This document shows, piece after piece, positions 1 to 64,000 of a stretch of DNA of 64,000 bases. The number at the start of each line of letters is the position of its first letter. Within the stretch, counting starts at the first letter, position 1. The stretch comes from a phage. Position numbers and translations under genes: made by a program. The notes beneath the pieces are model-generated. The model did not search any database, was not told where the DNA came from, and worked only from the letters and a program-made list of their open reading frames with translations. The stretch is from the sequence record PZ019085.1; one strand, given 5' to 3'.

Positions 1-693
1 ATTCACAAGAACGGTGGGAAGAGCTATGCTCCTACTAAAGCATTCCGTGAATTTGAACGTAAATATTGTCATATGACTTCAGCTCTTACTGACAAAATTG
101 ATTATGACTACTGGCGTGAAAATCCATTATTTGAACCTGATGACTACCCAGTTATTTGTTTGAATGAAAAACCTGAAGTTCTTCCGGCAACTGATTTGAT
201 TATTAGTGCTCAACGTTATGACACTAAGATGCGTCGCACTGATGTTGCTCTTGAAGCAATTAAAGCACTAGGCGAAAATGGTATTGGTTATTGTCCAAGC
301 AAATGGGCACCACCAGCTAAATATCCTGTTATTATTGATGCTCCACATAGTGAAATCATGGAACGTCTTAAAACAGCTAAAGCACTTATTAATACGTGTC
401 CTGACACAGGTACGGTAGAGAATAGTTCTATTGAAGCCATCTCTAAAGGTGTCCCTGTAATCCAGTTAGTTTTTAAGGATTATCCTCATGCGACATTCGA
501 ATACGACCCAGATACTGTGCGTGTAGAAATTGATTCCTCTACTCCTAAGAAAGAAGTAGTTGCGCTTTACACAAAAGCTGTATTAGAATTCACTGACACA
601 TACGAAGCTCGAGTTAAACGTGCTGAAGCAGTATGGAAGAAGTATAATCGAGATGCAGTTGTTGCGATGTGGGATAAAATCTTCACAGCGTAA
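1..693 (+). CDS. Hypothetical protein, C-terminal portion; reading frame is open to the window edge (first in-frame ATG at 73)
   Basis: Frame 1 has no stop from nt 1; no SD before ATG 73. Motif SIEAISKGVPVI weakly resembles the E-x7-E/G-PV region of GT-B glycosyltransferases. Does not match my recollection of T4 gp60/gp39. Confidence 0.45.
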   Translation: MHKNGGKSYAPTKAFREFERKYCHMTSALTDKIDYDYWRENPLFEPDDYPVICLNEKPEVLPATDLIISAQRYDTKMRRTDVALEAIKALGENGIGYCPSKWAPPAKYPVIIDAPHSEIMERLKTAKALINTCPDTGTVENSSIEAISKGVPVIQLVFKDYPHATFEYDPDTVRVEIDSSTPKKEVVALYTKAVLEFTDTYEARVKRAEAVWKKYNRDAVVAMWDKIFTA

Positions 694-785
694 ATCCTGA
701 ATAGCCTGAGGCACTATTACACATAAGATGATAAATTATACGGTCTTTAGTAATAGTGCCCTAGGAATCTACTGAAGAGAATATT

Positions 786-986
786 ATGAGAACGTATAAC
801 GTGGACTTGGAACTTTTTGATAAAGCGGTGCTCCGAGAATTCCGGCTTATCCAAAGATTTTTTGATATCGAATCAGCTGAAGCCTTTAAAGAACGCTTTA
901 AGGAAATTCGATATAAAATACAAACCGATACAGCTACTAAAGAAGAACTTCTTGAAGTAGCAGAAATTTTTAAACGTAACTTGTGA
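786..986 (+). CDS. Small hypothetical protein (rIIA.1 position)
   Basis: 66-aa ORF directly upstream of rIIA; synteny only. Confidence 0.5.
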   Translation: MRTYNVDLELFDKAVLREFRLIQRFFDIESAEAFKERFKEIRYKIQTDTATKEELLEVAEIFKRNL

Positions 987-998
987 TGAGAGAAAAAT

Positions 999-3212
999 AT
1001 GATTATTGAAACGGCTAAAGAAACGATTATTGGTTCAGGCGGTAAGAGCACAGCATTCACTATTCAAGGCAATAGCAAAGTTTATAAGATTTTGTCTAAC
1101 GACCTTTATACAAACAAAGAATTGGCTTGTGTACGTGAATTAATCACAAACTGTATCGATGGACAAATTCTTAATGGTTGCACTGATAAGTTTATTGTTC
1201 AGGCTCCAGGTCGTTTAGACCCACGTTTTGTAGTTCGAGACTTTGGTCCTGGTATGAGTGATTTCACCATTCGAGGTAATGACGAAGAGCCAGGAATCTA
1301 TAACTCATATTTTGCTTCAACTAAAACATCGAGTAACGATTTCATTGGTGGTTTCGGTCTCGGCTCTAAAGCTCCACTAGCATATACCGATACGTTTAAC
1401 CTTACGTCTTATCACAACGGTGAAGTTCGTGGTTACGTAATCTACCAAGATGACAGTGGTCCACAGATTAAGCCAACCTTTGTAGATAAGATGGGCCCTG
1501 ATGACCGTACAGGTGTTGAAGTAGTTGTACCGGTTAACCCAGAAGATTTTGAAAAGTTCGCATCTGAAATTGCATATGTTATGCGTCCTCTAGGTGATAT
1601 TGCAGAAGTTCGTGGTGTTAAAGATATTAAATACTTTCCTGAATTTGACGATGTATATTTAGCCAAGGAAGCTCCATGGGGTGAACGTGGTAATATCATG
1701 GCTGTTTATGGTGGTATTGTATATCCAATCGGAAGTGTTATTAAAGAACAAACATGGATGATGACGCGATGCACTACAGCTTATATTAAATTCCCTATGG
1801 GTGAACTAGATGTAGCCCCGTCTCGTGAAGCATTGTCATTTGATAAACGTACAGTAGCAAATATCCATAAACGTGTTGCAGAAATCGATGCTAAATTGTT
1901 CGCTGAAGATTCTAAGAAATGGATTGATTGTAAATACCCACGTCATGTATTCCGTGAAATAGATTCTCTTGGCTATACCGCTCGTAAATACATGGAAAAG
2001 GCCGGGTCTAATATTGAATCACTGAAATACTCTAAAGAACAACTAACTTATTCTGAGTTGTACAAACGTTTTAAAATGGGACCCGAATGGTGTAATCTTG
2101 GCGTCGTATACGATATCGTTGAATCCCCTCGTCTTCGTCGTATTCGTGAAAGTGGTAGCTCATCAACAACCATTTCAATTAACAGCCTGATCGGCATTAA
2201 CATTAAAAACGTTGAAATTGTTATTGACGACGTTAAGGGACGCGTTCCATTAATGCGAGCTCTTAATTCGATTGAAATGTCTAAAGACGAGGTTAAATTA
2301 ACCGGTAAAGTTCCACGCGGTTTTGGTAAAAGCGTACTATTCGTTGACCCTACAGACGAAGATGCAATGAAACTTCTTGAACGTCTTAAAGTTATCTTTG
2401 ATGGCGACAACATTAACATGTACAAGACTTCAGAGCTTTTACAAATCGTTAAGCCATGGATTGAAGTCAGGAAACGGACTAATGAGCCTCGCCCTAAATC
2501 ACCGAGTGCCCATCGTTTCTTCAAGAACGAAAACGATGTTTGGGTATCGGAAGATCTCTTTATTCCAGCGAGTGAAGCTGATGAAATCCAAGGTTATGCT
2601 ATAGTTCGTAATCGTTCTAATGCTGAATGTCTTGACGCAGATAAAGGTTGGTTGAACTATGACTCCAATTTCTTGACCCGTATTGCTGATTTGTCAGGTA
2701 TTAAAGAGTTCACTGTAGTTCGCCCACAAATTGCTAAGAAAGTTCGTAAACTTGGTGAAGTAGAATGTTTGTTTGAAAAATCAATTAATGACTATATTAT
2801 GCTAATCGATAAAGTAGATTATGATGAGTATGTATCACCAAGTCGTAGAGCACAGCCTTATTTGAATCATATTACTCGTAATGAAGAGCTTAACTTCCTT
2901 AGTAAGTATTTTAGCTCTAAGAACAAAGAAATCAGTAAAGACTTTGCAAAACTCTCAACAGTAAATAATCGCTGGGGATGGAATCGATTCGCAGGTGCTG
3001 ATAACAGAGACCTTAACAGGAAGTTAGAATTGTGTGCTAAAATTTTCGATAAGCTTAAAGATAATGCTTACGATAATGATGATAAAATGGTTATTGAATT
3101 TGAAACCAATTATCATATTGTGTCAGAATACATGGGACGACGTGGTACTCTTTCCAAAGAACAGGTCGCTCAAATCGTTAAATTCATGAAGGCCGTGGAA
3201 GCGGCCAAATAA
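999..3212 (+). CDS. rIIA: rIIA protein (rapid-lysis/Rex-exclusion locus), GHKL-type ATPase-like N-terminus
   Basis: 737 aa (T4 ~725); N-terminal similarity to T4 rIIA incl. ELITNxID motif; followed by rIIB. Confidence 0.9.
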   Translation: MIIETAKETIIGSGGKSTAFTIQGNSKVYKILSNDLYTNKELACVRELITNCIDGQILNGCTDKFIVQAPGRLDPRFVVRDFGPGMSDFTIRGNDEEPGIYNSYFASTKTSSNDFIGGFGLGSKAPLAYTDTFNLTSYHNGEVRGYVIYQDDSGPQIKPTFVDKMGPDDRTGVEVVVPVNPEDFEKFASEIAYVMRPLGDIAEVRGVKDIKYFPEFDDVYLAKEAPWGERGNIMAVYGGIVYPIGSVIKEQTWMMTRCTTAYIKFPMGELDVAPSREALSFDKRTVANIHKRVAEIDAKLFAEDSKKWIDCKYPRHVFREIDSLGYTARKYMEKAGSNIESLKYSKEQLTYSELYKRFKMGPEWCNLGVVYDIVESPRLRRIRESGSSSTTISINSLIGINIKNVEIVIDDVKGRVPLMRALNSIEMSKDEVKLTGKVPRGFGKSVLFVDPTDEDAMKLLERLKVIFDGDNINMYKTSELLQIVKPWIEVRKRTNEPRPKSPSAHRFFKNENDVWVSEDLFIPASEADEIQGYAIVRNRSNAECLDADKGWLNYDSNFLTRIADLSGIKEFTVVRPQIAKKVRKLGEVECLFEKSINDYIMLIDKVDYDEYVSPSRRAQPYLNHITRNEELNFLSKYFSSKNKEISKDFAKLSTVNNRWGWNRFAGADNRDLNRKLELCAKIFDKLKDNAYDNDDKMVIEFETNYHIVSEYMGRRGTLSKEQVAQIVKFMKAVEAAK

Positions 3213-3221
3213 GGAAACATT

Positions 3222-4169
3222 ATGTACAATATCAAATGCTTGTCCCAAGAAGAACAGTTAGAAGCTTACGGCCTTGTTGAATCAGGCAAATGGACTCGTA
3301 AAGAAATTGCCGATTACTTCGACATTTCAACAGATACTCTTCGTAAGATTGTTAAGAATTTTAAAGCTGAAGGCGTTGTCCCTGAAGCAAACGATGCCTC
3401 TTATGTAATCGAAGAAGTTCCAGAAAATAATGAACCTATTATTACAGGTCATCGTCCAGAAATCGTATGGAACGCGTCATCTAAATTTATTTCAATCATT
3501 GAAGGACGCGTAGCATACAATGCGACTCCATCAAGTCATGCAAATTTTGAAGAAATTAAAGCTAATCTGGTCGCAGGAAACCTTAGTAAAGCTGTCGAAC
3601 TTATTAACATCAAGAAAGCTATTAGTAAGTTTGTTGACGGTAATGTTACTATTGAAGGTGGTAGTTTATTTTATCAAGGTATAGAAATTCGTTCAGGACT
3701 GGTTAATCGTATTATTGATTCCATGGAAAAAGGTGAAGACTTTAAATTCTATCTGCCGTTCCTTGAAAACCTGTTAGAAAACCCAAGCGAAAAAGCTGTA
3801 CAACGTTTATTCGACTTCTTGGTTGCAAATGATATTGAAATCACTGAAGATGGGTATTTCTATGCATGGAAAGTAGTTCGTAAGGACTATTTAGACTGCT
3901 ATAGTGGCACATTTGATAACTCGCCTGGTAAAGTTGTTTCAATGCCTCGTACTCGAGTTAACGACGATGATACACAAACTTGTTCCCGTGGTCTACACGT
4001 TTGTGCTAAATCATATATTCGTTACTTCGGTTCAAGCTCAGATAAAGTTGTTAAGGTTAAAGTTCATCCACGTGATGTTGTATCCATCCCAGTTGACTAT
4101 GGTGATGCTAAGATGCGTACTTGTCGTTATGAAGTAATTTCAGACGTTACTGAATTATTTGCAGAATAA
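3222..4169 (+). CDS. rIIB: rIIB protein
   Basis: 315 aa (T4 312); position after rIIA; followed by strong terminator. Confidence 0.88.
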   Translation: MYNIKCLSQEEQLEAYGLVESGKWTRKEIADYFDISTDTLRKIVKNFKAEGVVPEANDASYVIEEVPENNEPIITGHRPEIVWNASSKFISIIEGRVAYNATPSSHANFEEIKANLVAGNLSKAVELINIKKAISKFVDGNVTIEGGSLFYQGIEIRSGLVNRIIDSMEKGEDFKFYLPFLENLLENPSEKAVQRLFDFLVANDIEITEDGYFYAWKVVRKDYLDCYSGTFDNSPGKVVSMPRTRVNDDDTQTCSRGLHVCAKSYIRYFGSSSDKVVKVKVHPRDVVSIPVDYGDAKMRTCRYEVISDVTELFAE

Positions 4170-4174
4170 TAATT

Positions 4175-4197
4175 GGGGACTTCGGTCCCCTTTTTTT
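4175..4197 (+). terminator. Intrinsic terminator after rIIB (GGGGAC-UUCG-GUCCCC + T7)
   Basis: 6-bp GC stem, UUCG tetraloop, 7 T. Confidence 0.8.
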
Positions 4198-4211
4198 CTT
4201 TAGGGGTAATT

Positions 4212-4499
4212 ATGATTCATCCATTTGACGTATCAGAATCCAAAATTGCTAATCTTCGTGGTCATCATAAGTGTAAATCAGTTTATTGTGCTAAATTGGT
4301 AAAACATCCTGGTGATGCACACTACGGCTGGTTAGAATGTGACGAAGTTGTTATTGAAATCCCACCTGTAGATGCAGAATATCTTGAAGAAGGTGACCGC
4401 ATTTATTTTGGCGAACTACACATCAGAGGTATCTATGGTAAAGACGAACTTGGGACTGTTGAGACTGAAGAATCTTCCGACATTTATCCTGTCGAATGA
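4212..4499 (+). CDS. Hypothetical protein
   Basis: ATG 4212 preceded by AGGGG SD; A/T-rich third codon positions support this frame through 4499. Confidence 0.45.
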   Translation: MIHPFDVSESKIANLRGHHKCKSVYCAKLVKHPGDAHYGWLECDEVVIEIPPVDAEYLEEGDRIYFGELHIRGIYGKDELGTVETEESSDIYPVE

Positions 4500-4515
4500 G
4501 TTTTTGACTGGTGAA

Positions 4516-4992
4516 ATGAAGGTGAAGATTGCTGACACTGCTCGGTATTCCCTGAGCCAAAATCCTGACCAAAACAAAGAAGATGTAGTTCGACGTTGTA
4601 AGGTTGCGGTCTTTGCAGAGTATGTGGTAGCAAATTGGCTAGACGGATATGTTAATAAAGGTATTGAAGACGTAGAAGACCCGTACACGTATGCGTGGGA
4701 CGTGTTAGCCCATCCCAAGTATTGTGGAATTCGTGTAGAAGTCAAGACACACCAGATAGATTCTAAATGGATTTCAGTTACCACAGGATACAGTGGTGAT
4801 TATCCGGGTGGTAATGGAATCAATATAGGGCCCTTCTTGAACCATCGAGTCGCAGATTGCATTATTATATTAGATGTCAAAGAAACCTCACCTGACGTCT
4901 TCTCTTATTCTATAAAGTTTGTGGGAGACCATGAAGACCTAAAGAAAATCGTCCGCAAGAGCAACTACAACGGGTGGTATCTTCATCTTTAA
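4516..4992 (+). CDS. Putative endonuclease IV-like protein (denB position); start uncertain (alternatives TTG 4504, ATG 4435)
   Basis: Position between rIIB and ndd as T4 denB; ORF 4372..4992 trimmed to first start after upstream stop. Confidence 0.4.
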   Translation: MKVKIADTARYSLSQNPDQNKEDVVRRCKVAVFAEYVVANWLDGYVNKGIEDVEDPYTYAWDVLAHPKYCGIRVEVKTHQIDSKWISVTTGYSGDYPGGNGINIGPFLNHRVADCIIILDVKETSPDVFSYSIKFVGDHEDLKKIVRKSNYNGWYLHL

Positions 4993-5004
4993 TTTCATAA
5001 AAGT

Positions 5005-5034
5005 GTTTACAACTAAGTAGGACTATGTTATAGT
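5005..5034 (+). promoter_or_regulatory. T4-type early promoter (-35 GTTTAC, 18-bp spacer, TGn-TATAGT)
   Basis: GTTTAC 5005-5010, TATAGT 5029-5034; ~27 nt upstream of ORF 5061. Confidence 0.7.
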
Positions 5035-5060
5035 AGTCCTATCTAAAAGAGGATAACATT

Positions 5061-5324
5061 ATGAAATTTAAATTTTTCTACGCAAAACATAAAGTAACAG
5101 GCGAATTTGTTTCAATGTACAACACTGCAGATGACGAAGGGATGATTTATACCCATTTGGGACTATCTCATTGGGACTCAGACGTGCCTTATATGTCATC
5201 TGAAGCCGAAATAACTCGTTTAGTTAATGGACATATGAACGACCATTTTAGTGTTATTCTTTCTAAAGACCTTAAAGAGGTTATCAACAAAGGATATATG
5301 GAACTGGCGGAAGTTGAGCTATGA
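5061..5324 (+). CDS. Hypothetical protein
   Basis: 87-aa ORF 20 nt downstream of early promoter 5005..5034. Confidence 0.5.
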   Translation: MKFKFFYAKHKVTGEFVSMYNTADDEGMIYTHLGLSHWDSDVPYMSSEAEITRLVNGHMNDHFSVILSKDLKEVINKGYMELAEVEL

Positions 5325-5407
5325 GCTCTAAAATGTGGATCGGAATATGGTTGCTTAGTATCCCTATGATTTGTATAATATTTTCAATTGCATTGAGGTA
5401 CTTATGA
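5321..5407 (+). CDS. Small hydrophobic peptide (28 aa), translationally coupled (ATGA overlap)
   Basis: ATG overlaps stop of upstream ORF; MSSKMWIGIWLLSIPMICIIFSIALRYL is TM-like. Confidence 0.25.
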   Translation: MSSKMWIGIWLLSIPMICIIFSIALRYL

Positions 5408-5514
5408 AAAATGCACTTCTTATTGTACTAAGAACAATTTGCGATACGGGTTTTTACATTGCGTGTTCGTTCACAGGAACATGGTTGGCTTTAACATATT
5501 TTAATGTAATTTAA
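5404..5514 (+). CDS. Small hydrophobic peptide (36 aa), translationally coupled
   Basis: ATG overlaps stop of 5321..5407; hydrophobic. Confidence 0.25.
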   Translation: MKNALLIVLRTICDTGFYIACSFTGTWLALTYFNVI

Positions 5515-5516
5515 TT

Positions 5517-5546
5517 GTTTACAACAAGGTAGGATTATGGTATAGT
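5517..5546 (+). promoter_or_regulatory. T4-type early promoter
   Basis: GTTTAC 5517-5522, TATAGT 5541-5546. Confidence 0.7.
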
Positions 5547-5574
5547 AGTCCTATCAAAACACGAGGAACACAAA

Positions 5575-5775
5575 ATGGCTAAGCTTTTTAAAGATGTTGA
5601 AATTGGTGAAAAATTTGTCCTGAATAATGGCCAGCAGCTTATTCGTGTAGCTTCTATCGCCGGACAAACTCATAACTGTATCGCCCCAACGTGTTGGACT
5701 CGATTCTTTATTGAAGATGACACTGAATGTTTAACTGTTGAAGAGCTTTTTGAACGTTCTGATATGGCCGAATAA
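5575..5775 (+). CDS. Hypothetical protein
   Basis: 66-aa ORF downstream of early promoter 5517..5546. Confidence 0.5.
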   Translation: MAKLFKDVEIGEKFVLNNGQQLIRVASIAGQTHNCIAPTCWTRFFIEDDTECLTVEELFERSDMAE

Positions 5776-5777
5776 AA

Positions 5778-5807
5778 TTGTACAAACTCTTGAGAGCAGA
5801 GTATAAT
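5778..5807 (+). promoter_or_regulatory. T4-type early promoter (variant -35 TTGTAC, TATAAT) upstream of ndd
   Basis: TTGTAC 5778-5783, TATAAT 5802-5807; nearly identical to promoter at 33756. Confidence 0.6.
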
Positions 5808-5851
5808 GCTCTCATGGATTACAAAAACATTAATCAATTGAGGAAATTAGT

Positions 5852-6298
5852 ATGTCTAAATATTTAACTCGTAAAGACCTTCTGGCAGTTGGTGGTGAAG
5901 TTGTTGCAGTAGTTCGTAATGGCGAATACGGTTCCGAAGTTTCTAAAGAGTTTCGTTCTCGTGAAGGTTTTTACTTCTTTGTTAAAGGTTCATCCGATTG
6001 GCGACAAGTAGCAGCACGATTCTTTGTAGGACGTCAACGTTCTAAACAAGGGTTGGATGCAATTCTTTCTCACATTCGTCAAGGCCGTTCGCAACTAGCC
6101 CGTACCATGGGTACTAACAATATTGAATATGATGTAATCTTTGTTGCAGCTAAGAACATGAAACCACTGACTACTGGTTATGGTAAAGGACAATTGGCTC
6201 TGGCATTCACTCGCAATCATACATCAGAATATCAAACACTCACTGAAATGAACCGTCTTCTGGCAGATAATTTCAAATTCATTCTGCAGAGTTACTAA
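5852..6298 (+). CDS. ndd: Nucleoid disruption protein Ndd
   Basis: 148 aa; strong similarity to T4 Ndd (…QRSKQG…LSHIRQ…RSQLART…KPLTTG…[13 protein letters not shown]…EYQTL…MNR…LADNFKF). Confidence 0.85.
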
Positions 6299-6305
6299 TT
6301 TATAT

Positions 6306-6340
6306 AGGCCTATTAAGCTAGGCCTTTAATTTATTTTTGA
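6306..6340 (+). terminator. Possible terminator after ndd
   Basis: AGGCCT…AGGCCT stem with 8-nt loop then T-rich tract. Confidence 0.35.
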
Positions 6341-6350
6341 GGTAATTAAA

Positions 6351-6497
6351 ATGGTAGCATGGATTATTGCATTACTGTGTTGGTCGTTTTTATTCGTTAA
6401 CACTTTAGTTACAGGCGAAACATCAGTATTTCAACAGGCGGTGTCACAAGGTACCTTAGCAGTCTTAGCTCTTATTAACGTATTAAAAGGCGAGTAA
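6351..6497 (+). CDS. Small membrane protein (48 aa), Ac-like position
   Basis: GAGGT SD 7 nt upstream; hydrophobic; T4 has ac (51 aa) between ndd and 52. Confidence 0.4.
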   Translation: MVAWIIALLCWSFLFVNTLVTGETSVFQQAVSQGTLAVLALINVLKGE

Positions 6498-6637
6498 TGA
6501 TTAAGAAAATCTTAGCAGGAGCCTTCGGGCTCTTGTTGTTGCTTACGGTTCTGTACTATGGTGTGTTGTTTGGACTAATCCAAGTAGTGCTTTTCATTTC
6601 AGATGTTATAATGGTTATTCGTTCATTAATATGGTGA
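6497..6637 (+). CDS. Small membrane protein (46 aa)
   Basis: TAATG overlap with upstream ORF; hydrophobic; ends 4 nt before gene 52. Confidence 0.35.
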   Translation: MIKKILAGAFGLLLLLTVLYYGVLFGLIQVVLFISDVIMVIRSLIW

Positions 6638-6641
6638 AAAT

Positions 6642-7967
6642 ATGCAATTGAATTCTCGTAATCTAAAAAGTATTATTGATAACGAAGCCTTAGCATATGC
6701 GATGTACACCGTTGAAAACCGTGCAATCCCAAACATGATTGATGGATTTAAGCCGGTTCAACGTTTTGTGGTTCATCGTGCATTAGATTTGGCTCGTGGT
6801 AATAAAGAAAAATTTCATAAACTTGCGTCAATTGCAGGCGGTGTTGCAGATTTAGGTTATCACCATGGTGAATCTTCTGCACAAGATGCAGGTGCATTAA
6901 TGGCTAACACGTGGAACAACAACTATCCACTGTTAGATGGTCAAGGCAACTTTGGTTCTAGAACAGTCCAAAAAGCTGCAGCGTCTCGTTATATTTTTGC
7001 TCGTGTAAGTAAAAATTTCTATAACGTATATAAAGATACTGAATATGCTCCAGCTCATGAAGATAAAGAACACATTCCACCAAAATTCTATCTTCCTATT
7101 ATTCCGACAGTTCTTTTGAATGGCGTCTCTGGTATTGCAACCGGTTACGCAACAAATATTCTGCCTCATAGTTTTAAATCAGTCAAAAAGGCTGTATTAC
7201 AAGCTCTTCAAGGTAAAAATGTCACTAAGCCAAAAGTTGAATTCCCGGAATTCCGTGGTGAAGTACATGAAGTTGATGGGCGTTATGAGATTCACGGAAC
7301 ATATAAGTTCACATCTCGAACTCAAATGCAGATAACTGAAATCCCGTATAAATTTGACCGTGAAACGTATGTGAGTAAGGTTCTTGACCCGTTGGAAGAC
7401 AAAGGTCTAATCTCATGGGAAGATGATTGTGGTGAACATGGCTTTGGGTTTAAGGTGAAGTTCCGTAAAGAGTACTCGCTTCCTGATGATGAAGAGCTAC
7501 GTCATGAAAAAATCATGAAAGATTTTAGTCTCATCGAACGTCGTTCACAAAACATCACAGTGATTAATGAAAAGGGTAAATTAGCGGTCTATGATAACGT
7601 AGTGGACTTAATCAAAGATTTTGTTGAAGTCCGTAAGACTTACGTTCAGAAACGTATTGACAACAAAATCCTTGAATCTGAAAAAGCATTTAAACTTGCT
7701 TTTGCTAAGGCACACTTCATCAAAAAAGTTATTACAGGTGAAATTGTGATTCAGGGCAAGACTCGTAAAGCTTTGACTGAAGAGCTAGCACAAATCGAAA
7801 TGTATAAAGAACATGTCGATAAACTGGTAGGTCTTAACATCTTCCATATCACTTCCGACGAAGCACGTAAACTGGCAGAAGAAGCTAAAGCTAAGAAAGA
7901 AGAAAATGAGTATTGGAAGTCTACTGATGTTGTGACAGAGTACACTAAAGACTTGGAGGCACTTTGA
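6642..7967 (+). CDS. 52: DNA topoisomerase II medium subunit (GyrA-like cleavage/religation)
   Basis: 441 aa (T4 442); GyrA/ParC-like N-terminus incl. catalytic-Tyr context. Confidence 0.95.
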   Translation: MQLNSRNLKSIIDNEALAYAMYTVENRAIPNMIDGFKPVQRFVVHRALDLARGNKEKFHKLASIAGGVADLGYHHGESSAQDAGALMANTWNNNYPLLDGQGNFGSRTVQKAAASRYIFARVSKNFYNVYKDTEYAPAHEDKEHIPPKFYLPIIPTVLLNGVSGIATGYATNILPHSFKSVKKAVLQALQGKNVTKPKVEFPEFRGEVHEVDGRYEIHGTYKFTSRTQMQITEIPYKFDRETYVSKVLDPLEDKGLISWEDDCGEHGFGFKVKFRKEYSLPDDEELRHEKIMKDFSLIERRSQNITVINEKGKLAVYDNVVDLIKDFVEVRKTYVQKRIDNKILESEKAFKLAFAKAHFIKKVITGEIVIQGKTRKALTEELAQIEMYKEHVDKLVGLNIFHITSDEARKLAEEAKAKKEENEYWKSTDVVTEYTKDLEAL

Positions 7968-8044
7968 GTGCCCTAGCCTTAGGATTTCTCGGTGCAATAG
8001 CTGCACTAGTGATTTGGCTATATTGGTTGGACAAACATGATTAG

Positions 8045-8064
8045 GGAGCTTCGGCTCCTTTTTG
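8045..8064 (+). terminator. Intrinsic terminator after gene 52 (GGAGC-UUCG-GCUCC + T5)
   Basis: Stem-loop plus T-run. Confidence 0.75.
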
Positions 8065-8086
8065 TGCATTTTTTTCTAACAAAACA

Positions 8087-8118
8087 GTTTACATGTGCTT
8101 CAAACATGATAGTATAGA
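8087..8118 (+). promoter_or_regulatory. T4-type early promoter upstream of motA
   Basis: GTTTAC 8087-8092; -10 region TAGTATAGA 8110-8118. Confidence 0.65.
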
Positions 8119-8154
8119 CCTATCAAAACAAAACAACCAAATTGGAGAAATAAA

Positions 8155-8787
8155 ATGTCTAAAGTTACTTACATCATCAAAGCTTCTGAAAACGCTCTGA
8201 ATGAAAAAACTGCTGCAATAATGGTTTATATCATTAAGAACAACTTCACCACTGCTGCCAATGTCCGTGAAGCTCTGGAAGCGGAATACAATGCATCGGT
8301 TGTTAACTCTAACATTGGTGTATTGATTAAGAAAGGTTTAGTCGAAAAATCTGGTGATGGACTTATAGCAACAGGTGAAGCAATGGATATTATCCAAAAA
8401 GCTGCAGACCTATTTGCTCAAGAAAATGCTCCAGAACTTCTTCAGAAACGTAACACCAGAAAAGCACGTGGAGTTACTCCTGAAATGCATGAACTAGCAA
8501 ACTTTGTTTTTGAAAATATTAAAGATAAAGTTGAAGTTAAAGAAATTGGTGAAAACCGTAGTAACTTGGAAGTTCGATTTGCAAAACGAGTTCTAGGTAT
8601 TCGTCAGATCGAAATTCGTCGAAATGGTTCTCTTAGAATCTTTGCATACAACATGTCAGAAACTGAATCAAAGCTGTTTACTTCTCTTGAAAATGATGTT
8701 AAGATTAAGATCGGTGGTAAATATACTTACATTGACTTCCCTAATGTGTCCAAAGAAATCATTACTCTTGTAACTAACGTACTGTGA
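8155..8787 (+). CDS. motA: Middle-transcription activator MotA
   Basis: 210 aa (T4 211); N-terminus MSKVTYIIKAS… and NSNIGVLIKKGLVEKSGDGLI match T4 MotA. Confidence 0.9.
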   Translation: MSKVTYIIKASENALNEKTAAIMVYIIKNNFTTAANVREALEAEYNASVVNSNIGVLIKKGLVEKSGDGLIATGEAMDIIQKAADLFAQENAPELLQKRNTRKARGVTPEMHELANFVFENIKDKVEVKEIGENRSNLEVRFAKRVLGIRQIEIRRNGSLRIFAYNMSETESKLFTSLENDVKIKIGGKYTYIDFPNVSKEIITLVTNVL

Positions 8788-8797
8788 GGAATACATA

Positions 8798-9142
8798 ATG
8801 AATAAGCTGAATATTATTAACGAACTTCGTAAATGCGCAGAACCTACTCAGGAAGGATGGGATATTTGGTACCACGGGGCTTATTTAGGGACAATTGTAA
8901 AGGTTAAAGCTGGGTTATATTTAATTATTCGCGAAAATTCCGAATTCCCTAATGGAGTAGCTCCTGGTGGTCTTCGTAAAAACTATATGGCCGCGATCAG
9001 TTCATTTGTTGATGCAGCTTACGAAATCTATAAAGAAGATTATAAAGAATATCAGCAGTCGCAACCGGTTATTCGTTCGATTGGTGTAAATAAACAAGCA
9101 CAAAAATCTATTTGGCAACGTATTAAGGAATGGTTTAAATGA
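8798..9142 (+). CDS. Hypothetical protein
   Basis: 114-aa ORF in motA-asiA variable region. Confidence 0.55.
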
Positions 9143-9600
9143 AATCATTTAAAGAACGTTTAGAGCTATTAGATTTGGCCTTGTCTCGTGAGACTCCTGA
9201 AAGTCTAGCAGAAAAATTCCAGTCCTACGGTTATAATTATTCTGCTGATGATATAATGAATGAAGTTCCTGAAATCTGTTGGCAAACATGCTATTGGAAT
9301 AATGACCAAAAAGTTCAACGTGTTATAGTATGTGCAGCCAATAGGTTTAAATTGAAGAGTGGTGGAACTCTGGTTATTCCTGGAGTTCGTCATTACTCTA
9401 AAGATATGGCTGAAGTACTTGATATAGTTGGTCCTCAATTAGTCTCACAACAAGTTTGTGGTGACGACCAAGGCTTTATCGACCAATACTCTAATTACTG
9501 GACTCGTGAAGAAGCAATGATTATTGCAACATATGCTGGACAGGTGCGTATTGAACGTGGCGGAAGTGAGAAAGAACTTTATTCAGAGGACCTTTATTAA
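9139..9600 (+). CDS. Hypothetical protein
   Basis: 153-aa ORF, ATGA overlap with upstream ORF. Confidence 0.55.
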
Positions 9601-9881
9601 TGAATATTAAACAACTCCAGAAAGATGCTATTGAAACACGTATCCAAGATATCAAACGTCTTAATCATATGATGGAAGAAAACTATGGTATGTATGCTAA
9701 TCAGCCTGGTTGGGATGCTTTAGATCATCCTTATTTGGTCAATTTATGTAAAGGTGATAAGTTAGCAATTATTCGTGACGGGTTAAAACCTTTCTTGCGT
9801 GACATGTATATTAAAATGAACGAAGAAATTATTAGCTCGTTGCAATATCAATTAAGGAAATTAGATGATGAGAATAATTGA
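9600..9881 (+). CDS. Hypothetical protein
   Basis: 93-aa ORF, TAATG coupling. Confidence 0.5.
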   Translation: MNIKQLQKDAIETRIQDIKRLNHMMEENYGMYANQPGWDALDHPYLVNLCKGDKLAIIRDGLKPFLRDMYIKMNEEIISSLQYQLRKLDDENN

Positions 9882-10083
9882 TTCTAAAGCAGATTATTTT
9901 AATTCTGTTAATGATAAGAATAAAGCTTTAATTCGCCACTTTATTACTGAGATGGGTTATACTGACTCTAAAGATTTGAAAGAGCACATTATCGAATGTT
10001 CTGTGGCTAAAAAGTTTTCTTTTACCGATAAATGCTTAAATGAGGTTATAAATCATTATGAACAATCTTGTAGCAAAACATGA
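9865..10083 (+). CDS. Hypothetical protein
   Basis: 72-aa ORF. Confidence 0.45.
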   Translation: MMRIIDSKADYFNSVNDKNKALIRHFITEMGYTDSKDLKEHIIECSVAKKFSFTDKCLNEVINHYEQSCSKT

Positions 10084-10166
10084 TTTCAATAAGGCTTCTG
10101 TCCATAAGGACAAGAAGAAATCAGAACTTCAATCTAAACGCAAACAAAAACATAAGGGTAAAGACT

Positions 10167-10466
10167 ATGCTTACTAAAATCAAAGAAAATCCTGCCACTG
10201 AACTTGTTATTCGATGTGAAGAACTTGCAGAGCTTTATCAGGTTAACCGAGAAGTGTATCGTAGTGTTGTTGCGGATATGGCAGACGAAGTATGTTCTCG
10301 TATTCCTTTTAGTGTTGATTTCAATCACATGAAGCCTGGTGAAATCACTATCGTCTTTGGTTCCGACTATACTGAAGAACGGGCTCTTAATGCCCTAGAA
10401 TATGAAATGTCGTTCTTCGACATACAGGACTACATTGATAGTTATAAGGAACGATATGAGTCATAA
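10167..10466 (+). CDS. Hypothetical acidic protein, possibly Arn-like (anti-restriction); start moved to internal ATG
   Basis: ORF 10080..10466 trimmed to ATG 10167 (~99 aa); acidic composition; in T4 arn lies next to asiA. Confidence 0.35.
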   Translation: MLTKIKENPATELVIRCEELAELYQVNREVYRSVVADMADEVCSRIPFSVDFNHMKPGEITIVFGSDYTEERALNALEYEMSFFDIQDYIDSYKERYES

Positions 10467-10617
10467 TCTTCAGAACGTAGTAGAGGCCGAACGTGAGCGT
10501 GAGGCTTTAGTCTATAATGAACTATTAGTTCCGTTCTTGGTCTTACACTCGTACGAACAGGAAGACTACGCCAATTACGTTAAAAGCGTAGAAAAAGCTG
10601 TTTACAATCAACACTGA
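10456..10617 (+). CDS. Small hypothetical protein
   Basis: Internal ATG of ORF 10402..10617 overlapping upstream stop. Confidence 0.3.
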   Translation: MSHNLQNVVEAEREREALVYNELLVPFLVLHSYEQEDYANYVKSVEKAVYNQH

Positions 10618-10663
10618 TAATGGTACTATATCCATATCAACTAAGTAGAATGAATAAAACGTT

Positions 10664-10936
10664 ATGAATAAAGATATTGAAATTGTACGTGAAATTATTA
10701 CTATTGCTTCTATTTTGATTAAATTCTCTAGGGAAGATATTGTTGAAGACCGAGCAAGTTTCATCGGATTCTTGAATGAGATTGGAATTAAAAAAGATGG
10801 TCGGCAGCTAAATCAGAATTCTTTTAGAAAACTAATTACAAATTTAACTGCCGAAGAAAAGAAAACACTGATTAGTGAATTCAATGAAGGTTTTGAAAAT
10901 ATTTATCGTCATTTAGCGATGTATTCTAACAACTAA
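10664..10936 (+). CDS. asiA: Anti-sigma70 protein AsiA
   Basis: 90 aa; near-identical to T4 AsiA (MNK…REIIT…ASILIKFSREDIVE…). Confidence 0.92.
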   Translation: MNKDIEIVREIITIASILIKFSREDIVEDRASFIGFLNEIGIKKDGRQLNQNSFRKLITNLTAEEKKTLISEFNEGFENIYRHLAMYSNN

Positions 10937-11599
10937 TTATTTAGCCCTTCCTAGTATTCGGATCGCTTGGTTGCATATAGCCGCTAAGCGATCTTCCTCA
11001 AGTATATTATTATTCCCCTTATACCAATACATCGCCACAGTTCCAGCATAGATGTTATCCAAATTAAAGTATGGACAACTATACATATAAGAAAGTTCGG
11101 CAGTCTTAGATTTTGTAGGCAAAAATGCAAATTCTGATTTAGATGAGAAATGACGGCCACTTAAATGAATTATATATTCATCGGCCGTTTTATCCACTGG
11201 GAATCCGCCAAGGGACTTTTCAGAAATTGTGCTAGGTAGTTTGCCTTCATAAGCTATAAGGTCGACAAAATAATTTAAGTTTTTAGGTCTGAAAGAATAC
11301 ACAGCACTAAAATCTGCACCAGATGAGATATGAACTATTTGCAGTTGTTCTAGAGCCGCAGATTCAAAACGTAAAGCTCGTTCTTTTTGGATTATTTCAG
11401 TATAAGTATCATACTTAGCTCTTACATAATAATCCAGCAAAATACTTCCTTTGTACCATATTAGTGCCATTAGGAACAAAAGAATAATTACCGCTACTCG
11501 GGACATTAAAACCTTTCCAGTAGCGTTATCTTTGAAAATACGATCTAGCAACCCAAATAGAATATCACTAAGCGAAAATGATACTTTTGGTGTTGCCAT
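10937..11599 (-). CDS. t: Holin T
   Basis: 220 aa (T4 218); N-terminal TM segment; position after gene 38. Confidence 0.9.
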   Translation of the reverse strand: MATPKVSFSLSDILFGLLDRIFKDNATGKVLMSRVAVIILLFLMALIWYKGSILLDYYVRAKYDTYTEIIQKERALRFESAALEQLQIVHISSGADFSAVYSFRPKNLNYFVDLIAYEGKLPSTISEKSLGGFPVDKTADEYIIHLSGRHFSSKSEFAFLPTKSKTAELSYMYSCPYFNLDNIYAGTVAMYWYKGNNNILEEDRLAAICNQAIRILGRAK

Positions 11600-11608
11600 A
11601 ATACCTCC

Positions 11609-12160
11609 TTACTTAAAGATATTTATAATCGCTTTGACAATAGATTTGTTTTCAAGGTCAGGGAATTTAGGGAATTCACAGCCAAGATGTTCATGTTTTT
11701 CTAAAAGGGCAAAGAATTTTTTGAGCTCTTTAAATTTTCGTTTTTCTTCTCTATTAGCAACCTCTGCGTCAATAAGAGAACTTAAAACACTGAATAATTT
11801 ATAGAGTTCATGAATTTTCTTATCACGTTGAACTACGCGTTTATATGCTTCATCTTCCTTCCACCCGTCGCCGGTCCAAATGTCAAATTCACCAGGTTCT
11901 TCTGTAGTAACATTTTGAAGAGCACCTGGGGTGTCAATAACAATTTTTTGCTTATCATAAGTCCATACTGTTTTTCCACGATGGTCTTCAACATATACCC
12001 ATTCTTGCTCGCGTTCGTCAAATATAACAGCATAGCCTTCTTTAGGGTCTAAAGGTTTTTTTGGTGTTGAATGAGCCGGAAATCCTACGCCTTTTAATGG
12101 TTTATAATTTTCTTCTTTGTAAAATTCTTTAGTGTCAAAATAATAATGATAGAGTTTCAT
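11609..12160 (-). CDS. 38: Long tail fibre assembly chaperone gp38 (T4-type)
   Basis: 183 aa (T4 183); downstream of gene 37. Confidence 0.85.
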   Translation of the reverse strand: MKLYHYYFDTKEFYKEENYKPLKGVGFPAHSTPKKPLDPKEGYAVIFDEREQEWVYVEDHRGKTVWTYDKQKIVIDTPGALQNVTTEEPGEFDIWTGDGWKEDEAYKRVVQRDKKIHELYKLFSVLSSLIDAEVANREEKRKFKELKKFFALLEKHEHLGCEFPKFPDLENKSIVKAIINIFK

Positions 12161-12168
12161 ATTATAAA

Positions 12169-12186
12169 AAGGGACCGAAGTCCCTT
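12169..12186 (-). other. Tetraloop stem-loop in the gene 37-38 intergenic region
   Basis: AAGGGAC-CGAA-GTCCCTT on + strand (UUCG loop on - strand). Confidence 0.45.
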
Positions 12187-12190
12187 CTCC

Positions 12191-15100
12191 TTATGCTAAA
12201 CGAACGATATAGTTAAAAGCAACGTTTTTAACAGTGTTTTCTGTATTTCCTGTGGCATTTACAGTTATTGTATGTCCATGGGAACCAATTGCAACAGTAT
12301 GAGAATGAGCACCAATACCTACAGTATGAGAATGAGCACCAATACCTACCGTATGAGCATGGTTACCTGTAGTGCTTGTAGTACCAGACCAACTATGAGT
12401 ATGGTTACCTTCTGTTGACGACTTTGCAATATATTGGCTTGTGCCAGGCACGACACCGTTGCTTAGGCCAAAACCAACAACCTGAGACCCACTAATTAGA
12501 GTAGCCCCATTAGGAAATATCCCGGTCGGTTGGTTACTAGGTCCTCTTGGGCCTGTCTGTGAGTGCTGGTGGTTACCAGCGGCACTAGTATTACCACTCA
12601 CTGTATGGTTATGGTTACCAGTGGTATTACTGGTCTTAGTACCATAATCAAAGCTTGAAGTCGTTTTGCTACCGTAATCAAAACTTGACGTATTTTTAGT
12701 ACCCAAATCTGTGCTTGATGCACTTGCACTATGGCTATGTGACTTAACACCGTCTGCTTCTGTACTTAATACAGCACGCCCAGATGGTTTACCCTTGATA
12801 GTTTGACCACGCATATCAGGCAGTGCGCCGGAAGGATACACAGCAGCTAACTTAGGATACAAGTCAGCATCAAATGTTTGCCCTTCCATTATGGCATAAC
12901 CTTCAGGAGGTGTATCAGTAGGCCAAGGAATCGGAGCACCAATTGGATAACTCGACACAATATCCGTCTTAAGGTTATTTATTGTGGTATTCAAGTTAGC
13001 AAAATTACCAGAACCACCAGTAATATTACCATCAGTTCCTAGTTGTGCATCTCCGACTTTAAGAGGTTTACTGACTTCCACGAAATTATCGCTTATAACA
13101 AGACCGTGTCCATACGATTGGCTATAAAGTGATAAATCATTTCCAGAACCACCAAGACCAACATACCAAGATCTAGTTCCAGCTTTAGAACCCTGCAAAT
13201 AATTAGCAGAAGAAGATGAAGGAGAATCTAGAGTAAGCGCTGCATTACGTTCATTAATAGTTACTGGACATATCATTTTAATAGTTTTAAGACTATTACT
13301 TACTTGTAATAATCCTGTACCGGATCCAGAATCCCCCAAATGAACATCATGCGACATTTTAACTGTGCCGGTGTTCAGTTCTATTATCAATGGTCTAAGA
13401 TTACTTATACCGCCTGATTCTCCAGCATCTTTAGGAGTAGGGATAATATAAAGATTACTTTCTGAACGACGGAAAATAGCCCCGTATTCAGCATTCCAAA
13501 TTCTTAATGCATCAGCTGTTCCACCAATTTTAACTTGTCCAGTAATAGAAGAACCACCTTGTAAAAACAAGCCGTTCTTCATTGTAACATTGCCACCAAA
13601 AGAACCTGTACCGGAGGCACTTATATTACCAAGGCCTACGATATGGCCTGTTTCGACAGTTCCGTTAAATTTAAAGTTAACCGGACCTACTGTTTCACCA
13701 GAAGCCGGGTTGGTACGTTGAGCATAAAAATAATAACCTTGTGAATCTGATACTTCAAATACAGTTTCTCTATTACCCTTTTCAGCGTTAAATGAGTTAC
13801 CCCATGCTTTAATGGTTACAGTATTTTTATTCTGACCATTACGAGTACCTGCATCCCAGTTAATGGGTTTTGTCCCGTCAACACCTGTAGGCGCTTTAAA
13901 TGACAAAGCATTGGTATTGTCATCACCTGATAAAAATAACCCAGTACGCATTGAAATACGTTGGGTTGAGTCAAATGTACCATCTGCTCTAATAGCAACC
14001 TTATTGGAACTGGTTTTAATATCTAAAATGCCAGGCTCAACAAGAAGCCCATCACCCATACTAACGGACATACGGCCAGTGCCACGGAAATAGTGATACA
14101 TCTTGGCATTGCTACTATAGCCAATATGAGTCTGACCGTCACCGTTATTATTACCATCAACATCGGTACGCGCAGTAAACATTGCTTGGTTGTTATTTGG
14201 GTAATCCCAAGTAGAACCAGAATCTCGACTATAACCAACCATCAATTTTTTAGTACTGTTAATACCGTTATTAAGAATAGTGCCGGCAGAAATACCATTC
14301 GCAACTAAATCGATAACCCCGTCACGAACCCATTTAATACCGGTATCATTGTCACCAATTGCAATACCTTTACCAAACGAAACCAATGGATAACGTCCTT
14401 GGTCACCAACATCAGCAAGACCTATACCTATCGAATTAGCAACAGACATACGCCCATCTGTGGTATAAGACCATTGATAAACTTCAGCATTACGTCCCGT
14501 CCAATACGAAATATTCTGTGGTTTACCTGAACGAGCATCAGCAACTTCATGGAAAATAGCAGAAGAAACATGTCCGCGGAATTTACGAAGGTAGTTTATA
14601 CCATTAGTATCCAAATCTGTTTCGGTTGGAGTATACTGCCAAGTCGGTAGTGAAACTAAATCATATGCAGTATCAATATTAGTGTCCCAAGATTTAGTGC
14701 TCACATTGATATTTTTGGTAATAACTTTAGGACCAATTAAAGAACCAGCTTTAGTTTCAATATTACTTTGAGTAACTAAATATCCATTAGATACTAATAA
14801 ACTTCCGGAATCAACTTGAAAATTACCGTTTCGATTAAAAGTCCAGTATTTTGAAGTCCCGGTTTCATCAATATAATGGAATTTAAAACTACCTTCGTTT
14901 ACTAATGTACCAGCAGAAAAAGTTCCATCTTTATAGCGTTGTTTAATCAGTGGATGGTATTCTGAAACAGAAGTAGTTGAACTTAAATCTGTAAAGATAG
15001 GGGCTTTATTCGAATGTTGGTTAGCCCAAGCGCCATTTCCAGTGGTTTTAGGTAAAAATTCAATGTATTTTCCTGCATAAACAAACTGATTTCCATTGAG

Positions 15101-15325
15101 ATTATATGTGCCGTTTTGTAAATAATCACCAGTTTGAGTTACATTACCGTTAATATCCCCACCCTTAGCAAAGCCTAGGCTAATAATATTACCGAGGTCA
15201 TCTTTAGTAAAAAGAGTTCGATCTTTTAAGTTTATCGCTAATTCGCCTTCGGCTAATTGTGCTGCAGTAGGATTAACTCCTGCTACTTTGCTTCTTTTAA
15301 ATTGTATCTGTTTTAATGTAGCCAT
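12191..15325 (-). CDS. 37: Long tail fibre distal subunit gp37 (receptor-binding tip with HxH repeats)
   Basis: 1044 aa; C-terminal HxH repeats (GIGAHSHTV) and …NYIVRLA end as in T4 gp37. Confidence 0.9.
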
Positions 15326-15333
15326 AAGTCCTC

Positions 15334-15999
15334 TTAATAATAGCCGAAATCTTGAACAGAATCTTTAATTACAATCTGGTCGAAACGAGGAACATGATTA
15401 GCCTCGGATGCCGGATTCTGTGAGAAAAAGTTTGGTGCTGTTAAAGTACCAGTCATGGTATCGCCTTTACGCAATACACGAGAATTTGCGTTATCCGTAA
15501 CAATATTTATTCGTCCATCAACATAATCTTTTCTTGTGAGATCATTTGCTGCAACCGGAGCAGTCATATCGCTTCTTACTTGTCCTGAAGCAGATACAAC
15601 GCCTTTTGTACTAATATCACCATTACGTGCATTAATTACAACAGTTCGAGCTGCTGAACCTTGCGATGATTTAAAACCAATACCATTCCACGAAACAATA
15701 TCGATATTTGCTACAGCAAAAGTAGCATTATCACCGTTGCCTGGGAAAATACCGCTTTGATTTGTGTTATTTACGGCATAAGGTACTTGTACACCGTTAT
15801 TAAATGTTACTCGAGCGGCATACGTACCACCATTTGCTTTAGAAACGAAATCATTATCAGCAGCTTGTGGCTTATTATATTCTGAATAGAGTTTAAACGT
15901 TTTATACAGGACGTCATCACCTGCTGGCATTAAAGGGAAATTACCTTGATGCCATATAACAGCACCGCCAGTTGTACTACCAGCTTTTAAATCGGCCAT
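15334..15999 (-). CDS. 36: Long tail fibre subunit gp36
   Basis: 221 aa (T4 221); synteny. Confidence 0.85.
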
Positions 16000-16023
16000 A
16001 GTTGTCTCCTTATATGTATACCA

Positions 16024-16031
16024 TATTTATA
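16024..16031 (-). promoter_or_regulatory. Late promoter (TATAAATA) for gene 36
   Basis: Reverse complement of TATTTATA; 25 nt upstream of gene 36 start. Confidence 0.6.
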
Positions 16032-16038
16032 CAAAAAT

Positions 16039-16056
16039 GGGAGACCGAAGTCTCCC
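16039..16056 (-). terminator. Terminator after gene 35 (GGGAGAC-UUCG-GUCUCCC on - strand)
   Basis: 7-bp stem, tetraloop, then T-rich tract on - strand; just upstream of gene 36 late promoter. Confidence 0.6.
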
Positions 16057-16061
16057 TAAAT

Positions 16062-17189
16062 TTATTCTGATGCTTCTTTAAATTCTTGTCCAAATACCTT
16101 ACCAGTATCAGTTGAAGATTGAGTAGGTAGTGTCATTATGTCTGGAGTATTTAAAGATTCTGAAACATAATTTACACGAATACCATTTATACCAAACTCG
16201 GCAGGTTTTGAAACGCTTCCATTACATGATACTTCAGTGAATATAACGTTTCTTAATCCACCTTGCCCGACTGGAGCTGTACGATAACAATAAATCGTGA
16301 ACCCGTCAGCACCAGCAGGAATTTCTATGTAGTCTTCATATATCTTCCATTCACCTGCACCCCCATCAAAGTTTATATCCTTAAACGAAATAGGTGAAGT
16401 AGAAGGAGATTTAAAGAAACGAATAGAAAGTCGTGTCGTCCCTTGTGCTAACAAATCGGCATCGGCCATTAGTTGGAATTTCATATAAAGGAAATCTCCA
16501 GGCTTCAATTTATACCCAGCGAGAGGTGTAATAATGGATGTTGTAGGCATCCTTTTAATTTCATTATTAGTACCTCCAATGGCAGATAAAAATGTGTCTG
16601 TCGATTCGTACGTACGTCTAGGGAAGCCGGTAGCACCAATATCATCAATCGTGTCGTACACAACATCAAGTGGTGTACTATAGTCGGTTGAAGTTTTCTT
16701 ATTACTATACTTAATATGTTCTAGTGCTATAGCATTCTTACCAGAAATATAAAATGCCGAATAGGAAATGTCCACTATATTTAAAACTTGTTGAGCTAAT
16801 GGAATAACAGAACTCCCAGCTTTAGTAAACCATGCGAGAACTTCAGGTGGAAAGTTTGTTTTAGCGTTAGTAACAAGAGCAAATATAAAATTTGAAGCAT
16901 ATGTGTCCATGTAAGTAACAAATGCACTTGACGTGGCGTCGTTTTCAGTAGAGAAATTATATGACTTAGATTCAACTACTGCACCTGTTGTAGGATTTAT
17001 TACACGAACGTTTAATCCAACGGAAAAAACCTGGGACCCAAGTGGATTATCTTGAAACTTAATATAAGCAGGAGATGTTGATAGCGGGCAAGATCCCGCT
17101 ATGCTTAATTTAAATCGTACTGAATTGCTTTCCGATAAAAATGGCGTTTGGACGTATCCTTGTCCAAACTTAGCCATAAATTTTTCCAT
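16062..17189 (-). CDS. 35: Long tail fibre hinge subunit gp35
   Basis: 375 aa (T4 372); synteny. Confidence 0.85.
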   Translation of the reverse strand: MEKFMAKFGQGYVQTPFLSESNSVRFKLSIAGSCPLSTSPAYIKFQDNPLGSQVFSVGLNVRVINPTTGAVVESKSYNFSTENDATSSAFVTYMDTYASNFIFALVTNAKTNFPPEVLAWFTKAGSSVIPLAQQVLNIVDISYSAFYISGKNAIALEHIKYSNKKTSTDYSTPLDVVYDTIDDIGATGFPRRTYESTDTFLSAIGGTNNEIKRMPTTSIITPLAGYKLKPGDFLYMKFQLMADADLLAQGTTRLSIRFFKSPSTSPISFKDINFDGGAGEWKIYEDYIEIPAGADGFTIYCYRTAPVGQGGLRNVIFTEVSCNGSVSKPAEFGINGIRVNYVSESLNTPDIMTLPTQSSTDTGKVFGQEFKEASE

Positions 17190-17197
17190 AATACCTC

Positions 17198-20100
17198 TTA
17201 TTCAATCCACTCGAATTTAACGGATTTATTCACAGGGTCTGGAATAATGCGGACATTACCAATCCTTAAGAAATCCCTTATTGTCAAGTTTCCGATTGTT
17301 GCATTATCAGAAGGTAAAGCGCCAATATCAGAAGGTTGAGGAGGGTTTCCACCATCAAATACCTGAACAAAACTTGACCAAGAATTTTTAGTTTTCTGCC
17401 ATGTACGTGTCCAACGGGTTGTACGTGCTTCTGGAGTTGTCGGATAAGTAATCCAATCTTGGTAAAGCGAATCAAGCGTATTACCAAACTGAGTCAATGT
17501 ACCAGGAGATTTAACTTCTTCACCACGTTCTAAGTATGGAAGTCCAGTCACTTCATTAGTTTTTTCAACCATTTTAAAATAACCTGGGAACTGGTTATAA
17601 GTGGCTGAATCGTTAATATCTATTGACCAGAATCCTACAGTATCAGATGTTGGTGCACGGGTATATAAATCAGATGTTTTAGTACCCTGAGAACGAATTC
17701 TCGAGTTAACAGTTAAACCACCTGAATTTATAGTAGCACCTTTGGCGATGATTAAGCTTTCACCAATCGTTACTTGACCAGATGCATTATTAATAGCCAA
17801 AGGACGTAATCCATTAAATCCGCCGGTCTGATCACCAGATGCAGTGAGCATAAAATAGGTATTAGCAGCATCATTACGAATAAAGAATCCGTAATCACCG
17901 TTTATTGCTCTGAAAGCATTTGCAGACTTGCTGATGAATTCGCCATTAGCAGTAACTGAACTACCAAATGTTGCTACGCCATTCGCATTCAATGAACCCG
18001 AAGCGTTAACATTTATTGGCATTACAGTACCATTAATGCTAAACGTTATATTACCAGCTTTATTACGTTGAGAATAAAAGTGATTAGACGTTTCATCGCC
18101 AACTTCAAATACGGTAGAACGTGTTGTATCTGAACCACCACCAAACTGATTTCCCCAAACTCTGATAGTCATCGTCTGTACTGGGTTAGTTCCAGTCTGA
18201 GGTCCTTTTTCAAAAATCAGACGAGTTGCCGTTCCAGTATTAGAAATAGTTAATGTACTATTTGCCGAAACTGATCCACCAAACGTAGCGGTACTAGATG
18301 ATACAAGAGGGGCACTCAGATTTGTTTGTTGGGTTAAGGTTAGTGAACCATTAACCGTCTGTGCAATGTCCCTACGAATGAACTGAGATGAATCTAGGCC
18401 ATCCAATAAATTCGTGTCGGCAGCTTTTGCTTTTAATGGCAAGTAATTTGCTAATACACGGTTTAATTCATACGGTGATACTGCATAGCTATTTTTCTCG
18501 TATAGCTCTAAGTTCTGTGTAGAACCGACTGTATCATTACCAACGAATGTAATTGAACCGGATGAAGTTTTAACAAAACCTCTTATCGCCGTAGTAGCAG
18601 CCCATGTCGGTTCACTCTGCACAATCCATTTTAAATTTTTTGGAGATACAGCAGTATTTGCTGACGTTCCTGTTACAGTTTCAGCCCGAGTAGCAACCTT
18701 AATTACGCCTTCAGACGTTTCAGTGGACTTAGTCCCTAAAAGCTTTTTAGGAGTAATAAGAACATCATCTAAAGTTCCTGCATTAGATTCTGCCTGGGTC
18801 GCTACGCGAAGTGTACCACGTTGTGTTTCATTTGCTTTAGAAATATCAAGAGTATAATGGTTCCACAAGGTTCCTTCTTCAATAAGTCCGGAATCAGAAT
18901 TAACACTGGTACGGTCAGAAGAATCAAAATGAGTTTTAATTTTCAGTGGAGTCGAGATACGAGTATCATCAGTTCCAGTATCAAATTCAACTTGCGTAGC
19001 AATTTCGGCTATGCCGGATAATCCTTCCGTCGCTCTCCTATCATTTAACGTCTTAGGCGTTACTGCACGTGTATAATCAGTCCCAGCATTAGTTTCTGCT
19101 TGCGTAGCAATTTCAATTAAACCAATACGTCCATCAGTAGAAGTTTTCTTATGTAGTGTTTCAGGAGTTACTACAGCGTGAGAATAACCTGCTTGTGATT
19201 GACCAGCAATTACTTCACTATCAACAGCTAAAATTACTGCACCTTGTTGAGCATAAGTTGCTTTATATTGGTCAAGGGCTTTAGGAGAAATAGTTAAATT
19301 ATTTACGGTTTTATTATAAACGTTAGTGCCTGCAGTGCCACGAGTTTCAGCAGGAGTAGCAGAAGTAGTCGATACATATTTAACTATACCAGACAGCGTT
19401 TCAGAGCCCTGACGTGCCTGCAATTTCTTAGGTGTAATAATCGTTGTGTCATCAAGACCAGCATCGGTTTCGGTCTGAGTAGCAATTTCAGCAAGACCGC
19501 GACGAGTTTCAGTTGCTGTACGTTCATTTAGTTTTTTAGGCGTAACAATAGTATCGTCCACAAATGATGCTGTGGAATTCTGGTTAACTTGCGCTGTTGT
19601 AGCAATTTTGGCGATACCACGTCGAGATTCAGTTGCTGTACGATTTGCCAATGTTTCAGGAGTAATAGCAACTTCTTTAGCTGGAGTATTCTCTAAATCA
19701 ACATTTGCTTGCGCTTGAGTAGCAAGAGCAATAACACCTAAACGAGCTCGTGTAGCATCAGATCCAGCATCAACACGTTCTACCGTAGGGACGTTTTGTT
19801 GAACAACCCAATAACGTGTACCAGCAACGGTGTCTTCGATATACGATAATTCTAATACAGGAACATATGAAGTAGTGCCATTGAATTCTAGTTCAGTAAC
19901 AGAGACCCATTGAGCATCAGGTGGATATTCAGAACGTTTAGGGAACTGAAGCAATGCAACAGAAGAAGCAATTGTATCACCAGTAGCTGCTTTAATTTTT
20001 ACTGTTTGGCCTTTACGCATGTAGTTCATTGAAATTTTAACAGTGTCACCACTCAAAATTCCGGTAGGCAGCGTAAGATTAATAGTTCCAGTTGTAGCAT

Positions 20101-21073
20101 TATTTGTGCCAAAAATAAGAACTTCTTCATTTGGACGAATATTTGAATCCGCACGGATAATACGAAGACGCGATTTCTGGTCGCCTTCCCATATACGCCA
20201 TAAACTATTTGAAGCATCAAAAACAAAAAACGCGTCAGAGTCATTTCTGCCTTCGGCAATATGAGTCCCGACTTCACCAATAGACGTTGTATCATCAAAT
20301 GTTTTAACAATTGTATGATACAGTGGGTTTAATCTATCTAAATCGACTAGACTGATTATATCACCATTGTTAGCATTACGTGGAAGTGTAATGTTGATTG
20401 GTGCTGCACTAGTAAAACGACGAACGATAAAATCATTTGCTTGTGCTTGATATGGTGTCGCAGGTGTAACAGTGATTGATTCTTTACCATAATCGGTAAT
20501 ATACATCTGCCACAAACGATTACTAAATACAAACAATAGTTGTGAACGTGGGCGCGTCATTAAAACTGTACGAACTTGTTCACCTCTAAAGTTTAAAATA
20601 CTCTGCACAGACGCGTTAATCTGTACTTTAACTGTCCCGGTTCTTCCACCAATATCAGCCAAAACAACAGTATCACCATCAACCGGCGCATTTGGCAACG
20701 TGAAAACCATATCATTGCCGGCCCCAGTGTTAACCGAAATCGATTCACCTGAAGAAAGTTGATAAGTCCCAGAAGAGACAGTTATCCATTGTGCATCGGT
20801 ACGAACTGCACGCCATTGTAAAAGGTTAAATGCCCCGGAAGGAGACACGATATCATTTATTGCTTGATATAGACGGTTGTCATAAAGAACAACAAATCCT
20901 TTGTTGTATCCACGCGTAGAATCATATACTTGAACGGTGTTTTCTTGTACCAGGAAGTCAACGTTTACGCCATCAGTACCTACTGTACGGTCGGCTAATG
21001 CTACGTTAACAATCTTGTCGCCACCGGCGTCCAGACCGTCTTCGGCTCTGAACTTACGTTTGATGTCGGCCAT
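17198..21073 (-). CDS. 34: Long tail fibre proximal subunit gp34
   Basis: 1291 aa (T4 1289); repeated …TPKKL…ATE…G…IATQ… motifs. Confidence 0.9.
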   Translation of the reverse strand: MADIKRKFRAEDGLDAGGDKIVNVALADRTVGTDGVNVDFLVQENTVQVYDSTRGYNKGFVVLYDNRLYQAINDIVSPSGAFNLLQWRAVRTDAQWITVSSGTYQLSSGESISVNTGAGNDMVFTLPNAPVDGDTVVLADIGGRTGTVKVQINASVQSILNFRGEQVRTVLMTRPRSQLLFVFSNRLWQMYITDYGKESITVTPATPYQAQANDFIVRRFTSAAPINITLPRNANNGDIISLVDLDRLNPLYHTIVKTFDDTTSIGEVGTHIAEGRNDSDAFFVFDASNSLWRIWEGDQKSRLRIIRADSNIRPNEEVLIFGTNNATTGTINLTLPTGILSGDTVKISMNYMRKGQTVKIKAATGDTIASSVALLQFPKRSEYPPDAQWVSVTELEFNGTTSYVPVLELSYIEDTVAGTRYWVVQQNVPTVERVDAGSDATRARLGVIALATQAQANVDLENTPAKEVAITPETLANRTATESRRGIAKIATTAQVNQNSTASFVDDTIVTPKKLNERTATETRRGLAEIATQTETDAGLDDTTIITPKKLQARQGSETLSGIVKYVSTTSATPAETRGTAGTNVYNKTVNNLTISPKALDQYKATYAQQGAVILAVDSEVIAGQSQAGYSHAVVTPETLHKKTSTDGRIGLIEIATQAETNAGTDYTRAVTPKTLNDRRATEGLSGIAEIATQVEFDTGTDDTRISTPLKIKTHFDSSDRTSVNSDSGLIEEGTLWNHYTLDISKANETQRGTLRVATQAESNAGTLDDVLITPKKLLGTKSTETSEGVIKVATRAETVTGTSANTAVSPKNLKWIVQSEPTWAATTAIRGFVKTSSGSITFVGNDTVGSTQNLELYEKNSYAVSPYELNRVLANYLPLKAKAADTNLLDGLDSSQFIRRDIAQTVNGSLTLTQQTNLSAPLVSSSTATFGGSVSANSTLTISNTGTATRLIFEKGPQTGTNPVQTMTIRVWGNQFGGGSDTTRSTVFEVGDETSNHFYSQRNKAGNITFSINGTVMPINVNASGSLNANGVATFGSSVTANGEFISKSANAFRAINGDYGFFIRNDAANTYFMLTASGDQTGGFNGLRPLAINNASGQVTIGESLIIAKGATINSGGLTVNSRIRSQGTKTSDLYTRAPTSDTVGFWSIDINDSATYNQFPGYFKMVEKTNEVTGLPYLERGEEVKSPGTLTQFGNTLDSLYQDWITYPTTPEARTTRWTRTWQKTKNSWSSFVQVFDGGNPPQPSDIGALPSDNATIGNLTIRDFLRIGNVRIIPDPVNKSVKFEWIE

Positions 21074-21103
21074 TCGTTTTTCCTTTATTGTTTCAATAAT
21101 ACT

Positions 21104-21111
21104 TATTTATA
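21104..21111 (-). promoter_or_regulatory. Late promoter (TATAAATA) for gene 34
   Basis: Reverse complement of TATTTATA; ~30 nt upstream of gene 34 start. Confidence 0.65.
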
Positions 21112-21114
21112 CCA

Positions 21115-21147
21115 GTTTACGCTTTCAAATGAGTATGTTACTATAGA
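21115..21147 (+). promoter_or_regulatory. T4-type early promoter upstream of rnh
   Basis: GTTTAC 21115-21120; TACTATAGA 21139-21147. Confidence 0.65.
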
Positions 21148-21176
21148 CAAGTTGACTAACTGAACAAGAGGTTCAT

Positions 21177-22094
21177 ATGGATTTAGAAATGATGTTGGAT
21201 GAAGATTACAAAGAAGGTATTGCACTTGCCGACTTTAGTAACATTGCATTGGCAGCTGCATTAAACAACTTTGAAGATGGCGATAAAATTACTGTTCCGA
21301 TGGTTCGTCATGTAATCTTGAATTCAATTCGTAAAAACGTAGTGATGTTCCGTAAGCAAGGCTATACAAAATTTGTATTGTGTATGGATAATGCTACTTC
21401 AGGTTATTGGCGTCGTGACTTTGCTTACTATTACAAGAAAAATCGTAAAACCGATCGTGAAGCTTCAAAGTGGGATTGGGAAGGATATTTTACTGCACTC
21501 CGTCAAGTTGTTGATGAGATTAAGAAATACATGCCGTACGTTGTAATGGATATTGACAAGTATGAAGCGGATGACCATATTGGTGTATTAACCAAATATT
21601 TGTCATTAGCTGGACATAAGGTATGTATTGTTGCATCAGATGGTGACTTTACACAATTACATAAATATCCTAACGTTAAACAGTGGTCACCACCACAGAA
21701 AAAATGGGTTAAAATTAAGAACGGTTCTGCCGAAATTGATTGCATGACTAAAATTCTTAAAGGCGACCGTAAAGACGGCGTTGCGTCGGTTCGAGTTCGT
21801 GGCGACTTCTGGTTTACTAGAGTTGATGGTGAACGAACTCCGAGCATGAAAACATCAATTATTGAAGCAATTGCTAACGACCGTTCTCAAGCTGAAGTAT
21901 TATTAAGTGCTGAAGAATATAAACGGTATCAAGAAAATTTGGTTCTCATTGATTTTGATTATATCCCTGATAATATTGCTTCAACCATTATAGAGTATTA
22001 TAACTCATATAAACCACAACCTAAAGGCAAGATTTATTCATACTTTGTAAAATCTGGTCTTTCTAAATTAACAAGTGTAATTAATGAATTCTGA
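21177..22094 (+). CDS. rnh: RNase H (5'-3' exonuclease / flap endonuclease)
   Basis: 305 aa (T4 305); similarity to T4 RNase H. Confidence 0.9.
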   Translation: MDLEMMLDEDYKEGIALADFSNIALAAALNNFEDGDKITVPMVRHVILNSIRKNVVMFRKQGYTKFVLCMDNATSGYWRRDFAYYYKKNRKTDREASKWDWEGYFTALRQVVDEIKKYMPYVVMDIDKYEADDHIGVLTKYLSLAGHKVCIVASDGDFTQLHKYPNVKQWSPPQKKWVKIKNGSAEIDCMTKILKGDRKDGVASVRVRGDFWFTRVDGERTPSMKTSIIEAIANDRSQAEVLLSAEEYKRYQENLVLIDFDYIPDNIASTIIEYYNSYKPQPKGKIYSYFVKSGLSKLTSVINEF

Positions 22095-22101
22095 GGTAAA
22101 C

Positions 22102-22371
22102 ATGGCTAAGAAAGAAGCAGTTGAATTTAATCAAGATGTGCATGGTGAAGAACTGGCTAAACTAGTCAAGGAAGCTTCCGATAACAAACTTAAAATTTCT
22201 GGTTATAATGAACTGATTAAAGACATTCGTACTCGTGCTAAAGAAGAGCTTGGCGTCGATGGAAAAATGTTTAATCGTTTGTTAGCTCTTTATCATAAAG
22301 ATGCTCGTGACCAATTTGAAGCTGAAAACGAAGAGGTAGTCGAGCTTTATGACACAGTTTTCACTAAGTGA
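22102..22371 (+). CDS. dsbA: dsDNA-binding protein DsbA (late transcription enhancer)
   Basis: Start set to MAKKE… (89 aa, SD GAGGT); near-identical to T4 DsbA. Confidence 0.8.
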   Translation: MAKKEAVEFNQDVHGEELAKLVKEASDNKLKISGYNELIKDIRTRAKEELGVDGKMFNRLLALYHKDARDQFEAENEEVVELYDTVFTK

Positions 22372-22687
22372 TATTAAACCGGTTGATGAGGCCGGTTTAT
22401 CTGAACAAGAATTAGCAGTAAAACATGATAAAGATGATATCGCTAAATTGCTTGACCGACAAGAAAACGGATTCATTATCGAATCCATGGTTGAACAATT
22501 TGGTATGTCTTATTTAGAAGCAACAACTGCTTTCTTGGAAGAAAATTCTATTCCAGAAACACAATTTGCTAAATTTATTCCTACAGGAATTGTTGAAAAA
22601 ATTACAAGCGAAGCAATTGACGAAAACATGCTTCGCCCATCAGTTGCTCGTGGTGAAAAAACTAATACGTTAGATTTCTTATTATGA
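22349..22687 (+). CDS. 33: Late-promoter transcription accessory protein gp33
   Basis: 112 aa; near-identical to T4 gp33. Confidence 0.9.
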   Translation: MTQFSLSDIKPVDEAGLSEQELAVKHDKDDIAKLLDRQENGFIIESMVEQFGMSYLEATTAFLEENSIPETQFAKFIPTGIVEKITSEAIDENMLRPSVARGEKTNTLDFLL

Positions 22688-23337
22688 TTAAAATACGCAT
22701 GCCTCCTGATGGAGAACGTTATATTAACGGAAAATCGGTATACAAACTATACTTGATGTGCAAACAACATTTTAATGGTCGGTATGACGTAATCAAATAT
22801 AACTGGTGCATGCGTGTTTCGGATAATGCGTATCAAAAACGCCGAGATAAATATTTCTTTGAAAAACTAGCAGAGAAATATAAATTGAAGGAACTCACCT
22901 TGATATTCATAAGCAACTTAGTTGCTAACCAAGACGCATGGATTGGTGAGATATCAGACGCTGATGCATTAGTTTTCTATAGGGAATATATTGGACGTCT
23001 CAAACAAGCCAAGGAGACGTTTGCTGAAGATGTACGTAACATCTACTATTTCAGTAAGAAAGTTGAAGTTAGTGCGCTTCAAGAGATATTTGATTATAAT
23101 AACAACGTTCAGTCGAGCTACATATTCAAATTGCTACAAAGCAATATAATTTCATTTGAGACTTTCTTATTGTTGGACTCATTTTTGAATATTATAGATA
23201 AGCACGACGAACTCACCGATAATTTAGTCTGGCAAAATTATTCTACCAAATTAAAGGCATATCGAAAAATACTTCAAATCGATGTAAATGCTGCTAAGAA
23301 ATTGTTCATAGAAACAATCAAATCATGTAAGTATTAA
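22684..23337 (+). CDS. 59: Helicase loader gp59
   Basis: 217 aa; near-identical to T4 gp59. Confidence 0.9.
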   Translation: MIKIRMPPDGERYINGKSVYKLYLMCKQHFNGRYDVIKYNWCMRVSDNAYQKRRDKYFFEKLAEKYKLKELTLIFISNLVANQDAWIGEISDADALVFYREYIGRLKQAKETFAEDVRNIYYFSKKVEVSALQEIFDYNNNVQSSYIFKLLQSNIISFETFLLLDSFLNIIDKHDELTDNLVWQNYSTKLKAYRKILQIDVNAAKKLFIETIKSCKY

Positions 23338-23366
23338 GCTTTATTTCTTGTGTGTTAAAATTACTT

Positions 23367-23374
23367 TATAAATA
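23367..23374 (+). promoter_or_regulatory. Late promoter (TATAAATA) upstream of gene 32
   Basis: Exact TATAAATA. Confidence 0.55.
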
Positions 23375-23385
23375 AATCATACCAG

Positions 23386-23452
23386 CTACGAGGTATAAGT
23401 GTCGTAGCAACCAACTGTAAATAAATTAAATAATCTAAATAAAAGGTAATAA
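23386..23452 (+). promoter_or_regulatory. Gene 32 autoregulatory translational operator (stem-loop/pseudoknot plus A/U-rich tract)
   Basis: CTACG…CGTAG stem (23386-23390 / 23403-23407) then A/T-rich unstructured tract up to the SD; matches T4 gene 32 leader architecture. Confidence 0.55.
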
Positions 23453-23455
23453 TCC

Positions 23456-24355
23456 ATGTTTAAACGTAAATCTACTGCTGACCTCGCTGCTCAAATGGCT
23501 AAACTGAATGGTAACAAAGGTTTCTCTTCAGAAGATAAAGGCGAATGGAAGCTGAAGCTAGATGCATCCGGTAATGGTCAAGCGGTAATTCGTTTCTTGC
23601 CAGCAAAAACTGATGATGCACTACCATTTGCAATTCTTGTTAACCACGGTTTCAAGAAAAATGGTAAATGGTATATTGAAAATTGCTCTTCTACACATGG
23701 TGATTATGACTCTTGTCCTGTATGTCAGTACATTAGTAAAAATGACCTGTACAATACTAACAAAACTGAATATTCTCAACTGAAACGTAAAACTTCTTAT
23801 TGGGCTAATATTCTGGTTGTTAAAGACCCTCAAGCTCCAGATAATGAAGGTAAAGTATTTAAATATCGTTTCGGTAAAAAGATTTGGGACAAAATCAATG
23901 CAATGATTGCTGTTGATACCGAAATGGGTGAAACTCCAGTTGATGTTACTTGTCCGTTTGAAGGTGCTAACTTCGTTCTGAAAGCTAAGCAGGTTTCTGG
24001 TTTTAGCAACTATGACGAATCTAAATTCTTGGGTCAATCTGAAATTCCTCGTATTAATGACGAAGCATTCCAGAAAGAACTATATGACCAGATGGTAGAC
24101 CTTACTACTTTGACGGCTAAAGACCAGTTTAAATCCTTTGAAAAATTAAATGAATCTTTCGCTAAGGTTCTTGGTACTGCCGCTCTTGGTGGTGCAGCAG
24201 CCGCAGCAGCTTCTGTTGCAGATAAAGTTGCTTCTGACCTTGACGATTTTGATAAAGACATGGAAGCCTTTAGTTCTGCAAAAACTGAAGATGACTTCAT
24301 GAGTTCCTCGTCTTCTGACGATGGCGACCTCGATGACCTGTTAGCCGGTCTATAA
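23456..24355 (+). CDS. 32: Single-stranded DNA-binding protein gp32
   Basis: 299 aa; N-terminus MFKRKSTA…LAAQ… and acidic C-tail as T4 gp32. Confidence 0.95.
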
Positions 24356-24361
24356 TAAATC

Positions 24362-24383
24362 GGGAGACTTCGGTCTCCCTTTT
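24362..24383 (+). terminator. Intrinsic terminator after gene 32 (GGGAGAC-UUCG-GUCUCCC + T4)
   Basis: Stem-loop plus T-run. Confidence 0.75.
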
Positions 24384-24411
24384 GAGTATCTGTAAATTGC
24401 CAAAAAAAGTT

Positions 24412-24443
24412 GTTTACTTTTCCTTTAAACATGATACTATAGA
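24412..24443 (+). promoter_or_regulatory. T4-type early promoter
   Basis: GTTTAC 24412-24417; TACTATAGA 24435-24443. Confidence 0.65.
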
Positions 24444-24470
24444 CTTATCAACAAATTAGAGGAAAATAAA

Positions 24471-24722
24471 ATGATTTTTATTATTCAAAGAAGTATGGAT
24501 TACTGCGGTAGCAAAAACGTTGCAGCTTTCACTGACCCAGTTGCGACATACAATGAATGCCTGAAGCCGGAAAACGTAGCATGTATTTCGTCTGATTACG
24601 AAGCTCTTATCGTACAGATGTTCTATTCTTCGGGTGATAATCATGCAGTTCGCATTAAAGAAGAACACCTAGAATCATATGAGACGTTTGCAGAATCTTT
24701 ATTACAACACATCAACAAATGA
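24471..24722 (+). CDS. Hypothetical protein (frd.3 position)
   Basis: 83-aa ORF after early promoter 24412..24443. Confidence 0.5.
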   Translation: MIFIIQRSMDYCGSKNVAAFTDPVATYNECLKPENVACISSDYEALIVQMFYSSGDNHAVRIKEEHLESYETFAESLLQHINK

Positions 24723-24732
24723 GGAAATCAAA

Positions 24733-25137
24733 ATGGAAATCGGAAAATCTTATATCATTAACCCTTTGTTTAAAGACGACTTTGTTCAAGAAGCACCACA
24801 CAATAATGCTAAGATGTTAAAATTGATTGAGCTCCATGGGCCTAGTTTTGTTGTAAATGGAATGGAACCTGATTATGATGGCGATACGCCAAACGTAGTA
24901 AGTGTAACCATGGAAGACGGTACTGTATGTTCTGCTGGTGGTGAAATTGAAACTTATTTTGAGATTTATCCTGACGAGTTCAAATACTTTATTGAGTACT
25001 TTACTGAGGTAGATTTAGTAAAACCTCAACCTACTAACGAAGGTATAACTTTAGGTGTAACAAAAATCCATTGTATCGTAGATGAAACCAACGTCGACGA
25101 AATCATCAAACTTTTGCAAAAAACTTTTAAAAAGTAG
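24733..25137 (+). CDS. Hypothetical protein (frd.2 position)
   Basis: Internal ATG 24733 with GAGGAAA SD; 134 aa. Confidence 0.5.
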   Translation: MEIGKSYIINPLFKDDFVQEAPHNNAKMLKLIELHGPSFVVNGMEPDYDGDTPNVVSVTMEDGTVCSAGGEIETYFEIYPDEFKYFIEYFTEVDLVKPQPTNEGITLGVTKIHCIVDETNVDEIIKLLQKTFKK

Positions 25138-25166
25138 TTTACAACAAGATAGGGCTATGTTATAGT
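25137..25166 (+). promoter_or_regulatory. T4-type early promoter
   Basis: GTTTAC 25137-25142; TATAGT 25161-25166. Confidence 0.7.
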
Positions 25167-25200
25167 AGTCCTATCAAATAAAAGTGAAGAGGAGAATAAA

Positions 25201-26896
<1,696 letters not shown>

Positions 26897-26897
26897 A

Positions 26898-27152
26898 ATG
26901 ATTTTACGTTTTATTAATTCATATGGCACCACAATTTTTGAAATGAAAAATCCAAGTGAACTGGATATACCTTCACCGAATAGTGAAATCACAGTTAAAG
27001 GTGAACGATTCATTTGCTATTCACACGAACGAATTTATGACTATCGTGAATTTTGTGGTGGTTACGGTATAGAAAAAGAACCGTTGGTTTATTTCGATAT
27101 CACAGTCTTGACACCTAAAGAATACAAAGAAATTATTGCTGAGAATAATTAA
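26898..27152 (+). CDS. Hypothetical protein
   Basis: 84-aa ORF between td and nrdA. Confidence 0.5.
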   Translation: MILRFINSYGTTIFEMKNPSELDIPSPNSEITVKGERFICYSHERIYDYREFCGGYGIEKEPLVYFDITVLTPKEYKEIIAENN

Positions 27153-27183
27153 CGCTTCAGTTTAAAAGTGTATAATAAATTAA

Positions 27184-27202
27184 CGGGATAAATACTATCC
27201 CG
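27184..27202 (+). other. Stem-loop in nrdA 5' leader
   Basis: CGGGATA-aatac-TATCCCG inverted repeat. Confidence 0.3.
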
Positions 27203-27239
27203 TTTGGAGTAATGTTTATCAACCTATACTGAGGAATAT

Positions 27240-29495
27240 ATGCAAGTAACTAAGAGCAGTGGTGTATCCCAAAATTTTGATGCACAGAAAATTATTCAAG
27301 TCTTAACTTGGCAATGTGAAGGAACACAAATTGACCCATATGAATTGTACGAAGAAATTAAAACCCATCTTGTCGATGGGATGAGCACCAAAGATATTCA
27401 GAAGATTTGTATTAAAGTTGCAGCTAACTCGATTTCTGTCGAAGAACCTGATTATCAGTATGTCGCCGCCAAAGGGCTAATGTTTGCACTTCGTAAAGAT
27501 GTATACGGACAGTTTGAACCTCCTGCTTTTATCGACCATATCTCGTATTGTGTTAATGAAGGCAAATACGATCCTGAGTTGTTGTCTAGATATTCTGCAG
27601 AAGAAATCATTTATCTTGATTCTCGGATTAAACATGAGCGAGATTTTGACCTGACTTATGCTGGTGCTATGCAGCTTAAAGAAAAATATCTAGTTAAAGA
27701 TAAAACAACTGGGAAGATTTATGAAACTCCTCAGTTTGCTATCATGGCTATTGGCATGGCCTTACACCAAGACGAAACTCATGACCGTTTGAAACATATT
27801 ATTCGTTTTTATGATGCCGTTTCTACTCATCAAGTTTCATTGCCTACCCCAATTATGGCAGGTGCTCGTACTCCGACTCGCCAGTTCTCTAGTTGTGTAG
27901 TTATTGAAGCAGGTGATTCGTTAAAATCTATTAACAAAACTTCAGCATCAATTATTGAATATATTTCTAAACGAGCTGGCATCGGTATCAACGTTGGTAT
28001 GCTTCGTGCAGAAGGTTCTAAGATCGGTATGGGTGAAGTTCGACATACGGGTGTTATTCCATTCTGGAAACATTTCCAAACTGCAGTAAAATCTTGTTCT
28101 CAAGGTGGTATTCGCGGTGGTGCTGCTACAGCATATTATCCGATGTGGCACTTAGAAGTAGAGAACCTATTAGTTCTGAAAAATAACAAAGGTGTGGATG
28201 AAAACCGTATTCGACATATGGACTACGGAATTCAGATTAATGACCTCATGATGGAACGCCTTGGTAAAAATGATTATATTACTTTATTTAGCCCTCACGA
28301 AATGTCAGGCGAACTATACTACTCGTTCTTTGAAGATCAAGATAAATTCCGTGAGCTTTATGAGAAAGCTGAAAAAGACCCAACAATCAGAAAGAAAAGA
28401 ATCAAAGCACTAGAACTCTTTGAATTGTTCATGACTGAACGTTCTGGTACTGCTCGAATTTATCCACAGTTTGTTGATAACACGAACAACTACACTCCAT
28501 TTATTCGTGAAAAGGCTCCAATTCGTCAGAGTAACTTATGTTGTGAAATCGCTATTCCGACTAATGATGTGAATGGTCCTGATGCTGAAATTGGTTTATG
28601 CACATTATCTGCTTTTGTATTAGATAAATTTGATTGGCAAGACCAAGATAAAATTAATGAACTTGCTGAAGTACAAGTACGTGCACTTGATAATCTGTTA
28701 GACTATCAAGATTATCCGGTTCCAGAAGCTTTAAAAGCCAAAAAGCGTCGTAATCTTGGTGTTGGTGTTACGAACTATGCTGCATGGTTAGCTTCTAACT
28801 TCGCTTCATATGAAGACGCTAACGATTTGACTCATGAATTGTTTGAGAGATTGCAATATGGCCTTATCAAAGCTTCAATCAAACTCGCCAAAGAAAAAGG
28901 ATGTTGCGAGTATTATTCAGACACTAAATGGTCTAGAGGCGAATTACCTATCGACTGGTACAATAAAAAGATTGACCAAATCGCAGCCCCGAACTACGTA
29001 TGTGATTGGGAAGAACTTCGAGCTGAACTCAAAGAACACGGAATTCGTAACTCAACGTTGTCTGCACTCATGCCTTGTGAGTCAAGCAGTCAAGTATCGA
29101 ACTCTACAAATGGGATTGAACCGCCGCGTGGTCCAGTGAGTATTAAAGAATCTAAAGAAGGCAACTTCCGTCAGGTTGTTCCTAATATAGAACATAACAT
29201 GAGTCTTTACGACTACGCGTGGAAACTTGCTAAGAAAGGTAATAAACCTTATTTGACCCAAGTTGCTATCATGTTGAAATGGGTGTGCCAATCTGCTTCT
29301 GCTAATACTTACTATGACCCTGCAGTATTTGAGAAAGGTAAAGTGCCAATGTCGGTAATGCTTGACGATCTGCTTTACTTCTGGTACTTTGGCGGAAAAA
29401 ACCTCTACTATCATAACACTCGTGATGGGTCAGGTACAGATGACTATGAATTAGAAACACCTAAAGCTGAAGATTGTTCTGCTTGTAAGCTTTAA
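27240..29495 (+). CDS. nrdA: Aerobic ribonucleotide reductase large subunit
   Basis: 751 aa (T4 754); class Ia RNR. Confidence 0.95.
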   Translation: MQVTKSSGVSQNFDAQKIIQVLTWQCEGTQIDPYELYEEIKTHLVDGMSTKDIQKICIKVAANSISVEEPDYQYVAAKGLMFALRKDVYGQFEPPAFIDHISYCVNEGKYDPELLSRYSAEEIIYLDSRIKHERDFDLTYAGAMQLKEKYLVKDKTTGKIYETPQFAIMAIGMALHQDETHDRLKHIIRFYDAVSTHQVSLPTPIMAGARTPTRQFSSCVVIEAGDSLKSINKTSASIIEYISKRAGIGINVGMLRAEGSKIGMGEVRHTGVIPFWKHFQTAVKSCSQGGIRGGAATAYYPMWHLEVENLLVLKNNKGVDENRIRHMDYGIQINDLMMERLGKNDYITLFSPHEMSGELYYSFFEDQDKFRELYEKAEKDPTIRKKRIKALELFELFMTERSGTARIYPQFVDNTNNYTPFIREKAPIRQSNLCCEIAIPTNDVNGPDAEIGLCTLSAFVLDKFDWQDQDKINELAEVQVRALDNLLDYQDYPVPEALKAKKRRNLGVGVTNYAAWLASNFASYEDANDLTHELFERLQYGLIKASIKLAKEKGCCEYYSDTKWSRGELPIDWYNKKIDQIAAPNYVCDWEELRAELKEHGIRNSTLSALMPCESSSQVSNSTNGIEPPRGPVSIKESKEGNFRQVVPNIEHNMSLYDYAWKLAKKGNKPYLTQVAIMLKWVCQSASANTYYDPAVFEKGKVPMSVMLDDLLYFWYFGGKNLYYHNTRDGSGTDDYELETPKAEDCSACKL

Positions 29496-29550
29496 GACTT
29501 TTGATTATAATTTACTCATGGATGAGTTAATAACTAAGTGAGAAAATATA

Positions 29551-30729
29551 ATGAGTACAGTTTTTAACACGCAACAAGTCGATGTTTTGAATGAACCGAT
29601 GTTCTTTGGTTCTGGTCTTGGCCTCGCACGTTATGATATTCAGCGTCATAAAGTTTTTGAAGAACTTATAGAAAAATCCTTATCATTTTTCTGGCGTCCC
29701 GAAGAGGTAAACTTGATGTTGGACTCTGCGCAGTTCAATAAGCTTCCTCAGTTCCAACAGGACATCTTTACAAACAATCTTAAGTATCAATCATTATTAG
29801 ATTCTATCCAAGGCAGAGCCCCATCTGCGGTACTTATGGCACTGATTTCCGACCCTTCATTAGATACGTGGGTTGCAACATGGACATTCAGTGAAACTAT
29901 TCACTCTCGTTCGTACACTCATATTATGCGAAATCTTTATACCGATCCATCCAAAGTATTTGATGAGATTGTATTAGACGAAGCAATCATGAAACGAGCT
30001 GAATCCATTGGACGTTATTATGATGACGTTCTGATTAAAACCCGTGAATGGGAAAATGCTAAAGAAATTTTTAAATGTTTTTCCGAAAATGAATATGATT
30101 TAGATGCGTATTCAAATAGTCTTATGCACATGGAAGAATGTAAACATGACCTAATGAAGTCTCTTTATCTCTGTTTGCATGTTATCAACGCCTTAGAAGC
30201 TATTCGTTTTTACGTATCATTTGCATGTACTTTCAACTTCCATAAAAATATGGAAATTATGGAAGGTAATGCAAAGATTATGAAGTTCATTGCTCGTGAC
30301 GAACAACTCCATCTCAAGGGTACTCAGTACATTATCCGTCAACTTCAATCTGGTACTGACGGTGATGAGTGGGTTCAAATTGCTAAAGAATGTGAACAAG
30401 AAGCAGTTGACATTTTTATGGAAGTAAATAGTCAAGAGAAGGAATGGGCTGCACACCTCTTTAAAGATGGTACATGTCCAGGTATCAATACGCAGAGTAT
30501 GTGTGCTTTTGTTGATTACTTGACTGTGTCTCGTATGAAACAGTGTGGTTTGCCATGCCCAATCACTGATGCTCCGACCAAGCATCCGTATCCTTGGATT
30601 CGTGAATATCTGAACTCCGATTTAGTTCAAGCAGCTCCTCAGGAAGTTGAAATCAGTTCTTATCTTGTCGCACAAATTGATAATGATGTAGACCAAAATG
30701 TAATCAATTCATACAAAAAATATTTCTAA
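29551..30729 (+). CDS. nrdB: Aerobic ribonucleotide reductase small subunit (uninterrupted, no intron)
   Basis: 392 aa continuous ORF (T4 388, intron-containing in T4). Confidence 0.95.
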   Translation: MSTVFNTQQVDVLNEPMFFGSGLGLARYDIQRHKVFEELIEKSLSFFWRPEEVNLMLDSAQFNKLPQFQQDIFTNNLKYQSLLDSIQGRAPSAVLMALISDPSLDTWVATWTFSETIHSRSYTHIMRNLYTDPSKVFDEIVLDEAIMKRAESIGRYYDDVLIKTREWENAKEIFKCFSENEYDLDAYSNSLMHMEECKHDLMKSLYLCLHVINALEAIRFYVSFACTFNFHKNMEIMEGNAKIMKFIARDEQLHLKGTQYIIRQLQSGTDGDEWVQIAKECEQEAVDIFMEVNSQEKEWAAHLFKDGTCPGINTQSMCAFVDYLTVSRMKQCGLPCPITDAPTKHPYPWIREYLNSDLVQAAPQEVEISSYLVAQIDNDVDQNVINSYKKYF

Positions 30730-30733
30730 GGAC

Positions 30734-30747
30734 GGGACTTCGGTCCC
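30734..30747 (+). other. UUCG tetraloop hairpin after nrdB (no T-run)
   Basis: GGGAC-TTCG-GTCCC. Confidence 0.45.
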
Positions 30748-30755
30748 ACTTTATT

Positions 30756-31166
30756 ATGAAAGATATTGCCGCCGAATATTCCTTTATTAAATATACAGAA
30801 TTGGAGCTATTAGAAGATGCAACAATTAAAACAGTTGATGTCCCTAATAAGAAAAATGTCATATATGCTATTGCTATAGATGACGAACTTGTGTATATTG
30901 GTAAAACCAAGAATTTAAAGAAACGCATTAACTATTATCGAACAGCCATAAATCGAAAAGACCAGACTTCAGATTCAAGAAAATCACTTATGATTTTGGA
31001 TGCCTTAATGCAAGGCAAAAAGGTTGAATTCTGGGCCCGCCAATGTTTTGACCTTTCAGTCACCAACGAACTTGGTTCAATGACCATCGCAACAATGGAC
31101 CTTGAAGAACCGCTTTTTATCAAAAAGTTCAACCCGCCTTGGAATATCCAACATAAGAAAAAGTAG
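30756..31166 (+). CDS. denA: Endonuclease II (GIY-YIG family)
   Basis: 136 aa (T4 136); GIY-YIG-like motif …VYIGKTKNLKKRINYY…; position after nrdB. Confidence 0.8.
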   Translation: MKDIAAEYSFIKYTELELLEDATIKTVDVPNKKNVIYAIAIDDELVYIGKTKNLKKRINYYRTAINRKDQTSDSRKSLMILDALMQGKKVEFWARQCFDLSVTNELGSMTIATMDLEEPLFIKKFNPPWNIQHKKK

Positions 31167-31195
31167 TTTACACACCACAAGGATTGTGGTACAAT
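31166..31195 (+). promoter_or_regulatory. T4-type early promoter upstream of rnlA
   Basis: GTTTAC 31166-31171; TACAAT 31190-31195. Confidence 0.65.
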
Positions 31196-31213
31196 TTAAA
31201 AAAAACTAACTGA

Positions 31214-32347
<1,134 letters not shown>

Positions 32348-32409
32348 TGGTTTACAAACACCAAGGAAGGTGTTACTATGGTTTTTATCAACAACACGAG
32401 GAGAAAATT

Positions 32410-32910
32410 ATGAATATGCAATTGATTACTAACGATATGGTTGTGGCAGCATTTGGTGATTCTACAGATGGAATCCGGGTCTTTAAGAAAGGACGTGCAG
32501 TTGGTTATCTTACTGACCTTCGTACTACTCTAGCGAAAAATGCTAAAAAGAAGTTAAAGCAAAAAGAATATTCCACCCGATACGCTGAAGAGAAACGCGA
32601 AGCGATGCCAGAAGCAGTTAATACCATGGTAGAATTTCTTCAAAACAATTTGACTAAATATGACGCTAATGTGTTCATTAATATTAGTCAACCAAACGTA
32701 CATATCGCAGGTATAAAATTCTACATTATTTGCGACCCTCTTACCGACAAATTCAACCGTCTCGGAATCTCAAGTCCTTATCATACAGCAGAAGAGTTGT
32801 GTGTATTGTTTGAATCGTACAAAATCCAGTGTGATGGTCCGAAAACCGTTCTTATCAATGGATTATCCCGAGATGAAATCATTGAGATTATTAAAACATG
32901 CTTAAAGTAA
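32410..32910 (+). CDS. Hypothetical protein, Alc-like by position and size
   Basis: Internal ATG 32410 with GAGGAG SD; 166 aa (T4 Alc 167); synteny after rnlA. Confidence 0.45.
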   Translation: MNMQLITNDMVVAAFGDSTDGIRVFKKGRAVGYLTDLRTTLAKNAKKKLKQKEYSTRYAEEKREAMPEAVNTMVEFLQNNLTKYDANVFINISQPNVHIAGIKFYIICDPLTDKFNRLGISSPYHTAEELCVLFESYKIQCDGPKTVLINGLSRDEIIEIIKTCLK

Positions 32911-33254
32911 ATCCGATTTATGCTATAGTAGCAGCTTTTGCTCTAGTTTCTGCGGTAACAATAGTTGTCTTAAACAACAAAGTTGATTCGTTGAATACTG
33001 AATTAGCTTCTGTCAAAGAGACTGCTAAAAACAATGCTAAAGTATTAGACGACTTCAAGGCTCAATATCAGTCAATCGAAGAAATGACTTATAAGAACCG
33101 TGTTTTAGTTGACCAACTTAAGGCCGAAAATGAAAAGCTCCGTAAGGATTCGAAGAAGAAGAACGTGGTGGCAAGTAAACCAGGATTGGTCGAAAAACAA
33201 ATCAACAAGTCCTTCGATTCCTTTGCAGAAGACCTCAGGAAGCTCTCAGAATGA
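32898..33254 (+). CDS. i-spanin (inner-membrane spanin subunit, PseT.3-like)
   Basis: 118 aa; N-terminal TM helix then charged coiled-coil-like region; overlaps next ORF by 4 nt. Confidence 0.65.
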   Translation: MLKVNPIYAIVAAFALVSAVTIVVLNNKVDSLNTELASVKETAKNNAKVLDDFKAQYQSIEEMTYKNRVLVDQLKAENEKLRKDSKKKNVVASKPGLVEKQINKSFDSFAEDLRKLSE

Positions 33255-33541
33255 TTAAATTAACCGCAGTTGTATTATCTATTGGCATTTTGGCCGGATG
33301 TGCCCAGGATGTGCCCTTAAGCCCTAAAGAAACTTTACATCCACCATGGCCTGAATCTATTGTTGAATATAACCAGAAATGGCAAGTAAAGGTTATTGAT
33401 GGTAATCCATGGGTTGGAATGCCGTTTGAAGACTCTCAAGAATTTCGTATCTGGTTAAACGACGTAAAAAGATATGTACATGACCAGAAGACTATGATAT
33501 GTTATTATCGTAGTGGTTTAAAAGAGGAAAAATGCCAATGA
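33251..33541 (+). CDS. o-spanin (outer-membrane lipoprotein spanin subunit, PseT.2-like)
   Basis: 96 aa; signal peptide with lipobox L-A-G-C. Confidence 0.7.
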   Translation: MIKLTAVVLSIGILAGCAQDVPLSPKETLHPPWPESIVEYNQKWQVKVIDGNPWVGMPFEDSQEFRIWLNDVKRYVHDQKTMICYYRSGLKEEKCQ

Positions 33542-33756
33542 CTAAAGAACAGCATGAATACATTAAAGGGCTTATCTATGAATCTGAAATGGCGGCTATG
33601 ATTTATGGGCGCCAGATTCAACGATTAGAATCTTTGCCTCCGACTAATGACCGCTTGTTAGTCCAGTCTCGTGCTAATCTGAAAAATGAATATCAGAATA
33701 AGTGGGCAGTAGCTACTAAAGCTCTTCATGAGTATATTGAATCTTTAGTAAAATAG
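33532..33756 (+). CDS. Hypothetical protein
   Basis: 74-aa ORF. Confidence 0.5.
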   Translation: MPMTKEQHEYIKGLIYESEMAAMIYGRQIQRLESLPPTNDRLLVQSRANLKNEYQNKWAVATKALHEYIESLVK

Positions 33757-33785
33757 TTTACAAACTCTCGGGAGCAGAGTATAAT
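33756..33785 (+). promoter_or_regulatory. T4-type early promoter
   Basis: GTTTAC 33756-33761; TATAAT 33780-33785. Confidence 0.7.
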
Positions 33786-33813
33786 GCTCCTATGGATAAT
33801 TGAGGAAATCTAA

Positions 33814-34112
33814 ATGAAAACATTACTAGAGAATTACATCAAACGGTCTGATGAGTATATTGATATCTGCCGCGGAATGTCACTTGCCAATTATGACAAA
33901 GATGCAGCAAAGGCACTAGATGAAGCAGGTAAAGCTCTTCGTAAAGCTGCTAAAGAAAAAGGGTTGGATTTGCAACAACTCAAAAGTCATATGATTAAAT
34001 TTATTTCTTCAAACGTTAGAAGTAAGTCAATTAATAAAAACGTTGCTGAAATTAATAAAGACCGGCGCGAGCATAACATTCGTATTCTTGAAACTTTCTT
34101 AGGAATAAAATA

Positions 34113-34113
<1 letters not shown>
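33814..34113 (+). CDS. Hypothetical protein
   Basis: 99-aa ORF after early promoter 33756..33785. Confidence 0.5.
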
Positions 34114-35199
<1,086 letters not shown>

Positions 35200-35200
<1 letters not shown>

Positions 35201-35391
35201 TGAAACGATTGTATGAAGTGATTGAGGCCATCGAACAGCATAAAGAATATTTGTTTGTAGTATGGCCTTTAGTAAATGGACGGTTCGGTATTGATGTGCT
35301 GGACTATGAACATGAAGAATGGTTGGACGGCGGTATATTTGATAACGTCGACCAGGCAATTGAATGGTTAAATGAAAACTATGTACGATAA
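35200..35391 (+). CDS. Hypothetical protein
   Basis: 63-aa ORF. Confidence 0.45.
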
Positions 35392-35596
35392 ACATCATGA
35401 AATCGAAGATGAAGCATACAAAATGCTTCGTAAACTAGTGGGACTTAATATGAGTCCTACATTAATCAACAAACTCGCAGGAATTCGTAATGATCTGAAT
35501 ACTCGTTACAAAGGTGAATATCATGTAGAGTTTGTTCCTGTAGGTGAACCAACCGAGCGATTTGTTGTTCGAGTTAAAGTAAATACTGTACACTGA
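35372..35596 (+). CDS. Hypothetical protein
   Basis: 74-aa ORF. Confidence 0.45.
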   Translation: MKTMYDKHHEIEDEAYKMLRKLVGLNMSPTLINKLAGIRNDLNTRYKGEYHVEFVPVGEPTERFVVRVKVNTVH

Positions 35597-35603
35597 GGTA
35601 ATT

Positions 35604-35879
35604 ATGTTCCCTAAATACTCTGAAATTGTAAAGGTAGTCTTCAGTCAGATTATCGCAAATCATTTCTTTGATAAGCTGGATACGGCTACTGAGCTTAAGG
35701 TCCACTCTGAACTACTCTACGTTTTGAATACTCTGGTGCCTGGCCAAGTGGATTCTGTGTCTGTTACATTGTTGCCCAGCTCGGCTCATGCGATTGTTGT
35801 GTTTGGACTTGACGCTGATCTAGTAATTCAATGTGAAGTTGATTTCGATTCACAAGAAATTAAATGTTTTGCAATTTAA
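35604..35879 (+). CDS. Hypothetical protein
   Basis: 91-aa ORF. Confidence 0.5.
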   Translation: MFPKYSEIVKVVFSQIIANHFFDKLDTATELKVHSELLYVLNTLVPGQVDSVSVTLLPSSAHAIVVFGLDADLVIQCEVDFDSQEIKCFAI

Positions 35880-35909
35880 GTTTACAACACAGTAGAGTTG
35901 TGATACTAT
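35880..35909 (+). promoter_or_regulatory. T4-type early promoter (drives ORF 35938 and probably DAHP synthase and cd)
   Basis: GTTTAC 35880-35885; TACTAT 35904-35909. Confidence 0.65.
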
Positions 35910-35937
35910 AACTCTACCAACAAATGAGGAAATAGAA

Positions 35938-36174
35938 ATGCTAAGTGAAAACCCAATTACAGTACACGAATTTCAGATTAAAGTAAAAGAATTTGCTCAA
36001 GCACTCATTAATAAAGTGTCTGAACGTTTCCAGGATGCAACATTACGAGTTATTCAAGAATCTCCTCGTTCTTTTCTCATAATCGTTAATCCTAAAGATG
36101 GTGACCAAATTACCAATCTTAAATTAGGCAGTGACGGTCTTGTTGAAGCAACTCGAGTATATGGAACACTATAA
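35938..36174 (+). CDS. Hypothetical protein
   Basis: 78-aa ORF after early promoter 35880..35909. Confidence 0.5.
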   Translation: MLSENPITVHEFQIKVKEFAQALINKVSERFQDATLRVIQESPRSFLIIVNPKDGDQITNLKLGSDGLVEATRVYGTL

Positions 36175-36294
36175 TGAGAGCTATCTCATTACTATAGAGA
36201 ATGGTCATAAATCTGAGCACTACCAACTTAGCCTGTCTAATCCGGTTAAAGGTATTGTTGAATCAGAATCTGTTTATATCTCCTAAGGATTGTT

Positions 36295-37287
36295 ATGTTA
36301 CCTGTCGTCGGAAAACTTATTTCTCCAAAAGAACTGGCTGAGATTATTCCTTTGTCGGAAGCTTACGCATCACAAGTGGCTTCTCATCGCGAACAAGTTA
36401 ATTCGATTATGAACGGTGAAGACCCACGCAAACTTATTGTTGTAGGTCCTTGTTCAATTCATGACCCTATTGCTGCTGTTGAATACGGCAAACGTCTGGC
36501 TGAACTTCAAACTCGTCTTCCTAATGTTCTGTTAGTGATGCGCGTTTATTTTGAAAAGCCTCGAACTACCGTAGGTTGGAAAGGTCTTGTAAATGATCCA
36601 TATCTTGACGGAAGTTTTGATATGAACCACGGTCTTATAGTTGCACGAACATTGTGTCGTAAACTTCTACGTATGGGACTTCCATTAGCAACTGAAGTAT
36701 TAGACCCATTCACGATTAAGTATCTTTCTGGTATTTTCTCATGGGTTGCTATTGGCGCCCGTACGACTGAAAGTCAGACACATCGTGAAATTGCTTCAGG
36801 TCTACCGATGTGCGTAGGCTTCAAGAACGCAACCAATGGTTCTATTAAAGTAGCTACAGACGCGATGTATAGTGCCGCCTGGCCTCATCGGTATATGGGT
36901 ATGGACGTCGATGGTACTGTAGGCATTGTTGAAGCTGAAGGTAATCAGAATACGCATATCGTATTGCGTGGTGGGACCAACGGCCCGAACTATCATTCTT
37001 CTGATATTCAAGAAGCTTCTAACAAAGCAAGGGCAGTAGGTCTGAATCATTATGTAATGGTTGACTGTAGCCATGCAAACGCTGATGGGCATTATAGCAA
37101 TCAAATTGGTATTGGTAAAAATTTAGCAGCTAATGATTTGGTCAAAGGAATTATGATAGAATCATTCCTACATGAAGGAAATCAAAAAATTTCTGATAAT
37201 ATGTCCTATGGCGTTTCCGTTACCGATGCGTGCATCAGTTGGGAACAAACTAAAGAGCTGTTAACTTATATTAATAAGGTTCAATAA
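36295..37287 (+). CDS. 3-deoxy-D-arabino-heptulosonate-7-phosphate (DAHP) synthase, class I (AroG/AroF/AroH-like)
   Basis: 330 aa; hallmark motifs KPRTTVGWKG and GARTTESQ; metal ligands conserved (GPCSIHDP Cys, DCSHAN His, HEGNQ Glu, TDACI Asp); SD AAGGA. Confidence 0.85.
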   Translation: MLPVVGKLISPKELAEIIPLSEAYASQVASHREQVNSIMNGEDPRKLIVVGPCSIHDPIAAVEYGKRLAELQTRLPNVLLVMRVYFEKPRTTVGWKGLVNDPYLDGSFDMNHGLIVARTLCRKLLRMGLPLATEVLDPFTIKYLSGIFSWVAIGARTTESQTHREIASGLPMCVGFKNATNGSIKVATDAMYSAAWPHRYMGMDVDGTVGIVEAEGNQNTHIVLRGGTNGPNYHSSDIQEASNKARAVGLNHYVMVDCSHANADGHYSNQIGIGKNLAANDLVKGIMIESFLHEGNQKISDNMSYGVSVTDACISWEQTKELLTYINKVQ

Positions 37288-37868
37288 TGAAAGCTAGCAC
37301 ATACCTTCAGATTGCATATCTGATTTCTCAAGAATCAAAATGTTGTTCATGGAAAGTTGGTGCCGTCATTGAAAAAGATGGACGCATTATCTCTACTGGA
37401 TATAATGGCTCACCAGCAGGTGGCGTTAACTGTTGTGAACATGCATCAGAAAATGGTTGGTTGAAGAATAAACCAAGCCCGGTCATAGTTGCTGGACATA
37501 AAGAAGGCACTACAGCATTTGGACGGGTGGATAATTTTGTTTTGGCTAAAGAACATCGGGCTGCTCATAGTGCATGGTCTGCTAATAATGAAATCCATGC
37601 AGAATTGAATGCAATTTTGTTTGCAGCTCGTAAAGGTAATTCTATTGAAGGTGCTACGTTATATACGACGCTTTCTCCATGTCCTGATTGCACTAAAGCT
37701 ATTACACAGTCAGGTATTAAAAAGGTTGTATACGCAGAATTATATGACCGATCTCCTGAAAATTGGGCAGACATTCTTAAACAAGCTGGTATTGAAGTAA
37801 TTCAGTACTCTCGTAATAATCTTCGTTCTCTGAATTGGGAACAAATTCGAAACTTTTGTGGTGAATAA
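37287..37868 (+). CDS. cd: dCMP deaminase
   Basis: 193 aa (T4 193); near-identical to T4 Cd (…SKCCSWKVGAVIEK…SPCPDC…). Confidence 0.92.
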   Translation: MKASTYLQIAYLISQESKCCSWKVGAVIEKDGRIISTGYNGSPAGGVNCCEHASENGWLKNKPSPVIVAGHKEGTTAFGRVDNFVLAKEHRAAHSAWSANNEIHAELNAILFAARKGNSIEGATLYTTLSPCPDCTKAITQSGIKKVVYAELYDRSPENWADILKQAGIEVIQYSRNNLRSLNWEQIRNFCGE

Positions 37869-38166
37869 TATGATTTTAACTGAACAAGAAACTATGGTTC
37901 TTCGTGAACGTATTAAAACTATTCTGTCTGTAGGCGTTCATTGTGTTGTATTTGAAAAGGCTAACGGTGATGTTCGTACGATGTTTGCTTCGCGCGATGA
38001 ACTTGAAGTCAAATACGAAAATAACAATCCAGCAACAGAAGTTCGTTATGAACCTCGTGAATCAGTTCGAGCATTCGATACCAAGTTAGGTCAGTGGCGT
38101 TCTTTCCGCCTTGATAAAGTAATTTCGGTTGATGGTACTCCGGTAGAACGTTTGCTTCTTATGTAA
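37858..38166 (+). CDS. Hypothetical protein
   Basis: 102-aa ORF between cd and 31. Confidence 0.5.
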   Translation: MVNNMILTEQETMVLRERIKTILSVGVHCVVFEKANGDVRTMFASRDELEVKYENNNPATEVRYEPRESVRAFDTKLGQWRSFRLDKVISVDGTPVERLLLM

Positions 38167-38167
38167 T

Positions 38168-38194
38168 ATGCTTTACGAATAGTATGGTATTATT
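38168..38194 (+). promoter_or_regulatory. MotA-dependent middle promoter upstream of gene 31
   Basis: MotA box ATGCTTTA (TGCTT 38169-38173) about 20 bp upstream of TATTAT 38189-38194. Confidence 0.6.
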
Positions 38195-38223
38195 AATCTA
38201 TCGTCAAACAACAAGGAAATAAG

Positions 38224-38556
38224 ATGTCTGAAGTACAACTCCCAATTCGTGCTGTTGGTGAATATGTCATTCTGGTTTCTGAACCCGCTCAAGCAGGTGA
38301 TGAAGAAGTTACAGAATCAGGACTTGTGATTGGTAAACGTGTTCAAGGTGAAGTTCCTGAACTATGTGTAGTTCATTCTGTAGGTCCTGATGTTCCTAAA
38401 GGTTTTGTTGAAGTCGGTGATTTGACTCCACTACCAGTTGGACAAATTCGAAATGTTCCACATCCATTTGTGGCTTTAGGTCTTAAACAACCTAAAGAAA
38501 TTAAACAGAAATTCGTAACATGCCACTATAAAGCTATTCCGTGTCTTTATAAGTGA
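38224..38556 (+). CDS. 31: Co-chaperonin gp31 (GroES analogue)
   Basis: 110 aa; near-identical to T4 gp31. Confidence 0.92.
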
Positions 38557-38564
38557 TATAAATA
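38557..38564 (+). promoter_or_regulatory. Late promoter (TATAAATA) after gene 31, upstream of rIII
   Basis: Exact TATAAATA immediately after gene 31 stop. Confidence 0.5.
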
Positions 38565-38571
38565 ACTATAT

Positions 38572-38587
38572 GAAGAGAACACTCTTC
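38572..38587 (+). other. Hairpin after gene 31
   Basis: GAAGAG-aaca-CTCTTC. Confidence 0.3.
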
Positions 38588-38680
38588 TAAGCGGTAGCCT
38601 ACAACTGAGAGACTTGTCGAAAGAAGGTGAAATTCAGAAGAACGTGGCTACTAAATATTATCTCGAATTGAGAATTTAAA

Positions 38681-38929
38681 ATGACTAAACAATTACAACA
38701 CGCTCTTGAACTGCAACGCCATGCATGGAATAATGGCCATGACAATTACGGCGCATCTATTGATGTTGAAGCCGAAGCTCTTGAAATCTTACAGTATTTC
38801 AAACATCTGAATCCAGCACAAGCCGATCTTCGCGATATCCTGGTCCAGAAAGATGAATTGAAATATGCTAAGCCTCTGGCTTCTGCAGCACGTAAAGCAG
38901 TTCGTCATTTTGTTATTACGCTGAAGTAA
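38681..38929 (+). CDS. rIII: Lysis-inhibition accessory protein rIII
   Basis: 82 aa (T4 82); synteny after gene 31. Confidence 0.8.
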   Translation: MTKQLQHALELQRHAWNNGHDNYGASIDVEAEALEILQYFKHLNPAQADLRDILVQKDELKYAKPLASAARKAVRHFVITLK

Positions 38930-39301
38930 GTTAAATCGAGGAGCCGTCGAATTGTCTGATTATCGATTTGCGAATCGATATGTTTTAGAAGTACCGCCCC
39001 GACAATTTTACGGTGTACCTCTTGAATGTGGTTCTTATAGCGGTAAGTGCATGCTACCCCGAGGTGATGGCCAATCGGGAGTACGCCTCAAGGCCTATAT
39101 ATCCATCAGTATATATATCTTATCCTCGAGAAATCGGACCCGGAACCTTTAAGCTAACGGTGTGCAACAGATAAGAGCTATAAGGTATGATGACTGGTTT
39201 ATGGTTATCCTGTCGTTAAATATCCAAAACCTATGTTCCCCTTGAGGGCTTGAGCAGGCAATGTCAATAAGTCCTGCATTTTCATTTAAAGAGAATTTAT
39301 A

Positions 39302-39481
39302 ATGGCAAAACAAGCTAAAGCAAAGAAAGCAGTCGAAAAGAAAGTTGATGGTACCTCTAAACGCGCTGGATACAAGCGTGGGTCGAACTCTCGTATTAAT
39401 CAAACAGTTGAGAAGATCATGCGCAGAGCACGTGCAGTTCTTCGAGATGATGCTTCTCGTTTTGGAAAGGTTGTTGCATAA
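39302..39481 (+). CDS. Small basic protein (59 aa), 30.9 position
   Basis: Below ORF-track cutoff; Lys/Arg-rich; followed directly by UUCG hairpin terminator. Confidence 0.45.
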   Translation: MAKQAKAKKAVEKKVDGTSKRAGYKRGSNSRINQTVEKIMRRARAVLRDDASRFGKVVA

Positions 39482-39486
39482 TTTTA

Positions 39487-39508
39487 GGGAGACTTCGGTC
39501 TCCCTTTT
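39487..39508 (+). terminator. Intrinsic terminator (GGGAGAC-UUCG-GUCUCCC + T4)
   Basis: Same 18-nt hairpin as 24362; follows small ORF 39302..39481. Confidence 0.75.
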
Positions 39509-39540
39509 GTGCGTTTAGGGCAGAAAAAGTTTAAAAAGAT

Positions 39541-39572
39541 GTTTACTCTCCTGTAGGATGTGTTACTATAGA
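39541..39572 (+). promoter_or_regulatory. T4-type early promoter
   Basis: GTTTAC 39541-39546; TACTATAGA 39564-39572. Confidence 0.65.
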
Positions 39573-39611
39573 CTTGTACCATCTAATCAATAAAACAACC
39601 TGGAGAACAAA

Positions 39612-39980
39612 ATGAAAATCAATCTGAACTCATACATCAAATGTAAAGACCACGATGGTTATAAAGCTATCGAAATTAAAGAATTCCAGTGGATGTTATA
39701 CAAAGAGCAATTTGAGTTCGTAGGTTGTATGACCCCTGAAGGTCCTTCTGATGATTTCTCTTGGAAAATTGTGTTAGCAAACTTTTTCACAGGTGACACA
39801 TACGAATTAAAAACTATTATTACCGGTAAAATTCGTTCAGAAACATATGTTGACGAAGAAACTGGTTACTCTGAAGATGTTACATGGTATCAAAATGGAC
39901 GCATTACAGCAGATAACCTGATAGAAAAAATGAAAGCCAAAGGTGTTTTAAATTTAGACAATTGGATTAAAGTTGCATAA
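39612..39980 (+). CDS. Hypothetical protein (30.x cluster)
   Basis: 122-aa ORF after early promoter 39541..39572. Confidence 0.55.
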   Translation: MKINLNSYIKCKDHDGYKAIEIKEFQWMLYKEQFEFVGCMTPEGPSDDFSWKIVLANFFTGDTYELKTIITGKIRSETYVDEETGYSEDVTWYQNGRITADNLIEKMKAKGVLNLDNWIKVA

Positions 39981-39984
39981 AACA

Positions 39985-40016
39985 GTTTACTTTGGTACAG
40001 GTTATGTTATTATAGA
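39985..40016 (+). promoter_or_regulatory. T4-type early promoter
   Basis: GTTTAC 39985-39990; TATTATAGA 40008-40016. Confidence 0.65.
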
Positions 40017-40054
40017 CCTGTACCAACAAACAACTTAAACATCTGGAGAATAAA

Positions 40055-40420
40055 ATGAACTACATCAACTTCGAACGTAAATATGTTTCTAACGGTATCG
40101 CTGGTTCTATTGATACGATTTGCTTATGGAAACATAAAAATGGTTCAGTATGTGAAATTGAGCAGTATATGACTCCTAATTACGTTTATATGCGATTTGA
40201 AAATGGCATCACGGTTTCAATCACGATGGAAGGTTCCAACTTCAAAATTGCATTAGATGACGATTTCCGTCAACGTGATTTAGGTACTCATCCTTGCTGG
40301 AATGGCGTTAATCGTAAACTTCTGGTTAAAACTTGGATTCGTCATATCCTGAGTAACCGAGCTAAACCTGAACATCTCGAAGCAATCTTTGATGTAGTTC
40401 TTAACGAATTTGATATCTAA
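40055..40420 (+). CDS. Hypothetical protein (30.x cluster)
   Basis: 121-aa ORF after early promoter 39985..40016. Confidence 0.55.
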   Translation: MNYINFERKYVSNGIAGSIDTICLWKHKNGSVCEIEQYMTPNYVYMRFENGITVSITMEGSNFKIALDDDFRQRDLGTHPCWNGVNRKLLVKTWIRHILSNRAKPEHLEAIFDVVLNEFDI

Positions 40421-40427
40421 TTTAACT

Positions 40428-40443
40428 GGGGGCTTCGGCCCCC
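40428..40443 (+). other. UUCG tetraloop hairpin (GGGGGC-UUCG-GCCCCC), no T-run
   Basis: Between ORFs 40055..40420 and 40456..41073. Confidence 0.45.
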
Positions 40444-40455
40444 ACTGAGGAAATT

Positions 40456-41073
40456 ATGTTTAAAGTTAATACTTTTTATAAAATGAATTTTAAAAATGGG
40501 GATATTACTCCACGCCTTAAAAACATGTTCTCATATGACCTTATTGAGCCTTTTGAAGTTTTAGAAGTTACTGATGCCGGCTCGGTTTGTGAAATTAGAA
40601 CTTCTGAAGGTAAAATTTATCAGGCAGGTGTTGGTAAATTTAGTAATTGTTTTACTTTAATATTCTCGACCGATTTATATGAGCATTTTATTGAATGTCC
40701 TAACCCTAAGGTCCACGAAGTTCCACATCAAGAAACTAAGAAAAATGGCCCGCATGAATATACGAAGGTTGAAACTCCTCACGGTGAGATGTGGCGACAT
40801 AACTCTCCTTTTGGAAGTAAAGGAACATTTGCTCAACCGTCTAAACCGTATGATGATGATGAAAAATACATCGTCGCCTTTTTATCTGAACAGGGTACTC
40901 AAGACCGTGGATGCCAGCGAAGTGGTTTACTAAGTGAACTTGAAGCTCATAACCAAGCACGTGAATTCGTTGAGAAAAATCCTGGTTCTGAAGCTCTAGT
41001 CATGAAAGCAATTACTCAATATATCACTGCTCAACCTGTTGTTCATCCGGTAGAAATTAATTTCGTTAAGTAG
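40456..41073 (+). CDS. Hypothetical protein (30.x cluster)
   Basis: 205-aa ORF. Confidence 0.55.
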   Translation: MFKVNTFYKMNFKNGDITPRLKNMFSYDLIEPFEVLEVTDAGSVCEIRTSEGKIYQAGVGKFSNCFTLIFSTDLYEHFIECPNPKVHEVPHQETKKNGPHEYTKVETPHGEMWRHNSPFGSKGTFAQPSKPYDDDEKYIVAFLSEQGTQDRGCQRSGLLSELEAHNQAREFVEKNPGSEALVMKAITQYITAQPVVHPVEINFVK

Positions 41074-41103
41074 TTTACATCCAAGGACGGATTAGAGTAT
41101 AAC
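41073..41103 (+). promoter_or_regulatory. T4-type early promoter
   Basis: GTTTAC 41073-41078; TATAAC 41098-41103. Confidence 0.55.
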
Positions 41104-41127
41104 GATTTCTTTAGTAAGTGGAAAAAT

Positions 41128-41325
41128 ATGAAATTTTTAATAGCACAAACAGTCCAATTAAAAGGTGTTGGAATTCCTGGGGTGATTTTTAAAGTTCTCC
41201 CTGAATTTAAAACCGCCGCTGGAATTATCAATGAAGCGTATGCTGTTCAATGGGTTGATTGGACTTCTGACATACGTATGGGTAAAGAGTTATCTCCTAT
41301 TAAAGGGTTGAAACATGTTGAATAA
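41128..41325 (+). CDS. Hypothetical protein (30.x cluster)
   Basis: 65-aa ORF after early promoter 41073..41103. Confidence 0.45.
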   Translation: MKFLIAQTVQLKGVGIPGVIFKVLPEFKTAAGIINEAYAVQWVDWTSDIRMGKELSPIKGLKHVE

Positions 41326-41527
41326 ATTAATCCAGAAATTGTTTGGTACGGAAATGATCGAAGTTACTTATCGTGTAACTGATTTATCTCCTGTGCATCC
41401 ACAAGATGAACCGTATACTAAAACAATTAAAATGCTGAAATCTGATGGCGGATTATCCATTGAAGACCGTCTGCCTTGTTACGGACATTGGGCTGATGTT
41501 GAAATTATAAGTGTTAAAGATGTCTGA
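41315..41527 (+). CDS. Hypothetical protein (30.x cluster)
   Basis: 70-aa ORF. Confidence 0.45.
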   Translation: MLNKLIQKLFGTEMIEVTYRVTDLSPVHPQDEPYTKTIKMLKSDGGLSIEDRLPCYGHWADVEIISVKDV

Positions 41528-41978
41528 GTTAGAAATTAGAAGTAACTTTCCATGGCCATCATGTGCATTAAGTAACTTTGCTAAATGGCCTTTTGTTATG
41601 GATGGTATTCAATTCGGAGGACTTGAAGGATTTCTCCAAGGATGTAAGGTGAAAAATGTTGAACAACAAAAACGTATATTTGGGATGTCTGGATTGGCCG
41701 CCCAGCAAGCTGGAAGGTCTTATGCAAGAGCTCAGGACCATGGGACGCTTTTCTGGCTTGGAATTCCCTTTTCAAGATACTCTGCAGCATGGAAAGAGTT
41801 GTATACAAATGCATATTTTGAAGCAGCGATCCAAAACAAGGGGTTTCGTGATGCCTTACAAGCCTCTAAAGGAAAAATTTTGAAGCACAGCATGGCTAGT
41901 GGTCTAACAAAAGATGATACAATACTAACCGAAGCTGAATTTATTGATGTGTTAAACCTATTAAGAGACTCTCTATGA
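41511..41978 (+). CDS. Hypothetical protein (30.3 position)
   Basis: 155-aa ORF. Confidence 0.55.
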   Translation: MLKMSELEIRSNFPWPSCALSNFAKWPFVMDGIQFGGLEGFLQGCKVKNVEQQKRIFGMSGLAAQQAGRSYARAQDHGTLFWLGIPFSRYSAAWKELYTNAYFEAAIQNKGFRDALQASKGKILKHSMASGLTKDDTILTEAEFIDVLNLLRDSL

Positions 41979-42790
41979 AGCCTACTATTTTGACCGATAT
42001 TGATGGTGTATGTTTAAGTTGGCAATCTGGACTTCCTTATTTTGCCCAAAAATATAATCTTCCATTAGAACATATTTTAAAAATGATTCAGGACGAAAAA
42101 TTTATTTCTCCTGGTAAACTATTCAATACCGACGATAATCTCGGTAAACAATTAATAGAAAAATATAATCGCTCTGATTTTATTCGTTACTTAGCGCCTT
42201 ATTCGGATGCTCTTCGAGTTATCAATAAACTAAAAGAAGACTATAATTTTGTAGCCGTGACGGCACTAGGTGATTCAATTGATGCTCGATTGAATAGACA
42301 ATTTAATTTGAATGCTTTGTTCCCAGGCGCCTTTTCTGAAGTAATGATGTGTGGACATGATTCTTCAAAGGAACAATTATTCGAACTAGCTAAAACAAAA
42401 TATAACGTGATTTGTTACGTTGACGATTTAGCTCATCACTGTGACCATGCAGCAGAAATTCTTAATGTACCGATTTATTGGTTGGCTCGTGGTGAACGTG
42501 ATGATATTCCTCGCACTGCACAACGTGTACACACGTGGGATGATATTGAATCTCGTTTGGTTCCACCTGAGCATAAGTCAGATTCAGATCGTGAAGACCT
42601 TTTAAAACGATTGGCGGATTTGCTTAAAGAATCTGGTGCAACAAGTCCAGGTGCATGGCCTAATCAAATTGGCACTCCGTCGAATCCGTATACCTGGCGA
42701 ACCCCAGGACCAACCAATATGCAGCCATGGTGGACGATTCAAAACTTTCCTTTAGATTCGTCCAAATGGACTTGGTCTGTAAATTGTTAA
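41975..42790 (+). CDS. HAD-superfamily hydrolase-like protein (30.2 position)
   Basis: 271 aa; N-terminal ILTDIDGV resembles HAD motif I (DxDGx). Confidence 0.5.
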   Translation: MKPTILTDIDGVCLSWQSGLPYFAQKYNLPLEHILKMIQDEKFISPGKLFNTDDNLGKQLIEKYNRSDFIRYLAPYSDALRVINKLKEDYNFVAVTALGDSIDARLNRQFNLNALFPGAFSEVMMCGHDSSKEQLFELAKTKYNVICYVDDLAHHCDHAAEILNVPIYWLARGERDDIPRTAQRVHTWDDIESRLVPPEHKSDSDREDLLKRLADLLKESGATSPGAWPNQIGTPSNPYTWRTPGPTNMQPWWTIQNFPLDSSKWTWSVNC

Positions 42791-42799
42791 GGGTTAATT

Positions 42800-43069
42800 A
42801 TGTTTGTAGTTCATGATATTACAGATGGCAAAAACACAACGCGTGACTACGGTCACGTTAACATGTTCTTTCGAGATTGGCCAGTGTTTCGTTCAGTAAA
42901 AGACGCAGAAATATTTAAAGAGTGTGTTGAACAAGGGTTCATCTACATTTCAGAATATTATGTTGAAGGTCTAGGTAAATGGATTACCACTTATCAGAAA
43001 ACGCTGAAATCGCTTCTAGATGAAGTGGCTTATAATAGAACCGTAACCAAAATCGAGGACATCAAATGA
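42800..43069 (+). CDS. Hypothetical protein (30.1 position)
   Basis: 89-aa ORF directly upstream of ligase. Confidence 0.5.
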   Translation: MFVVHDITDGKNTTRDYGHVNMFFRDWPVFRSVKDAEIFKECVEQGFIYISEYYVEGLGKWITTYQKTLKSLLDEVAYNRTVTKIEDIK

Positions 43070-44559
43070 TTTTAGATATTTTAAACCAAATAGCTGCGAT
43101 CGGTTCTACTAAAACAAAACAAGAAATCCTTAAGAAAAATAAGGACAACAAATTACTTGAACGTGTGTATCGTTTAACATATGCACGTGGTATCCAGTAT
43201 TATATTAAGAAATGGCCGGGACCTGGTGAAAGGTCTCAAGCGTATGGACTTCTTGAATTAGATGACATGTTGGATTTTATTGAGTTCACATTAGCCACTC
43301 GTAAACTCACTGGTAATGCTGCAATTAAAGAGCTCATGGGGTATATAGCTGATGGTAAACCTGATGATGTAGAAGTCCTTCGTCGTGTAATGATGCGTGA
43401 CCTTGAAGTAGGTGCTTCAGTGTCTATCGCGAATAAGGTGTGGCCTGGACTTATTCAATTGCAACCACAGATGTTAGCATCTGCATATGACGAGAAATTG
43501 ATTACTAAAAATATTAAATGGCCTGCATTTGCCCAATTAAAAGCAGATGGTGCTCGTTGTTTCGCTGAAGTTCGCGATGATGGTGTTCAATTCTTTTCTC
43601 GTGCTGGTAACGAATACCATGGTCTTACTCTATTAGCGGATGAACTAATGGAAATGACTAAAGAAGCTCGTGAAAGACACCCTAATGGGGTTTTAATCGA
43701 TGGTGAATTAGTTTATCATTCATTCGATATTAAAAAGGCTGTGAGCTCAGGAAATGACCTGTCGTTCTTATTTGGTGATAATGAAGAATCCGAAGAAGTA
43801 CAAGTTGCAGACCGTAGCACTTCAAATGGTTTAGCAAATAAATCTCTTCAAGGGACTATTTCTCCTAAAGAAGCGGAAGGTATGGTTCTTCAAGCCTGGG
43901 ACTATGTTCCTTTAGATGAAGTCTATTCTGATGGCAAAATTAAAGGTCAGAAATACGATGTTCGTTTTGCTGCTCTTGAAAATATGGCTGAAGGCTTTAA
44001 GCGAATTGAGCCAATTGAAAATCAGTTAGTTCGTAATCTTGACGAAGCTAAAGTGGTTTATAAAAAATATGTCGACCAAGGTCTTGAAGGTATTATCCTT
44101 AAAAACCGTGATTCATATTGGGAAAACAAACGCTCTAAGAACCTAATTAAATTTAAAGAAGTTATTGATATCGCTTTAGAAGTTGTAGGATACTATGAAC
44201 ACTCTAAAGACCCTAACAAATTAGGTGGTGTCGAACTCGTATCACGTTGTCGTCGTATTACAACCGATTGTGGTTCAGGTTTTAAAGATACAACCCATAA
44301 AACAGTTGACGGTGTAAAGGTTCTTATTCCTTTAGACGAGCGTCATGATTTAGACCGTGAACGATTAATGACAGAAGCCCGTGAAGGTAAATTAATTGGA
44401 CGTATCGCTGATTGTGAATGTAATGGTTGGGTTCATTCTAAAGGCCGTGAAGGTACTGTAGGTATTTTCCTTCCAATTATTAAAGGGTTCCGTTTTGATA
44501 AAACAGAAGCGGATTCATTTGAAGACGTATTTGGACCGTGGTCCCAGACAGGTTTATAA
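43066..44559 (+). CDS. 30: ATP-dependent DNA ligase
   Basis: 497 aa (T4 487); near-identical N-terminus to T4 ligase; KADG adenylation motif. Confidence 0.95.
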   Translation: MILDILNQIAAIGSTKTKQEILKKNKDNKLLERVYRLTYARGIQYYIKKWPGPGERSQAYGLLELDDMLDFIEFTLATRKLTGNAAIKELMGYIADGKPDDVEVLRRVMMRDLEVGASVSIANKVWPGLIQLQPQMLASAYDEKLITKNIKWPAFAQLKADGARCFAEVRDDGVQFFSRAGNEYHGLTLLADELMEMTKEARERHPNGVLIDGELVYHSFDIKKAVSSGNDLSFLFGDNEESEEVQVADRSTSNGLANKSLQGTISPKEAEGMVLQAWDYVPLDEVYSDGKIKGQKYDVRFAALENMAEGFKRIEPIENQLVRNLDEAKVVYKKYVDQGLEGIILKNRDSYWENKRSKNLIKFKEVIDIALEVVGYYEHSKDPNKLGGVELVSRCRRITTDCGSGFKDTTHKTVDGVKVLIPLDERHDLDRERLMTEAREGKLIGRIADCECNGWVHSKGREGTVGIFLPIIKGFRFDKTEADSFEDVFGPWSQTGL

Positions 44560-44747
44560 TGAAAGCTTATTTAGAAACAGTAGTTGTCGCTAATAAAGAT
44601 GGTCGCAATGTTTCCACCTCTTGTTCCCAAATTGTATTAGATTTTCCTAATAATGATTCCTATCGTATTTTTATGGACAATTTTGATAAGTACGAAAAAG
44701 GCCCTAATTTTGAAGTTTATCGTACTTTGCTCCCGATTGTGGATTAA
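44559..44747 (+). CDS. Hypothetical protein
   Basis: TAATG-coupled internal ATG of ORF 44538..44747; 62 aa. Confidence 0.4.
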   Translation: MKAYLETVVVANKDGRNVSTSCSQIVLDFPNNDSYRIFMDNFDKYEKGPNFEVYRTLLPIVD

Positions 44748-44766
44748 GGGCCTTCGGGCTCTTTTT
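44748..44766 (+). terminator. Intrinsic terminator upstream of alt
   Basis: GGGCC-UUCG-GGCUC (one G-U pair) + T5. Confidence 0.6.
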
Positions 44767-44774
44767 GGCATAAA

Positions 44775-44782
44775 TATAAATT
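44775..44782 (+). promoter_or_regulatory. Possible late promoter variant (TATAAATT) upstream of alt
   Basis: One mismatch to TATAAATA; Alt is a virion protein in T4. Confidence 0.3.
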
Positions 44783-44802
44783 ATTACTAAAAGGAAAACA
44801 CT

Positions 44803-46890
44803 ATGTCCGAACAATTAAATGAAGTGTTTGAATCTGAAGGCAGTCTTCCTGTCGTCAATTTGAACCCTAAAGCTAAAGTTCCACAAGTCTGGAAAATTGG
44901 TGATATCGATACAAACATCGTAGTTCGCTTATTCTCTTACCTTTCTGAAGGCGATGCCGTAAAACAAGTTAAACTTGGCGACAAATACGCTCATGTTGTT
45001 ATTATGAGTCTATCTGAAAAGGGTAATCTCGCTGAATTGAAAAATGGCCTTGGTCCTGCTCCTATTGATGCAATCAACACCATTTTCAATACAGTATATG
45101 AACAGGTTAAAGCTCTTCGTATGGATGCAGTTCTGTTCCGATTCCCTACCAAGAAATTGAAAGGACGTGGACAGCAACTTCAAACTCTTCTTGCTCGTTT
45201 AGTTTCTACTAAAACCGGTGGTCGTTTTAAAGTATTGTCGGCAATGTATCAATTCACAGGTAAACACACCTATGTGATGATGGTTCGTAAAAATGCCAAC
45301 ATTGAAGATATTAAAGGCATCCCTAACATTAACACAGAGTTGTATACGAAAGTAGATTCTGATGTTGGCGAAGTTTATGTGAGTAAAAAGACTGGCGAAA
45401 AGGTCACCAAAGAAACGGCTATCGCTGGTTCTATTGCTGCTGTAGAAGAAAAACGTAAAGATAAGCCTGTTATTGCTCGTACTAAAATTTCTCGTCGTGC
45501 TATTGCAGCAAGTCAATCTTTAGAAGCTGACCGCCAAGAAGGTGAGTTATTCCAGAAATACGAAAATTCTGCTAAAGAAGTTAGTGGCCCAGCTACAGCC
45601 GAATTACTTCCTGAAGCATATGAAATTGTACTAGCTCAAGCATCGTCCACAGCAAAAGGCACTTTAGTTGCTGATATCGAAAATAAGATTTATAATCGTA
45701 TTGATGAATCCTTTAAATTTGCCGATGAAGTTTCTTATGGTAGTGTTATTAAGCCGACTTTAGAAAAGTTTGCTAAGAAAATTAAAACCGAAAAAACAAC
45801 ATCTGTTAAAGCATTAGCTGCTTTTGTTGAAGCTGCAAATGAAATTGCAGACTCTATTAAAGACGAATGGTTTGAAGATTTTAGACGTGATAATTTCCAA
45901 CTGCCTGACGACGTTTTAGCTGAAGTATCTGAAAGAACTTGGAAACAACGTAAATCAGCGTTCTTGTCTAACGTGATGTATACTTATGCACGAGAATCGG
46001 CTAGAGGCACCTTTAATATAACAATGAATCGCGACCCTAAACAATACTCTGTTGCTGAAAAACGAGCTATTCGTGAATATGCCTCTTCTGCGTATATCGA
46101 TATCAATAATATGTTGTTAGGTCGTTATAAACCGGATTTTTACGATGTTGCAGATGAAGATGAAGTTAAACGCGCTATTGATGGTCTTGATTCAGCGTTT
46201 TTAAATGGAGACCGTTTACCTGAAGGACTAACGTTATATAGAGCTCAGTCTATCAGAATGCCTATTTACGAAGCAATGGTTAAAAATAAGGTATTCTACT
46301 TCAGAAACTATGTTTCCACTTCACTAGCTCCTATTATTTTCGGCGGGTTTAAAGAGAACGTTGCCCTTGGACTTGCTCCTGAAGAAGTTCGCAAAGAGCT
46401 TAACATTGATAATAATGACGAAGGTGTTACTATTTCTCCTAGTCAGGTAAGAACAGCTATGCATGCACCAGAACAAATCCGTGTTAACGTTGGATGGGCC
46501 ATTGATGGCGCCCATAAAGTTAACGTGATTTATCCAGGACAGTTGAGTAATCACCCTAATGAGCAAGAAATTATTTTGCCTAGAGGCATTCTCTTGCAGA
46601 TAAATAAAATTACAGATGCGTCGTCTGACACTGGTGCAGGTTTAGAATCCAACCTTAAATTTATTCAAGCTGAAGTCATGTCCTCGGACCAGTTGGACGA
46701 AGCTGTCATTTACGATGGCGATGTTCTCATGGAAACAGGCGAGGTGATTGCTATGACGGGTGAAATCGAATCAGATGAGCCGATATCGTTCTCCTCATTT
46801 GTAGAAAAAACTAGTGCACCTAAAGGTTTGAAATTGTTAGCATCTTTAATGGATTTAGAATCAGTTCCGTTTAAATTTGTCCAAGGATAG
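44803..46890 (+). CDS. alt: ADP-ribosyltransferase Alt (packaged into virion)
   Basis: 695 aa (T4 682); similarity incl. …KISRRAIA.SQSLE…; position between ligase and gene 54. Confidence 0.8.
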   Translation: MSEQLNEVFESEGSLPVVNLNPKAKVPQVWKIGDIDTNIVVRLFSYLSEGDAVKQVKLGDKYAHVVIMSLSEKGNLAELKNGLGPAPIDAINTIFNTVYEQVKALRMDAVLFRFPTKKLKGRGQQLQTLLARLVSTKTGGRFKVLSAMYQFTGKHTYVMMVRKNANIEDIKGIPNINTELYTKVDSDVGEVYVSKKTGEKVTKETAIAGSIAAVEEKRKDKPVIARTKISRRAIAASQSLEADRQEGELFQKYENSAKEVSGPATAELLPEAYEIVLAQASSTAKGTLVADIENKIYNRIDESFKFADEVSYGSVIKPTLEKFAKKIKTEKTTSVKALAAFVEAANEIADSIKDEWFEDFRRDNFQLPDDVLAEVSERTWKQRKSAFLSNVMYTYARESARGTFNITMNRDPKQYSVAEKRAIREYASSAYIDINNMLLGRYKPDFYDVADEDEVKRAIDGLDSAFLNGDRLPEGLTLYRAQSIRMPIYEAMVKNKVFYFRNYVSTSLAPIIFGGFKENVALGLAPEEVRKELNIDNNDEGVTISPSQVRTAMHAPEQIRVNVGWAIDGAHKVNVIYPGQLSNHPNEQEIILPRGILLQINKITDASSDTGAGLESNLKFIQAEVMSSDQLDEAVIYDGDVLMETGEVIAMTGEIESDEPISFSSFVEKTSAPKGLKLLASLMDLESVPFKFVQG

Positions 46891-46919
46891 TTTACAAACA
46901 CATGGATGTGTGATACTAT
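46890..46919 (+). promoter_or_regulatory. T4-type early promoter
   Basis: GTTTAC 46890-46895; TACTAT 46914-46919. Confidence 0.65.
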
Positions 46920-46948
46920 CATCCTATCAACAACATGAGGAAAACGTT

Positions 46949-47242
46949 ATGAAATCTATGCTTCGCTTTAATGGTCAAGAACTACTAGTTGAAGATGTTA
47001 TCCCAGCGGATGATGCTTTTAACGAAGCTGTGATTGACGAATTGAATCGAGTATTCCCAGGTGCATTCCATATTGCTATGGAACCTCTTAAAAACTTTCG
47101 TGACCCTGAGCACACTGATCAAATTTTTGTCGGTGTGGTGACAGGTCATTTAGAAACAGAGGTACCAATGGTCGTATTAGTTAAATACTCTAAAGATGAT
47201 ACTCCATTCCGAGCACCAGCATTCCTTTCATTCCGTAAATAA
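46949..47242 (+). CDS. Hypothetical protein
   Basis: Internal ATG 46949 (SD GAGGAAA) downstream of early promoter 46890..46919; 97 aa. Confidence 0.5.
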   Translation: MKSMLRFNGQELLVEDVIPADDAFNEAVIDELNRVFPGAFHIAMEPLKNFRDPEHTDQIFVGVVTGHLETEVPMVVLVKYSKDDTPFRAPAFLSFRK

Positions 47243-47251
47243 ACCCCTAAA

Positions 47252-47273
47252 GGGAGACGTTGTCTCCCTTTTT
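47252..47273. terminator. Bidirectional terminator between convergent ORF 46949..47242 and gene 54
   Basis: GGGAGAC-gtt-GTCTCCC followed by T5; T-rich on both sides. Confidence 0.7.
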
Positions 47274-47274
47274 C

Positions 47275-48237
47275 TTATAGTCCTAAAACTCTTGACGTAG
47301 AATTCACCACACCTGTCAATGTGTTTATATTAGACACACCTCCAGCAGTCCCACCTAATCTAGAAAGTCTTGATACTGCACTTCCTAGACCAGAATCATT
47401 CTGGTTATTTCCAAACATTCCTGAAACACTACTAATAAGTCCTGATTCCAGCCATTCTAAAGCAGCCTGTCTATTTACAGCACCTGATTGCATAACGCGA
47501 TAAGCAAATGTTACATCAAAAACTGTTATCTGATTATCACCATCATACGTTAACTCAGGAGAAGAGACACTAACAGGAATACATCCGGTGAACATGACAG
47601 CGGTATGTGGTAAACCATTTCGTGCATGTAAATTAACCTGAATATCTGCTTCAACGTCTTGTGGTAAAGCACGAAGACCTGTTACAGGGTCTTGGACTGA
47701 GTTTACCCAGTCTTGCATTGCTCTAAAGTTAGATGCTTCAGAATCCATTCTAAAGCTTATTACTAACGGGTCCATTTCACGACCGGTAATTCGGATGTTC
47801 GGTGAGTTATAGTTGAAATCCGTTTCATAAGATAATCGGTTCTCAGGCATTTTTACAGAATAAATCATTAAACCTGTATTATTATATGCCATATTGAAGA
47901 AGTCTATCAGATAAGCTCCTACTGTGAACTCACCTAACAAGCTTTGTACCGTACGTTGACTCATTGCTCCAATCAGATATTTACTTACACCTGATTTTCG
48001 AATTAATTTCTGTGTTCCTGCTGTAATCAGGGTTGTTACGCCCTGATTGATATCACCTTGAGTCAATCCTAACCAATCAGAATTCAACCCTAAGTTATTA
48101 TAAGCAAAACTACCAATTGACGAAATTAGTGAAGATGATTTAGTCGATGGTGTAGTAGCAAATACACAACTAAACATATTGTTTCGTTGGAAATCTGCAT
48201 TTATAGCTTGGTTATTAAATTCTTCTAAAGAGTACAT
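47275..48237 (-). CDS. 54: Baseplate tail-tube initiator gp54
   Basis: 320 aa (T4 320); synteny. Confidence 0.8.
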   Translation of the reverse strand: MYSLEEFNNQAINADFQRNNMFSCVFATTPSTKSSSLISSIGSFAYNNLGLNSDWLGLTQGDINQGVTTLITAGTQKLIRKSGVSKYLIGAMSQRTVQSLLGEFTVGAYLIDFFNMAYNNTGLMIYSVKMPENRLSYETDFNYNSPNIRITGREMDPLVISFRMDSEASNFRAMQDWVNSVQDPVTGLRALPQDVEADIQVNLHARNGLPHTAVMFTGCIPVSVSSPELTYDGDNQITVFDVTFAYRVMQSGAVNRQAALEWLESGLISSVSGMFGNNQNDSGLGSAVSRLSRLGGTAGGVSNINTLTGVVNSTSRVLGL

Positions 48238-49346
48238 TAGAAAGTCCCCGCATAAAGTGAAGAACGGTTTAATGTAATAATTTCTCTCATTGTTATCTCT
48301 AACGTAAATGTTGATGGTAAGTTAGGAGCAACAGCGAGACCATTAAATTGTCCATTTGGAGTTTTATCAAAACGTACGCTTTGAATTTGACATGGGCCAA
48401 ATACGTCAGTTAATCCATCAAATTTAGACGTATAACCAAAGTTTTTAACCATCCAAATTGTAGGGTTGCTTACAACTAATACGTTTGTTAATGACGCAGT
48501 AATCTTTTCAAACAATGTCTTATTTTTTACCGCATCGTCTGGTGTCATAGGCTCAATAAACGTTGAACGGTACCATTCGTCTAAATAACTTTTAATCTCT
48601 TGGGCGTACTGTGATTTACCAGTCTCACCATAAGAGAAATAGTTAAAATACTGGTAAATGTTTATAATAGCCATAAGGTCTTCAGTCGAACGTGGAGTTA
48701 AATCCCATGTAAAGACTTTAGTACGGTTCTCAGCACCGCCATACATACTACGAGAAGTCGTATAAATCTGTTCGTTGTTATCAGCCATAAGCCCTTGAGT
48801 AATAGAATCTAATGCACCAAAAACTGCAGTAGAAGCAATGTTACTTAAAACACCTGTAGCAGTACCTCCACCTTTAGTAATAAGGCTATCACCGATATCA
48901 TTAAAACGATGTGAAGTTGTATCAACGTCAGATTTGGAACGTGGCAAAAGTATATTAGCAACAGGAGTTTTATTTATAGTAGGTTTATTAGCTCCAGCAG
49001 GAAGCAATCCGTTTGAGAATTTAGTCACTGCATCTTTCACATTATCAGTTAAATCTGATATGATACCATTAGATGAAGTGCCGGCGTATGCCGGACGTAA
49101 ATTCCTGAGGGATCCTGAATCGCGTGCAGACATATTGTACGCGGTAAATAATAATCCATTCTTATAAAGGTCTGTTACCTGGAAGTCTCCTGTGGAGTCA
49201 TTTCCGGCTGCTCTTCCTGTAGGAAATTGAGCAACATAAGTTTTAGTAGTTGTTTCGGTTTTAGTGCTTTGCCCGGCACTTTCTGAGACTGGGATTGCTT
49301 TATTTAAATCCTTTGCATCTACTACTATTTCTTTTACACTAATCAT
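48237..49346 (-). CDS. 48: Baseplate tail-tube junction protein gp48
   Basis: 369 aa (T4 364); synteny. Confidence 0.8.
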   Translation of the reverse strand: MISVKEIVVDAKDLNKAIPVSESAGQSTKTETTTKTYVAQFPTGRAAGNDSTGDFQVTDLYKNGLLFTAYNMSARDSGSLRNLRPAYAGTSSNGIISDLTDNVKDAVTKFSNGLLPAGANKPTINKTPVANILLPRSKSDVDTTSHRFNDIGDSLITKGGGTATGVLSNIASTAVFGALDSITQGLMADNNEQIYTTSRSMYGGAENRTKVFTWDLTPRSTEDLMAIINIYQYFNYFSYGETGKSQYAQEIKSYLDEWYRSTFIEPMTPDDAVKNKTLFEKITASLTNVLVVSNPTIWMVKNFGYTSKFDGLTDVFGPCQIQSVRFDKTPNGQFNGLAVAPNLPSTFTLEITMREIITLNRSSLYAGTF

Positions 49347-49354
49347 AATAATCC

Positions 49355-51127
49355 TTAATTAACACCGGTGGCATGGAAAATTCCAGGAGCCGTTGTACTT
49401 GTTACAGGGGTCATATTCTGGACTACGGTATTCTTTTTGACGACATTATTTGTGTTACTAATCGCCGCTACCGGTTGCTGTTGTTTAGATTCAGACGCAC
49501 GTCCTTTCTCTATTGACTGAACTTGTTTTGCTTCTGGAGATTTAGTCGAAGATTCAGGCTTAACTGTCGTCTGAGCCTTTTTGGCTTCAGCCATTTTATT
49601 ATTTAGCTTTTCAAATCTAGCATCTAATTCCTTTTTAACAACAGGAGTTTTATTAAGTTCAGGGTCTTTAATAAGTTTACTTAAATCAGCATAAGACTTC
49701 TCGACGTTTTTAGCATTTTCTGGATTAGTCATATCGATTTTATCGATATAATCCTCAAATCTAACCAGTGCCGCACGAGTTTCATTAGCTTTTATATACG
49801 CCTCTTTACGCTCCTCTTCAGGTAACTCTTTTAATTTTGCTGATTCAGCAGCACGCTCATCGCTTGTACTAAACTCTTCTTTATTGTCATTACCACGAAC
49901 CCAGTTAGTAACAAATGTTTTGCCGCGTTGTAACATATCAAGACCTTTAGAAACGGTTCCTAATTCCCCATCGTCACGCTTCATTTGATATTTAGCGACT
50001 TTCTCTTGGTCTTCTTTCTTTAATTTGTTCCCGGTAGTTTCTTGGAATCCTTCCAAAGCACGTCCTTCTATTTCGTCCGCGGTATCACCAAAACCTATAG
50101 CACGCAATATAGACGCGGAGAGTTTAGCCATTCCTAATTGAATTAGTTCACCTAAGTTCATTAATGCTGTTCCTACACCTTTGACAATAGCAACGGTTAA
50201 ACCACCCCAGTCTCCGGCTTCCCACAATTGTTTTATCGAGTCAATAGAAGTGAATATATCACTTAAGAATTTACCCCACTCTTTAGCTTCATCGGAGAAC
50301 TTAGTAAAGTTTTCATCAAATAAATCCCAGGCAGAAGTGAACTTGTCTGTCCAATATTTGAAATGGACTATCAATAAATCAATACCGATAACAATACCAA
50401 GAATAAGTGCGGCCATTTTTGCTGCTTCAATAGCAGCCGTTATAGTGTATTTGAAAAGCATTCCAGCAATTCTGTCTGAAATTGATATTGATTTATTAAA
50501 CCCGGTTTGAACTGTTTTGGTGAGCATTGCAATTTTATCGCTCAATTTAAAGCTAATTCCACCTTTAGAATCGGAAGTAGAATTAGCACTTTCTTGAACC
50601 GGGGCTGGGAAGAAATCTTCGTCTGGTTTATTATCAATCTTTTCAGGCGTAGGTAATGCTTTAAACAGCTCGTCAGAAGTTTCATTCTCAACCACTTTAA
50701 CAGGTATTGCGTTCTCAATTACTTCAAGAGAGGTGCCTCCTGTATTTTGAATAGCGGTAGATGTTTGTAATTTTTGCTCTAATAATGTAGCTAATCGGTC
50801 TAACTTAGAGCTTATTGCACTAGAAACTTCATTTATACTTTTAGTGACTTCAGTTTGTTTTTCAATAACTTCTGCGATAAGCTCTGTGCCTTCAGCAGTA
50901 TTATCTGTCGAATTCCTTAAGTCTCCAATTGATTCAATAATTCCATTGCCTTTATCTTCTACACTTTGTGACGTGAGTTCAGACGCGGCTTGGACATCGT
51001 CTAGTTTTGATGAAATGTCATTCAATGCTTCTAATGAATCAGTAGCTGCTGTTGCAGCTACTTTTTGTGGTTTATTATCGGCAATGACCTTATTTCTACG
51101 CATGGATTTCATTTCTTCAGGTTTCAT
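49355..51127 (-). CDS. 29: Tape measure / baseplate hub protein gp29
   Basis: 590 aa (T4 590); synteny. Confidence 0.8.
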   Translation of the reverse strand: MKPEEMKSMRRNKVIADNKPQKVAATAATDSLEALNDISSKLDDVQAASELTSQSVEDKGNGIIESIGDLRNSTDNTAEGTELIAEVIEKQTEVTKSINEVSSAISSKLDRLATLLEQKLQTSTAIQNTGGTSLEVIENAIPVKVVENETSDELFKALPTPEKIDNKPDEDFFPAPVQESANSTSDSKGGISFKLSDKIAMLTKTVQTGFNKSISISDRIAGMLFKYTITAAIEAAKMAALILGIVIGIDLLIVHFKYWTDKFTSAWDLFDENFTKFSDEAKEWGKFLSDIFTSIDSIKQLWEAGDWGGLTVAIVKGVGTALMNLGELIQLGMAKLSASILRAIGFGDTADEIEGRALEGFQETTGNKLKKEDQEKVAKYQMKRDDGELGTVSKGLDMLQRGKTFVTNWVRGNDNKEEFSTSDERAAESAKLKELPEEERKEAYIKANETRAALVRFEDYIDKIDMTNPENAKNVEKSYADLSKLIKDPELNKTPVVKKELDARFEKLNNKMAEAKKAQTTVKPESSTKSPEAKQVQSIEKGRASESKQQQPVAAISNTNNVVKKNTVVQNMTPVTSTTAPGIFHATGVN

Positions 51128-51657
51128 TCAAGCAATCCAATAATTTCTGCTATACCCTTAATAGGGCCATTAGGGCCTGGAATAGCAATAGTTGTCGAAA
51201 GGTCTTCTGCCCATTTGATTACAAAAGCAGGCATCTCAAGGAAAGAAATTTCTTTCTCTTCGTCATTAACTTTTATTAAGCAATTTGATAGCATTTCACT
51301 GATTGTAGCGAATTGTTCAAATTTGCCTGGGGGTCTAAAATAAAAAGTATTGCCTTGGAATTGGAATTCTGTTCGTTGGCATACATAGACGTCATCTAGT
51401 TTATAAGTGAATCCGTCTTTTTCAACTTCAGACTTAAGTTTGTTATTAAATTCCAATATGTGTAGACATGCAAAATCAAAATCTGCGGGACTCATATTTT
51501 TACAAATAGAATCAGCTAAGATTTTCATGTTTTCATCAGGACCTTTAACGTCCTTTAAAAGATTATAATGTTTGAGCCCTAATTTGGGAATCATTACCTT
51601 TTTATTAGACTGTGGTAGAATTATTTTCTTTAGAGGTAGAATCAGATTTAAGTTCAT
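51124..51657 (-). CDS. 28: Baseplate hub distal subunit gp28
   Basis: 177 aa (T4 177); overlaps 3' end of gene 27. Confidence 0.75.
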
Positions 51658-52777
51658 TTTTAACCTTAACTGGGTTAACAGGTTCTAACACCATTGAGTT
51701 GGTAAACATGTACAGATGAGTTTGTGAGTTGTTATTTGATAACTCATGAATAACTTCATCGACGTAAAATTCGGATTTGAATTGGTTCTTTTGGTCAACA
51801 AATATAATTTTGGTAGCAGGCGTTATGTTAAAATTACCTGTAGTAGTGCATTTAGCATATCCATCGTATTGAGCCATTGTCTGAAGACGACTTGCTTCTT
51901 CAAATCCATTACGATAGGTCATTTCGGAATATCCACCAGATCTTGACACAAGAATAGCATTATCACCATCACCTGTAACAATAACCGGAATAGATGTATC
52001 TAAAAATGAATGAGCGAATATCGTGGCGTTTTTAATAGGGTCTCTTGTAAATTGGTTAGCTTTAGTCATCCAGGTGAAATCCCATACTAATGGATACTCA
52101 AGCTCTTGAATATACTGACCTACAGTATTTGGCTCACCTACAATCATCTTAATGCCTTCCTGACCAATAAGAGTATCATAGTCAATCATGTTTACGCCTA
52201 AAATATCTTGCCATACGAATACGAACTTATCACTCGCTGTAGCAAGTCCTAATTCTCTGACATATGCCAAATAATCATCAAATGTGCTTGTCCAAGGGAT
52301 ATCAGGAACATAAGCATTAATAGTGTTTATTGGCGGAGTAATTAACGTACGGTCTTTATATATGACACCTAACATTTCACGTATAGATTCTCCTGCGTCT
52401 GAAAAGAATGGTCGCCCAAATTTAAGGTTCTCTATAGAATGTATTGTTCCAAGCTCAATTGCAATAATATTGTCACCTTTTGAGTCCACAGACACAGAAT
52501 AATGTCTACATCCGTAAATTCGAGTTCTAACTTGGAGAGGCGTGTTTGAATTTGAAACAGAGATTTGGACTATCTGTCTACCGTCCATTTTAGTGTGGAG
52601 GTTTTTAGTGTCATAAAATTGAAGAATCCCTTCATTTCTTCCATATAGCGAATCTCGCATGGTTAAAGTTGTTATTGTTGCTGCGAGTTCAACGTATCTA
52701 TTTTCTTGCCAAGCCGAATAATCTTGGTATAATTTAACGCTTAAGTTAGGATATCCTGGACGTTGGAATACTGTCAT
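51605..52777 (-). CDS. 27: Baseplate hub subunit gp27
   Basis: 390 aa (T4 391); synteny. Confidence 0.8.
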
Positions 52778-53526
52778 TTTTTATGGTCCTTTTCTACTAA
52801 TGTTAAAGCAATACCACGTTCAACAGGAATCATTTGCATAATAGAATCCAATGTGTATTGACTCTTTACTAGTGAATGGTTTATCTGATAGAATGTAAAA
52901 ATCTCATCAGGGTTAACTAACAATTTAAAAACCTCTAAGATATCAGTATATGTTTTAACATGACGTTCACAACAACCTAATCTAAGGGTCAAATTAATAG
53001 GATTCATAGAAGCAATAACCTTCTCGAGCGAGTCAATGTCTATTGCTTCTATTACTTGGATTTGGTTCTCTTCAGTCAAATCGTTCCATGGGTACCATTC
53101 ATCATTATAATATATTTCTTTTATGTTTTCACTTATCATTAATGCTTTATTATCATAAAACTTTTCAGGGAAAGAAAAACGTATTTTTATACCAGCAACA
53201 TCAAGTTCAGGTTCGACTAGTTCTTTTTGATATATCTCAAATGGTGCAGTTTTTTCTTTAGAGCATTTAGGGCAAGTGAAAATAACGGGAACTTTTGTTT
53301 TGCCTATAGAGCCTGCAAAAACTTGCAGGAATATAAATGGTTGCCATGTTTTAGGGTACTCGCCAAAATAATCATCAATCAGATCGGCAATTATTTCTTT
53401 TTGTTCTCGCGGCGAACGATGTTCGATATCATTTCTAACTAGTAAAAAGTCTCTATAATCCGCCACAGTGAACGGCTTAAAACGATGAACACCATCCGGT
53501 AATTTACAACGAATTATATTAGCCAT
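52774..53526 (-). CDS. 51: Baseplate hub assembly protein gp51
   Basis: 250 aa (T4 249); synteny. Confidence 0.75.
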
Positions 53527-53543
53527 AATTACTCCTTTTCTAT

Positions 53544-53551
53544 TATTTATA
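53544..53551 (-). promoter_or_regulatory. Late promoter (TATAAATA) for gene 51
   Basis: Reverse complement of TATTTATA. Confidence 0.6.
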
Positions 53552-53555
53552 AATA
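53548..53555 (+). promoter_or_regulatory. Late promoter (TATAAATA) for gene 26, overlapping the divergent gene 51 promoter
   Basis: Exact TATAAATA; composite TATTTATAAATA. Confidence 0.6.
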
Positions 53556-53573
53556 CACAATAAAGGAGTTAAC

Positions 53574-54200
53574 ATGTACAAATATACGTTTACCGTACGT
53601 TTAGGCGATAAAGAAGTGAATTGTAGAGCCTTTACTTTAAAAGAATATTTAGGACTCATAGGTGCGCGGGCTACAGGTACTATTGAATCAGCAGTGAACA
53701 ATATTATCACTAATTGCTCTAACGCTAAAAACTTGACTAAACAAGAAGCCGAGTTATTGTTGGTAAATCTGTGGGCCCATTCATTAGGTGAAGTGAATCA
53801 AGAACACACCTGGAATTGTTCCTGTGGGCATTCATTTCAAGTCTATATGAATTTATTGCACACTCAATTAGATGAACAGGCCGATCCCTGGTATTCGTTC
53901 AGTGGTATTAAAATTAAGTTCCGTCAACCTAAATTATTTGACGATAAAAATATCGCATTAATGATTGCTTCATGTATTGAGGCTGTTTTTGTCAATGGAG
54001 AGTCCATCCCTGTTGAAGATTTAACTGAAGCAGAAATAAACGACCTTTACGGCCTTATAACAGAAGATGACATGATCAATATTAAAAATCTTTTAGTATC
54101 GCCATCAATTTATCTGGCAACCCCTATTAAATGTCCCAAATGTGGGGCGTCACACGTTCACACAATACGAGGCCTCAAAGAATTCTTTGAGTTACTATAA
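53574..54200 (+). CDS. 26: Baseplate hub subunit gp26
   Basis: 208 aa (T4 208); divergent from gene 51. Confidence 0.75.
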   Translation: MYKYTFTVRLGDKEVNCRAFTLKEYLGLIGARATGTIESAVNNIITNCSNAKNLTKQEAELLLVNLWAHSLGEVNQEHTWNCSCGHSFQVYMNLLHTQLDEQADPWYSFSGIKIKFRQPKLFDDKNIALMIASCIEAVFVNGESIPVEDLTEAEINDLYGLITEDDMINIKNLLVSPSIYLATPIKCPKCGASHVHTIRGLKEFFELL

Positions 54201-54598
54201 TGTCTAATATCAATAAACTTTATTCAGATATCGACCCAGAAATGCGTATGGATTGGAACAAGGACGTTGCTCGTTCTGTAGGACTTCGTTCTATTAAAAA
54301 TAGTCTTCTTGGCATAGTGACAACTAGAAAAGGCTCACGCCCCTTCGACCCGGAATTTGGATGCGATTTGGTCGACGAACTTTTCGAGAACATGACACCA
54401 CTTACAGCCGATACGATAGAGCGTAATATCCAGGCAGCTGTTCGTAACTATGAGCCGCGCATCGACAAACTTTCTGTGAGTGTAACGCCAGTATATGACG
54501 ACTATACGGTTATAGTAGAGATTAGATTTTCGGTCGTAGACAACCCTGACGATATTGAACAAATTAAACTTCAGTTGGCGTCAAGCAATAGAGTGTAA
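54200..54598 (+). CDS. 25: Baseplate wedge subunit gp25 (gpW/lysozyme-like fold)
   Basis: 132 aa (T4 132); similarity to T4 gp25. Confidence 0.85.
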   Translation: MSNINKLYSDIDPEMRMDWNKDVARSVGLRSIKNSLLGIVTTRKGSRPFDPEFGCDLVDELFENMTPLTADTIERNIQAAVRNYEPRIDKLSVSVTPVYDDYTVIVEIRFSVVDNPDDIEQIKLQLASSNRV

Positions 54599-54623
54599 TG
54601 CTTCAAGGCAACCTATGTATAAT
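54598..54623 (+). promoter_or_regulatory. MotA-dependent middle promoter upstream of uvsY
   Basis: MotA box ATGCTTCA (TGCTT 54599-54603); TATAAT 54618-54623. Confidence 0.65.
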
Positions 54624-54676
54624 GGTTTTAGGTCCTTCCGATACAGCCGGGAGATTATTAGTTAAGAGAGAACATT

Positions 54677-55090
54677 ATGAAGCTGGAAGATTTACAGGAA
54701 GAGTTAGACGCAGACTTAGCTATTGATATGACAAAGTTGCAATATGAGACGGCGAATAATGTTAAGTTATACAGCAAATGGCTACGTAAGCACTCATTTA
54801 TTCGTAAAGAAATGTTGCGTATAGAGACTCAGAAGAAAACTGCTCTAAAAGCAAGATTAGACTACTACTCGGGACGAGGTGACGGTGATGAATTCAGTAT
54901 GGACCGATATGAGAAATCTGAAATGAAAACTGTCCTGGCTGCAGATAAAGATGTGCTTAAAATAGAGACTACTTTACAATACTGGGGAATTTTACTTGAG
55001 TTCTGTAGTGGTGCACTTGATGCAGTCAAGTCTCGTAGTTTTGCACTTAAACATATTCAAGATATGCGAGAATTTGAAGCGGGGCAATAA
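54677..55090 (+). CDS. uvsY: Recombination mediator UvsY
   Basis: 137 aa; near-identical to T4 UvsY (…ARLDYYSGRGDGDEFSMDRYEKSEMKTVL…). Confidence 0.92.
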   Translation: MKLEDLQEELDADLAIDMTKLQYETANNVKLYSKWLRKHSFIRKEMLRIETQKKTALKARLDYYSGRGDGDEFSMDRYEKSEMKTVLAADKDVLKIETTLQYWGILLEFCSGALDAVKSRSFALKHIQDMREFEAGQ

Positions 55091-55314
55091 TGCGTTATTC
55101 AATTGAAGATGCCTTTAATAATGACGAAGAATTTGAAACCGAAATTAAATTCTTAATGGAAAAGTATCGTCTACGTCGCCAGGATATTCGTATTCTGGCA
55201 GACCACCCTTGTGGTGAAGACGTCCTTTACATTAAAGGGAAGTTTGCCGGGTACATCGACGAGTATTTTTATACAAAAGATATGGGTATCGATATGTGCA
55301 TGCGAGTGGTATAA
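55090..55314 (+). CDS. Hypothetical protein (uvsY.-1 position)
   Basis: 74-aa ORF, coupled to uvsY. Confidence 0.5.
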   Translation: MRYSIEDAFNNDEEFETEIKFLMEKYRLRRQDIRILADHPCGEDVLYIKGKFAGYIDEYFYTKDMGIDMCMRVV

Positions 55315-55346
55315 ATAGATATGTAATTTCAACTTAGGAGGCAATC

Positions 55347-55514
55347 ATGTCAGATAAGATTTGTGTTGTCTGTAAAACTCCAATCGATTCTGCATTGGTT
55401 GTTGAAACAGACAAAGGTCCAGCACATCCTGGGCCTTGTTATAATTATGTCCAACAAATGCCGGTTTCAGAAAGTTCAGAAGAGCAATTGAACGAAACCC
55501 AACTTTTACTATAG
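55347..55514 (+). CDS. Small hypothetical protein (55 aa; uvsY.-2 position)
   Basis: Below ORF cutoff; AGGAGG SD; followed by terminator. Confidence 0.4.
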   Translation: MSDKICVVCKTPIDSALVVETDKGPAHPGPCYNYVQQMPVSESSEEQLNETQLLL

Positions 55515-55539
55515 TGTTACCTTTTTTGCCTATGGTTTT

Positions 55540-55568
55540 GGCCCTTCCAAAAAGGTCGGGCCTTTTTT
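55540..55568 (+). terminator. Terminator after uvsY operon
   Basis: GGCCC…GGGCC stem followed by T6. Confidence 0.6.
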
Positions 55569-55570
55569 AA

Positions 55571-55804
55571 TTAGAAGTCTTCTTCCTCATCCTCATCATC
55601 GTCGCCTTCAAGTTCGGCACGCTTACCTGCTAAGGCATCCCTGACAGAAATATCATCTGTATCTTTTAATTCCGTTTCTTTTATACGTTTCTTATAATAA
55701 GCTTCCAATTCTTCAAGCCCTTCTAAGGTATGACAACTAGCAATTTTACCCATGAATTCGTCAATAGATGCTTCGTATAAAAATTGTTTAAATTCAAGTA
55801 CCAT
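55571..55804 (-). CDS. UvsW.1-like acidic protein
   Basis: 77 aa (T4 UvsW.1 76); acidic C-terminus; immediately downstream of uvsW. Confidence 0.6.
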   Translation of the reverse strand: MVLEFKQFLYEASIDEFMGKIASCHTLEGLEELEAYYKKRIKETELKDTDDISVRDALAGKRAELEGDDDEDEEEDF

Positions 55805-55815
55805 TTTTATCTCCT

Positions 55816-55831
55816 AAGGGCCGAAGCCCTT
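55816..55831 (-). other. Tetraloop hairpin between uvsW and uvsW.1
   Basis: AAGGGC-CGAA-GCCCTT. Confidence 0.35.
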
Positions 55832-57344
55832 ATAAATTAATTGTTTTCATTACATAGTTAAATTTCTCATCAGCGTAACGTTGGATACGATCAATACCGT
55901 GTTTTAACAAGTAATTAAGATGAGTATACTTCTTTTTAGTATTTAATGATTTAGGTTTTACACCTGCGTCATCGATGAGATCCCAAACTGTAGCAACAGC
56001 TTTAGAACCATGCTTACGAAGCACGCGACCTACGGTTTGAAGTACGATAATTTTTGATTTAACACCATGGGCGAAAATAACATGATGAAGATTCTTGACT
56101 GAAATACCAGTAGAGAATACTCCATATGATGCGACAATAATAATGCCTTTACCATTTTCTGCCATGACTTTAAGCGCGTTACGTGTTTCAGTATCAACTT
56201 CACCTGATACGTAATAAACTTTTTCGTATCCAAGCTCTTTAATAGCTTCAAATATTTCTTTACCGTGTGTAACGTGTTTAAACATTACAAAGGCGTTCTC
56301 GTCTTTCTTAGCCAATTTGACTGAAAGTTGAGCAATCCACTTTGTACGTCGTTTTAGTCCGGTAATAATTTTAACTTCTTCTTGGTATGTTTTACCTTTT
56401 AATTTAACGGCGAATTCGTCAGGATAACGAAGGAAAATACTATTAATCTTAAGCTCAGTTACCTGTCCGTCTTCCATTAATTTAGACGTGCTAACAGGAC
56501 GGAAGATTTCACCGAACATACCTACGTACTGCATTACATTGGCTTTTCCGTCTCTTAATGAGCCAGATAAACCGAATTTAAACATGCAATTATTTAATCC
56601 AGATATGATTGAAGAAATACTTTTGCCTGTTGCTAAGTGGCATTCATCGTTCATCATCATACCGAACTGAGAGAACCATTCTTTAGGCTGCTTAACTACC
56701 GTTTGCCAGGTGCCAACAATAATTGGAGCGTCGTTTTTAGCTCTGTCTGCTTTATCAGCACCACCGCCAATTTTCTTAATCATCGAATGACTAAACAAGC
56801 GATAATCAACAAAATCATTGGCCATCTGAGTTGTCAATGCTGTTGTAGGTACGATAATGAGAATTTTACCTTCATAGTTCTCTAGATAATATCGAGCTAA
56901 AAGCGCTTGGATTAGTGATTTACCTGCTGATGTCGGAAGGTTTAAAATTCGACGACGATTAACTAGACCTTCATATACTGCATCTTTTTGATACCAATGT
57001 GGTTCGATTTTGGAGTTGCCTGAATAAATTTCTTGTTTAGAAAGCCATGCGTCAAAATCTTCCCTGGTAAGGTCTTCGGTCTCAAAGATTTTAGGGTCAA
57101 TCCATACAGAATAACTCATATTGTTACAGAACTTTTTTATTTGTCCTACAAGTCCATATGGTAACAAACGGTTGTAATCTAAAAGTCGAATTCTACCATC
57201 CCATTGCCCATAGCGATATTTTGGGTTAAATTTGTACCCGTCGGCTTCAAAGCTAAAAAAGTCACGAAGTTCGTAAAACGTACTTTCGTCGCATTCAATG
57301 CGCACGTGACTAAAATCATAAAAATGTACTTTAATGTCAGTCAT
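55830..57344 (-). CDS. uvsW: UvsW SF2 DNA/RNA helicase
   Basis: 504 aa; Walker A (…PTSAGKS…), DECH box; similarity to T4 UvsW. Confidence 0.9.
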   Translation of the reverse strand: MTDIKVHFYDFSHVRIECDESTFYELRDFFSFEADGYKFNPKYRYGQWDGRIRLLDYNRLLPYGLVGQIKKFCNNMSYSVWIDPKIFETEDLTREDFDAWLSKQEIYSGNSKIEPHWYQKDAVYEGLVNRRRILNLPTSAGKSLIQALLARYYLENYEGKILIIVPTTALTTQMANDFVDYRLFSHSMIKKIGGGADKADRAKNDAPIIVGTWQTVVKQPKEWFSQFGMMMNDECHLATGKSISSIISGLNNCMFKFGLSGSLRDGKANVMQYVGMFGEIFRPVSTSKLMEDGQVTELKINSIFLRYPDEFAVKLKGKTYQEEVKIITGLKRRTKWIAQLSVKLAKKDENAFVMFKHVTHGKEIFEAIKELGYEKVYYVSGEVDTETRNALKVMAENGKGIIIVASYGVFSTGISVKNLHHVIFAHGVKSKIIVLQTVGRVLRKHGSKAVATVWDLIDDAGVKPKSLNTKKKYTHLNYLLKHGIDRIQRYADEKFNYVMKTINL

Positions 57345-57373
57345 GTCAAATTACCATGTAATAAATATAGTTA

Positions 57374-57381
57374 TATTTATA
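57374..57381 (-). promoter_or_regulatory. Late promoter (TATAAATA) for uvsW
   Basis: Reverse complement of TATTTATA; ~30 nt upstream of uvsW start. Confidence 0.6.
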
Positions 57382-57394
57382 ATGAGGAAATATC

Positions 57395-58063
57395 ATGATC
57401 GATAAAGACTATATTGAAGAGTTACGTGCTCTTTCTGATAAAAAGGAAGCCAAAGCTAAACTGTTTGAATACGCGGCACAATTTGGCATTAGTGTTAAGA
57501 AAACAAAATCATTCGATAATATTGTTATTGATATCGAAGAAGCTCTTAACGCACTGGCTGATGAACCATTACCTGAAACTGATGGATTATCTATCACTGA
57601 TTTAATTACTGCCGCAGATGATGTGGACGGTGTTAATTTCACCAACGAAGAAGTTAAAGAAGAAGCTATTCTGTTGTTTGATTCTCCAACAGAACAGGTT
57701 GAAGTATTAGAAGTTGTCGAACAAGAAAAAGAATTCGACCATGATAAATTCGAAGAAGCAATTACTCAGGTTGTTGAATCTGAAAAAGAGCCTGAGACAG
57801 AGGTAAATAAAGAAGTAAAATTTGTTCTGCCTGAAAATTTTAGTCCTACACTCATTAAATTAGGCAAAGCCCCAGGATATGTTACTGTTCCTTGGTGGAT
57901 TTATCAATGGATAGCCGAAACCCCGGATTGGAAATCTCGTCCAACTAGTTTTGTGCATGCTTCTGCTCACCAAACATTATTTAGCTTAATTTATTATATT
58001 AATCGCGATGGATCAGTTCTAATTCGTGAAACTCGTAATTCTTCTTTCGTAACATTAAAATAA
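57395..58063 (+). CDS. inh: Inh-like protein (inhibitor of prohead protease)
   Basis: 222 aa (T4 226); position upstream of hoc. Confidence 0.65.
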   Translation: MIDKDYIEELRALSDKKEAKAKLFEYAAQFGISVKKTKSFDNIVIDIEEALNALADEPLPETDGLSITDLITAADDVDGVNFTNEEVKEEAILLFDSPTEQVEVLEVVEQEKEFDHDKFEEAITQVVESEKEPETEVNKEVKFVLPENFSPTLIKLGKAPGYVTVPWWIYQWIAETPDWKSRPTSFVHASAHQTLFSLIYYINRDGSVLIRETRNSSFVTLK

Positions 58064-58072
58064 GGATAACTT

Positions 58073-59203
58073 ATGGCTTTTACAGTTGATATAACTCCTA
58101 AAACACCTACTGGAGTTATAGATGAGACTAAGCAGTTTACTGCTACTCCCAGTGGTGAAACTGGAGGCGGAACTATTACATATGCTTGGGCTGTAGATGA
58201 TGTTCCACAAGATGGAGCTGAAGCAACTTTTAGTTATGTACTAAAAGGACCTGCAGGTCAAAAGACTATTAAAGTAGTTGCAACAAATACAGTTCCAGAA
58301 GCTGAAGCTGAAACAGCAGAAATTACTACGACTATCACGGTTAAAAATAAAACTCAGACAACTACCTTAGCTGTAACTCCTAATAGCCCTGCTGCTGGAG
58401 TAATTGGAACCCCAGTTCAATTTACTGCCGCCTTAGCTTCTCAACCATCAGGTGCATCTGCTACGTATCAGTGGTATGTAGATGGTTCTCCTGTGAGCGA
58501 AGCAACTAGTGCTACATTCAATTACACTCCTACTACAAGCGGAGTTAAAAAAATCAAGTGTGTAGCGCAAGTAACAGCAACAGATTATGACGCAAAAACA
58601 GTTACTTCTAATGAAGTATCATTGACCGTTAATAAGAAGACAATGAATCCACAGGTTACACTGACTCCTCCTTCTATTAACGTTCAGCAAGATGCTTCGG
58701 CTACATTTACTGCTAATGTTACTGGTGCACCTGACGCAGCACAAATTACTTACTCGTGGAAGAAAGATTCTTCTCCTGTAGAAGGGTCAACTAATGTATA
58801 TACTGTTGATACCTCATCTATTGGAAGTCAAACTATTGAAGTTACTGCAACTATTACTGCAACTGATTACGATAGCAAAACTATTACAGCAGAAGGTCAA
58901 GTCCAGGTAACTGATAAAGTTGCTCCAGAACCAGAAGGTGAACTACCTTATGTTCATCCTCTTCCACATCGTACTTCAGCTTACATCTGGTGCGGATGGT
59001 GGGTTATGGATGAAATCCAAAAAATGACTGAAGAAGGTAAAGATTGGAAAACTGAAGATCCAGATAGTAAATACTACTTGCATCGTTACACTCTTCAGAA
59101 GATGATGAAAGACTATCCGGAAGTTGATGTTCAAGAATCACGTAATGGATACATCATCCATAAAACTGCTTTGGAAACTGGTATCATCTATACATATCCA
59201 TAA
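58073..59203 (+). CDS. hoc: Highly immunogenic outer capsid protein Hoc (Ig-like domains)
   Basis: 376 aa (T4 376); repeated Ig-like segments. Confidence 0.85.
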   Translation: MAFTVDITPKTPTGVIDETKQFTATPSGETGGGTITYAWAVDDVPQDGAEATFSYVLKGPAGQKTIKVVATNTVPEAEAETAEITTTITVKNKTQTTTLAVTPNSPAAGVIGTPVQFTAALASQPSGASATYQWYVDGSPVSEATSATFNYTPTTSGVKKIKCVAQVTATDYDAKTVTSNEVSLTVNKKTMNPQVTLTPPSINVQQDASATFTANVTGAPDAAQITYSWKKDSSPVEGSTNVYTVDTSSIGSQTIEVTATITATDYDSKTITAEGQVQVTDKVAPEPEGELPYVHPLPHRTSAYIWCGWWVMDEIQKMTEEGKDWKTEDPDSKYYLHRYTLQKMMKDYPEVDVQESRNGYIIHKTALETGIIYTYP

Positions 59204-59209
59204 TCGTAA

Positions 59210-59235
59210 GGGGCTTCGGCCCCTTTCTTCGTTTT
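59210..59235 (+). terminator. Intrinsic terminator after hoc (GGGGC-UUCG-GCCCC + T-rich)
   Basis: Stem-loop then TTTCTTCGTTTTT. Confidence 0.75.
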
Positions 59236-59292
59236 TAAAGCATACAAAACACAACTTGAGATTGATGTATATAATGGCACAAACCAAATAAT

Positions 59293-59499
59293 ATGGGATT
59301 GATTATGAGAGCTGAAGTTGAAGTTTATACATTACACGAGGCGGGATTTTCATTCGTAGAAATTGCTCAAAAAATCGGTTTACAACCTAAAGAAGTTGGA
59401 TTACTATGGACTAAAGCCGAGACAGCTCGGTCAAAGTTTAAAGCAAAAGAAAAAGTTGTATACCGTAAACGTTTGATTAACAAAAAGGTGAAGAAATGA
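59293..59499 (+). CDS. Hypothetical protein (24.3 position)
   Basis: 68-aa ORF. Confidence 0.5.
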   Translation: MGLIMRAEVEVYTLHEAGFSFVEIAQKIGLQPKEVGLLWTKAETARSKFKAKEKVVYRKRLINKKVKK

Positions 59500-59747
59500 G
59501 TTTTGCACAGGAATTAAGAGAAAGGGCGCTGGCCACTAAAGCTAATTTGTTGAGTGATTTTATTACTAACTTCTCTGTGATGGCAGAGAAAGCCGCCGAC
59601 AAAGGCCAGACACAATTTACATACTATCCGTCAAAGAATGATTTAACTATCACCGAGCAAATTGGGCAGTGGTTCCGTGATAACGGCTTTCAGTACAAAA
59701 TTAATCACGACCAGCGTGATGGGCATTGGATAGAAATCAAGTTCTAG
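59496..59747 (+). CDS. Hypothetical protein (24.2 position)
   Basis: 83-aa ORF, ATGA-coupled. Confidence 0.5.
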   Translation: MSFAQELRERALATKANLLSDFITNFSVMAEKAADKGQTQFTYYPSKNDLTITEQIGQWFRDNGFQYKINHDQRDGHWIEIKF

Positions 59748-59866
59748 TATGCTTTACATTTTTTGATGGTATAATGAATCTAGGTTCTATCCATTCAAAT
59801 TAAACATTGGGCCAGAGATAGAGTCTCTGCTAATTATTTTGATATTATTATTTATAATGGTGATTT

Positions 59867-60865
59867 ATGTTTAAGAAATACAGCAGTCTTGAAAACCACT
59901 ACAACTCTAAGTTTATTGAAAAACTCTACACTAATGGTTTGACTACCGGTGTTTGGGTAGCACGTGAGAAAATCCATGGGACCAACTTTAGTTTAATTAT
60001 TGAACGTGACAACGTCACATGCGCCAAGCGCACAGGCCCTATTCTTCCAGCAGAAGATTTTTATGGCTATGAAATAGTACTCAAGAAGTATGATAAAGCT
60101 ATTAAAGCCGTTCAGGAATTCATGTACACAGCTCGAGCCGTATCATATCAAGTATTCGGTGAATTCGCTGGTGGTGGAATCCAGAAAGGTGTTGACTACG
60201 GTGAAAAAGATTTTTATGTGTTCGATATCATTATCAATACAGAAAGTGGTGATAATACGTATTTGACTGATTACGAAATGCAAGATTTCTGTAATGAATT
60301 CGGTTTTAAAATGGCACCAATGCTTGGTCGTGGAACATTTGATTCTCTTATCATGATTCCAAACGACCTTGATTCTGTCTTAGCCGCTTATAATGCTACT
60401 GCGTCAGAAGACCTTGTAGAAGCAAATAATTGTGTATTTGATGCTAATGTTATTGGTGATAATACTGCAGAAGGTTATGTTCTGAAGCCCTGTTTCCCTA
60501 AATGGCTGCCAAACGGTACTCGTGTAGCTATTAAGTGCAAGAACTCTAAATTCAGTGAAAAGAAAAAGTCTGATAAGCCTATTAAAACTCAGGTTCCATT
60601 AACCGAAATTGACAAAAACCTGCTTGATGTTCTAGCTTGTTATGTTACATTAAATCGTGTTAATAATGTTATTTCTAAGATTGGGGCCATAACGCCAAAA
60701 GATTTTGGCAAAGTGATGGGATTGACTGTTCAAGATATTCTGGAAGAAACTTCTCGTGAAGGTATTGTATTAACATCATCTGATAATCCGAATCTTGTTA
60801 AGAAAGAATTAGTCCGAATGGTGCAAGATGTTCTGCGTCCTGCATGGATTGAATTAGTATCATAA
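59867..60865 (+). CDS. rnlB: RNA ligase 2
   Basis: 332 aa; near-identical to T4 Rnl2 ([21 protein letters not shown]…; KIHGTN adenylation motif). Confidence 0.92.
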
Positions 60866-60872
60866 CGAAAAA

Positions 60873-60896
60873 GGGACCTTACGGTCCCTTTGTTTT
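60873..60896. terminator. Bidirectional terminator between convergent rnlB and gene 24
   Basis: GGGACC-ttac-GGTCCC flanked by A-run upstream and T-run downstream. Confidence 0.7.
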
Positions 60897-62178
60897 ATTC
60901 ATCAACGATGATTTTTGGCAATTTAACACCGAGTAAAACAGACAAGTCTGAACGTCCCGCCATTTTATCCATGTCCCCGCCATCAATTATTCTCGCTTCT
61001 TTTTCATCTTTTGCTACTGTGTAAGGATTTGCTGATAAAGCATATCTAACCAATAATCCAATAGATGGTTGCAAGCTTTCTGGATCAACTACAACTTTAA
61101 AAGCACCGACGTGTTCTGGGTCATCTAAATCTACTCCTTCAGTGTATGGAGCATAAAAGATGGACCCTACAATTTCTTTTTCGCCGATATTTTCTACAAC
61201 ACCCACAATAACGTAATCTAACGGACTGTTGGTATCGCAATAAAGCGGTAATCCATTTGCCAAGAATCCATAAGCATTTTGTGAAAGATACTTGTCATCT
61301 TCTGGCTTATGTTTTAACCAACCTGATGCAGCAAGAATCGCAGCAGCACGAGCTGAGGCTACACAAAACGTTGCAGTATAAGTTGTCTCTTTTTGAATGT
61401 GTGATACCATTTCACACACCATTCGATATAATGAACGACCTGCTTCTGGAGCGGATGCATAGCTCAAGTCAATAAATCCGGTATCAGTAATTCCAGTAAC
61501 TTTATAACGTTTAGATACAGTAATTAAAGACTGAAGAATATCTTTATTAATTTCATCAGCCATTTCAGTAGCAAGCAAATCTTCTAAGAAGTTAGGGGCA
61601 TCAAATCCATTCGCTTCCAAATCTTGCGCTAATTCAACCGTGAGACCAGTTTTAAGTTTACGAGATTTGACTGAAGTTTGCCATTTATTAATCTGGAATC
61701 TTGCATCAGAAATTTCGCTATCAGAGCTTTCAAATTTGCTTGTTACCGCTGCATCTGAAAATAACCGTACCTTTAAATGAACGACTGCAATCTGAAGAGC
61801 TAATTCTAGATCACTTTCTTGAATATCTGCAAATGGTGTATCTTCTAACACTTTATAGACGATATTATTATATTTGAAAAAATCGCCTTTATTTAGTGTG
61901 ACTTTTGATTCTTCTGTGAGTTCAGTAATTTTTTCTCGGTCTACATATCCAACTTCACCCGCATAAGTAGCACCAGTTTTAAATGTGAATTCGTTATCTG
62001 GGTTAAGATATTTGATACCATAAAAAGCAGCAACAGGCTGATTAGTTCTTTGTGTTGCTACAATGTCAGAATATATTAATTTAGTCGTAGCGCGAGTCAA
62101 AGCAACGAGATTTGGGCGACCAACTGAGTTGCTAGTAGACGTTGTAGATTCACGCAATAATTTTTGGATTTTACTCAT
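60895..62178 (-). CDS. 24: Head vertex protein gp24
   Basis: 427 aa (T4 427); gp23-like fold expected. Confidence 0.85.
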   Translation of the reverse strand: MSKIQKLLRESTTSTSNSVGRPNLVALTRATTKLIYSDIVATQRTNQPVAAFYGIKYLNPDNEFTFKTGATYAGEVGYVDREKITELTEESKVTLNKGDFFKYNNIVYKVLEDTPFADIQESDLELALQIAVVHLKVRLFSDAAVTSKFESSDSEISDARFQINKWQTSVKSRKLKTGLTVELAQDLEANGFDAPNFLEDLLATEMADEINKDILQSLITVSKRYKVTGITDTGFIDLSYASAPEAGRSLYRMVCEMVSHIQKETTYTATFCVASARAAAILAASGWLKHKPEDDKYLSQNAYGFLANGLPLYCDTNSPLDYVIVGVVENIGEKEIVGSIFYAPYTEGVDLDDPEHVGAFKVVVDPESLQPSIGLLVRYALSANPYTVAKDEKEARIIDGGDMDKMAGRSDLSVLLGVKLPKIIVDE

Positions 62179-62205
62179 TGCATTTTTTCCTTATGTGATA
62201 TAGAT

Positions 62206-62213
62206 TATTTATA
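62206..62213 (-). promoter_or_regulatory. Late promoter (TATAAATA) for gene 24
   Basis: Reverse complement of TATTTATA; ~28 nt upstream of gene 24 start. Confidence 0.6.
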
Positions 62214-62219
62214 AAGATT

Positions 62220-62252
62220 GTTTACAACGTATTTGGTATGTGATACTATAGA
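62220..62252 (+). promoter_or_regulatory. T4-type early promoter inside the late gene 24/23 intergenic region
   Basis: GTTTAC 62220-62225; TACTATAGA 62244-62252. Confidence 0.65.
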
Positions 62253-62279
62253 CTTATCAACTACAGAGGAGTAAACAAA

Positions 62280-62549
62280 ATGACTAAAGCACGTTTCTTA
62301 CGAGATACTTTAAAAGTTCTGGAAGCTGAAGCAGTTAAGTTAGTAGAAAAATATGGTGCAAAAGTTAATGGTAATGCCTTCAACAAAGTATGGATGAAAG
62401 TTGATTCTGAAGCTCGAGCTAAAGGTTATTGGGCCACTGATAAACTTGCGTCATTCAAAAACAAAGATGGTTCTCCGGCATATGTCCAAGAAGGTATGCC
62501 TAATTGGCAAAATATTTTGAAAACTTACATTGAAATTGCACAGAAATAA
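62280..62549 (+). CDS. Hypothetical protein, early-promoter driven, between late genes 24 and 23
   Basis: 89-aa ORF after early promoter 62220..62252; flanked by hairpins. Confidence 0.5.
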   Translation: MTKARFLRDTLKVLEAEAVKLVEKYGAKVNGNAFNKVWMKVDSEARAKGYWATDKLASFKNKDGSPAYVQEGMPNWQNILKTYIEIAQK

Positions 62550-62559
62550 AACCAAAAAT

Positions 62560-62577
62560 GGGAGACCGAAGTCTCCC
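62560..62577 (-). terminator. Terminator after gene 23 (also closes + strand ORF 62280..62549)
   Basis: GGGAGAC-CGAA-GTCTCCC; T-run on - strand side. Confidence 0.65.
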
Positions 62578-62601
62578 AAAATAAGATTTAATCAATTAAG
62601 A

Positions 62602-64000
62602 TTAGATGCCTTTTACATATACACGACGGAAGTAAGCGTTCTTACCAAGGCTGTTCAGGATAGACGGCATACCGGACTGGATGCGAGCACCTGGAGCCTG
62701 CAGGGAACTTTCAGCAAACGGGTTAACACCGATACCGTAACGAGTTTTAAATCCCATTACCGGCTGGAAGTTCTTAGGATCGGAACCACGCAGTGGGGTA
62801 AGTGCAACGTAAGGAGCATAGTAAATACCTGCATCCATTTCGTTAGCGCCTTTGTAACCAACGGTGAAGTAATCCTGTTTAGCATACTGGTCGATGTATA
62901 CGCGGTATTTACCACCAAGTACACCGGCAAATACAGACTTAGTAGTGTCGGTATTAAAACCAGAAGCCAGACCCTGTGCAGCGTAAGAAATACCAGTGTC
63001 AACTGAAGCCAGTACGTTAACTACGTTACGGGAAGCGATAATGAAGTTACCTTCACCACGACCGGTTTGACGAGCAATTTCAACTGCTTCTTTATCAATC
63101 TGGAACAACAGAGATTTAAAGCTTTCACCAGCCCAACGAGCACCACGGATATCAATCGGGTCCTGGAAGTCAAATACGCCAGCTTTAGAACCCGGAGTCA
63201 GGGTCATACCGGATTTACCAACCTGTGCCGAGTAGTTAATCCAATCAACAACTTCACGGTTGATTTCTAGCATAATTTCTGTAGCCAGAATACCGCTCAG
63301 TTCAGCATCAGCATCCATACCGTGTACTGCACGGAGGTCTTGTGCTAATTCGATAGAGTAAGCAGCTTTCAGCTGGCGAGATTTAGCTTCGATAACTTGT
63401 TTATCGATACGGAAGCCCATTTCATTCCATGGGTTATCGGTAGAACCGTTGAAACCTTCCTGGAGTTCAGCGATAGAAGTAGCCATACCTTCAGCGATTT
63501 CTACCAGTGCACCAGCTTCCATTTGTTTCTTAACTTCTGCATCTAATTTAGTTGCATCAGTTGCACCAGAATCAAGTGTTACGACAGCAGAAGCTTGCAG
63601 ATATACAGTACCAGTTTCTTGGAAGAAGTGAGTATAGATATCACCTACAACAGTAGTAGTGTCAGCAGCCAGAGCTGGGAATTTCTTAGCAGCACCCTGA
63701 CCAGAGAACATCGCGTCTGGGGCATACATCGGATGGAAAGCTTCTTTAGCGCCAGCAGCGATAGGGTCTTTACCATATACCGCACGGAGAGCAAATACCT
63801 GACCGGTAGGGCTGTTCATAGGCTGAACACCACAAATATCAAAAGCGATCAGATTAGGAATAGCACGACGAACCATACCCATAACTGCCGGCCCAATCTG
63901 GGTTACCGCACCAGAGGTTTGACCTGCTGCGATGTTCTGAGCATTATAACCATGGTCACCACCAATTTCAGCTTCGGTCAAGAAAGAACCAAATGCCTGA
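62602..64000 (-). CDS. 23: Major capsid protein gp23 (C-terminal ~465 aa; N-terminus lies beyond window end)
   Basis: Near-identical to T4 gp23 from …QAFGSFLTEAEIGGDHGYN… to …FRRVYVKGI; frame stays open to nt 64000. Confidence 0.95.
   Translation of the reverse strand, partial: QAFGSFLTEAEIGGDHGYNAQNIAAGQTSGAVTQIGPAVMGMVRRAIPNLIAFDICGVQPMNSPTGQVFALRAVYGKDPIAAGAKEAFHPMYAPDAMFSGQGAAKKFPALAADTTTVVGDIYTHFFQETGTVYLQASAVVTLDSGATDATKLDAEVKKQMEAGALVEIAEGMATSIAELQEGFNGSTDNPWNEMGFRIDKQVIEAKSRQLKAAYSIELAQDLRAVHGMDADAELSGILATEIMLEINREVVDWINYSAQVGKSGMTLTPGSKAGVFDFQDPIDIRGARWAGESFKSLLFQIDKEAVEIARQTGRGEGNFIIASRNVVNVLASVDTGISYAAQGLASGFNTDTTKSVFAGVLGGKYRVYIDQYAKQDYFTVGYKGANEMDAGIYYAPYVALTPLRGSDPKNFQPVMGFKTRYGIGVNPFAESSLQAPGARIQSGMPSILNSLGKNAYFRRVYVKGI

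Follow-up and report, generated by a model that had tools for sequence, protein, structure and literature searches.

Seven of the 17 early promoters (approximately 40%) in the window, i.e., the whole 64,000-nt stretch of phage DNA analyzed here (PZ019085.1), carry a strong stem-loop whose arms bracket the -10 element. Judged by sequence and genomic context, these dyads can with moderate confidence be considered PeSL-type composite cassettes, in which a stem-loop is superimposed on a T4-type early promoter and would act as a between-gene hairpin on read-through RNA. The feature is already present in the literature under that name (promoter-early stem-loop; Arbiol et al., 2010; PMC2839356), and none of the three mechanisms originally proposed for the dyads, namely a DNA cruciform, an RNA hairpin at the 5' end of the transcript and a dimeric protein site, fits well.

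Early promoters of the window and their stem-loops

Bases 4000-9000 of the window are 97-98% identical to Mosigvirus (RB69-group) coliphages, e.g., PNJ-6, ST0, HX01 and JS09, and the window is a genome segment of a T4-like Mosigvirus (RB69-group) phage. Its + strand carries early genes such as denB, ndd, 52 and motA. The pattern GTTTAC-N15-19-TANNNT yielded 20 matches in the window vs. 5.1 expected, 19 of them on the + strand. After this pattern scan, inspection and a weight-matrix scan, 17 early promoters were accepted, all of them on the + strand, 16 with GTTTAC and one with TTGTAC (5778). They conform to GTTTAC-N17/18-TAnnnT with a TGn element, and an A-rich upstream region is found at all sites. 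Positions within a promoter are given as k, counted from the first base of the -10 hexamer (k 0 to 5); the predicted start site is at k = 12, where the consensus geometry T-12, A-11, T-7 places it (Nolan, 2006).

The seven strong stems are 7-11 bp long and of mixed composition, and their arms enclose 8-13 nt. Folded as RNA, the hairpins reach -12.2 to -17.9 kcal/mol, with z scores of -2.9 to -6.3 against dinucleotide shuffles. They represent four independent families, as the cassettes at 5005, 5517 and 25137 are paralogous, as are those at 5779 and 33756. The cassettes of the first of these families contain the -10 hexamer TATAGT. At 5005, the stem-loop TAGGACTA/TAGTCCTA (5018-5025/5034-5041, + strand; -13.2 kcal/mol, z = -3.8) holds TGt and most of the -10 element (5029-5034) in its loop, downstream of the -35 element GTTTAC (5005-5010); the stop codon of the upstream ORF is situated 12 nt before the -35 element and the downstream ATG at 5061. 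The paralogous copy at 5530..5553 (+ strand; -35 at 5517-5522, -10 at 5541-5546) pairs TAGGATTA with TAGTCCTA, including one U.G, at -13.7 kcal/mol (z = -4.4). In the third copy (25148..25175, + strand; -10 at 25161-25166), GATAGGGCTA/TAGTCCTATC with one G.U reaches -16.0 kcal/mol (z = -6.3), and the TAG that ends the upstream gene shares its G with GTTTAC.

The second family consists of two AAACTC..TATAAT cassettes (5779 and 33756), which differ from each other by a compensatory G-C to A-T change. One of them, TGAGAGCA/TGCTCTCA (5791-5798/5807-5814, + strand; -13.9 kcal/mol, z = -4.1), surrounds the -10 element TATAAT (5802-5807) downstream of the -35-like TTGTAC (5778-5783) and precedes a 148-aa ORF (5852) that occupies the position of ndd in RB69. 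The other, GGGAGCA/TGCTCCT (33770..33791, + strand; -12.2 kcal/mol, z = -2.9), has an outer G.U pair and the core GGAGCA/TGCTCC (33771-33776/33785-33790), and surrounds TATAAT at 33780-33785. The two remaining stems belong to the promoters of a cd.2 homolog and a gene 30.7 homolog: GTAGAGTT/AACTCTAC (35892-35899/35910-35917, + strand; -12.5 kcal/mol, z = -4.2) surrounds the -10 element TACTAT (35904-35909), and the 11-bp stem TTGGTACAGGT/ACCTGTACCAA (39992-40002/40016-40026, + strand; -17.9 kcal/mol, z = -4.3) surrounds TATTAT (40008-40013).

The original prediction had counted at least eight dyads among some 15 promoters. All of them are present within one base of their predicted coordinates, the stem of the promoter at 39985 being off by one and in fact 11 bp long (39992-40026), and seven qualify as strong stems. 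The repeat GGATG/CATCC (46904..46924, + strand) is at chance level, with z = -0.02 and 92 of 200 shuffles folding equally well. The repeat CCACAA/TTGTGG (31175-31189), which had been thought to flank the -10 element, turned out to lie within the spacer as ACCACAA/TTGTGGT (31174..31190, + strand), where it forms a marginal hairpin (-7.2 kcal/mol, z = -2.1) that does not bracket the -10 element. A second marginal, spacer-internal hairpin is AACACC/GGTGTT (32357..32374, + strand; z = -1.4). A pairing of different geometry was found at 24420..24464 (+ strand; -8.1 kcal/mol), in which the spacer sequence UUCCUUUAA pairs with the Shine-Dalgarno (SD) region of the downstream gene, UUAGAGGAA; it can be formed by read-through RNA only.

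Dyad frequency lies far above that in permuted and shuffled controls. One control permuted each aligned column among the 14 non-redundant window promoters, which keeps the consensus, and considered the registers i+j = 0..2. Watson-Crick stems of at least 8 bp that bracket the -10 element are present in four of these 14 promoters vs. 0.023 expected, and none of 2000 permutations reached four. Throughout the window, 33 perfect inverted repeats (arms of at least 8, loops of 3-16) were found vs. 19 +/- 3.9 in dinucleotide shuffles, and four of the 33 are centered on a promoter -10 element. A hairpin of -10 kcal/mol or better is predicted for 42-59% of early-promoter regions and for 7-10% of shuffles.

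A single register and compensatory changes

In the window, RB69, T4 and the metagenomic relatives alike, the arms share one register, i+j = 1 counted from the first base of the -10 element, and the dyad axis separates T-12 from A-11. The 5' arm occupies roughly k = -13..-4, in the spacer just upstream of TGn, and the 3' arm roughly k = 5..14, covering the discriminator as far as the start site; between them, the extended -10 element, TGnTAnnn(T), forms the loop. Thus, the arms use the two promoter segments that are free of consensus constraint. Because the stem occupies these segments and leaves the consensus elements in the loop, the fixed register can be accounted for without any special role for the -10 element.

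RB69 and T4 were scanned with a matrix built from the -35 and extended -10 blocks only. Stems that bracket the -10 element are common in T4, examples being ACAAGACTA/TAGTCTTGT, GGGACCA/TGGTCCC, TGATGAGGTA/TACCTCATCA and GGTAGAGTT/AGCTCTACC; a T4 paralog of the first of these, AGTTGACAAGATTA/TAATCTTGTCAACT, forms 14 perfect pairs. Among 24 non-redundant T4 promoters (registers 0..2), six have stems of at least 6 bp (0.4 expected) and three of at least 8 bp (0.02 expected). A larger set was collected from the neighborhoods of MotA, gp31, RegB and Dda in approximately 40 metagenomic T4-like phages and comprises 441 promoter instances, 333 of them unique. In 55 promoter clusters from diverse T4-like phages, register 1 alone stands out, with six observed vs. 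0.57 expected, and representatives of 77 clusters show stems of at least 6 bp in nine cases (1.2 expected) and of at least 8 bp in five (0.07 expected). A matrix of excess pairing between columns of all 333 promoters has its highest values at registers 1 and 2, only weakly so, as the signal is diluted by promoters that lack a dyad. A broad IMG/VR scan with GTTTAC-N17/18-TANNNT-N6-ATCAA returned, among the matches listed, mostly unrelated contigs, and it does not enter any of the counts.

The pairing itself is under selection. A helix of at least 7 Watson-Crick pairs in registers 0..2 is found in 59 unique promoters, which use 46 distinct arm pairs. Within the AAACTC..AGAGTATAAT family, four arm variants all pair (GAGGACA/TGTCCTC, GGGAGCA/TGCTCCT, GGGACCA/TGGTCCC and GAGAGCA/TGCTCTC), and a single position is A-T, G-C or C-G in different members. 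Covariation was measured in 51 promoters selected by the TATAGT hexamer alone, pairing k = -13..-4 with k = 14..5. In this set, 72% of cells are paired vs. 62.7% in shuffles, two-sided changes occur in 57 cells vs. 29.8, and the covariation score is 0.362 vs. 0.233; none of 500 shuffles reached the observed value in any of the three measures. When the partner was slid by 1-3 columns, the score fell to 0.09-0.19. The proposal that symmetry is maintained while the arm sequences differ, as expected from selection on structure, is thereby upheld.

Stems are also kept in orthologous promoters, so that neither outcome named as refuting the original prediction, a control-like frequency or a lack of dyads in orthologs, is seen. 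The stem of the cd.2 promoter is retained in the window (GTAGAGTT/AACTCTAC), RB69 (GGTGGAGTT/AACTCTACC) and T4 (GGTAGAGTT/AGCTCTACC), and the arms GGTACAGG/CCTGTACC of the 30.7 promoter are shared by T4-type and other metagenomic T4-like relatives despite divergence of the loop and the 5' UTR. Searches with the single proteins gp30.7 and Cd.2 returned close relatives only, among which the stem is conserved with one G.U variant and shows no covariation.

Hairpin placement and the strand that folds

The position of the hairpin depends on the available intergenic space: a stop codon directly adjoining the -35 element goes with a hairpin inside the promoter, and intergenic space with a hairpin upstream of it. 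In all window promoters with an internal hairpin, the upstream stop codon is located -1 to 12 nt from the -35 element, and in four of them a TAG stop codon overlaps the G of GTTTAC. The ATG follows 20-38 nt downstream of the predicted start site. Among the window promoters that lack an internal hairpin, the one at 21115 has no co-directional upstream ORF, the one at 46890 has a gap of -1 and no significant hairpin, and the others have gaps of 16-133 nt. For a test on the larger set, gaps between the upstream stop codon and the -35 element were classified as tight (up to 12 nt) or wide (at least 30 nt), and a hairpin of -9 kcal/mol or better was scored as internal. In the DISCRIMINATING result for 321 unique promoters, 39.5% of tight vs. 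4.5% of wide gaps go with an internal hairpin (Fisher p = 6e-13), and 24% of tight vs. 65% of wide gaps with an upstream hairpin, within the 70 nt before the -35 element (p = 2e-12). The same distribution is seen in 211 context-level groups, with 38% vs. 4% for internal (p = 1e-8) and 25% vs. 68% for upstream hairpins (p = 8e-9). The presence of a co-directional ORF upstream of the promoter, when tested, gave no discrimination. As only about 38% of tight-gap promoters carry an internal hairpin, the structure is not indispensable. Since its placement follows the intergenic room, the hairpin belongs to the gene junction, which speaks against devices that are bound to act on the -10 element; a cruciform at the -10 element, one of the original suggestions, offers no explanation for a hairpin that moves upstream when there is room.

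The 5' arm is situated upstream of the predicted start site in every case, as is the whole 3' arm in most; the latter mostly ends at about +1 and extends to +7 at most in the longest stems. The transcript initiated at the promoter itself can therefore not form the hairpin, contrary to the suggestion of an RNA hairpin at the transcript 5' end. Instead, the hairpin can form only in read-through RNA from upstream or in single-stranded DNA. Start sites are predicted from the consensus here, and the literature searched yielded no transcript ends for T4 or this phage.

Several observations concern the strand in which the stem folds. The internal defects of the stems comprise 12 G.T, four A.C and one other (binomial p = 0.08 for G.T vs. 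A.C), and this excess is only suggestive of the sense strand. Eight of the nine class-I clusters fold better as sense than as antisense RNA, partly due to consensus bases that aid the sense strand (TG, and the G at hexamer position 5 in TATAGT). Over all clusters, folding energies favored sense over antisense in 10 vs. 6 cases, which is not significant, and the corresponding G.T vs. A.C count, run on upstream hairpins as a positive control, was obscured by chance helices. Taken together, the evidence leans toward a single-stranded form of the sense strand, most simply read-through RNA, and a role in recombination at the DNA level is compatible with it.

Known classes of hairpins were compared with these stems. 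Similar to intrinsic (Rho-independent) terminators, the hairpin stands just past the stop codon of the upstream gene; unlike in such terminators, the stem is followed by the conserved start-site region, e.g., ATCAAC, instead of a U tract. A U-rich tail, defined as at least 5 T among the 8 nt that follow the stem, is absent from all 48 hairpins internal to promoters, and the terminator scan flagged none, so that canonical intrinsic terminators were rejected; the missing tail also counts against the reading favored here. A terminator on the antisense strand was likewise rejected, as the T-rich complement of the UP element is at least 12 nt away from the stem. With only 8-13 nt between the arms, terminal inverted repeats of a mobile element were dismissed as well.

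At the T4 genes e, soc, 49 and I-TevI, the promoter is embedded in a hairpin by which the ribosome-binding site of read-through RNA is sequestered (PMC3014915). The window elements resemble these cases in that the promoter lies within the helix and only transcripts of upstream origin fold. Those T4 promoters are late or middle, whereas the window promoters are early. Moreover, in the class that brackets the -10 element, the SD sequence lies about 10-25 nt beyond the 3' arm, so that nothing is sequestered; with the 3' arm ending at about +1 and the ATG 20-38 nt past the start, this function was rejected for the class. The complete sequestering logic is found in a second subset, which includes the window promoter at 24412, regB of T4 and RB69, and denV of T4.

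PeSL cassettes and competing explanations

PeSL cassettes were described in RB49 and phi1 by Arbiol et al. (2010; PMC2839356), with proposed roles in termination or attenuation and in recombination. Their stem-loops fall into five positional subclasses, overlap with the -10 element among them, and most commonly lie between -35 and -10 or over the -10 box; in a reporter assay, one cloned stem-loop cut read-through strongly, and its effect on expression was similar to that of the rrnB T1 terminator (PMC2839356). By sequence, the window elements show the structural hallmarks of PeSLs: an early promoter with correct -35/-10 spacing behind an AT-rich upstream region, a stable stem-loop superimposed on it (the seven hairpins), an upstream stop codon at the 5' edge with an SD sequence and ATG at the 3' edge, and repeated, sequence-conserved copies at several loci of the genome, before small early genes. 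They differ from the RB49/phi1 elements in having T4-type promoters (GTTTAC-N17/18-TAnnnT with TGn) rather than the sigma-70 consensus, in their AT-richer, mixed stems of 7-11 bp without polyG/polyC, and in their host phage, a Mosigvirus. Terminator activity and mini-circles were demonstrated for RB49/phi1 elements only, the window elements being known from their sequence. The sole PeSL stem-loop tested experimentally belongs to the G/C-rich class, unlike the present stems, a point against the favored reading.

Closer counterparts are known from other T4-like phages. As cited in PMC2839356, promoter-containing repeats at the internal-protein loci of T-even phages are analogous elements on T4 early promoters, with weaker, AT-rich stems (Repoila et al., 1994). 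Comeau et al. (2014; PMC4122927) report PeSLs in T4/PST ("AGNA-loop-TCNT") and in KVP40/nt-1; a legend of that paper has the PST stems just upstream of the promoter, and only intergenic spaces of sufficient size were examined in it. The PeSLs of T4/PST, KVP40/nt-1 and the T-even loci are described as weaker, AT-rich stem-loops. They share the promoter type TTTACW-N17-TAYWAT with the window, and TAGGACTA/TAGTCCTA fits the "AGNA-loop-TCNT" pattern. The original prediction had noted that the dyad is absent from the T4 early promoter consensus. This holds for reviews of the T4/RB69 consensus, which list extra conserved positions and no dyad (Nolan, 2006; Hinton, 2010); the feature was nevertheless published as the PeSL. 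A geometry that brackets the -10 element, a fixed register, covariation and dependence on space were not found stated in the available parts of the PeSL papers (PMC2839356, PMC4122927).

Together, the register, the covariation and the space rule speak for a hairpin that is part of the upstream message and not of the promoter. In the favored reading, it would be an ordinary between-gene element that closes the message of the upstream gene and has no part in RNA polymerase recognition, and would most likely have been shifted into the promoter for lack of room. It may work in the read-through RNA of upstream promoters, where it would attenuate transcription or block 3'-to-5' decay of the upstream cistron. 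In addition, the repeated cassette of about 45 bp may supply homology for recombinational shuffling of the PeSL type.

Chance, or a by-product of a partly self-complementary promoter consensus, deserves almost no credence as the source of the dyads. Some pairs are indeed driven by the consensus (A at -4 with the T of hexamer position 6, TGATA with TATCA), and the repeat at 46904 is no better than chance. However, under column permutation, which retains the consensus, stems of at least 8 bp were observed 2-5 times vs. 0.02-0.08 expected, and the slid-register control points the same way; together, these two controls refute chance for the seven main dyads. The possibility that the palindromes have no function and persist through cassette duplication and hairpin-templated (quasi-palindrome) mutation, by which a change in one arm is carried over to the other so that compensation is mimicked, appears improbable. 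Many instances are paralogous copies, no experiment ties the stems to a phenotype, and templated quasi-palindrome mutation is reportedly well documented in T4 through the work of Ripley and co-workers. This explanation nevertheless leaves unaccounted for the independent origins with unrelated arms in one register and the dependence of internal or upstream placement on space; nor does it fit the conservation of arms across phage groups despite diverged loops and flanks, or the tolerance of G.T while other mismatches are rare (12 G.T, 4 A.C and 1 other). An unlikely but more serious alternative is a DNA-level palindrome, in which a hairpin or cruciform in single-stranded or supercoiled DNA would promote recombination of the cassettes, with PeSL-mediated modular shuffling and mini-circle formation, and any effects on RNA would be incidental. 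Cassettes are repeated within genomes (three TATAGT copies at 5005, 5517 and 25137 in the window, at least eight in RB69), and cassette families precede non-orthologous genes in different phages, one of them lying in front of motB in T4 and, in the window, in front of a small ORF and the ORF in the ndd position. In the T4 record, the 14 bp between GGTAGAG/CTCTACC of one promoter were previously reported as the inverted complement. Dependence on space fits a between-gene palindrome in DNA equally well, which likewise counts against the favored reading. On the other hand, the 12:4 ratio of G.T to A.C implies C.A mismatches on the antisense strand, which would weaken a two-strand cruciform, and with 7-11 bp the arms are on the short side for extrusion. 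Compensatory changes are frequent, whereas selection for evolvability would act as a second-order force. Moreover, in a small sample in which the window was compared with RB69 and three other sequences, breakpoints were mostly more than 80 nt away from stem-bearing promoters, and window-RB69 indels did not coincide with the latter.

A device at the promoter level, in which the dyad would alter promoter activity via extrusion that hides T-7 and the -10 element or via a structure-specific or dimeric protein, is very improbable. Short inverted repeats are also associated with the promoters of the N4 virion RNA polymerase; those promoters are extruded DNA hairpins recognized by the phage polymerase, a difference from the window promoters. 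The axis does fall where the transcription bubble has its upstream edge (T-12/A-11), and one possible role would be the shut-off of early promoters, a mechanism described as unknown in two reviews. Against such a device stand the move of the hairpin upstream when room is available (internal in 4.5% of wide vs. 39.5% of tight gaps) and the general nature of shut-off, whereas only a minority of early promoters have a hairpin. The G.T defects also speak against a symmetric DNA structure. A sequence-specific operator is excluded by the 46 distinct arm pairs, whose positions covary and which contain no conserved half-site, and the dimeric protein site of the original prediction does not fit for the same reason. 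Slightly less probable still is the specific version of a DNA off-switch, in which the stem, extruded or bound by a phage protein, would pair T-7 with the spacer and trap the -10 element in the loop, thereby aiding early shut-off; if true, it would contribute to the unexplained shut-off of T4-type early promoters minutes after infection.

For annotation, the appropriate label is PeSL-type promoter/stem-loop cassettes, not operators or novel regulatory sites. Measured against the available parts of the PeSL literature, the register rule, the covariation and the space-dependent placement are incremental additions to the published elements. They document compensatory evolution across three named phages (the window phage, RB69 and T4) and approximately 40 metagenomic relatives. 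When T4-like early promoters are engineered, a structure under selection can be lost through edits of the spacer or discriminator, and RNA from read-through differs in structure from promoter-initiated RNA. In these cassettes, two signals are densely overlaid in a compact phage genome.

Inverted repeats around the -10 in T4

The longest of the -10-bracketing examples found is a perfect, 14-bp inverted repeat in T4 (AGTTGACAAGATTA/TAATCTTGTCAACT), which surrounds the -10 of an early promoter near T4 position 57.97 kb (sequence L006, minus strand), between mobD.2a and mobD.2. G.T variants of this stem are present in relatives. Another T4 promoter, with the arms GGTAGAG and CTCTACC, is the ortholog of the window promoter at 35880. 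In the RefSeq entry for T4, positions 133300..133313 (14397-14410 of the T4 sequence L005) are annotated as [quoted passage not shown] and these 14 bp correspond exactly to the loop between the two arms. The earlier, flipped report of this segment represents either a sequencing artefact caused by the hairpin or a real inversion.

Genomic context of early promoters and hairpins

At window positions 25135, 31164, 33754 and 46888, the TAG stop codon of the upstream gene and the -35 hexamer share one base, the first of the hexamer (TAGTTTAC). Consequently, coding sequence and promoter are contiguous, with zero intergenic bases between them, and the A-rich, UP-like region lies inside the upstream gene. 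An early-type promoter at 59378-59440 has neither the usual ATCAAC start region nor a Shine-Dalgarno sequence plus ATG close by. Downstream of it come a GC-rich hairpin (CCGAGACAGCTCGG) and, after the hairpin, a second -35-like GTTTAA; this region may constitute a leader, an attenuator or a small RNA.

Terminator-like hairpins with the nearly identical stem GGGAGAC-loop-GTCTCCC are located at three separate loci (39486-39505, 47249-47271 and 62559-62578), and a fourth terminator-like hairpin, with the stem AAAGGGACC/GGTCCCTTT, at 60870-60891. These hairpins resemble a terminator cassette present in several copies.

Between the cd.2 homolog and cd, a 1.1-kb segment (36184-37283) is missing from RB69 at that position. 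The ORF inserted here (36295-37287) codes for 330 aa, and its product matches Pfam DAHP_synth_1 (E = 5e-75). DAHP synthase catalyses the opening step of the shikimate pathway.

Pairing of promoter elements with downstream sequences

The -35 region TTGTTTAC (window 62217-62225) is complementary to GTAAACAA (62268-62275), a segment that separates the downstream gene's Shine-Dalgarno sequence from its AUG. This complementarity may be due to chance, as the RB69 counterpart exhibits ATGTAC as its -35, which abolishes the pairing.

At some early promoters, a second hairpin geometry was observed, in which the promoter spacer is complementary to, and can pair with, the downstream gene's Shine-Dalgarno region. 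Instances are the window segment 24420-24464, the regB promoters of T4 (near 62.77 kb; L006, minus strand; TCCTCTTgACTG/CAGTtAAGAGGA) and RB69 (near 61.34 kb; RB69 sequence L002, minus strand; TCTCCTCTAGTTG/CAACTAGAGGAGA), the T4 denV promoter (near 65.39 kb; CTCCTGTAG/CTACAGGAG) and the RB69 motB.2 promoter (near 7.41 kb; TCTCCTCTGGTT/AACCAGAGGAGA). Sequence comparison of the regB promoters revealed that the arms of RB69 and T4 are unlike, whereas the structure is maintained. Such pairing would mask the ribosome-binding site in read-through RNA only, following the same logic as T4 e, soc and 49, with the difference that early promoters are involved here.

Follow-up and report, generated by a model that had tools for sequence, protein, structure and literature searches.

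An exact 27-bp tandem repeat close to the 3' end of a T4-type long tail fibre gene raises the question whether a unit of the fibre has recently been added, or whether two existing units have become identical. The sequence AGTATGAGAATGAGCACCAATACCTAC is present twice in exact tandem, at positions 12296-12322 and 12323-12349 of the window, i.e. the whole stretch of 64,000 nucleotides of phage DNA that was analysed, and direct comparison of the two copies gives 27/27 identity. Tandem Repeats Finder delimits the array at 12294-12361 (period 27, 2.5 copies, 95% matches, score 122), and neither of the other two tandem arrays in the 64-kb window scores as high. The number of exact 27-nt tandem repeats to be expected by chance in the window is 64000 × 4^-27, or ∼4e-12, and the repeat is therefore not a chance occurrence. 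On the minus strand it encodes VGIGAHSHT twice, in frame, as residues 993-1001 and 1002-1010 of the 1044-residue gp37. The exact duplication at 12296-12349 and its in-frame translation (residues 993-1010), both described in the initial annotation, are thereby confirmed as real features of the sequence. A single diverged third copy had also been described; such a copy exists, but there are in fact two, one on either side of the exact pair: 12350-12376 (STTGNHAHT, 15/27) and 12269-12295 (VAIGSHGHT, 18/27). The array thus consists of four 9-residue units, each with an HxH motif.

The identification of the gene as a T4-type gp37 holds. Its open reading frame contains the Pfam domains Collar, gp37_trimer and Gp34_trimer, and matches PHROG 1699 ('long tail fiber protein distal subunit') with an E-value of 4e-243. 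A phmmer comparison aligns its last 279 residues with the T4 gp37 tip (PDB entry 2xgf, chain A; E 2.1e-88; query residues 24-302 to chain residues 2-242). Pfam PF03335 ('Phage tail fibre repeat') is matched with 25.2 bits (cut-off 20), in six stretches within the last 189 residues. The genes flanking gp37 are gp36, a gp38-type chaperone and holin T. The 183-residue chaperone is recognized by Pfam Caudo_TAP (E 2.6e-5) and by PHROG 105 ('tail fiber assembly', E 9e-50), and its counterpart in relatives is annotated likewise. The downstream gene is a Tfa/gp38-type chaperone and not an adhesin of the T2 gp38 type, and the adhesin lies within gp37 itself. The gene, its neighbour and the elements of the C-terminal domain are, in window coordinates:

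12191-15325, minus strand: gp37, long tail fibre distal subunit, 1044 residues plus stop (open reading frame, Pfam, PHROG, PDB)
11609-12160, minus strand: gp38-type tail fibre assembly chaperone, 183 residues, directly downstream of gp37
12797-12940, minus strand: collar (knob) domain, residues 796-843 (Pfam PF07484, E 2e-11)
12731-12739, minus strand: HxH motif 1 (H863-S-H865), collar end of the outgoing strand, aligned with T4 H883/H885
12695-12715, minus strand: His-free 'DLG' unit (STDLGTK), outgoing strand, conserved in homologues
12665-12694, minus strand: FDYG unit 1, 10 residues, outgoing strand, absent from T4 (gap against 2xgf)
12635-12664, minus strand: FDYG unit 2, 10 residues, outgoing strand, 22/30 nt matching FDYG unit 1
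12563-12613, minus strand: HxH motifs 2 and 3 (HNH 905-907 and HQH 919-921), 14 residues apart, outgoing strand, distal half of the needle
12404-12562, minus strand: predicted head (receptor-contacting) domain, residues 922-974, between HxH motifs 3 and 4
12392-12403, minus strand: HxH motif 4 (HTHS, residues 975-978), first on the returning strand
12350-12376, minus strand: unit D0 (STTGNHAHT), HxH motif 5, returning strand, 15/27 nt against D1
12323-12349, minus strand: unit D1 (VGIGAHSHT), HxH motif 6, returning strand, first exact copy
12296-12322, minus strand: unit D2 (VGIGAHSHT), HxH motif 7, returning strand, second exact copy
12269-12295, minus strand: unit D3 (VAIGSHGHT), HxH motif 8, nearest the collar, 18/27 nt against D2
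12194-12268, minus strand: conserved C-terminal tail, 25 residues, almost unchanged in T4 2xgf and throughout the homologues

The eight HxH motifs (at residues 863, 905, 919, 975, 989, 998, 1007 and 1016) flank the head, three preceding it and five following it, as is characteristic of a T4-type tip. The predicted head is the most variable part of the domain and differs among alleles, for instance between the APCEc01 type and that of the window. With 53 residues between HxH motifs 3 and 4 it is larger than, and different from, the head of T4, and its alignment with the region of T4 that holds the tip subdomain 932-959 (PMC9603124) is poor. As judged from the alignment with T4, the exact pair is located outside this head, in the returning strand of the shaft, one unit away from the collar end. 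The initial annotation had placed the repeat in the receptor-binding tip, a position not supported by the alignment, in which the head comprises residues 922-974 and the repeat residues 993-1010.

Otherwise the tip of T4 gp37 shows the same order of elements: a collar, HxH motif 1, a DLG/FDYG stretch, two HxH motifs spaced by 14 residues, a head, and a returning series of HxH motifs. The two proteins also share the T4-like C-terminal end ...NTVKN(V/I)AFNYIVRLA, and both genes are followed by a gp38-type chaperone. With respect to 2xgf the shaft contains two insertions and no other indels, of 10 residues (one FDYG unit) and of 9 residues (one VGIGAHxHT unit). Counting HxH motifs by alignment with T4 and relatives, a check proposed in the initial annotation, yields eight here versus seven in T4. 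The T4 needle is ∼150 Å long (PMC3004832), with roughly 46-48 residues per pass, and the shaft of the window protein would accordingly be ∼3 nm longer.

In T4 gp37 the chain runs from the knob to the tip and then back (PMC9603124). If, as in the T4 structural work, each chain passes from collar to head and returns, the shaft of the trimer would be a six-stranded bundle. A six-stranded needle barrel has been described, with the suggestion that longer needles carry more HxH motifs (PMC12609058). The T4 needle binds seven irons (PMC6957217). The assignment of the repeat to the metal-coordinating HxH series of the T4 needle agrees with these reports, the metal being iron (PMC6957217, PMC12609058). 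On the axis of the fibre, a single iron ion would be coordinated by each HxH motif jointly with its equivalents in the other two chains, and the eight motifs would provide eight iron sites per fibre, compared to seven in T4. The additional site would come from the second VGIGAHxHT unit, whose counterpart on the outgoing strand appears to be the second 10-residue His-free unit, TSSFDYGxK, such that the two together would form one added 'layer' of the shaft. From the covariation of the sequences and the T4 topology we infer both this eighth iron site and a physical pairing of the FDYG units with the VGIGAHxHT units. An AlphaFold2 model of the last 265 residues, computed for the monomer of what is expected to be an intertwined, metal-bound trimer, and from an alignment of 28 sequences, is of poor quality, with a mean pLDDT of 50.9 and a pTM of 0.20.

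The covariation was observed in 210 distinct homologous domains, in which the spacing between HxH motifs 1 and 2 equals 12 + 10n, n counting the 9-residue steps with which the returning strand ends. The domains are distributed over n=1 (1), n=2 (81), n=3 (115, plus 2 with a spacing of 41), n=4 (5), n=5 (1) and n=6 (2); the class of the window, n=3, is the most common in the sample (115/210). Between the outgoing and the returning strand the unit numbers, which range from 1 to 6, agree one to one in ∼208 of the 210 domains (Spearman correlation 0.95, counts that are not independent events because the homologues are phylogenetically related). The 14-residue steps of the distal half likewise correspond. 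This one-to-one correspondence contradicts the slippage-driven, free variation in length that the initial annotation had put forward. The copy number presumably remains fixed because a shaft with strands of unequal length would not fold, from which we infer selection against mismatched strand lengths. A more detailed rule pairing units by type (DLG opposite VALGTH, FDY opposite VAIGAH) fits P0039, fails in P0016 and was dropped. Within the DLG unit, residues D94, L95 and G96 are invariant in homologue alignment A2.

The number of units is conserved among T-even relatives. Two VGIGAHxHx units are present in all 13 T-even relatives that were read unit by unit, with units D0-D3 at the same spacings. 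A search of deposited phages with a 250-nt query yielded 196 records, 150 of them with a query coverage of at least 80%, and in all 60 of the matches listed the query and record spans are equal. The alignment of T4 begins no earlier than query base 107, and T4 thus has one unit fewer. The only length variant found is a metagenomic contig, L003, contig 000020 of metagenome 3300030021, which has exactly one 27-nt unit fewer than all its relatives. It also breaks the strand-matching rule, as a single doubtful exception among ∼210 domains; whether its short allele is real is uncertain, and it may derive from a chimeric assembly. Moreover, the two units have mutually diverged in most relatives: of the 29 distinct three-step arrays, 25 have 13-23 of the 27 nt in common between D1 and D2, GADS24 has 25/27, JN02 has 26/27, and only the window and vB_EQ1/MRostami-2023e have 27/27. 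A slippage duplication would be recognized by copy numbers that differ among close relatives and by a second copy that has no diverged orthologue in them; instead, copy numbers agree and both D1 and D2 are present in the relatives. A recent gain of a copy, as initially proposed, is therefore not supported by the relatives, all 13 of which carry two units diverged from one another (13-26/27 nt). The same repeat number in all relatives had been named in advance as the mark of an ancestral rather than a recent repeat, and this is the situation encountered. On sequence grounds, the state with two units on each strand is old and widespread among T-even gp37 alleles. What survives of the original proposal is that some repeat-mediated process acts at D1 and D2, as indicated by their homogenization and by one shorter contig of uncertain reality.

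Taken as a whole, it is very probable that the exact repeat consists of two old His-box units of the shaft that were recently homogenized, and that no copy was newly added. Only the nucleotide identity of D1 and D2 would then be recent, and not the presence of two units. The cause would be gene conversion between D1 and D2, or a contraction and re-expansion by unequal crossover, in the allele lineage common to GADS24, JN02 and vB_EQ1. The distribution of variants among these alleles is consistent with such a process. The first codon of the unit is GTT in both copies of vB_EQ1 and MRostami-2023e and GTA in both copies of the window, each pair being 27/27 identical. Copies that are alike within a genome, and private variants that are present in both of them, form the pattern of concerted evolution, which these sequences appear to follow. 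GADS24 and JN02 have the same D1 sequence as the window. In UGJNEcP1 and APCEc01 D1 is different and encodes VGIGAHTHS, and D2 is the unit whose sequence is shared with the window. GADS24 is the nearest relative in the phage collection (97.2% over 12 kb); over the last 390 nt it differs from the window at four positions, two of which are in D2. The 78-nt repeat region has no 100% match in the phage collection, in which the window genome is absent, and its best match, JN02, has one mismatch. A scan of genome contigs yielded seven loci only.

The identity of the two units could also have arisen by in-register recombination between two gp37 alleles in a mixed infection, with D1 and the upstream sequence coming from one parent and D2 and the downstream sequence from the other, the two units not having interacted in this lineage. 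A GADS24-like allele could have supplied D1, and a UGJNEcP1-like allele D2, since the respective units are identical. The gene is a mosaic, in that no record covers the whole of it at high identity and the identity to GADS24 collapses upstream of ∼13037. Conserved motifs of adhesin genes, furthermore, are reported to act as crossover points (Tetart et al. 1998, J Mol Biol 282:543, summarised in PMC3157838). Such an exchange nevertheless only moves the question, because a D1 that matches the D2 of other alleles requires a prior D2-to-D1 conversion or a re-duplication, and the GTT codon in both copies of vB_EQ1 and MRostami-2023e is left unexplained. As the origin of the exact identity it is improbable.

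Recent replication slippage, which would have added a new 9-residue unit to the receptor-binding tip, with variation in length that may alter its geometry or the host range, is considerably less probable still. The identity of the copies at all 27 positions would fit, as would contig L003 with its one missing unit. There is also a precedent: in laboratory mutants, duplications within the T4 gp37 adhesin domain (the specificity region) reportedly expand the host range (Tetart et al. 1996, J Mol Biol 258:726). The rearrangements of that type are likewise mediated by repeats or motifs and concern the same C-terminal region of gp37. Unlike in those mutants, however, the duplicated segment at the present locus does not include the head, of which there is a single one (residues 922-974), and the repeat is a 9-residue unit of the shaft, the number of which is fixed in nature. 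The conserved copy number (13/13 relatives read unit by unit, equal spans in the 60 listed matches, at least 80% coverage in 150/196 records) already goes most of the way to refuting the slippage reading, which is further opposed by the diverged orthologues of D1 and D2, by the matched strands in ∼208/210 domains, and by the partner FDYG unit on the other strand, itself diverged (22/30 nt). That the exactness of the repeat, or the second copy itself, is an artefact of assembly or polishing is hardly credible: the discordant L003 does show that metagenome assemblies can mis-join at the repeat, but the second copy is found in all 13 T-even relatives read unit by unit and in the equal spans of the listed matches, it is demanded by the frame as well as by its FDYG partner, an exact pair occurs in two other deposited genomes, and 54 bp fit within any ordinary sequencing read.

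As two homogenized shaft units, the repeat represents biology that is already known, namely the textbook His-box element of T4-type and lambdoid fibre tips (Pfam PF03335). This family covers the His-box (GxHxH) motifs known from T-even and lambdoid tail fibre genes, and units D0-D3 are examples of it. The homologues carry the same precomputed PF03335 match; nothing essential distinguishes the present units from this family, except that two of them are identical in DNA sequence in this allele. The side tail fibres of lambdoid and other enterobacterial prophages show 50-77% identity over the last 222 residues, contain the same units and obey the same strand-matching rule, with 1 to 6 layers. They differ in having short, unrelated N-terminal shafts and other heads, and often have two layers, occasionally four to six. 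According to the published description, the needles of both the long and the short tail fibres of Bas63, a Felixounavirus and thus of a different genus, have the same plan of collar, six-stranded needle and head, with 6-7 di-histidine motifs (PMC12609058).

A more far-reaching interpretation would be that a quantised modular shaft, with near-identical units as crossover substrate, constitutes a built-in system for diversifying fibre length, as opposed to mere homogenization under purifying selection. We regard this as unlikely, though a little less so than the slippage reading. If it were true, the length of the shaft would change by whole layers only, via matched gains in two stretches of the gene, and near-identical adjacent units would be a standing substrate for frequent gain and loss by unequal crossover. 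A population might then keep producing variants with mismatched shafts, of which L003 would be a hint, and some of these might assemble and show a changed reach or host range.

For the fibres with matched strands, the agreement in unit numbers over 1 to 6 layers means that the shaft length and the predicted iron load, which ranges over 4-10 HxH motifs per chain, can be read from the sequence. Because the matching is one to one, designs that add or remove a His-box unit should alter the partner unit too. Similarly, since adjacent units evolve in concert, exact DNA repeats at this position are not to be read as recent duplications. Strand matching and concerted evolution may in these ways help the engineering or the annotation of tail fibres.

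The strongest tandem array of the entire 64-kb window lies at 12294-12361 (period 27, 2.5 copies, Tandem Repeats Finder score 122) and contains the exact 27-bp tandem pair reported in the initial annotation. By chance, 64 kb would be expected to contain of the order of 1e-11 exact 27-nt tandem repeats. A diverged third copy had also been reported; a diverged unit is indeed present, but there are two of them, one on either side of the pair. Two further tandem repeats in the window are weak, at 4125-4165 (period 20-21, 2 copies) and 58842-58870 (period 12, 2.3 copies), and no tRNA genes were found across the 64 kb. The repeat is in frame within gp37, and the relevant features are as follows.

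12296-12322 and 12323-12349: two exact tandem copies of the 27-nt unit AGTATGAGAATGAGCACCAATACCTAC, 0 mismatches
12350-12376: diverged flanking unit D0, 15/27 nt match
12269-12295: diverged flanking unit D3, 18/27 nt match
12191..15325, minus strand: gp37 ORF, 1044 aa
15334..15999: gp36, neighbour of gp37
11609..12160: gp38-type assembly chaperone, 183 aa, neighbour of gp37
10937..11599: holin T, in the gp37 neighbourhood

The 1044-aa ORF matches the Pfam families Collar, gp37_trimer and Gp34_trimer, the PHROG 'long tail fiber protein distal subunit' (E 4e-243) and the crystallised T4 gp37 tip (PDB 2xgf, E 2.1e-88), which bears out its earlier assignment as a T4-type gp37. The surrounding gene order is the T4 arrangement, with the adhesin carried by gp37 itself, and the genome is that of a Mosigvirus-like T-even phage, the closest deposited genome being GADS24 (97.2% over 12 kb). 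No deposited record was found to span the entire gp37 at high identity. Within gp37 (~13037-13340, minus strand), the identity to GADS24, otherwise the closest allele, falls abruptly upstream of ~13037, from 27 mismatches in 850 nt downstream to 168 in ~300 nt (ungapped) upstream, and this position looks like a mosaic boundary.

In T4 gp37, each chain starts at the knob, reaches the tip and returns, and its two ends both lie at the knob (PMC9603124); because each chain passes to the tip and returns, the gp37-type needle is a six-stranded barrel (PMC12609058). The HxH motifs of T4 gp37 bind seven irons (PMC6957217), and residues 932-959 form the receptor-contacting tip subdomain (PMC9603124). 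The window protein contains eight HxH motifs, three before and five after a 53-aa variable segment (aa 922-974) that corresponds to the head in the alignment with 2xgf. As previously proposed, the repeat encodes VGIGAHSHT twice in frame and belongs to the metal-binding HxH motifs; the units D1 (aa 993-1001) and D2 (aa 1002-1010) lie on the returning, head-to-collar strand, flanked by D0 (STTGNHAHT) and D3 (VAIGSHGHT). Its placement in the receptor-binding tip is unsupported, as alignment and T4 topology put D1 and D2 in the half of the shaft nearer the collar, farther from the receptor than the rest of the needle. 'Receptor-binding tip' is apt only loosely, as a name for the whole crystallised fragment.

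Outside the head, the window protein differs from T4 2xgf by exactly two indels, both extra in the window protein: 10 aa in the outgoing, collar-to-head strand and 9 aa (one VGIGAHSHT) in the returning strand. The additional His box thus comes with a counterpart on the outgoing strand. Compared with T4, the shaft is predicted to have one layer and one iron site more (eight per fibre), and would be ~3 nm longer, based on a needle of ~150 Å in which each pass takes some 46-48 residues. The outgoing strand holds another tandem pair, of diverged 30-nt units (12635-12694, minus strand; 22/30 nt alike), where T4 carries a single unit of this type.

Two quantities were measured for each homologous domain: the spacing between the collar-end HxH and the next outgoing-strand HxH, and n, the count of 9-aa steps with which the returning strand ends. 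The sample started from 120 proteins of a word-indexed search; an exhaustive HMMER search added 146 cluster representatives, and IMG/VR loci, phage records and T4 were also included. The outgoing spacing equals 12 + 10n in 210 distinct domains, from phage and prophage fibres down to ~50% identity, and correlates with n (Spearman 0.95), the counts not being independent events as the homologues share kinship. By n, the distinct domains number 1 (n=1), 81 (n=2), 115 plus 2 with spacing 41 (n=3), 5 (n=4), 1 (n=5) and 2 (n=6). Two apparent exceptions are counting artefacts, one caused by a His-to-Tyr change (P0042) and one lacking a second outgoing motif (P0241). Strand matching extends to the 14-aa HxH steps in the distal half, with (0,0) in 110 domains, (1,1) in 96 and (2,2) in 1, plus four cases of 14 versus 15. 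Chains carry 4 to 10 HxH motifs in total, and the eight-motif state is common, as it occurs in 39/211 distinct domains. In five prophage or viral-contig homologues (P0039, P0117, L060, L070 and P0016) the matched layers number 4 to 6, one example being six DLG/FDY units that face six VAIGxHxHT units, and the homologue P0251 combines a single 9-aa layer with two 14-aa layers per strand; thus, both shaft halves vary by whole layers.

Among the homologues, a 2.2-kb contig of a Firmicute assembly (L090, Sulfoacidibacillus thermotolerans contig69) matches the last 56 aa of the fibre at 86% and is probably a contamination. Four E. coli proteins (P0011, P0106, P0111 and P0112, one of them named 'terminase large subunit family protein') combine tail-fibre C-terminal domains with precomputed Pfam hits to terminase (PF05876) or ClpP (PF00574), and resemble either fused prophage genes or misannotations.

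The same four 9-aa units and two His-free FDYG units are present in each of the 13 T-even phages whose arrays were read one unit at a time (UGJNEcP1, GADS24, G2469, JK42, slur14, mar007P3, C6, APCEc01, JN02, MRostami-2023e, vB_EQ1, TH54 and the IMG/VR copy of a 170.8-kb phage). A 250-nt array-spanning query matched 196 phage records, 150 of them at ≥80% coverage, and query and record spans were equal in 60/60 among the matches listed. The alignment to T4 records begins only at base 107, as expected if T4 has one unit fewer. The repeat number is fixed among these relatives, which leaves the proposed recent duplication unsupported; nor is slippage-driven length variation supported. Overall, the initial annotation holds for the gene, the frame and the metal-binding motif, and not for 'recent duplication', 'tip' or 'length variation'. 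The sole homologue with unmatched strand unit numbers is the metagenomic contig L003 (IMGVR_UViG_3300030021_000020, locus 1501-2037), with two FDYG units and one VGIGAHTHT only, spanning 540 nt versus 567 nt in every phage record covering that whole query. It is TH54-like (98.4%) upstream of the unit and window-like downstream, and falls short by exactly 27 nt where the two parts meet; it represents either a true product of unequal crossover or a chimeric assembly that joins two strains occurring together.

In 25 of 29 distinct three-step DNA arrays D1 and D2 share 13-23 of 27 nt (mode 21); the identity is 25/27 in GADS24, 26/27 in JN02, and 27/27 in the window and in vB_EQ1/MRostami-2023e. 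D2 of the window is that of UGJNEcP1 and APCEc01, in which D1 encodes VGIGAHTHS, and D1 of the window is that of GADS24 and JN02. In the simplest history, D2 would have overwritten D1 in a common ancestor of the GADS24, JN02 and window alleles. The first codon of both copies is GTT in vB_EQ1 and MRostami-2023e and GTA in the window; such a private change common to both copies has the signature of homogenisation, and the GTT pair would need a minimum of one additional event. Over the last 390 nt, just 4 positions distinguish the window from GADS24, 2 of them inside D2. An in-register crossover between two alleles could also have produced the identical pair and would suffice for the window genome alone, but it presupposes an earlier conversion. 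Homogenisation of D1 by D2 could have proceeded by gene conversion, or by unequal crossover followed by re-expansion. The 30-nt outgoing-strand pair may occasionally be homogenised too, since its identity in relatives (20/30 to 29/30) reaches 29/30.

The D units belong to the curated Pfam repeat PF03335, which the T-even literature calls 'His boxes'. Small adhesin-domain duplications reportedly widen the T4 host range, according to a 1996 study (Tetart et al.). Recombination at conserved adhesin motifs is described in PMC3157838, and the idea of HxH number scaling with needle length has been raised for phage Bas63 (PMC12609058). The repeat and its copy number are therefore known biology. No explicit statement of one-to-one strand matching, or of concerted evolution of adjacent His-box units, was found in the literature searched; both follow naturally from the needle structure. 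The matched counts suggest that the shaft lengthens in whole layers, and a change in a single strand would leave the two passes unequal.

Follow-up and report, generated by a model that had tools for sequence, protein, structure and literature searches.

An AroF-like DAHP synthase of T4-like phages appears to carry a rebuilt feedback-inhibitor pocket

A phage gene for DAHP synthase, which opens the shikimate route to the aromatic amino acids, raises the questions of whether the enzyme is intact, whether it is still subject to the feedback control of its host counterparts, and what a phage would gain from it. We pursued these questions at a locus in a 64,000-nt window of phage DNA (the whole stretch that was analysed), where the gene lies between two close neighbours:

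36295..37287, + strand: DAHP synthase gene of the phage clade phrog_5045, type I-alpha, AroF-like lineage, 330 aa
37287..37868, + strand: cd, dCMP deaminase, 193 aa, the downstream neighbour (Pfam PF00383, 1.6e-26)
35938..36174, + strand: cd.2 homolog, 78 aa, the upstream neighbour (DUF7320, Pfam PF24005, 1.5e-35; phrog_1504)

The ORF is intact, with an ATG start and a TAA stop, and profile and structure comparisons bear out the original prediction that its 330-aa product is a class I DAHP synthase. The Pfam family proposed with that prediction, PF00793 (DAHP_synth_1), gives a significant match well above its cutoff (252.3 bits, E=5e-75, cutoff 25.5 bits), and the protein also exceeds the cutoffs of the TIGR00034 aroFGH equivalog (427.7 bits, cutoff 173.2) and of NF009395/PRK12755 (455.1 bits, cutoff 343). 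The isozyme-specific NCBIfam comparison covered AroG and AroH models, with no AroF-specific model in its output, and the protein scores below the cutoff of both (NF006723 for AroG, 363 bits against 568; NF009396 for AroH, 386 bits against 463). Residues 1-330 align to positions 8-337 of the 341 in the phrog_5045 profile (E=3.2e-182, 605.9 bits). The closest solved structure is E. coli AroF (6AGM, 354 bits), and identity to E. coli AroF, AroG and AroH is 51.4, 47 and 44%, respectively.

An AF2 model of the phage enzyme (pLDDT 89.3, pTM 0.90) superposes on AroG (5CKS/1KFL) and N. meningitidis DAH7PS with a TM of 0.95 and an rmsd of 1.7 A, and contains the (beta/alpha)8 barrel together with the N-terminal extension and the beta6a/beta6b insertion, whose hairpin strands are modelled at residues 198-203 and 209-214. 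The metal ligands of AroG, C61, H268, E302 and D326, correspond to phage C53, H260, E289 and D311. All four metal-binding residues had been predicted to be conserved, and they are, but the Glu of HEGNQ had been taken for the ligand; that residue is E294 (AroG E307), which is conserved too, and the ligand is E289, in MIES. Both DAHP synthase motifs named beforehand are present, as EKPRTTVGWKG and IGARTTESQ. AroG R92, K97, R99, T100, R165, K186 and R234, which bind PEP and erythrose-4-phosphate (E4P) in AroG structures and take in the KPR(T/S)T motif, are matched by phage R83, K88, R90, T91, R156, K177 and R225. Every metal-ligand and substrate residue is invariant across a 25-member phage clade. 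Fold, metal ligands and substrate residues are those of E. coli AroF, AroG and AroH. The phage enzyme differs from these isozymes in lacking 5 and 3 residues at two internal sites and in ending earlier at the C-terminus. Alignment and model together confirm an intact type I-alpha DAHP synthase whose active site is complete.

Signals around the gene bear on its start and on its expression. From the upstream stop (TGA, 36259-61) to the DAHP synthase ATG there is no in-frame ATG, GTG or TTG, so the short N-terminus of the protein is real; a Shine-Dalgarno sequence, AAGGA, stands ahead of the ATG at 36285-89. The stop codon (37285-87) overlaps the cd ATG (37287-89) by 1 nt, as TAATG; an overlap had been foreseen, though as a 4-nt ATGA. 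Four further elements belong to the locus:

35881..35909, + strand: probable early promoter in the cd.3/cd.2 gap (TTTACA-17-TACTAT, TG-extended, 9/12 consensus match)
36175..36294, + strand: non-coding spacer of 120 nt, in Mosigvirus-type loci only, which ends with the Shine-Dalgarno AAGGA at 36285-89
36171..36200, + strand: left member of a pair of imperfect direct repeats, in which ATAATGA (36171-77) is exact and leads into a degraded version of the opening ~23 nt of cd
37284..37290, + strand: right copy of the repeat, ATAATGA, which includes the DAHP synthase stop TAA (37285-87) and the cd ATG (37287-89)

A promoter call from the consensus scan alone was dropped, as the 9 matches found in the region are not above the 9.9 expected from shuffles. 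In its place we rely on homology: the element aligns nearly base for base with the annotated T4 early promoter Pe133295, between cd.3 and cd.2, and this homology, rather than the consensus count, backs the early promoter originally proposed upstream of the gene. The DAHP synthase gene would then probably be transcribed early from this Pe133295 homolog, together with cd.2 and cd. The gap to the cd.2 homolog, put beforehand at about 120 nt, is 120 nt; in other genera it is 0-40 nt or an overlap (in locus L008, cd.2 ends at 5991 and the DAHP synthase gene starts at 6001). An RNA element in the spacer was considered and rejected, with no Rfam match at E<=1, and a tRNA scan of the 64,000-nt window found none. 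The left repeat copy reads as a 7-codon vestigial ORF (ATG AGA GCT ATC TCA TTA CTA TAG), and after its exact 7 nt it matches the 5' end of cd in register at 14 of 23 positions, a level reached by 16 of 20000 shuffles in a post hoc test. The two ATAATGA copies are 1113 nt apart, the exact length of the segment, containing the DAHP synthase gene, that is missing from RB69. RB69 is a viable laboratory phage, so growth in the laboratory, at least, does not require the gene.

The gene is already known in T4-like phages, and its presence there is a matter of routine annotation. Full-length homologs occur in 213 phage records, mostly annotated AroG, aroF or DAHP synthase, of which about 140 are at least 95% identical to the protein in the window; a 100% identical protein is found in at least 38 records among those listed (dozens of Mosigvirus genomes). 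The family has its own PHROG, phrog_5045, described as phospho-2-dehydro-3-deoxyheptonate aldolase in the category moron/AMG/host takeover, and the original prediction's proviso that novelty would be reduced if the gene were common among close relatives therefore applies. The window gene is one of a set of Mosigvirus and Straboviridae homologs that share the slot between cd.2 and cd and are annotated as DAHP synthase, examples being Shigella phage Shf125875 gp195 ('AroG superfamily'), the O157 typing phages ('aroF'), JS09, p000v, PEi20 and Entb_45. The order pseT-cd.x-cd.2-DAHPS-cd-31.1-gp31-rIII holds in 10/10 T4-like loci, and a cd.2 homolog is the syntenic neighbour of the gene in all related loci. 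T4 itself, as the original prediction had it, has no DAHP synthase, and cd.1 (112 aa) fills its slot. In a jumbo-phage lineage, L018, the DAHP synthase gene adjoins thymidylate kinase. A single paper (PMC11845039) came up in our literature search that calls the gene an auxiliary metabolic gene, and the searchable literature yielded no experimental work on any viral DAHP synthase.

The phage sequences are not recent copies of host genes. NJ bootstrapping recovers them as a single clade in 200/200 replicates, with or without the signature columns, and the clade lies beside AroF-type sequences; its most divergent members share 53% identity, and bacterial homologs are about 50-52% identical to it. 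GC3 is 29%, as against 50-57% in E. coli aroF/G/H. Within-genus pairs with unsaturated dS (0.3-0.8) give dN/dS of 0.05-0.15, and no disrupted copy was found; among near-identical Mosigvirus copies, with 1-4 substitutions, ratios are near 1 and uninformative. Recent capture from a host was rejected on the 44-51% identity to host AroF/G/H, the monophyly, the synteny and the phage-like GC3, and by these sequence measures the gene belongs to an old, phage-resident clade. The L018 sequence is weakly (112/200) sister to the T4-like clade, so common ancestry is the simpler explanation of the pocket changes that it shares with that clade, and their convergent origin is not supported.

What distinguishes the clade from its bacterial relatives is concentrated where the aromatic amino acids bind in the host enzymes:

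36295..36327, + strand: shortened N-terminus, MLPVVGKLISP, missing the 8-9 residues found ahead of it in AroG/AroF (AroG D6/D7 region)
36715..36732, + strand: inhibitor-site loop codons I141-K142 and G146 (AroG P150, Q151 and D155), fixed phage-clade substitutions
36805..36807, + strand: codon P171 (AroG S180/AroF S181), P in 25/25 of the phage clade and S in 99% of bacterial sequences
36892..36936, + strand: beta6a/beta6b regulatory hairpin, with Y200 (AroG F209), G202 (AroG S211/AroF G212) and A214 (AroG T223)

Across AroG residues 26-340, the range scanned, the phage clade differs fixedly from 98 bacterial homologs (the 95 nearest plus the three E. coli isozymes, which is a sample short of full type I-alpha diversity) at exactly six positions: P150I, Q151K, D155G, S180P, F209Y and T223A in AroG numbering. 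Four of these fall among 20 pocket positions and two among the remaining 295 (Fisher p=1.7e-4), on a list of pocket positions drawn up before the enrichment test, in part from general background knowledge. Q151, S180 and F209 vary little or not at all among the roughly 98 bacterial homologs and are replaced in every member of the phage clade, P150 is replaced in 96% of members, and position 151 is K or R in 25/25. Ahead of the catalytic Cys the protein is 8 residues shorter than AroG, as predicted, and 9 shorter than AroF; this stretch has 48-52 residues in 24/24 phage-type representatives as against at least 58 in every one of ~95 bacterial homologs. The phage protein thus has neither the intact inhibitor pocket of AroF, AroG and AroH (I141, K142, P171 and Y200 stand in its place) nor their N-terminal segment. 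Work by Zhang and colleagues in 2014 reportedly gave the N-terminus a role in feedback inhibition; AroF N8K and Ile11 are presumably feedback-resistant N-terminal mutants, though a literature search for them returned no match.

Mutations in this pocket are known to matter in AroG, and at three of the six clade positions (150, 151 and 180) a single change weakens or removes the feedback inhibition of the E. coli enzyme. P150L and D146N make it completely Phe-resistant, S180F, F209A/S, L175D, L179A and V221A are feedback-resistant, and Gln151 is involved in inhibition (PMC9529685). Ser180/181 contacts the main chain of the inhibitor and is described as 'conserved across the species', and the D155 salt bridge stabilises the inhibitor-site region (PMC9529685). 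Engineered feedback-resistant AroG/AroF are altered at positions 150, 151, 180 and 209 and in the N-terminal element, as the phage enzymes are, with the difference that the engineered changes are single laboratory mutations, while those of the phages are natural, combined and evolutionarily fixed. The residues also differ, being Ile, Lys, Pro and Tyr in the phages and Leu, Phe and others in the engineered enzymes, and because they are not identical, feedback resistance of the phage enzyme is an extrapolation. The allosteric site drew no comment in the homolog records or papers that we found, and the rebuilt pocket looks to be unreported.

The reading we favor, and hold with somewhat more confidence than doubt, is that this old phage clade encodes an early, catalytically competent DAHP synthase that is feedback-insensitive, or whose feedback has been re-wired; we infer that it is active, is expressed early, has lost its feedback and benefits the phage. 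The enzyme would convert PEP and E4P to DAHP and Pi. It is likely not inhibited through the canonical site, because the pocket has been rebuilt and 8-9 N-terminal residues have been lost, and inhibition there by Tyr, Phe or Trp would most likely be gone. The original suggestion that the phage enzyme may be regulated differently gains support from both features. Host PEP and E4P could then be committed to the shikimate pathway whatever the state of the aromatic pools or of TyrR/TrpR repression, and the onward flux would be carried by the host's other shikimate enzymes.

An ordinary Tyr-sensitive isozyme of AroF type, an auxiliary metabolic gene whose product adds capacity and remains inhibited by tyrosine as the host enzyme is, is unlikely but deserves a hearing. 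Of the three isozymes AroF is nearest (51.4% identity, 354 bits), the clade lies beside AroF-type sequences, and the phage enzyme keeps D146, P147 (AroF P148), L179, V221, the beta6a/beta6b hairpin and, as phage G202, the Gly that AroF has at AroG position 211. Against this stand the clade-wide replacement of Q151, S180 and F209, that of P150 in 96%, and the missing N-terminal segment, in light of AroG, where single substitutions at 150, 180 or 209 abolish feedback. Conservation of the pocket points in another direction: within the phage clade it is higher than the protein average (0.91 vs 0.76; entropy 0.37 vs 0.93 bits), which is unexpected of a merely inactivated site, so that a site that still functions, perhaps with a new target, is no worse a fit than a dead one. 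Regulation would in that case have been switched rather than lost, with the conserved pocket (Lys142, Pro171, Tyr200, Ile141) binding another effector, and the new positive charge at position 151 (K/R in 25/25) would suit this. We nevertheless think such re-targeting quite unlikely, as it comes without a candidate ligand and the absent N-terminal residues normally help to close the site. Inhibitor-pocket segments also form the tight-dimer interface in AroG structures, and that role could by itself explain the conservation.

Other proposals concern what the enzyme is for, or whether it is one at all. An irreversible drain on E4P and PEP might favor pentose phosphates for nucleotides and arabinose DNA modification rather than aromatic amino acids: the transketolase reaction F6P + G3P -> Xu5P + E4P would be pulled forward, and pentose phosphates would feed the Ru5P -> arabinose-5-P -> NDP-arabinose DNA-modification pathway. 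The arabinose-donor pathway does start from Ru5P (PMC13326640), and among the records listed an arabinose-donor module is present in all cross-checked T4-like genomes that have the DAHP synthase, the two occurring together in Mosig-, Enterobacter-, Edwardsiella-, Klebsiella- (25 vs 25 records), Proteus- (7 vs 7) and Serratia-type phages, while the listed Tequatrovirus records (T4, T6, PP01) have no DAHP synthase. The gene also lies beside that for dCMP deaminase in this locus and beside that for thymidylate kinase in L018. The association may, however, reflect nothing but shared ancestry, many phages with the arabinose module have no DAHP synthase (RB69, Dhakavirus, Acinetobacter phages), nucleotide genes abound in the early regions of large phages, which makes adjacency a weak argument, and the flux argument is itself conjectural. 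We regard such a sink as distinctly improbable, and scarcely less so the composite in which a deregulated or re-targeted enzyme of single origin in large phages owes its value to this drain, which would account for its occurrence solely in T4-like genera with the arabinose module and beside pyrimidine-nucleotide genes. A direct role in producing the arabinose donor for ara-hmC was rejected, since RB69 makes ara-hmC without the gene; two modification papers (one of them PMC13326640) assign the ara-hmC pathway to the gp43-uvsX module and do not mention a DAHP synthase or aldolase. A passenger recently captured from the host (moron), or a remnant that is decaying or no longer an enzyme, would be in keeping with the dispensability of the gene and its absence from RB69, but is very improbable and, on sequence evidence, effectively refuted by the features that spoke against recent capture together with the dN/dS of 0.05-0.15 and the invariant catalytic residues. 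Hardly credible at all is a KDO8P-synthase-like enzyme whose aldose would be arabinose-5-phosphate, supplied by the isomerase that the phage encodes: KDO8P synthases do fall within PF00793 too, and arabinose-5-P is made by these phages, yet the NCBIfam and top structural matches are all to DAHP synthases, and the metal Cys, every E4P/PEP residue and the KPRTT motif are of DAHP synthase type, on which grounds this specificity was rejected.

Our favored reading, of an early enzyme freed from or re-wired in its feedback control, has partial parallels elsewhere. T4-like cyanophages carry talC, CP12 and zwf/gnd, which redirect pentose-phosphate flux during infection; these are other enzymes, in other hosts and at another pathway node, and the analogy is a tentative one. 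PhzC, a type II DAHP synthase of an unrelated sequence class, is likewise an extra DAHP synthase beside the housekeeping isozymes, and pushes carbon into the shikimate pathway from within phenazine clusters. It serves a defined downstream cluster, whereas no other shikimate-pathway enzyme was identified alongside the phage gene. PMC8772962 describes PhzC as differing from AroF/G/H and as providing ~90% of the activity in P. chlororaphis.

The phage clade is an apparent natural experiment in which feedback control has been removed or rewired at the entry step of the shikimate pathway, and RB69 and its genus-mates would form a natural plus/minus pair for the gene's value to the phage. Should insensitivity to Tyr, Phe and Trp prove true, the clade would offer metabolic engineers a feedback-resistant DAHP synthase scaffold tested by evolution, and widespread T4-like phages would be overriding the host's control of aromatic carbon with one early gene.

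The original prediction's observation and its interpretation both prove correct, and the gene for DAHP synthase (DAHPS, the first enzyme of aromatic amino-acid synthesis) is already known, widely annotated, and ordinary as a finding. Searching phage relatives, as had been proposed, by tblastn over 50,697 phage records returned a full-length homolog in 213 (101 at ≥99% identity, 39 at 95-99%, 47 at 60-80% and 26 below 60%), many of them already labelled AroG, aroF, DAHP synthase or phospho-2-dehydro-3-deoxyheptonate aldolase. The window derives from a Mosigvirus (RB69-like) genome (top 3-kb match 98.4%), and its DAHPS belongs to PHROGs family phrog_5045 (606 bits, full length), categorized as 'moron, auxiliary metabolic gene and host takeover'. 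In the searchable literature, one paper lists a DAHP synthetase among the auxiliary metabolic genes of a Kanagawavirus, with speculation about aromatic amino-acid supply (PMC11845039), and we found none that reports experiments on a viral DAHP synthase. The one testable feature, possibly unreported, is a clade-wide remodelling of the enzyme's feedback-inhibitor site.

The reading frame is intact, as had been proposed:

36295..37287, + strand: DAHPS ORF, 330 uninterrupted codons, ATG start, TAA stop

The closest in-frame stop upstream is TGA 36259-61; as there is no in-frame ATG, GTG or TTG from there to the DAHPS start, a longer N-terminus is excluded. A Shine-Dalgarno AAGGA lies 5 nt 5' of the start. 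Both Pfam DAHP_synth_1 (E=5e-75) and the aroFGH equivalog of NCBIfam (428 bits, cutoff 173) hit the protein, bearing out the class I assignment, and it scores under both cutoffs of the AroG- and AroH-specific NCBIfam models. Identity to E. coli K-12 AroF, AroG and AroH is 51.4, 47.4 and 44.1%, and the closest solved structure is E. coli AroF 6AGM (354 bits). An AlphaFold2 model (pLDDT 89, pTM 0.90) resembles AroG and N. meningitidis DAH7PS (TM 0.95, rmsd 1.7 A) and retains the beta6a/beta6b regulatory hairpin. The predicted motifs are present in the protein, and in the alignment all metal ligands are conserved, as are those PEP/E4P residues that could be listed. The metal-binding Glu had been placed in 'HEGNQ', while AroG E302 aligns with E289 of 'MIES'; judged from the alignment, this misassignment leaves the four-ligand conservation unaltered. 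The window protein is thus a type I-alpha DAHP synthase, and its sequence predicts, with high confidence, a functional enzyme.

To characterize the inhibitor site, we set the window protein, together with 24 representatives of phage-type clusters, against 95 homologs from bacteria plus E. coli AroF, AroG and AroH. Catalytic residues are conserved in all compared sequences and invariant inside the phage clade. The predicted short N-terminus is clade-wide, with 48-52 residues ahead of the catalytic Cys in all phage-type sequences versus 58 or more in all the bacterial homologs. The absent residues are the equivalents of AroG D6/D7 and AroF N8, which we take, from the 1KFL structure and AroF mutants, to contribute to the inhibitor site from the neighbouring subunit. 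In AroG numbering, all phage-type sequences have P180, Y209 and either K or R at 151, and 23/24 have I150, whereas the bacterial set has Q151 (100%), S180 (99%), F209 (99%) and P150 (93%). Over AroG 26-340, only six positions are at least 90% conserved within each group and differ between groups (150, 151, 155, 180, 209 and 223), with four falling in the 20 predefined pocket positions versus two in the other 295 (Fisher p=1.7e-4). Several of these positions, and further ones in AroG, have known roles: AroG P150L and D146N give complete Phe resistance; Gln151 has a part in inhibition; a D155 salt bridge stabilises the inhibitor-site region; Ser180 (AroG) or Ser181 (AroF), conserved across species, binds the inhibitor main chain; and S180F, L175D, L179A, F209A/S and V221A are resistant AroG variants (PMC9529685). 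Major-residue frequency within the phage clade is 0.91 in the pocket versus a protein average of 0.76, so the site was remodelled and then fixed rather than decaying.

Of 70 viral-contig homologs at greater distance, 61 show the ordinary P-Q-S-F pocket, five Q151H and two P150A. S180P and F209Y occur there only in two related loci, L018 and L019, together with Q151N; these are weakly sister to the T4-like clade (112/200 bootstraps):

L018 5956-7005: DAHPS of IMGVR_UViG_3300028829_003504 (261,788 bp), 49% identity

This gene overlaps a downstream thymidylate kinase, and the neighbours in the two loci (topoisomerase IB, NUDIX, a 1003-aa Tad6-domain (anti-Thoeris) protein and a Dam methylase) look like a jumbo-phage context. 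Separately, dozens of IMG/VR 'GVMAG' giant-virus-MAG contigs (L022-L085) encode homologs of 40-48% identity. The inhibitor pockets of these putative giant-virus-binned homologs are ordinary and of bacterial/eukaryotic type, and about a dozen are 630-680-aa fusions (e.g. L048, L054, L066, L074-76, L079, L081).

DAHPS sits where T4 has cd.1. The T4 order, pseT-cd.5-cd.4-cd.3-(early promoter Pe133295)-cd.2-cd.1-cd, agrees with the prediction that only small cd.x ORFs lie between pseT and cd there. An early-promoter consensus scan gave a match count not above chance; the predicted early promoter is better supported by homology, since the cd.3/cd.2 gap of the window matches the T4 Pe133295 region near base-for-base (GTTTAC...GTAGAGTTGTGATAYTAT). 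Directly 3' of DAHPS is cd, a dCMP deaminase by Pfam; the predicted stop/start overlap exists, as TAATG sharing one base and not as ATGA. ARAGORN found no tRNA or tmRNA genes in the whole window (1-64000). The order pseT-cd.x-cd.2-DAHPS-cd-31.1-gp31-rIII is kept in ten T4-like IMG/VR loci from Mosigvirus-, Enterobacter/Edwardsiella-, Klebsiella-, Serratia-, EcS1- and Proteus-type phages (58-99% identity), and DAHPS divergence (77/67/59%) parallels that of cd (79/77/63%). In the Serratia-, EcS1- and Proteus-type phages DAHPS lies 300-600 nt from cd (L012 7017-7339, L013 7002-7318, L014/L015 6957-7582), so the Mosigvirus coupling is not universal; these phages may carry an extra insert.

RB69 lacks exactly window 36171..37283, a 1113-bp segment comprising the 120-nt spacer and the DAHPS gene, with an exact ATAATGA at each end:

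36171-36200: left repeat copy, 7 bp exact ATAATGA plus a cd-5'-like stretch
37284-37313: right repeat copy, the cd 5' end

The 23 nt beyond the left ATAATGA match the cd 5' end in register at 14/23, a level reached by 16/20000 shuffles in a post hoc test, and together these matches define a direct repeat of the cd start, imperfect and ~30 bp long, on either side of the unit. The left copy is a vestigial ORF of 7 codons, and RB69 (L002 1470-1490) has exactly one copy, with the unit missing. Parsimony across genera modestly favours loss from RB69 by recombination between the repeats. Insertion or re-insertion of a cassette at the cd start in other Mosigviruses also fits, and agrees with the duplicated cd start and Mosigvirus-specific spacer. 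The annotated RB69 cd is 169 aa (L002 1479-1988) versus 193 aa in the window (37287-37868) and T4, which may reflect differing annotation, or differing sequence, at the 3' end of the gene in the old RB69 record.

The proposed phylogeny against AroF, AroG and AroH (neighbour joining, 123 sequences, 200 bootstraps) places phage DAHPS in a single clade (200/200), likewise after signature and N-terminal columns were dropped, adjoining a group that contains AroF. The clade is 53% identical at its deepest, with bacteria at about 52%; dN/dS is 0.05, 0.12 and 0.15 in three pairs with unsaturated dS, GC3 is 29% versus 50-57% for E. coli aroF/G/H, and no disrupted copies were found among the compared phage sequences. 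DAHPS has resided in phages for a long time and is under purifying selection; recent host capture is rejected on monophyly, depth, synteny, dN/dS and the 29% GC3.

We propose that the phage would make DAHPS early in infection, where it would condense PEP and E4P like the host enzymes, and that the remaining host shikimate enzymes would process DAHP onward. Being phage-transcribed, the gene should escape TyrR/TrpR repression, and with its canonical inhibitor contacts substituted and no N-terminal lid, the enzyme should not be shut off by Tyr, Phe or Trp. Canonical aromatic feedback has thus probably been lost, judging from these substitutions. Survival of Tyr inhibition is unlikely, and binding of another effector by the conserved new pocket slightly more so.

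By default, DAHPS would be read as supplying phage production with aromatic amino acids or with cofactors derived from chorismate. A more speculative role is that of an unregulated E4P sink pulling F6P and G3P toward pentose phosphates. Every cross-checked DAHPS-positive T4-like genome has the arabinose-donor module, which makes NDP-arabinose for DNA modification and begins from ribulose-5-phosphate; its reference is in phage Shf125875:

L086 6227-7912 and 8094-8729: arabinose-donor module reference

DAHPS also adjoins pyrimidine-nucleotide genes in both phage lineages, and in the listed glucosyl-hmC genomes (T4, T6 and PP01) DAHPS itself is absent at this region. However, the association may be mere shared ancestry, and many module carriers are without DAHPS (RB69, Dhakavirus, Acinetobacter phages). 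As raw counts that ignore phylogeny, the module occurs in 367 records versus 213 for DAHPS (25 vs 25 in Klebsiella, 7 vs 7 in Proteus), and DAHPS-bearing T4-like phages look like a subset of module carriers.

Follow-up and report, generated by a model that had tools for sequence, protein, structure and literature searches.

The noncoding region between rIII and gene 30.9 (positions 38930-39301 of the window, by which we mean the whole 64,000-nucleotide stretch of phage DNA analysed here, from sequence record PZ019085.1) encodes RNA and not protein, in the form of a chain of independently folding modules. One of these, which we refer to as the core, is a 153-nt domain with a four-way junction (39033..39185, + strand). 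Judged by comparative sequence analysis, the core is a real structured RNA family with a well-supported predicted fold, hitherto undescribed as far as we found, and the literature that we searched contained no description of the element. A preliminary description of the region, made from its letters alone, had proposed a structured RNA or regulatory leader, a decayed gene or a remnant of horizontally acquired DNA. The first of these proposals is upheld by strong covariation in related phages: in alignments of relatives, a check that the preliminary description had itself recommended, pairings are preserved by compensatory substitutions. The chain of separate modules, a loop-loop pseudoknot within the core and the wide distribution of the element had not been part of that description.

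The phage is T4-like (Tequatrovirus-type), and the genes at this locus are arranged on the + strand in the order cd, 31.1, 31, rIII, the noncoding region, 30.9 and 30.8. The upstream gene of the unit, rIII (38681..38929, + strand), is an ORF encoding a lysis-inhibition accessory protein (phrog_1457 at 8e-42). The downstream gene, 30.9 (39302..39481, + strand; phrog_1427), encodes a very basic protein of 59 amino acids. The gp30.9 family comprises 65 protein clusters, all of them hypothetical and confined to T4-like phages of Enterobacterales. The predicted structure of gp30.9 consists of one helix and a disordered basic tail with an uninformative pLDDT of 67, and a sequence search of the PDB returned no match for it. 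The annotated start of gp30.9 in T4 is an upstream ATG located inside a hairpin (hairpin E, described below; locus L003, T4, 1372-1590). The counterpart of this ATG in the window (39261-39302) is out of frame and opens a 13-codon frame whose TAA overlaps the start of 30.9 (TAATG). Because the upstream ATG is out of frame in the window, the conserved MAKQAK at 39302 is likely to be the true start of 30.9; the T4 annotation of gp30.9 is probably too long. The GC content of the noncoding region is 42.2% compared with 37.8% for the whole window, placing it in the 93rd percentile of equal-sized windows, and the core reaches 46.4% (97th percentile). The GC enrichment noticed earlier is thus real, but it is modest and not marked, as had been stated.

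A late-promoter motif (TATAAATA) is located at 38557, upstream of rIII. Between rIII and 30.9 we found no sigma-70, late, middle or early promoter motif in the window, and no intrinsic terminator or PeSL (a type of promoter-terminator cassette, discussed below) was found inside 38930-39301. Downstream of 30.9, at approximately 39486-39509, lies a terminator hairpin (GGGAGACUUCGGUCUCCC) and its U run, where Rfam gave partial matches to terminator-like hairpins, and an early-promoter motif (GTTTAC…TACTAT) is located downstream of this terminator at 39541. Taken together, these motifs suggest a transcription unit that runs from rIII to 30.9 on the + strand. As there is no promoter motif between the two genes, the leader of 30.9 is intercistronic. 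Judging from its citation in PMC9409239, a 2003 paper has the expression of rIII and 30.9 as its subject.

The core contains seven helices, identified using RNAalifold and direct pair counting and assessed with shuffles and a covariance model, all of them on the + strand. P1 closes the domain (39037-41 with 39177-81, extendable to 39033-41 with 39177-85). P2 (39042-44 with 39093-95) and P3 (39053-62 with 39075-86) form one long arm, which has a conserved asymmetric internal loop with AAGUGCAU (39045-52) opposite CUCAAG (39087-92). P4 is a hairpin (39096-102 with 39111-17), and P5 (39118-24 with 39170-76) is stacked on P1 and splits into two hairpins, P5a and P5b. P5a (39126-29 with 39134-37) is a tetraloop hairpin with a GAAA loop (39130-33), and its cap is GAAA, GUAA or GGAA in most copies (usually GNRA) and UAAA or UAAU in a few. 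P5b (39138-42 with 39158-63) has an almost invariant loop (39143-57) and is followed by the junction strand GCAACA (39164-69). P1, P2, P4 and P5 join with zero linker nucleotides. Several sequence features picked out in the preliminary description find their place in this fold: the TATATAT run at 39098-39120 corresponds to helix P4, the AGGCCT palindrome at 39091 spans the P2/P4 junction, and the CTCGAG palindrome at 39125 belongs to hairpin P5a.

The core alignment was built from 23 copies and later extended to 26 distinct sequences, including divergent ones from Escherichia phage EcS1, Yersinia phage fHe-Yen9-01 and Erwinia phage Cronus. Across the 26 distinct sequences, 99.2% of pair cells contain standard pairs. 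Compensatory (both-sided) changes were observed in 27 of the 47 core pairs, with at least one compensatory pair in every helix. None of 500 shuffles came up to the values of the real alignment, and when the partners were displaced by 1-3 columns, 25-44% of cells remained paired. The covariance model score of the core was 172.6 bits. Variable columns amount to 55 of 88 among paired positions versus 18 of 84 among unpaired positions; the unpaired nucleotides are nearly invariant, and a stretch of approximately 25 nt (GCUAACGGUGUGCAACAGAU and its neighbours) is almost invariant across genera. Single-sequence folding energy is unremarkable on both strands (z = -0.22 for the core, and -0.82), and the case for structure therefore rests on comparison between phages and not on thermodynamics.

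Six covarying Watson-Crick pairs connect the tips of P3 and P4 and form a loop-loop (kissing) pseudoknot on the + strand between UGAUGG in the P3 apical loop (39065-39070) and CCAUCA in the P4 apical loop (39103-39108). The outer loop pair (34:95) is C-G in 15 sequences and U-A in nine, pair 36:94 is G-C in 21, A-U in two and U-A in two, and pair 57:90 is G-C in 23 and A-U in one, with zero one-sided changes among the P3/P4 loop pairs. The loops read UGAUGG/CCAUCA in the window, CGAUGG/CCAUCG in Klebsiella phages, CUAUGG/CCAUAG in Serratia phages, and CAAUGA/UCAUUG in Cronus, EcS1 and fHe-Yen9-01. The covariance model behind the alignment did not contain the loop-loop pairs, and the alignment was thus made without any fit to them. 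Covariation is blind to the distinction between intramolecular and intermolecular pairing, and hence the P3 and P4 loops could also mediate multimerisation. An alternative pseudoknot between GAGGCG and CGCCUC was considered by eye and rejected, as the nested P3 pairs covary and EcS1 does not have the complementarity.

The preliminary description had seen no convincing ORF in the region. ORFs do exist there, namely a TTG-initiated frame of 66 amino acids (38952-39152), a GTG-initiated frame of 53 amino acids (39013-39174) and minus-strand frames, yet the judgement holds: the 66-aa and 53-aa ORFs have no Pfam or PHROGs match, and each of 26 core homologues has at least one stop codon in each of the six frames. 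The variable sites of the core are distributed across codon phases as 29/22/22, i.e., without three-base periodicity, and the core alignment contains 1-nt and 2-nt indels. With no frame conserved, these patterns contradict the suggestion of a decayed gene. G-U pairs in the core occur on the + strand only, which establishes the sense of the RNA as that of rIII and 30.9. GenBank labels over the core include one to three "hypothetical proteins", a "glycogen branching enzyme", an rIII extension and a "terminator"; the "terminator" annotated in OL960580 coincides with helix P3. These annotations of the core, as protein genes, rIII extension or terminator, are very likely wrong.

A BLASTN search of the region against 50,697 phage records identified some part of it in 996 records, with one copy per genome (997 places in 996 records). 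The core is present in approximately 400 sequenced T4-like phages of Enterobacterales. T4 itself keeps both flanks without the middle (window ~39027-39185), and its empty site reads …CTTGAATGT-GA-ATGATGAC…. Phages of Klebsiella, Serratia, Enterobacter, Erwinia, Edwardsiella and Yersinia have the core at high identity and differ in the flanks. Core identity to the window is 82-96% across these six genera (the Yersinia alignment covers just 42% of the core), and in the same phages gene 31 (69-79% identical) and rIII (75-81%) fall below the core. Among 40 gp30.9 loci from IMG/VR, the core is present at 20 and absent at 20, and gp30.9 is equally conserved with or without it. At all 41 distinct core-bearing loci with enough flanking sequence, the core is preceded by rIII and followed by 30.9, both on its own strand. 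The idea of a horizontally acquired remnant is apt in one respect: the core is an insertion/deletion module that is missing from T4 and roughly half of relatives, but it is under purifying selection and is thus not a remnant.

The 5' arm (38938..39021, + strand) is a long bent hairpin predicted by RNAalifold on 13 sequences. It consists of four helices (38938-41 with 39018-21, 38943-47 with 39010-14, 38949-56 with 39001-08, and 38961-68 with 38973-80), the last of which has a UGCG loop and accounts for the dyad at 38961-38980 that had been noted earlier, which is real and forms the apical helix of the arm. Four of the 25 pairs of the 5' arm have compensatory changes in these 13 sequences, and the arm is common to T4 too.

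An H-type pseudoknot module was identified by covariation at 39188..39234 (+ strand). Stem 1 pairs 39188-94 with 39212-18, plus GG (39196-97) with CC (39209-10), and stem 2 pairs the loop at 39203-06 with 39228-31, with an A-rich linker at 39219-27. Across the module, 82% of cells are paired compared with 32-49% in slid controls. Double changes occur in seven of 14 pairs, four of which are in stem 2, and stem 2 has at least five different sequences among phages. The covariation score was 0.358 versus 0.142 for shuffled data in a fixed-register test, and self loop/tail pairs scored 13.9 compared with 9.7 for non-self pairs. For stem 2, a single-sequence longest-helix test was not significant, whereas the fixed-register test of covariation was. 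We regard the support for the pseudoknot as moderate because a few alignment rows are out of register. The module is present in T4 and in core-less relatives. It is located 5' of the core in Klebsiella and Serratia phages and 3' of the core in Escherichia and Enterobacter phages.

Two candidate hairpins on the + strand were recognised by eye in the alignments. Hairpin D (39238..39253) consists of CCC (39239-41), a UUGA loop and GGG (39246-48), followed by CUUG. Its variants, also compiled by eye, include CCCUUAGGGG, CCCUAUGGGG, CCUUCGAGG and CCUCUUAGAGG, and it precedes the core in Enterobacter phage KMB17 and Escherichia phage EcS1. Hairpin E (39254..39277) pairs GCAGG (39254-58) with CCUGC (39273-77) and, by eye, is much longer or different elsewhere (GGGAGC...GCUCCC in Klebsiella phages, and GGCUCUA...UAGAGCU in EcS1 and locus L046). 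The ribosome-binding site of 30.9 comes after hairpins D and E.

Other modules were observed in related loci. An alternative conserved hairpin module, B' (…CACGCGUCAGAAAAAGGUUAUCUGUCUAAG…, predicted), occupies the slot of the core, between the 5' arm and the pseudoknot, in L025, L038, L074, L077 and L078, while in L046 it is located at the tip of hairpin E. A small conserved module with the sequence GGUGAUU(C/U)GCUACC(A/U)AAGUGC…CUAGAAAAU (T4: GGAGAUUCACUGCCUUAGUGUGAGCUAAAAU) follows rIII in many phages and is missing from the window; it was seen in L004 (~1455-1490), L078, L003 (T4; ~1172-1200) and L081. Its stem appears to covary (CGC/GCG versus CAC/GUG), and it holds the words GCUACC and AAGUGC, both of which are also found in the 5' part of the core. 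A "middle promoter" considered before the core in Klebsiella phages is likelier to be a small hairpin module, which is also present in T4 and L078. The promoter reading is disfavoured because a transcription start there would delete P1.

A core-less rIII-30.9 noncoding region, nearly identical to that of T4, was observed in phi92 (locus L050, FR775895.2, 2480-2804), which is not a T4-like phage. This copy is located in a tRNA gene array, between tRNA-Gly and tRNA-Gln, and the flanking genes are truncated. After the copy comes ATGG, with which 30.9 begins, in fusion with approximately the last 30 codons of rIII, and then a second TTTATTGGAGAT, whose TGGAGAT is the 5' acceptor strand of tRNA-Gln. 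The arrangement of these sequences looks like that of a circularly permuted cassette integrated by microhomology. In a distant T4-like phage (L085, IMGVR_UViG_2974770551_000001, ~1380-1500), a gp30.9 homologue is located directly after gene 31, with its own early-promoter motif, no rIII, and a leader that is short and unstructured. It follows that gp30.9 can occur without the structured region.

We compared the region with known RNAs. An Rfam 15 search at E <= 10, which had been recommended in the preliminary description, gave no match to a known RNA family in 38930-39301 or in the equivalent part of seven homologous loci. The tRNA-gene check, recommended alongside it and run here with ARAGORN, detected zero tRNA or tmRNA genes in the whole window and in nine related loci. 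The best score of the core model in the T4 tRNA/rnaC/rnaD region, with filters off, was 5.6 bits (E ~2), and kinship to rnaC/rnaD was rejected. Among 185,579 genomes of bacteria and archaea, none contained an exact 20-mer of the invariant stretch, and E. coli genomes gave no match to the core at E <= 10; the core is thus not a copy of a host RNA. Mimicry of rRNA was also considered and rejected, as word matches to the E. coli rrnB operon were close to the number expected by chance and the 16S matches were not colinear.

The stems of the core are free to vary as long as pairing holds, and the junctions and loops are nearly invariant. This suggests that the core is a specific recognition device, i.e., a putative binding site for a protein or a small ligand. 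We consider it most likely, with a probability of roughly 40%, that the core acts in cis on the rIII-30.9 transcript, given that it would be part of the same transcript, lies upstream of 30.9 on the same strand and, in the copy of the window, has no promoter or terminator motif of its own. The core would control how the rIII-30.9 mRNA is translated or what becomes of it, as an additional, optional input to a leader whose near-universal parts would be the pseudoknot and the hairpins. The occurrence of the pseudoknot and hairpins in core-less relatives is consistent with this arrangement. Against cis action, we found no expression platform and nothing that visibly competes with P1, and the order of the modules varies among genera, which is easier to reconcile with autonomous modules than with a switch coupled to the ribosome-binding site. 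The core is also dispensable, being absent from T4 and from half of the IMG/VR gp30.9 loci. The equal conservation of gp30.9 regardless of the core and the short, unstructured leader of L085 point in the same direction, and the core-less copy in phi92 hints that at least the other modules can matter apart from 30.9.

A possible but doubtful alternative is that the core, with or without its neighbours, is excised from the rIII-30.9 transcript as a stable noncoding RNA that acts in trans, as a decoy, sponge or cofactor on a host or phage factor, and brings an accessory, host-dependent benefit. Autonomous modules in shuffled order would be expected of such an RNA, as would loops that are extremely conserved between genera. 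The patchy distribution of the core among close relatives, with B' in the same slot (L025, L038, L074 and L077), resembles that of accessory loci. The transfer of the core-less region into the phi92 tRNA array, with truncation of the flanking genes, also speaks for a role in trans, but the core itself is not part of that copy. Moreover, the core is confined to one locus within one transcription unit and lacks both a promoter and a terminator of its own, we recognised no signals for processing in it, it is not tRNA-like by ARAGORN, and it has no similarity or extended complementarity to E. coli genomes. It is rather unlikely, in our assessment, that the core represents a new T-even-specific functional RNA class (an aptamer that detects or captures a small molecule, a new self-cleaving ribozyme, or an RNA forming dimers or rings by way of its complementary P3 and P4 loops) that goes beyond ordinary leader structure.

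We think it unlikely that the region is generic mRNA architecture without a specific partner, its hairpins serving just as nuclease protection for the transcript or as a spacer between the cistrons. The row of hairpins that separates the two genes could serve this purpose, hairpins D and E are free to change in both sequence and length, and the single-sequence folding energy of the core is ordinary. However, a stabiliser needs no four-way junction, covarying loop-loop pseudoknot or almost invariant 25-nt stretch, and conservation in the core is higher at unpaired than at paired positions.

Small ribozymes are typically around 150 nt in length, with a multi-helix junction locked by a distal loop-loop contact and invariant nucleotides in the junction and loops. 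The core matches this type in its size, locked junction and invariant nucleotides, and both its intercistronic site in a phage operon and its autonomy from the neighbouring modules would suit a new class of self-cleaving ribozyme, with its cut in the bicistronic transcript falling between rIII and 30.9. We nevertheless consider this improbable, as the ribozyme families of Rfam gave no match at E <= 10, we recognised none of the known catalytic core motifs, and the sequence singles out no cleavage site. Hardly credible at all is a protein-coding or decayed gene (the 66-aa TTG or 53-aa GTG frame) or a DNA signal (an origin, recombination site or cruciform): some GenBank records do place genes here, but the interrupted frames, indels, missing codon periodicity and missing family matches described above argue against coding, the + strand G-U pairs would become A-C mismatches on the opposite strand, and hairpin caps that are mostly GNRA and an orientation that agrees with transcription argue against both.

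T-even phages are among the most studied genomes, and here a complex fold was unannotated or mislabelled as protein genes in approximately 400 of their relatives. For RNA biology, the core is a compact new fold with rich covariation. For phage biology, it is a testable optional module, with genomes that have it and genomes that do not, some of which grow on E. coli K-12, and it offers a way to approach the little-understood genes rIII and 30.9. Core-bearing candidates for such work are AlbertHofmann (MZ501047) and Paracelsus (MZ501096), which grow on E. coli K-12, and JS98, for which E. coli is recorded as the host. The neighbouring modules illustrate that noncoding RNA parts, besides genes, are shuffled between phage genera.

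Among known RNAs, the aptamers of the purine, lysine and cobalamin riboswitches have a junction that holds arms next to each other, and Watson-Crick pairs connect the distal loops of these arms. The core shares with them a multi-helix junction, joined distal loops, covarying stems and near-invariant junctions, which is a resemblance and not membership, as well as a position upstream of a gene on the same strand. As is characteristic of riboswitch leaders, the core is always located upstream of 30.9 on the + strand, in an intercistronic leader. Unlike riboswitches, it has no Rfam riboswitch match and no recognisable expression platform: we found no terminator, no convincing pairing that competes with P1 by inspection, and no clear anti-Shine-Dalgarno sequence. 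Its position with respect to the ribosome-binding site is variable, other modules intervene between the two, and 30.9 provides no clue to a ligand. The pRNA of phi29 is a phage-encoded structured RNA with two complementary, covarying loops, and the core likewise has covarying complementarity between two loops, in four loop-pair variants. It differs from pRNA in having no Rfam match, a different junction type, a location away from the packaging genes and the status of an optional element; to our knowledge, T4-type packaging needs no RNA.

The rnaC and rnaD RNAs of T4 (species 1 and 2) are, like the core, small structured RNAs of T4-type phages (approximately 120-140 nt) whose function is not known, but they are located in the tRNA cluster and T4 does not have the core at all. 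ROOL and GOLLD, large and ornate RNAs associated with phages, for which multimeric RNA-only assemblies have been reported, resemble the core as complex, covariation-supported folds carried by phages, and the core-less region is found beside tRNA genes in phi92. The core differs in being much smaller, in having no Rfam match and in its location within an mRNA between two small genes. The pseudoknot module at 39188-39234 resembles the pseudoknot of the T4 gene 32 mRNA and other T-even translational operators, in that it is an H-type pseudoknot with an A-rich stretch after it and belongs to the leader of 30.9, whose small, basic product is reminiscent of nucleic-acid-binding proteins. We saw no sequence relation between the module and the gene 32 operator, and the module sits on either side of the core; that gp30.9 might bind the pseudoknot module, as the analogy would have it, is pure conjecture. 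Finally, PeSLs are promoter-terminator cassettes of T4-type phages, which are short, conserved and noncoding and act as sites of module shuffling (PMC2839356, PMC4122927). The core differs from a PeSL in containing neither promoter nor terminator and in having a complex fold as opposed to a single stem-loop, whereas the stretch after 30.9 (39486-39570), with a terminator and then an early promoter, has the PeSL arrangement described for T4-type phages.
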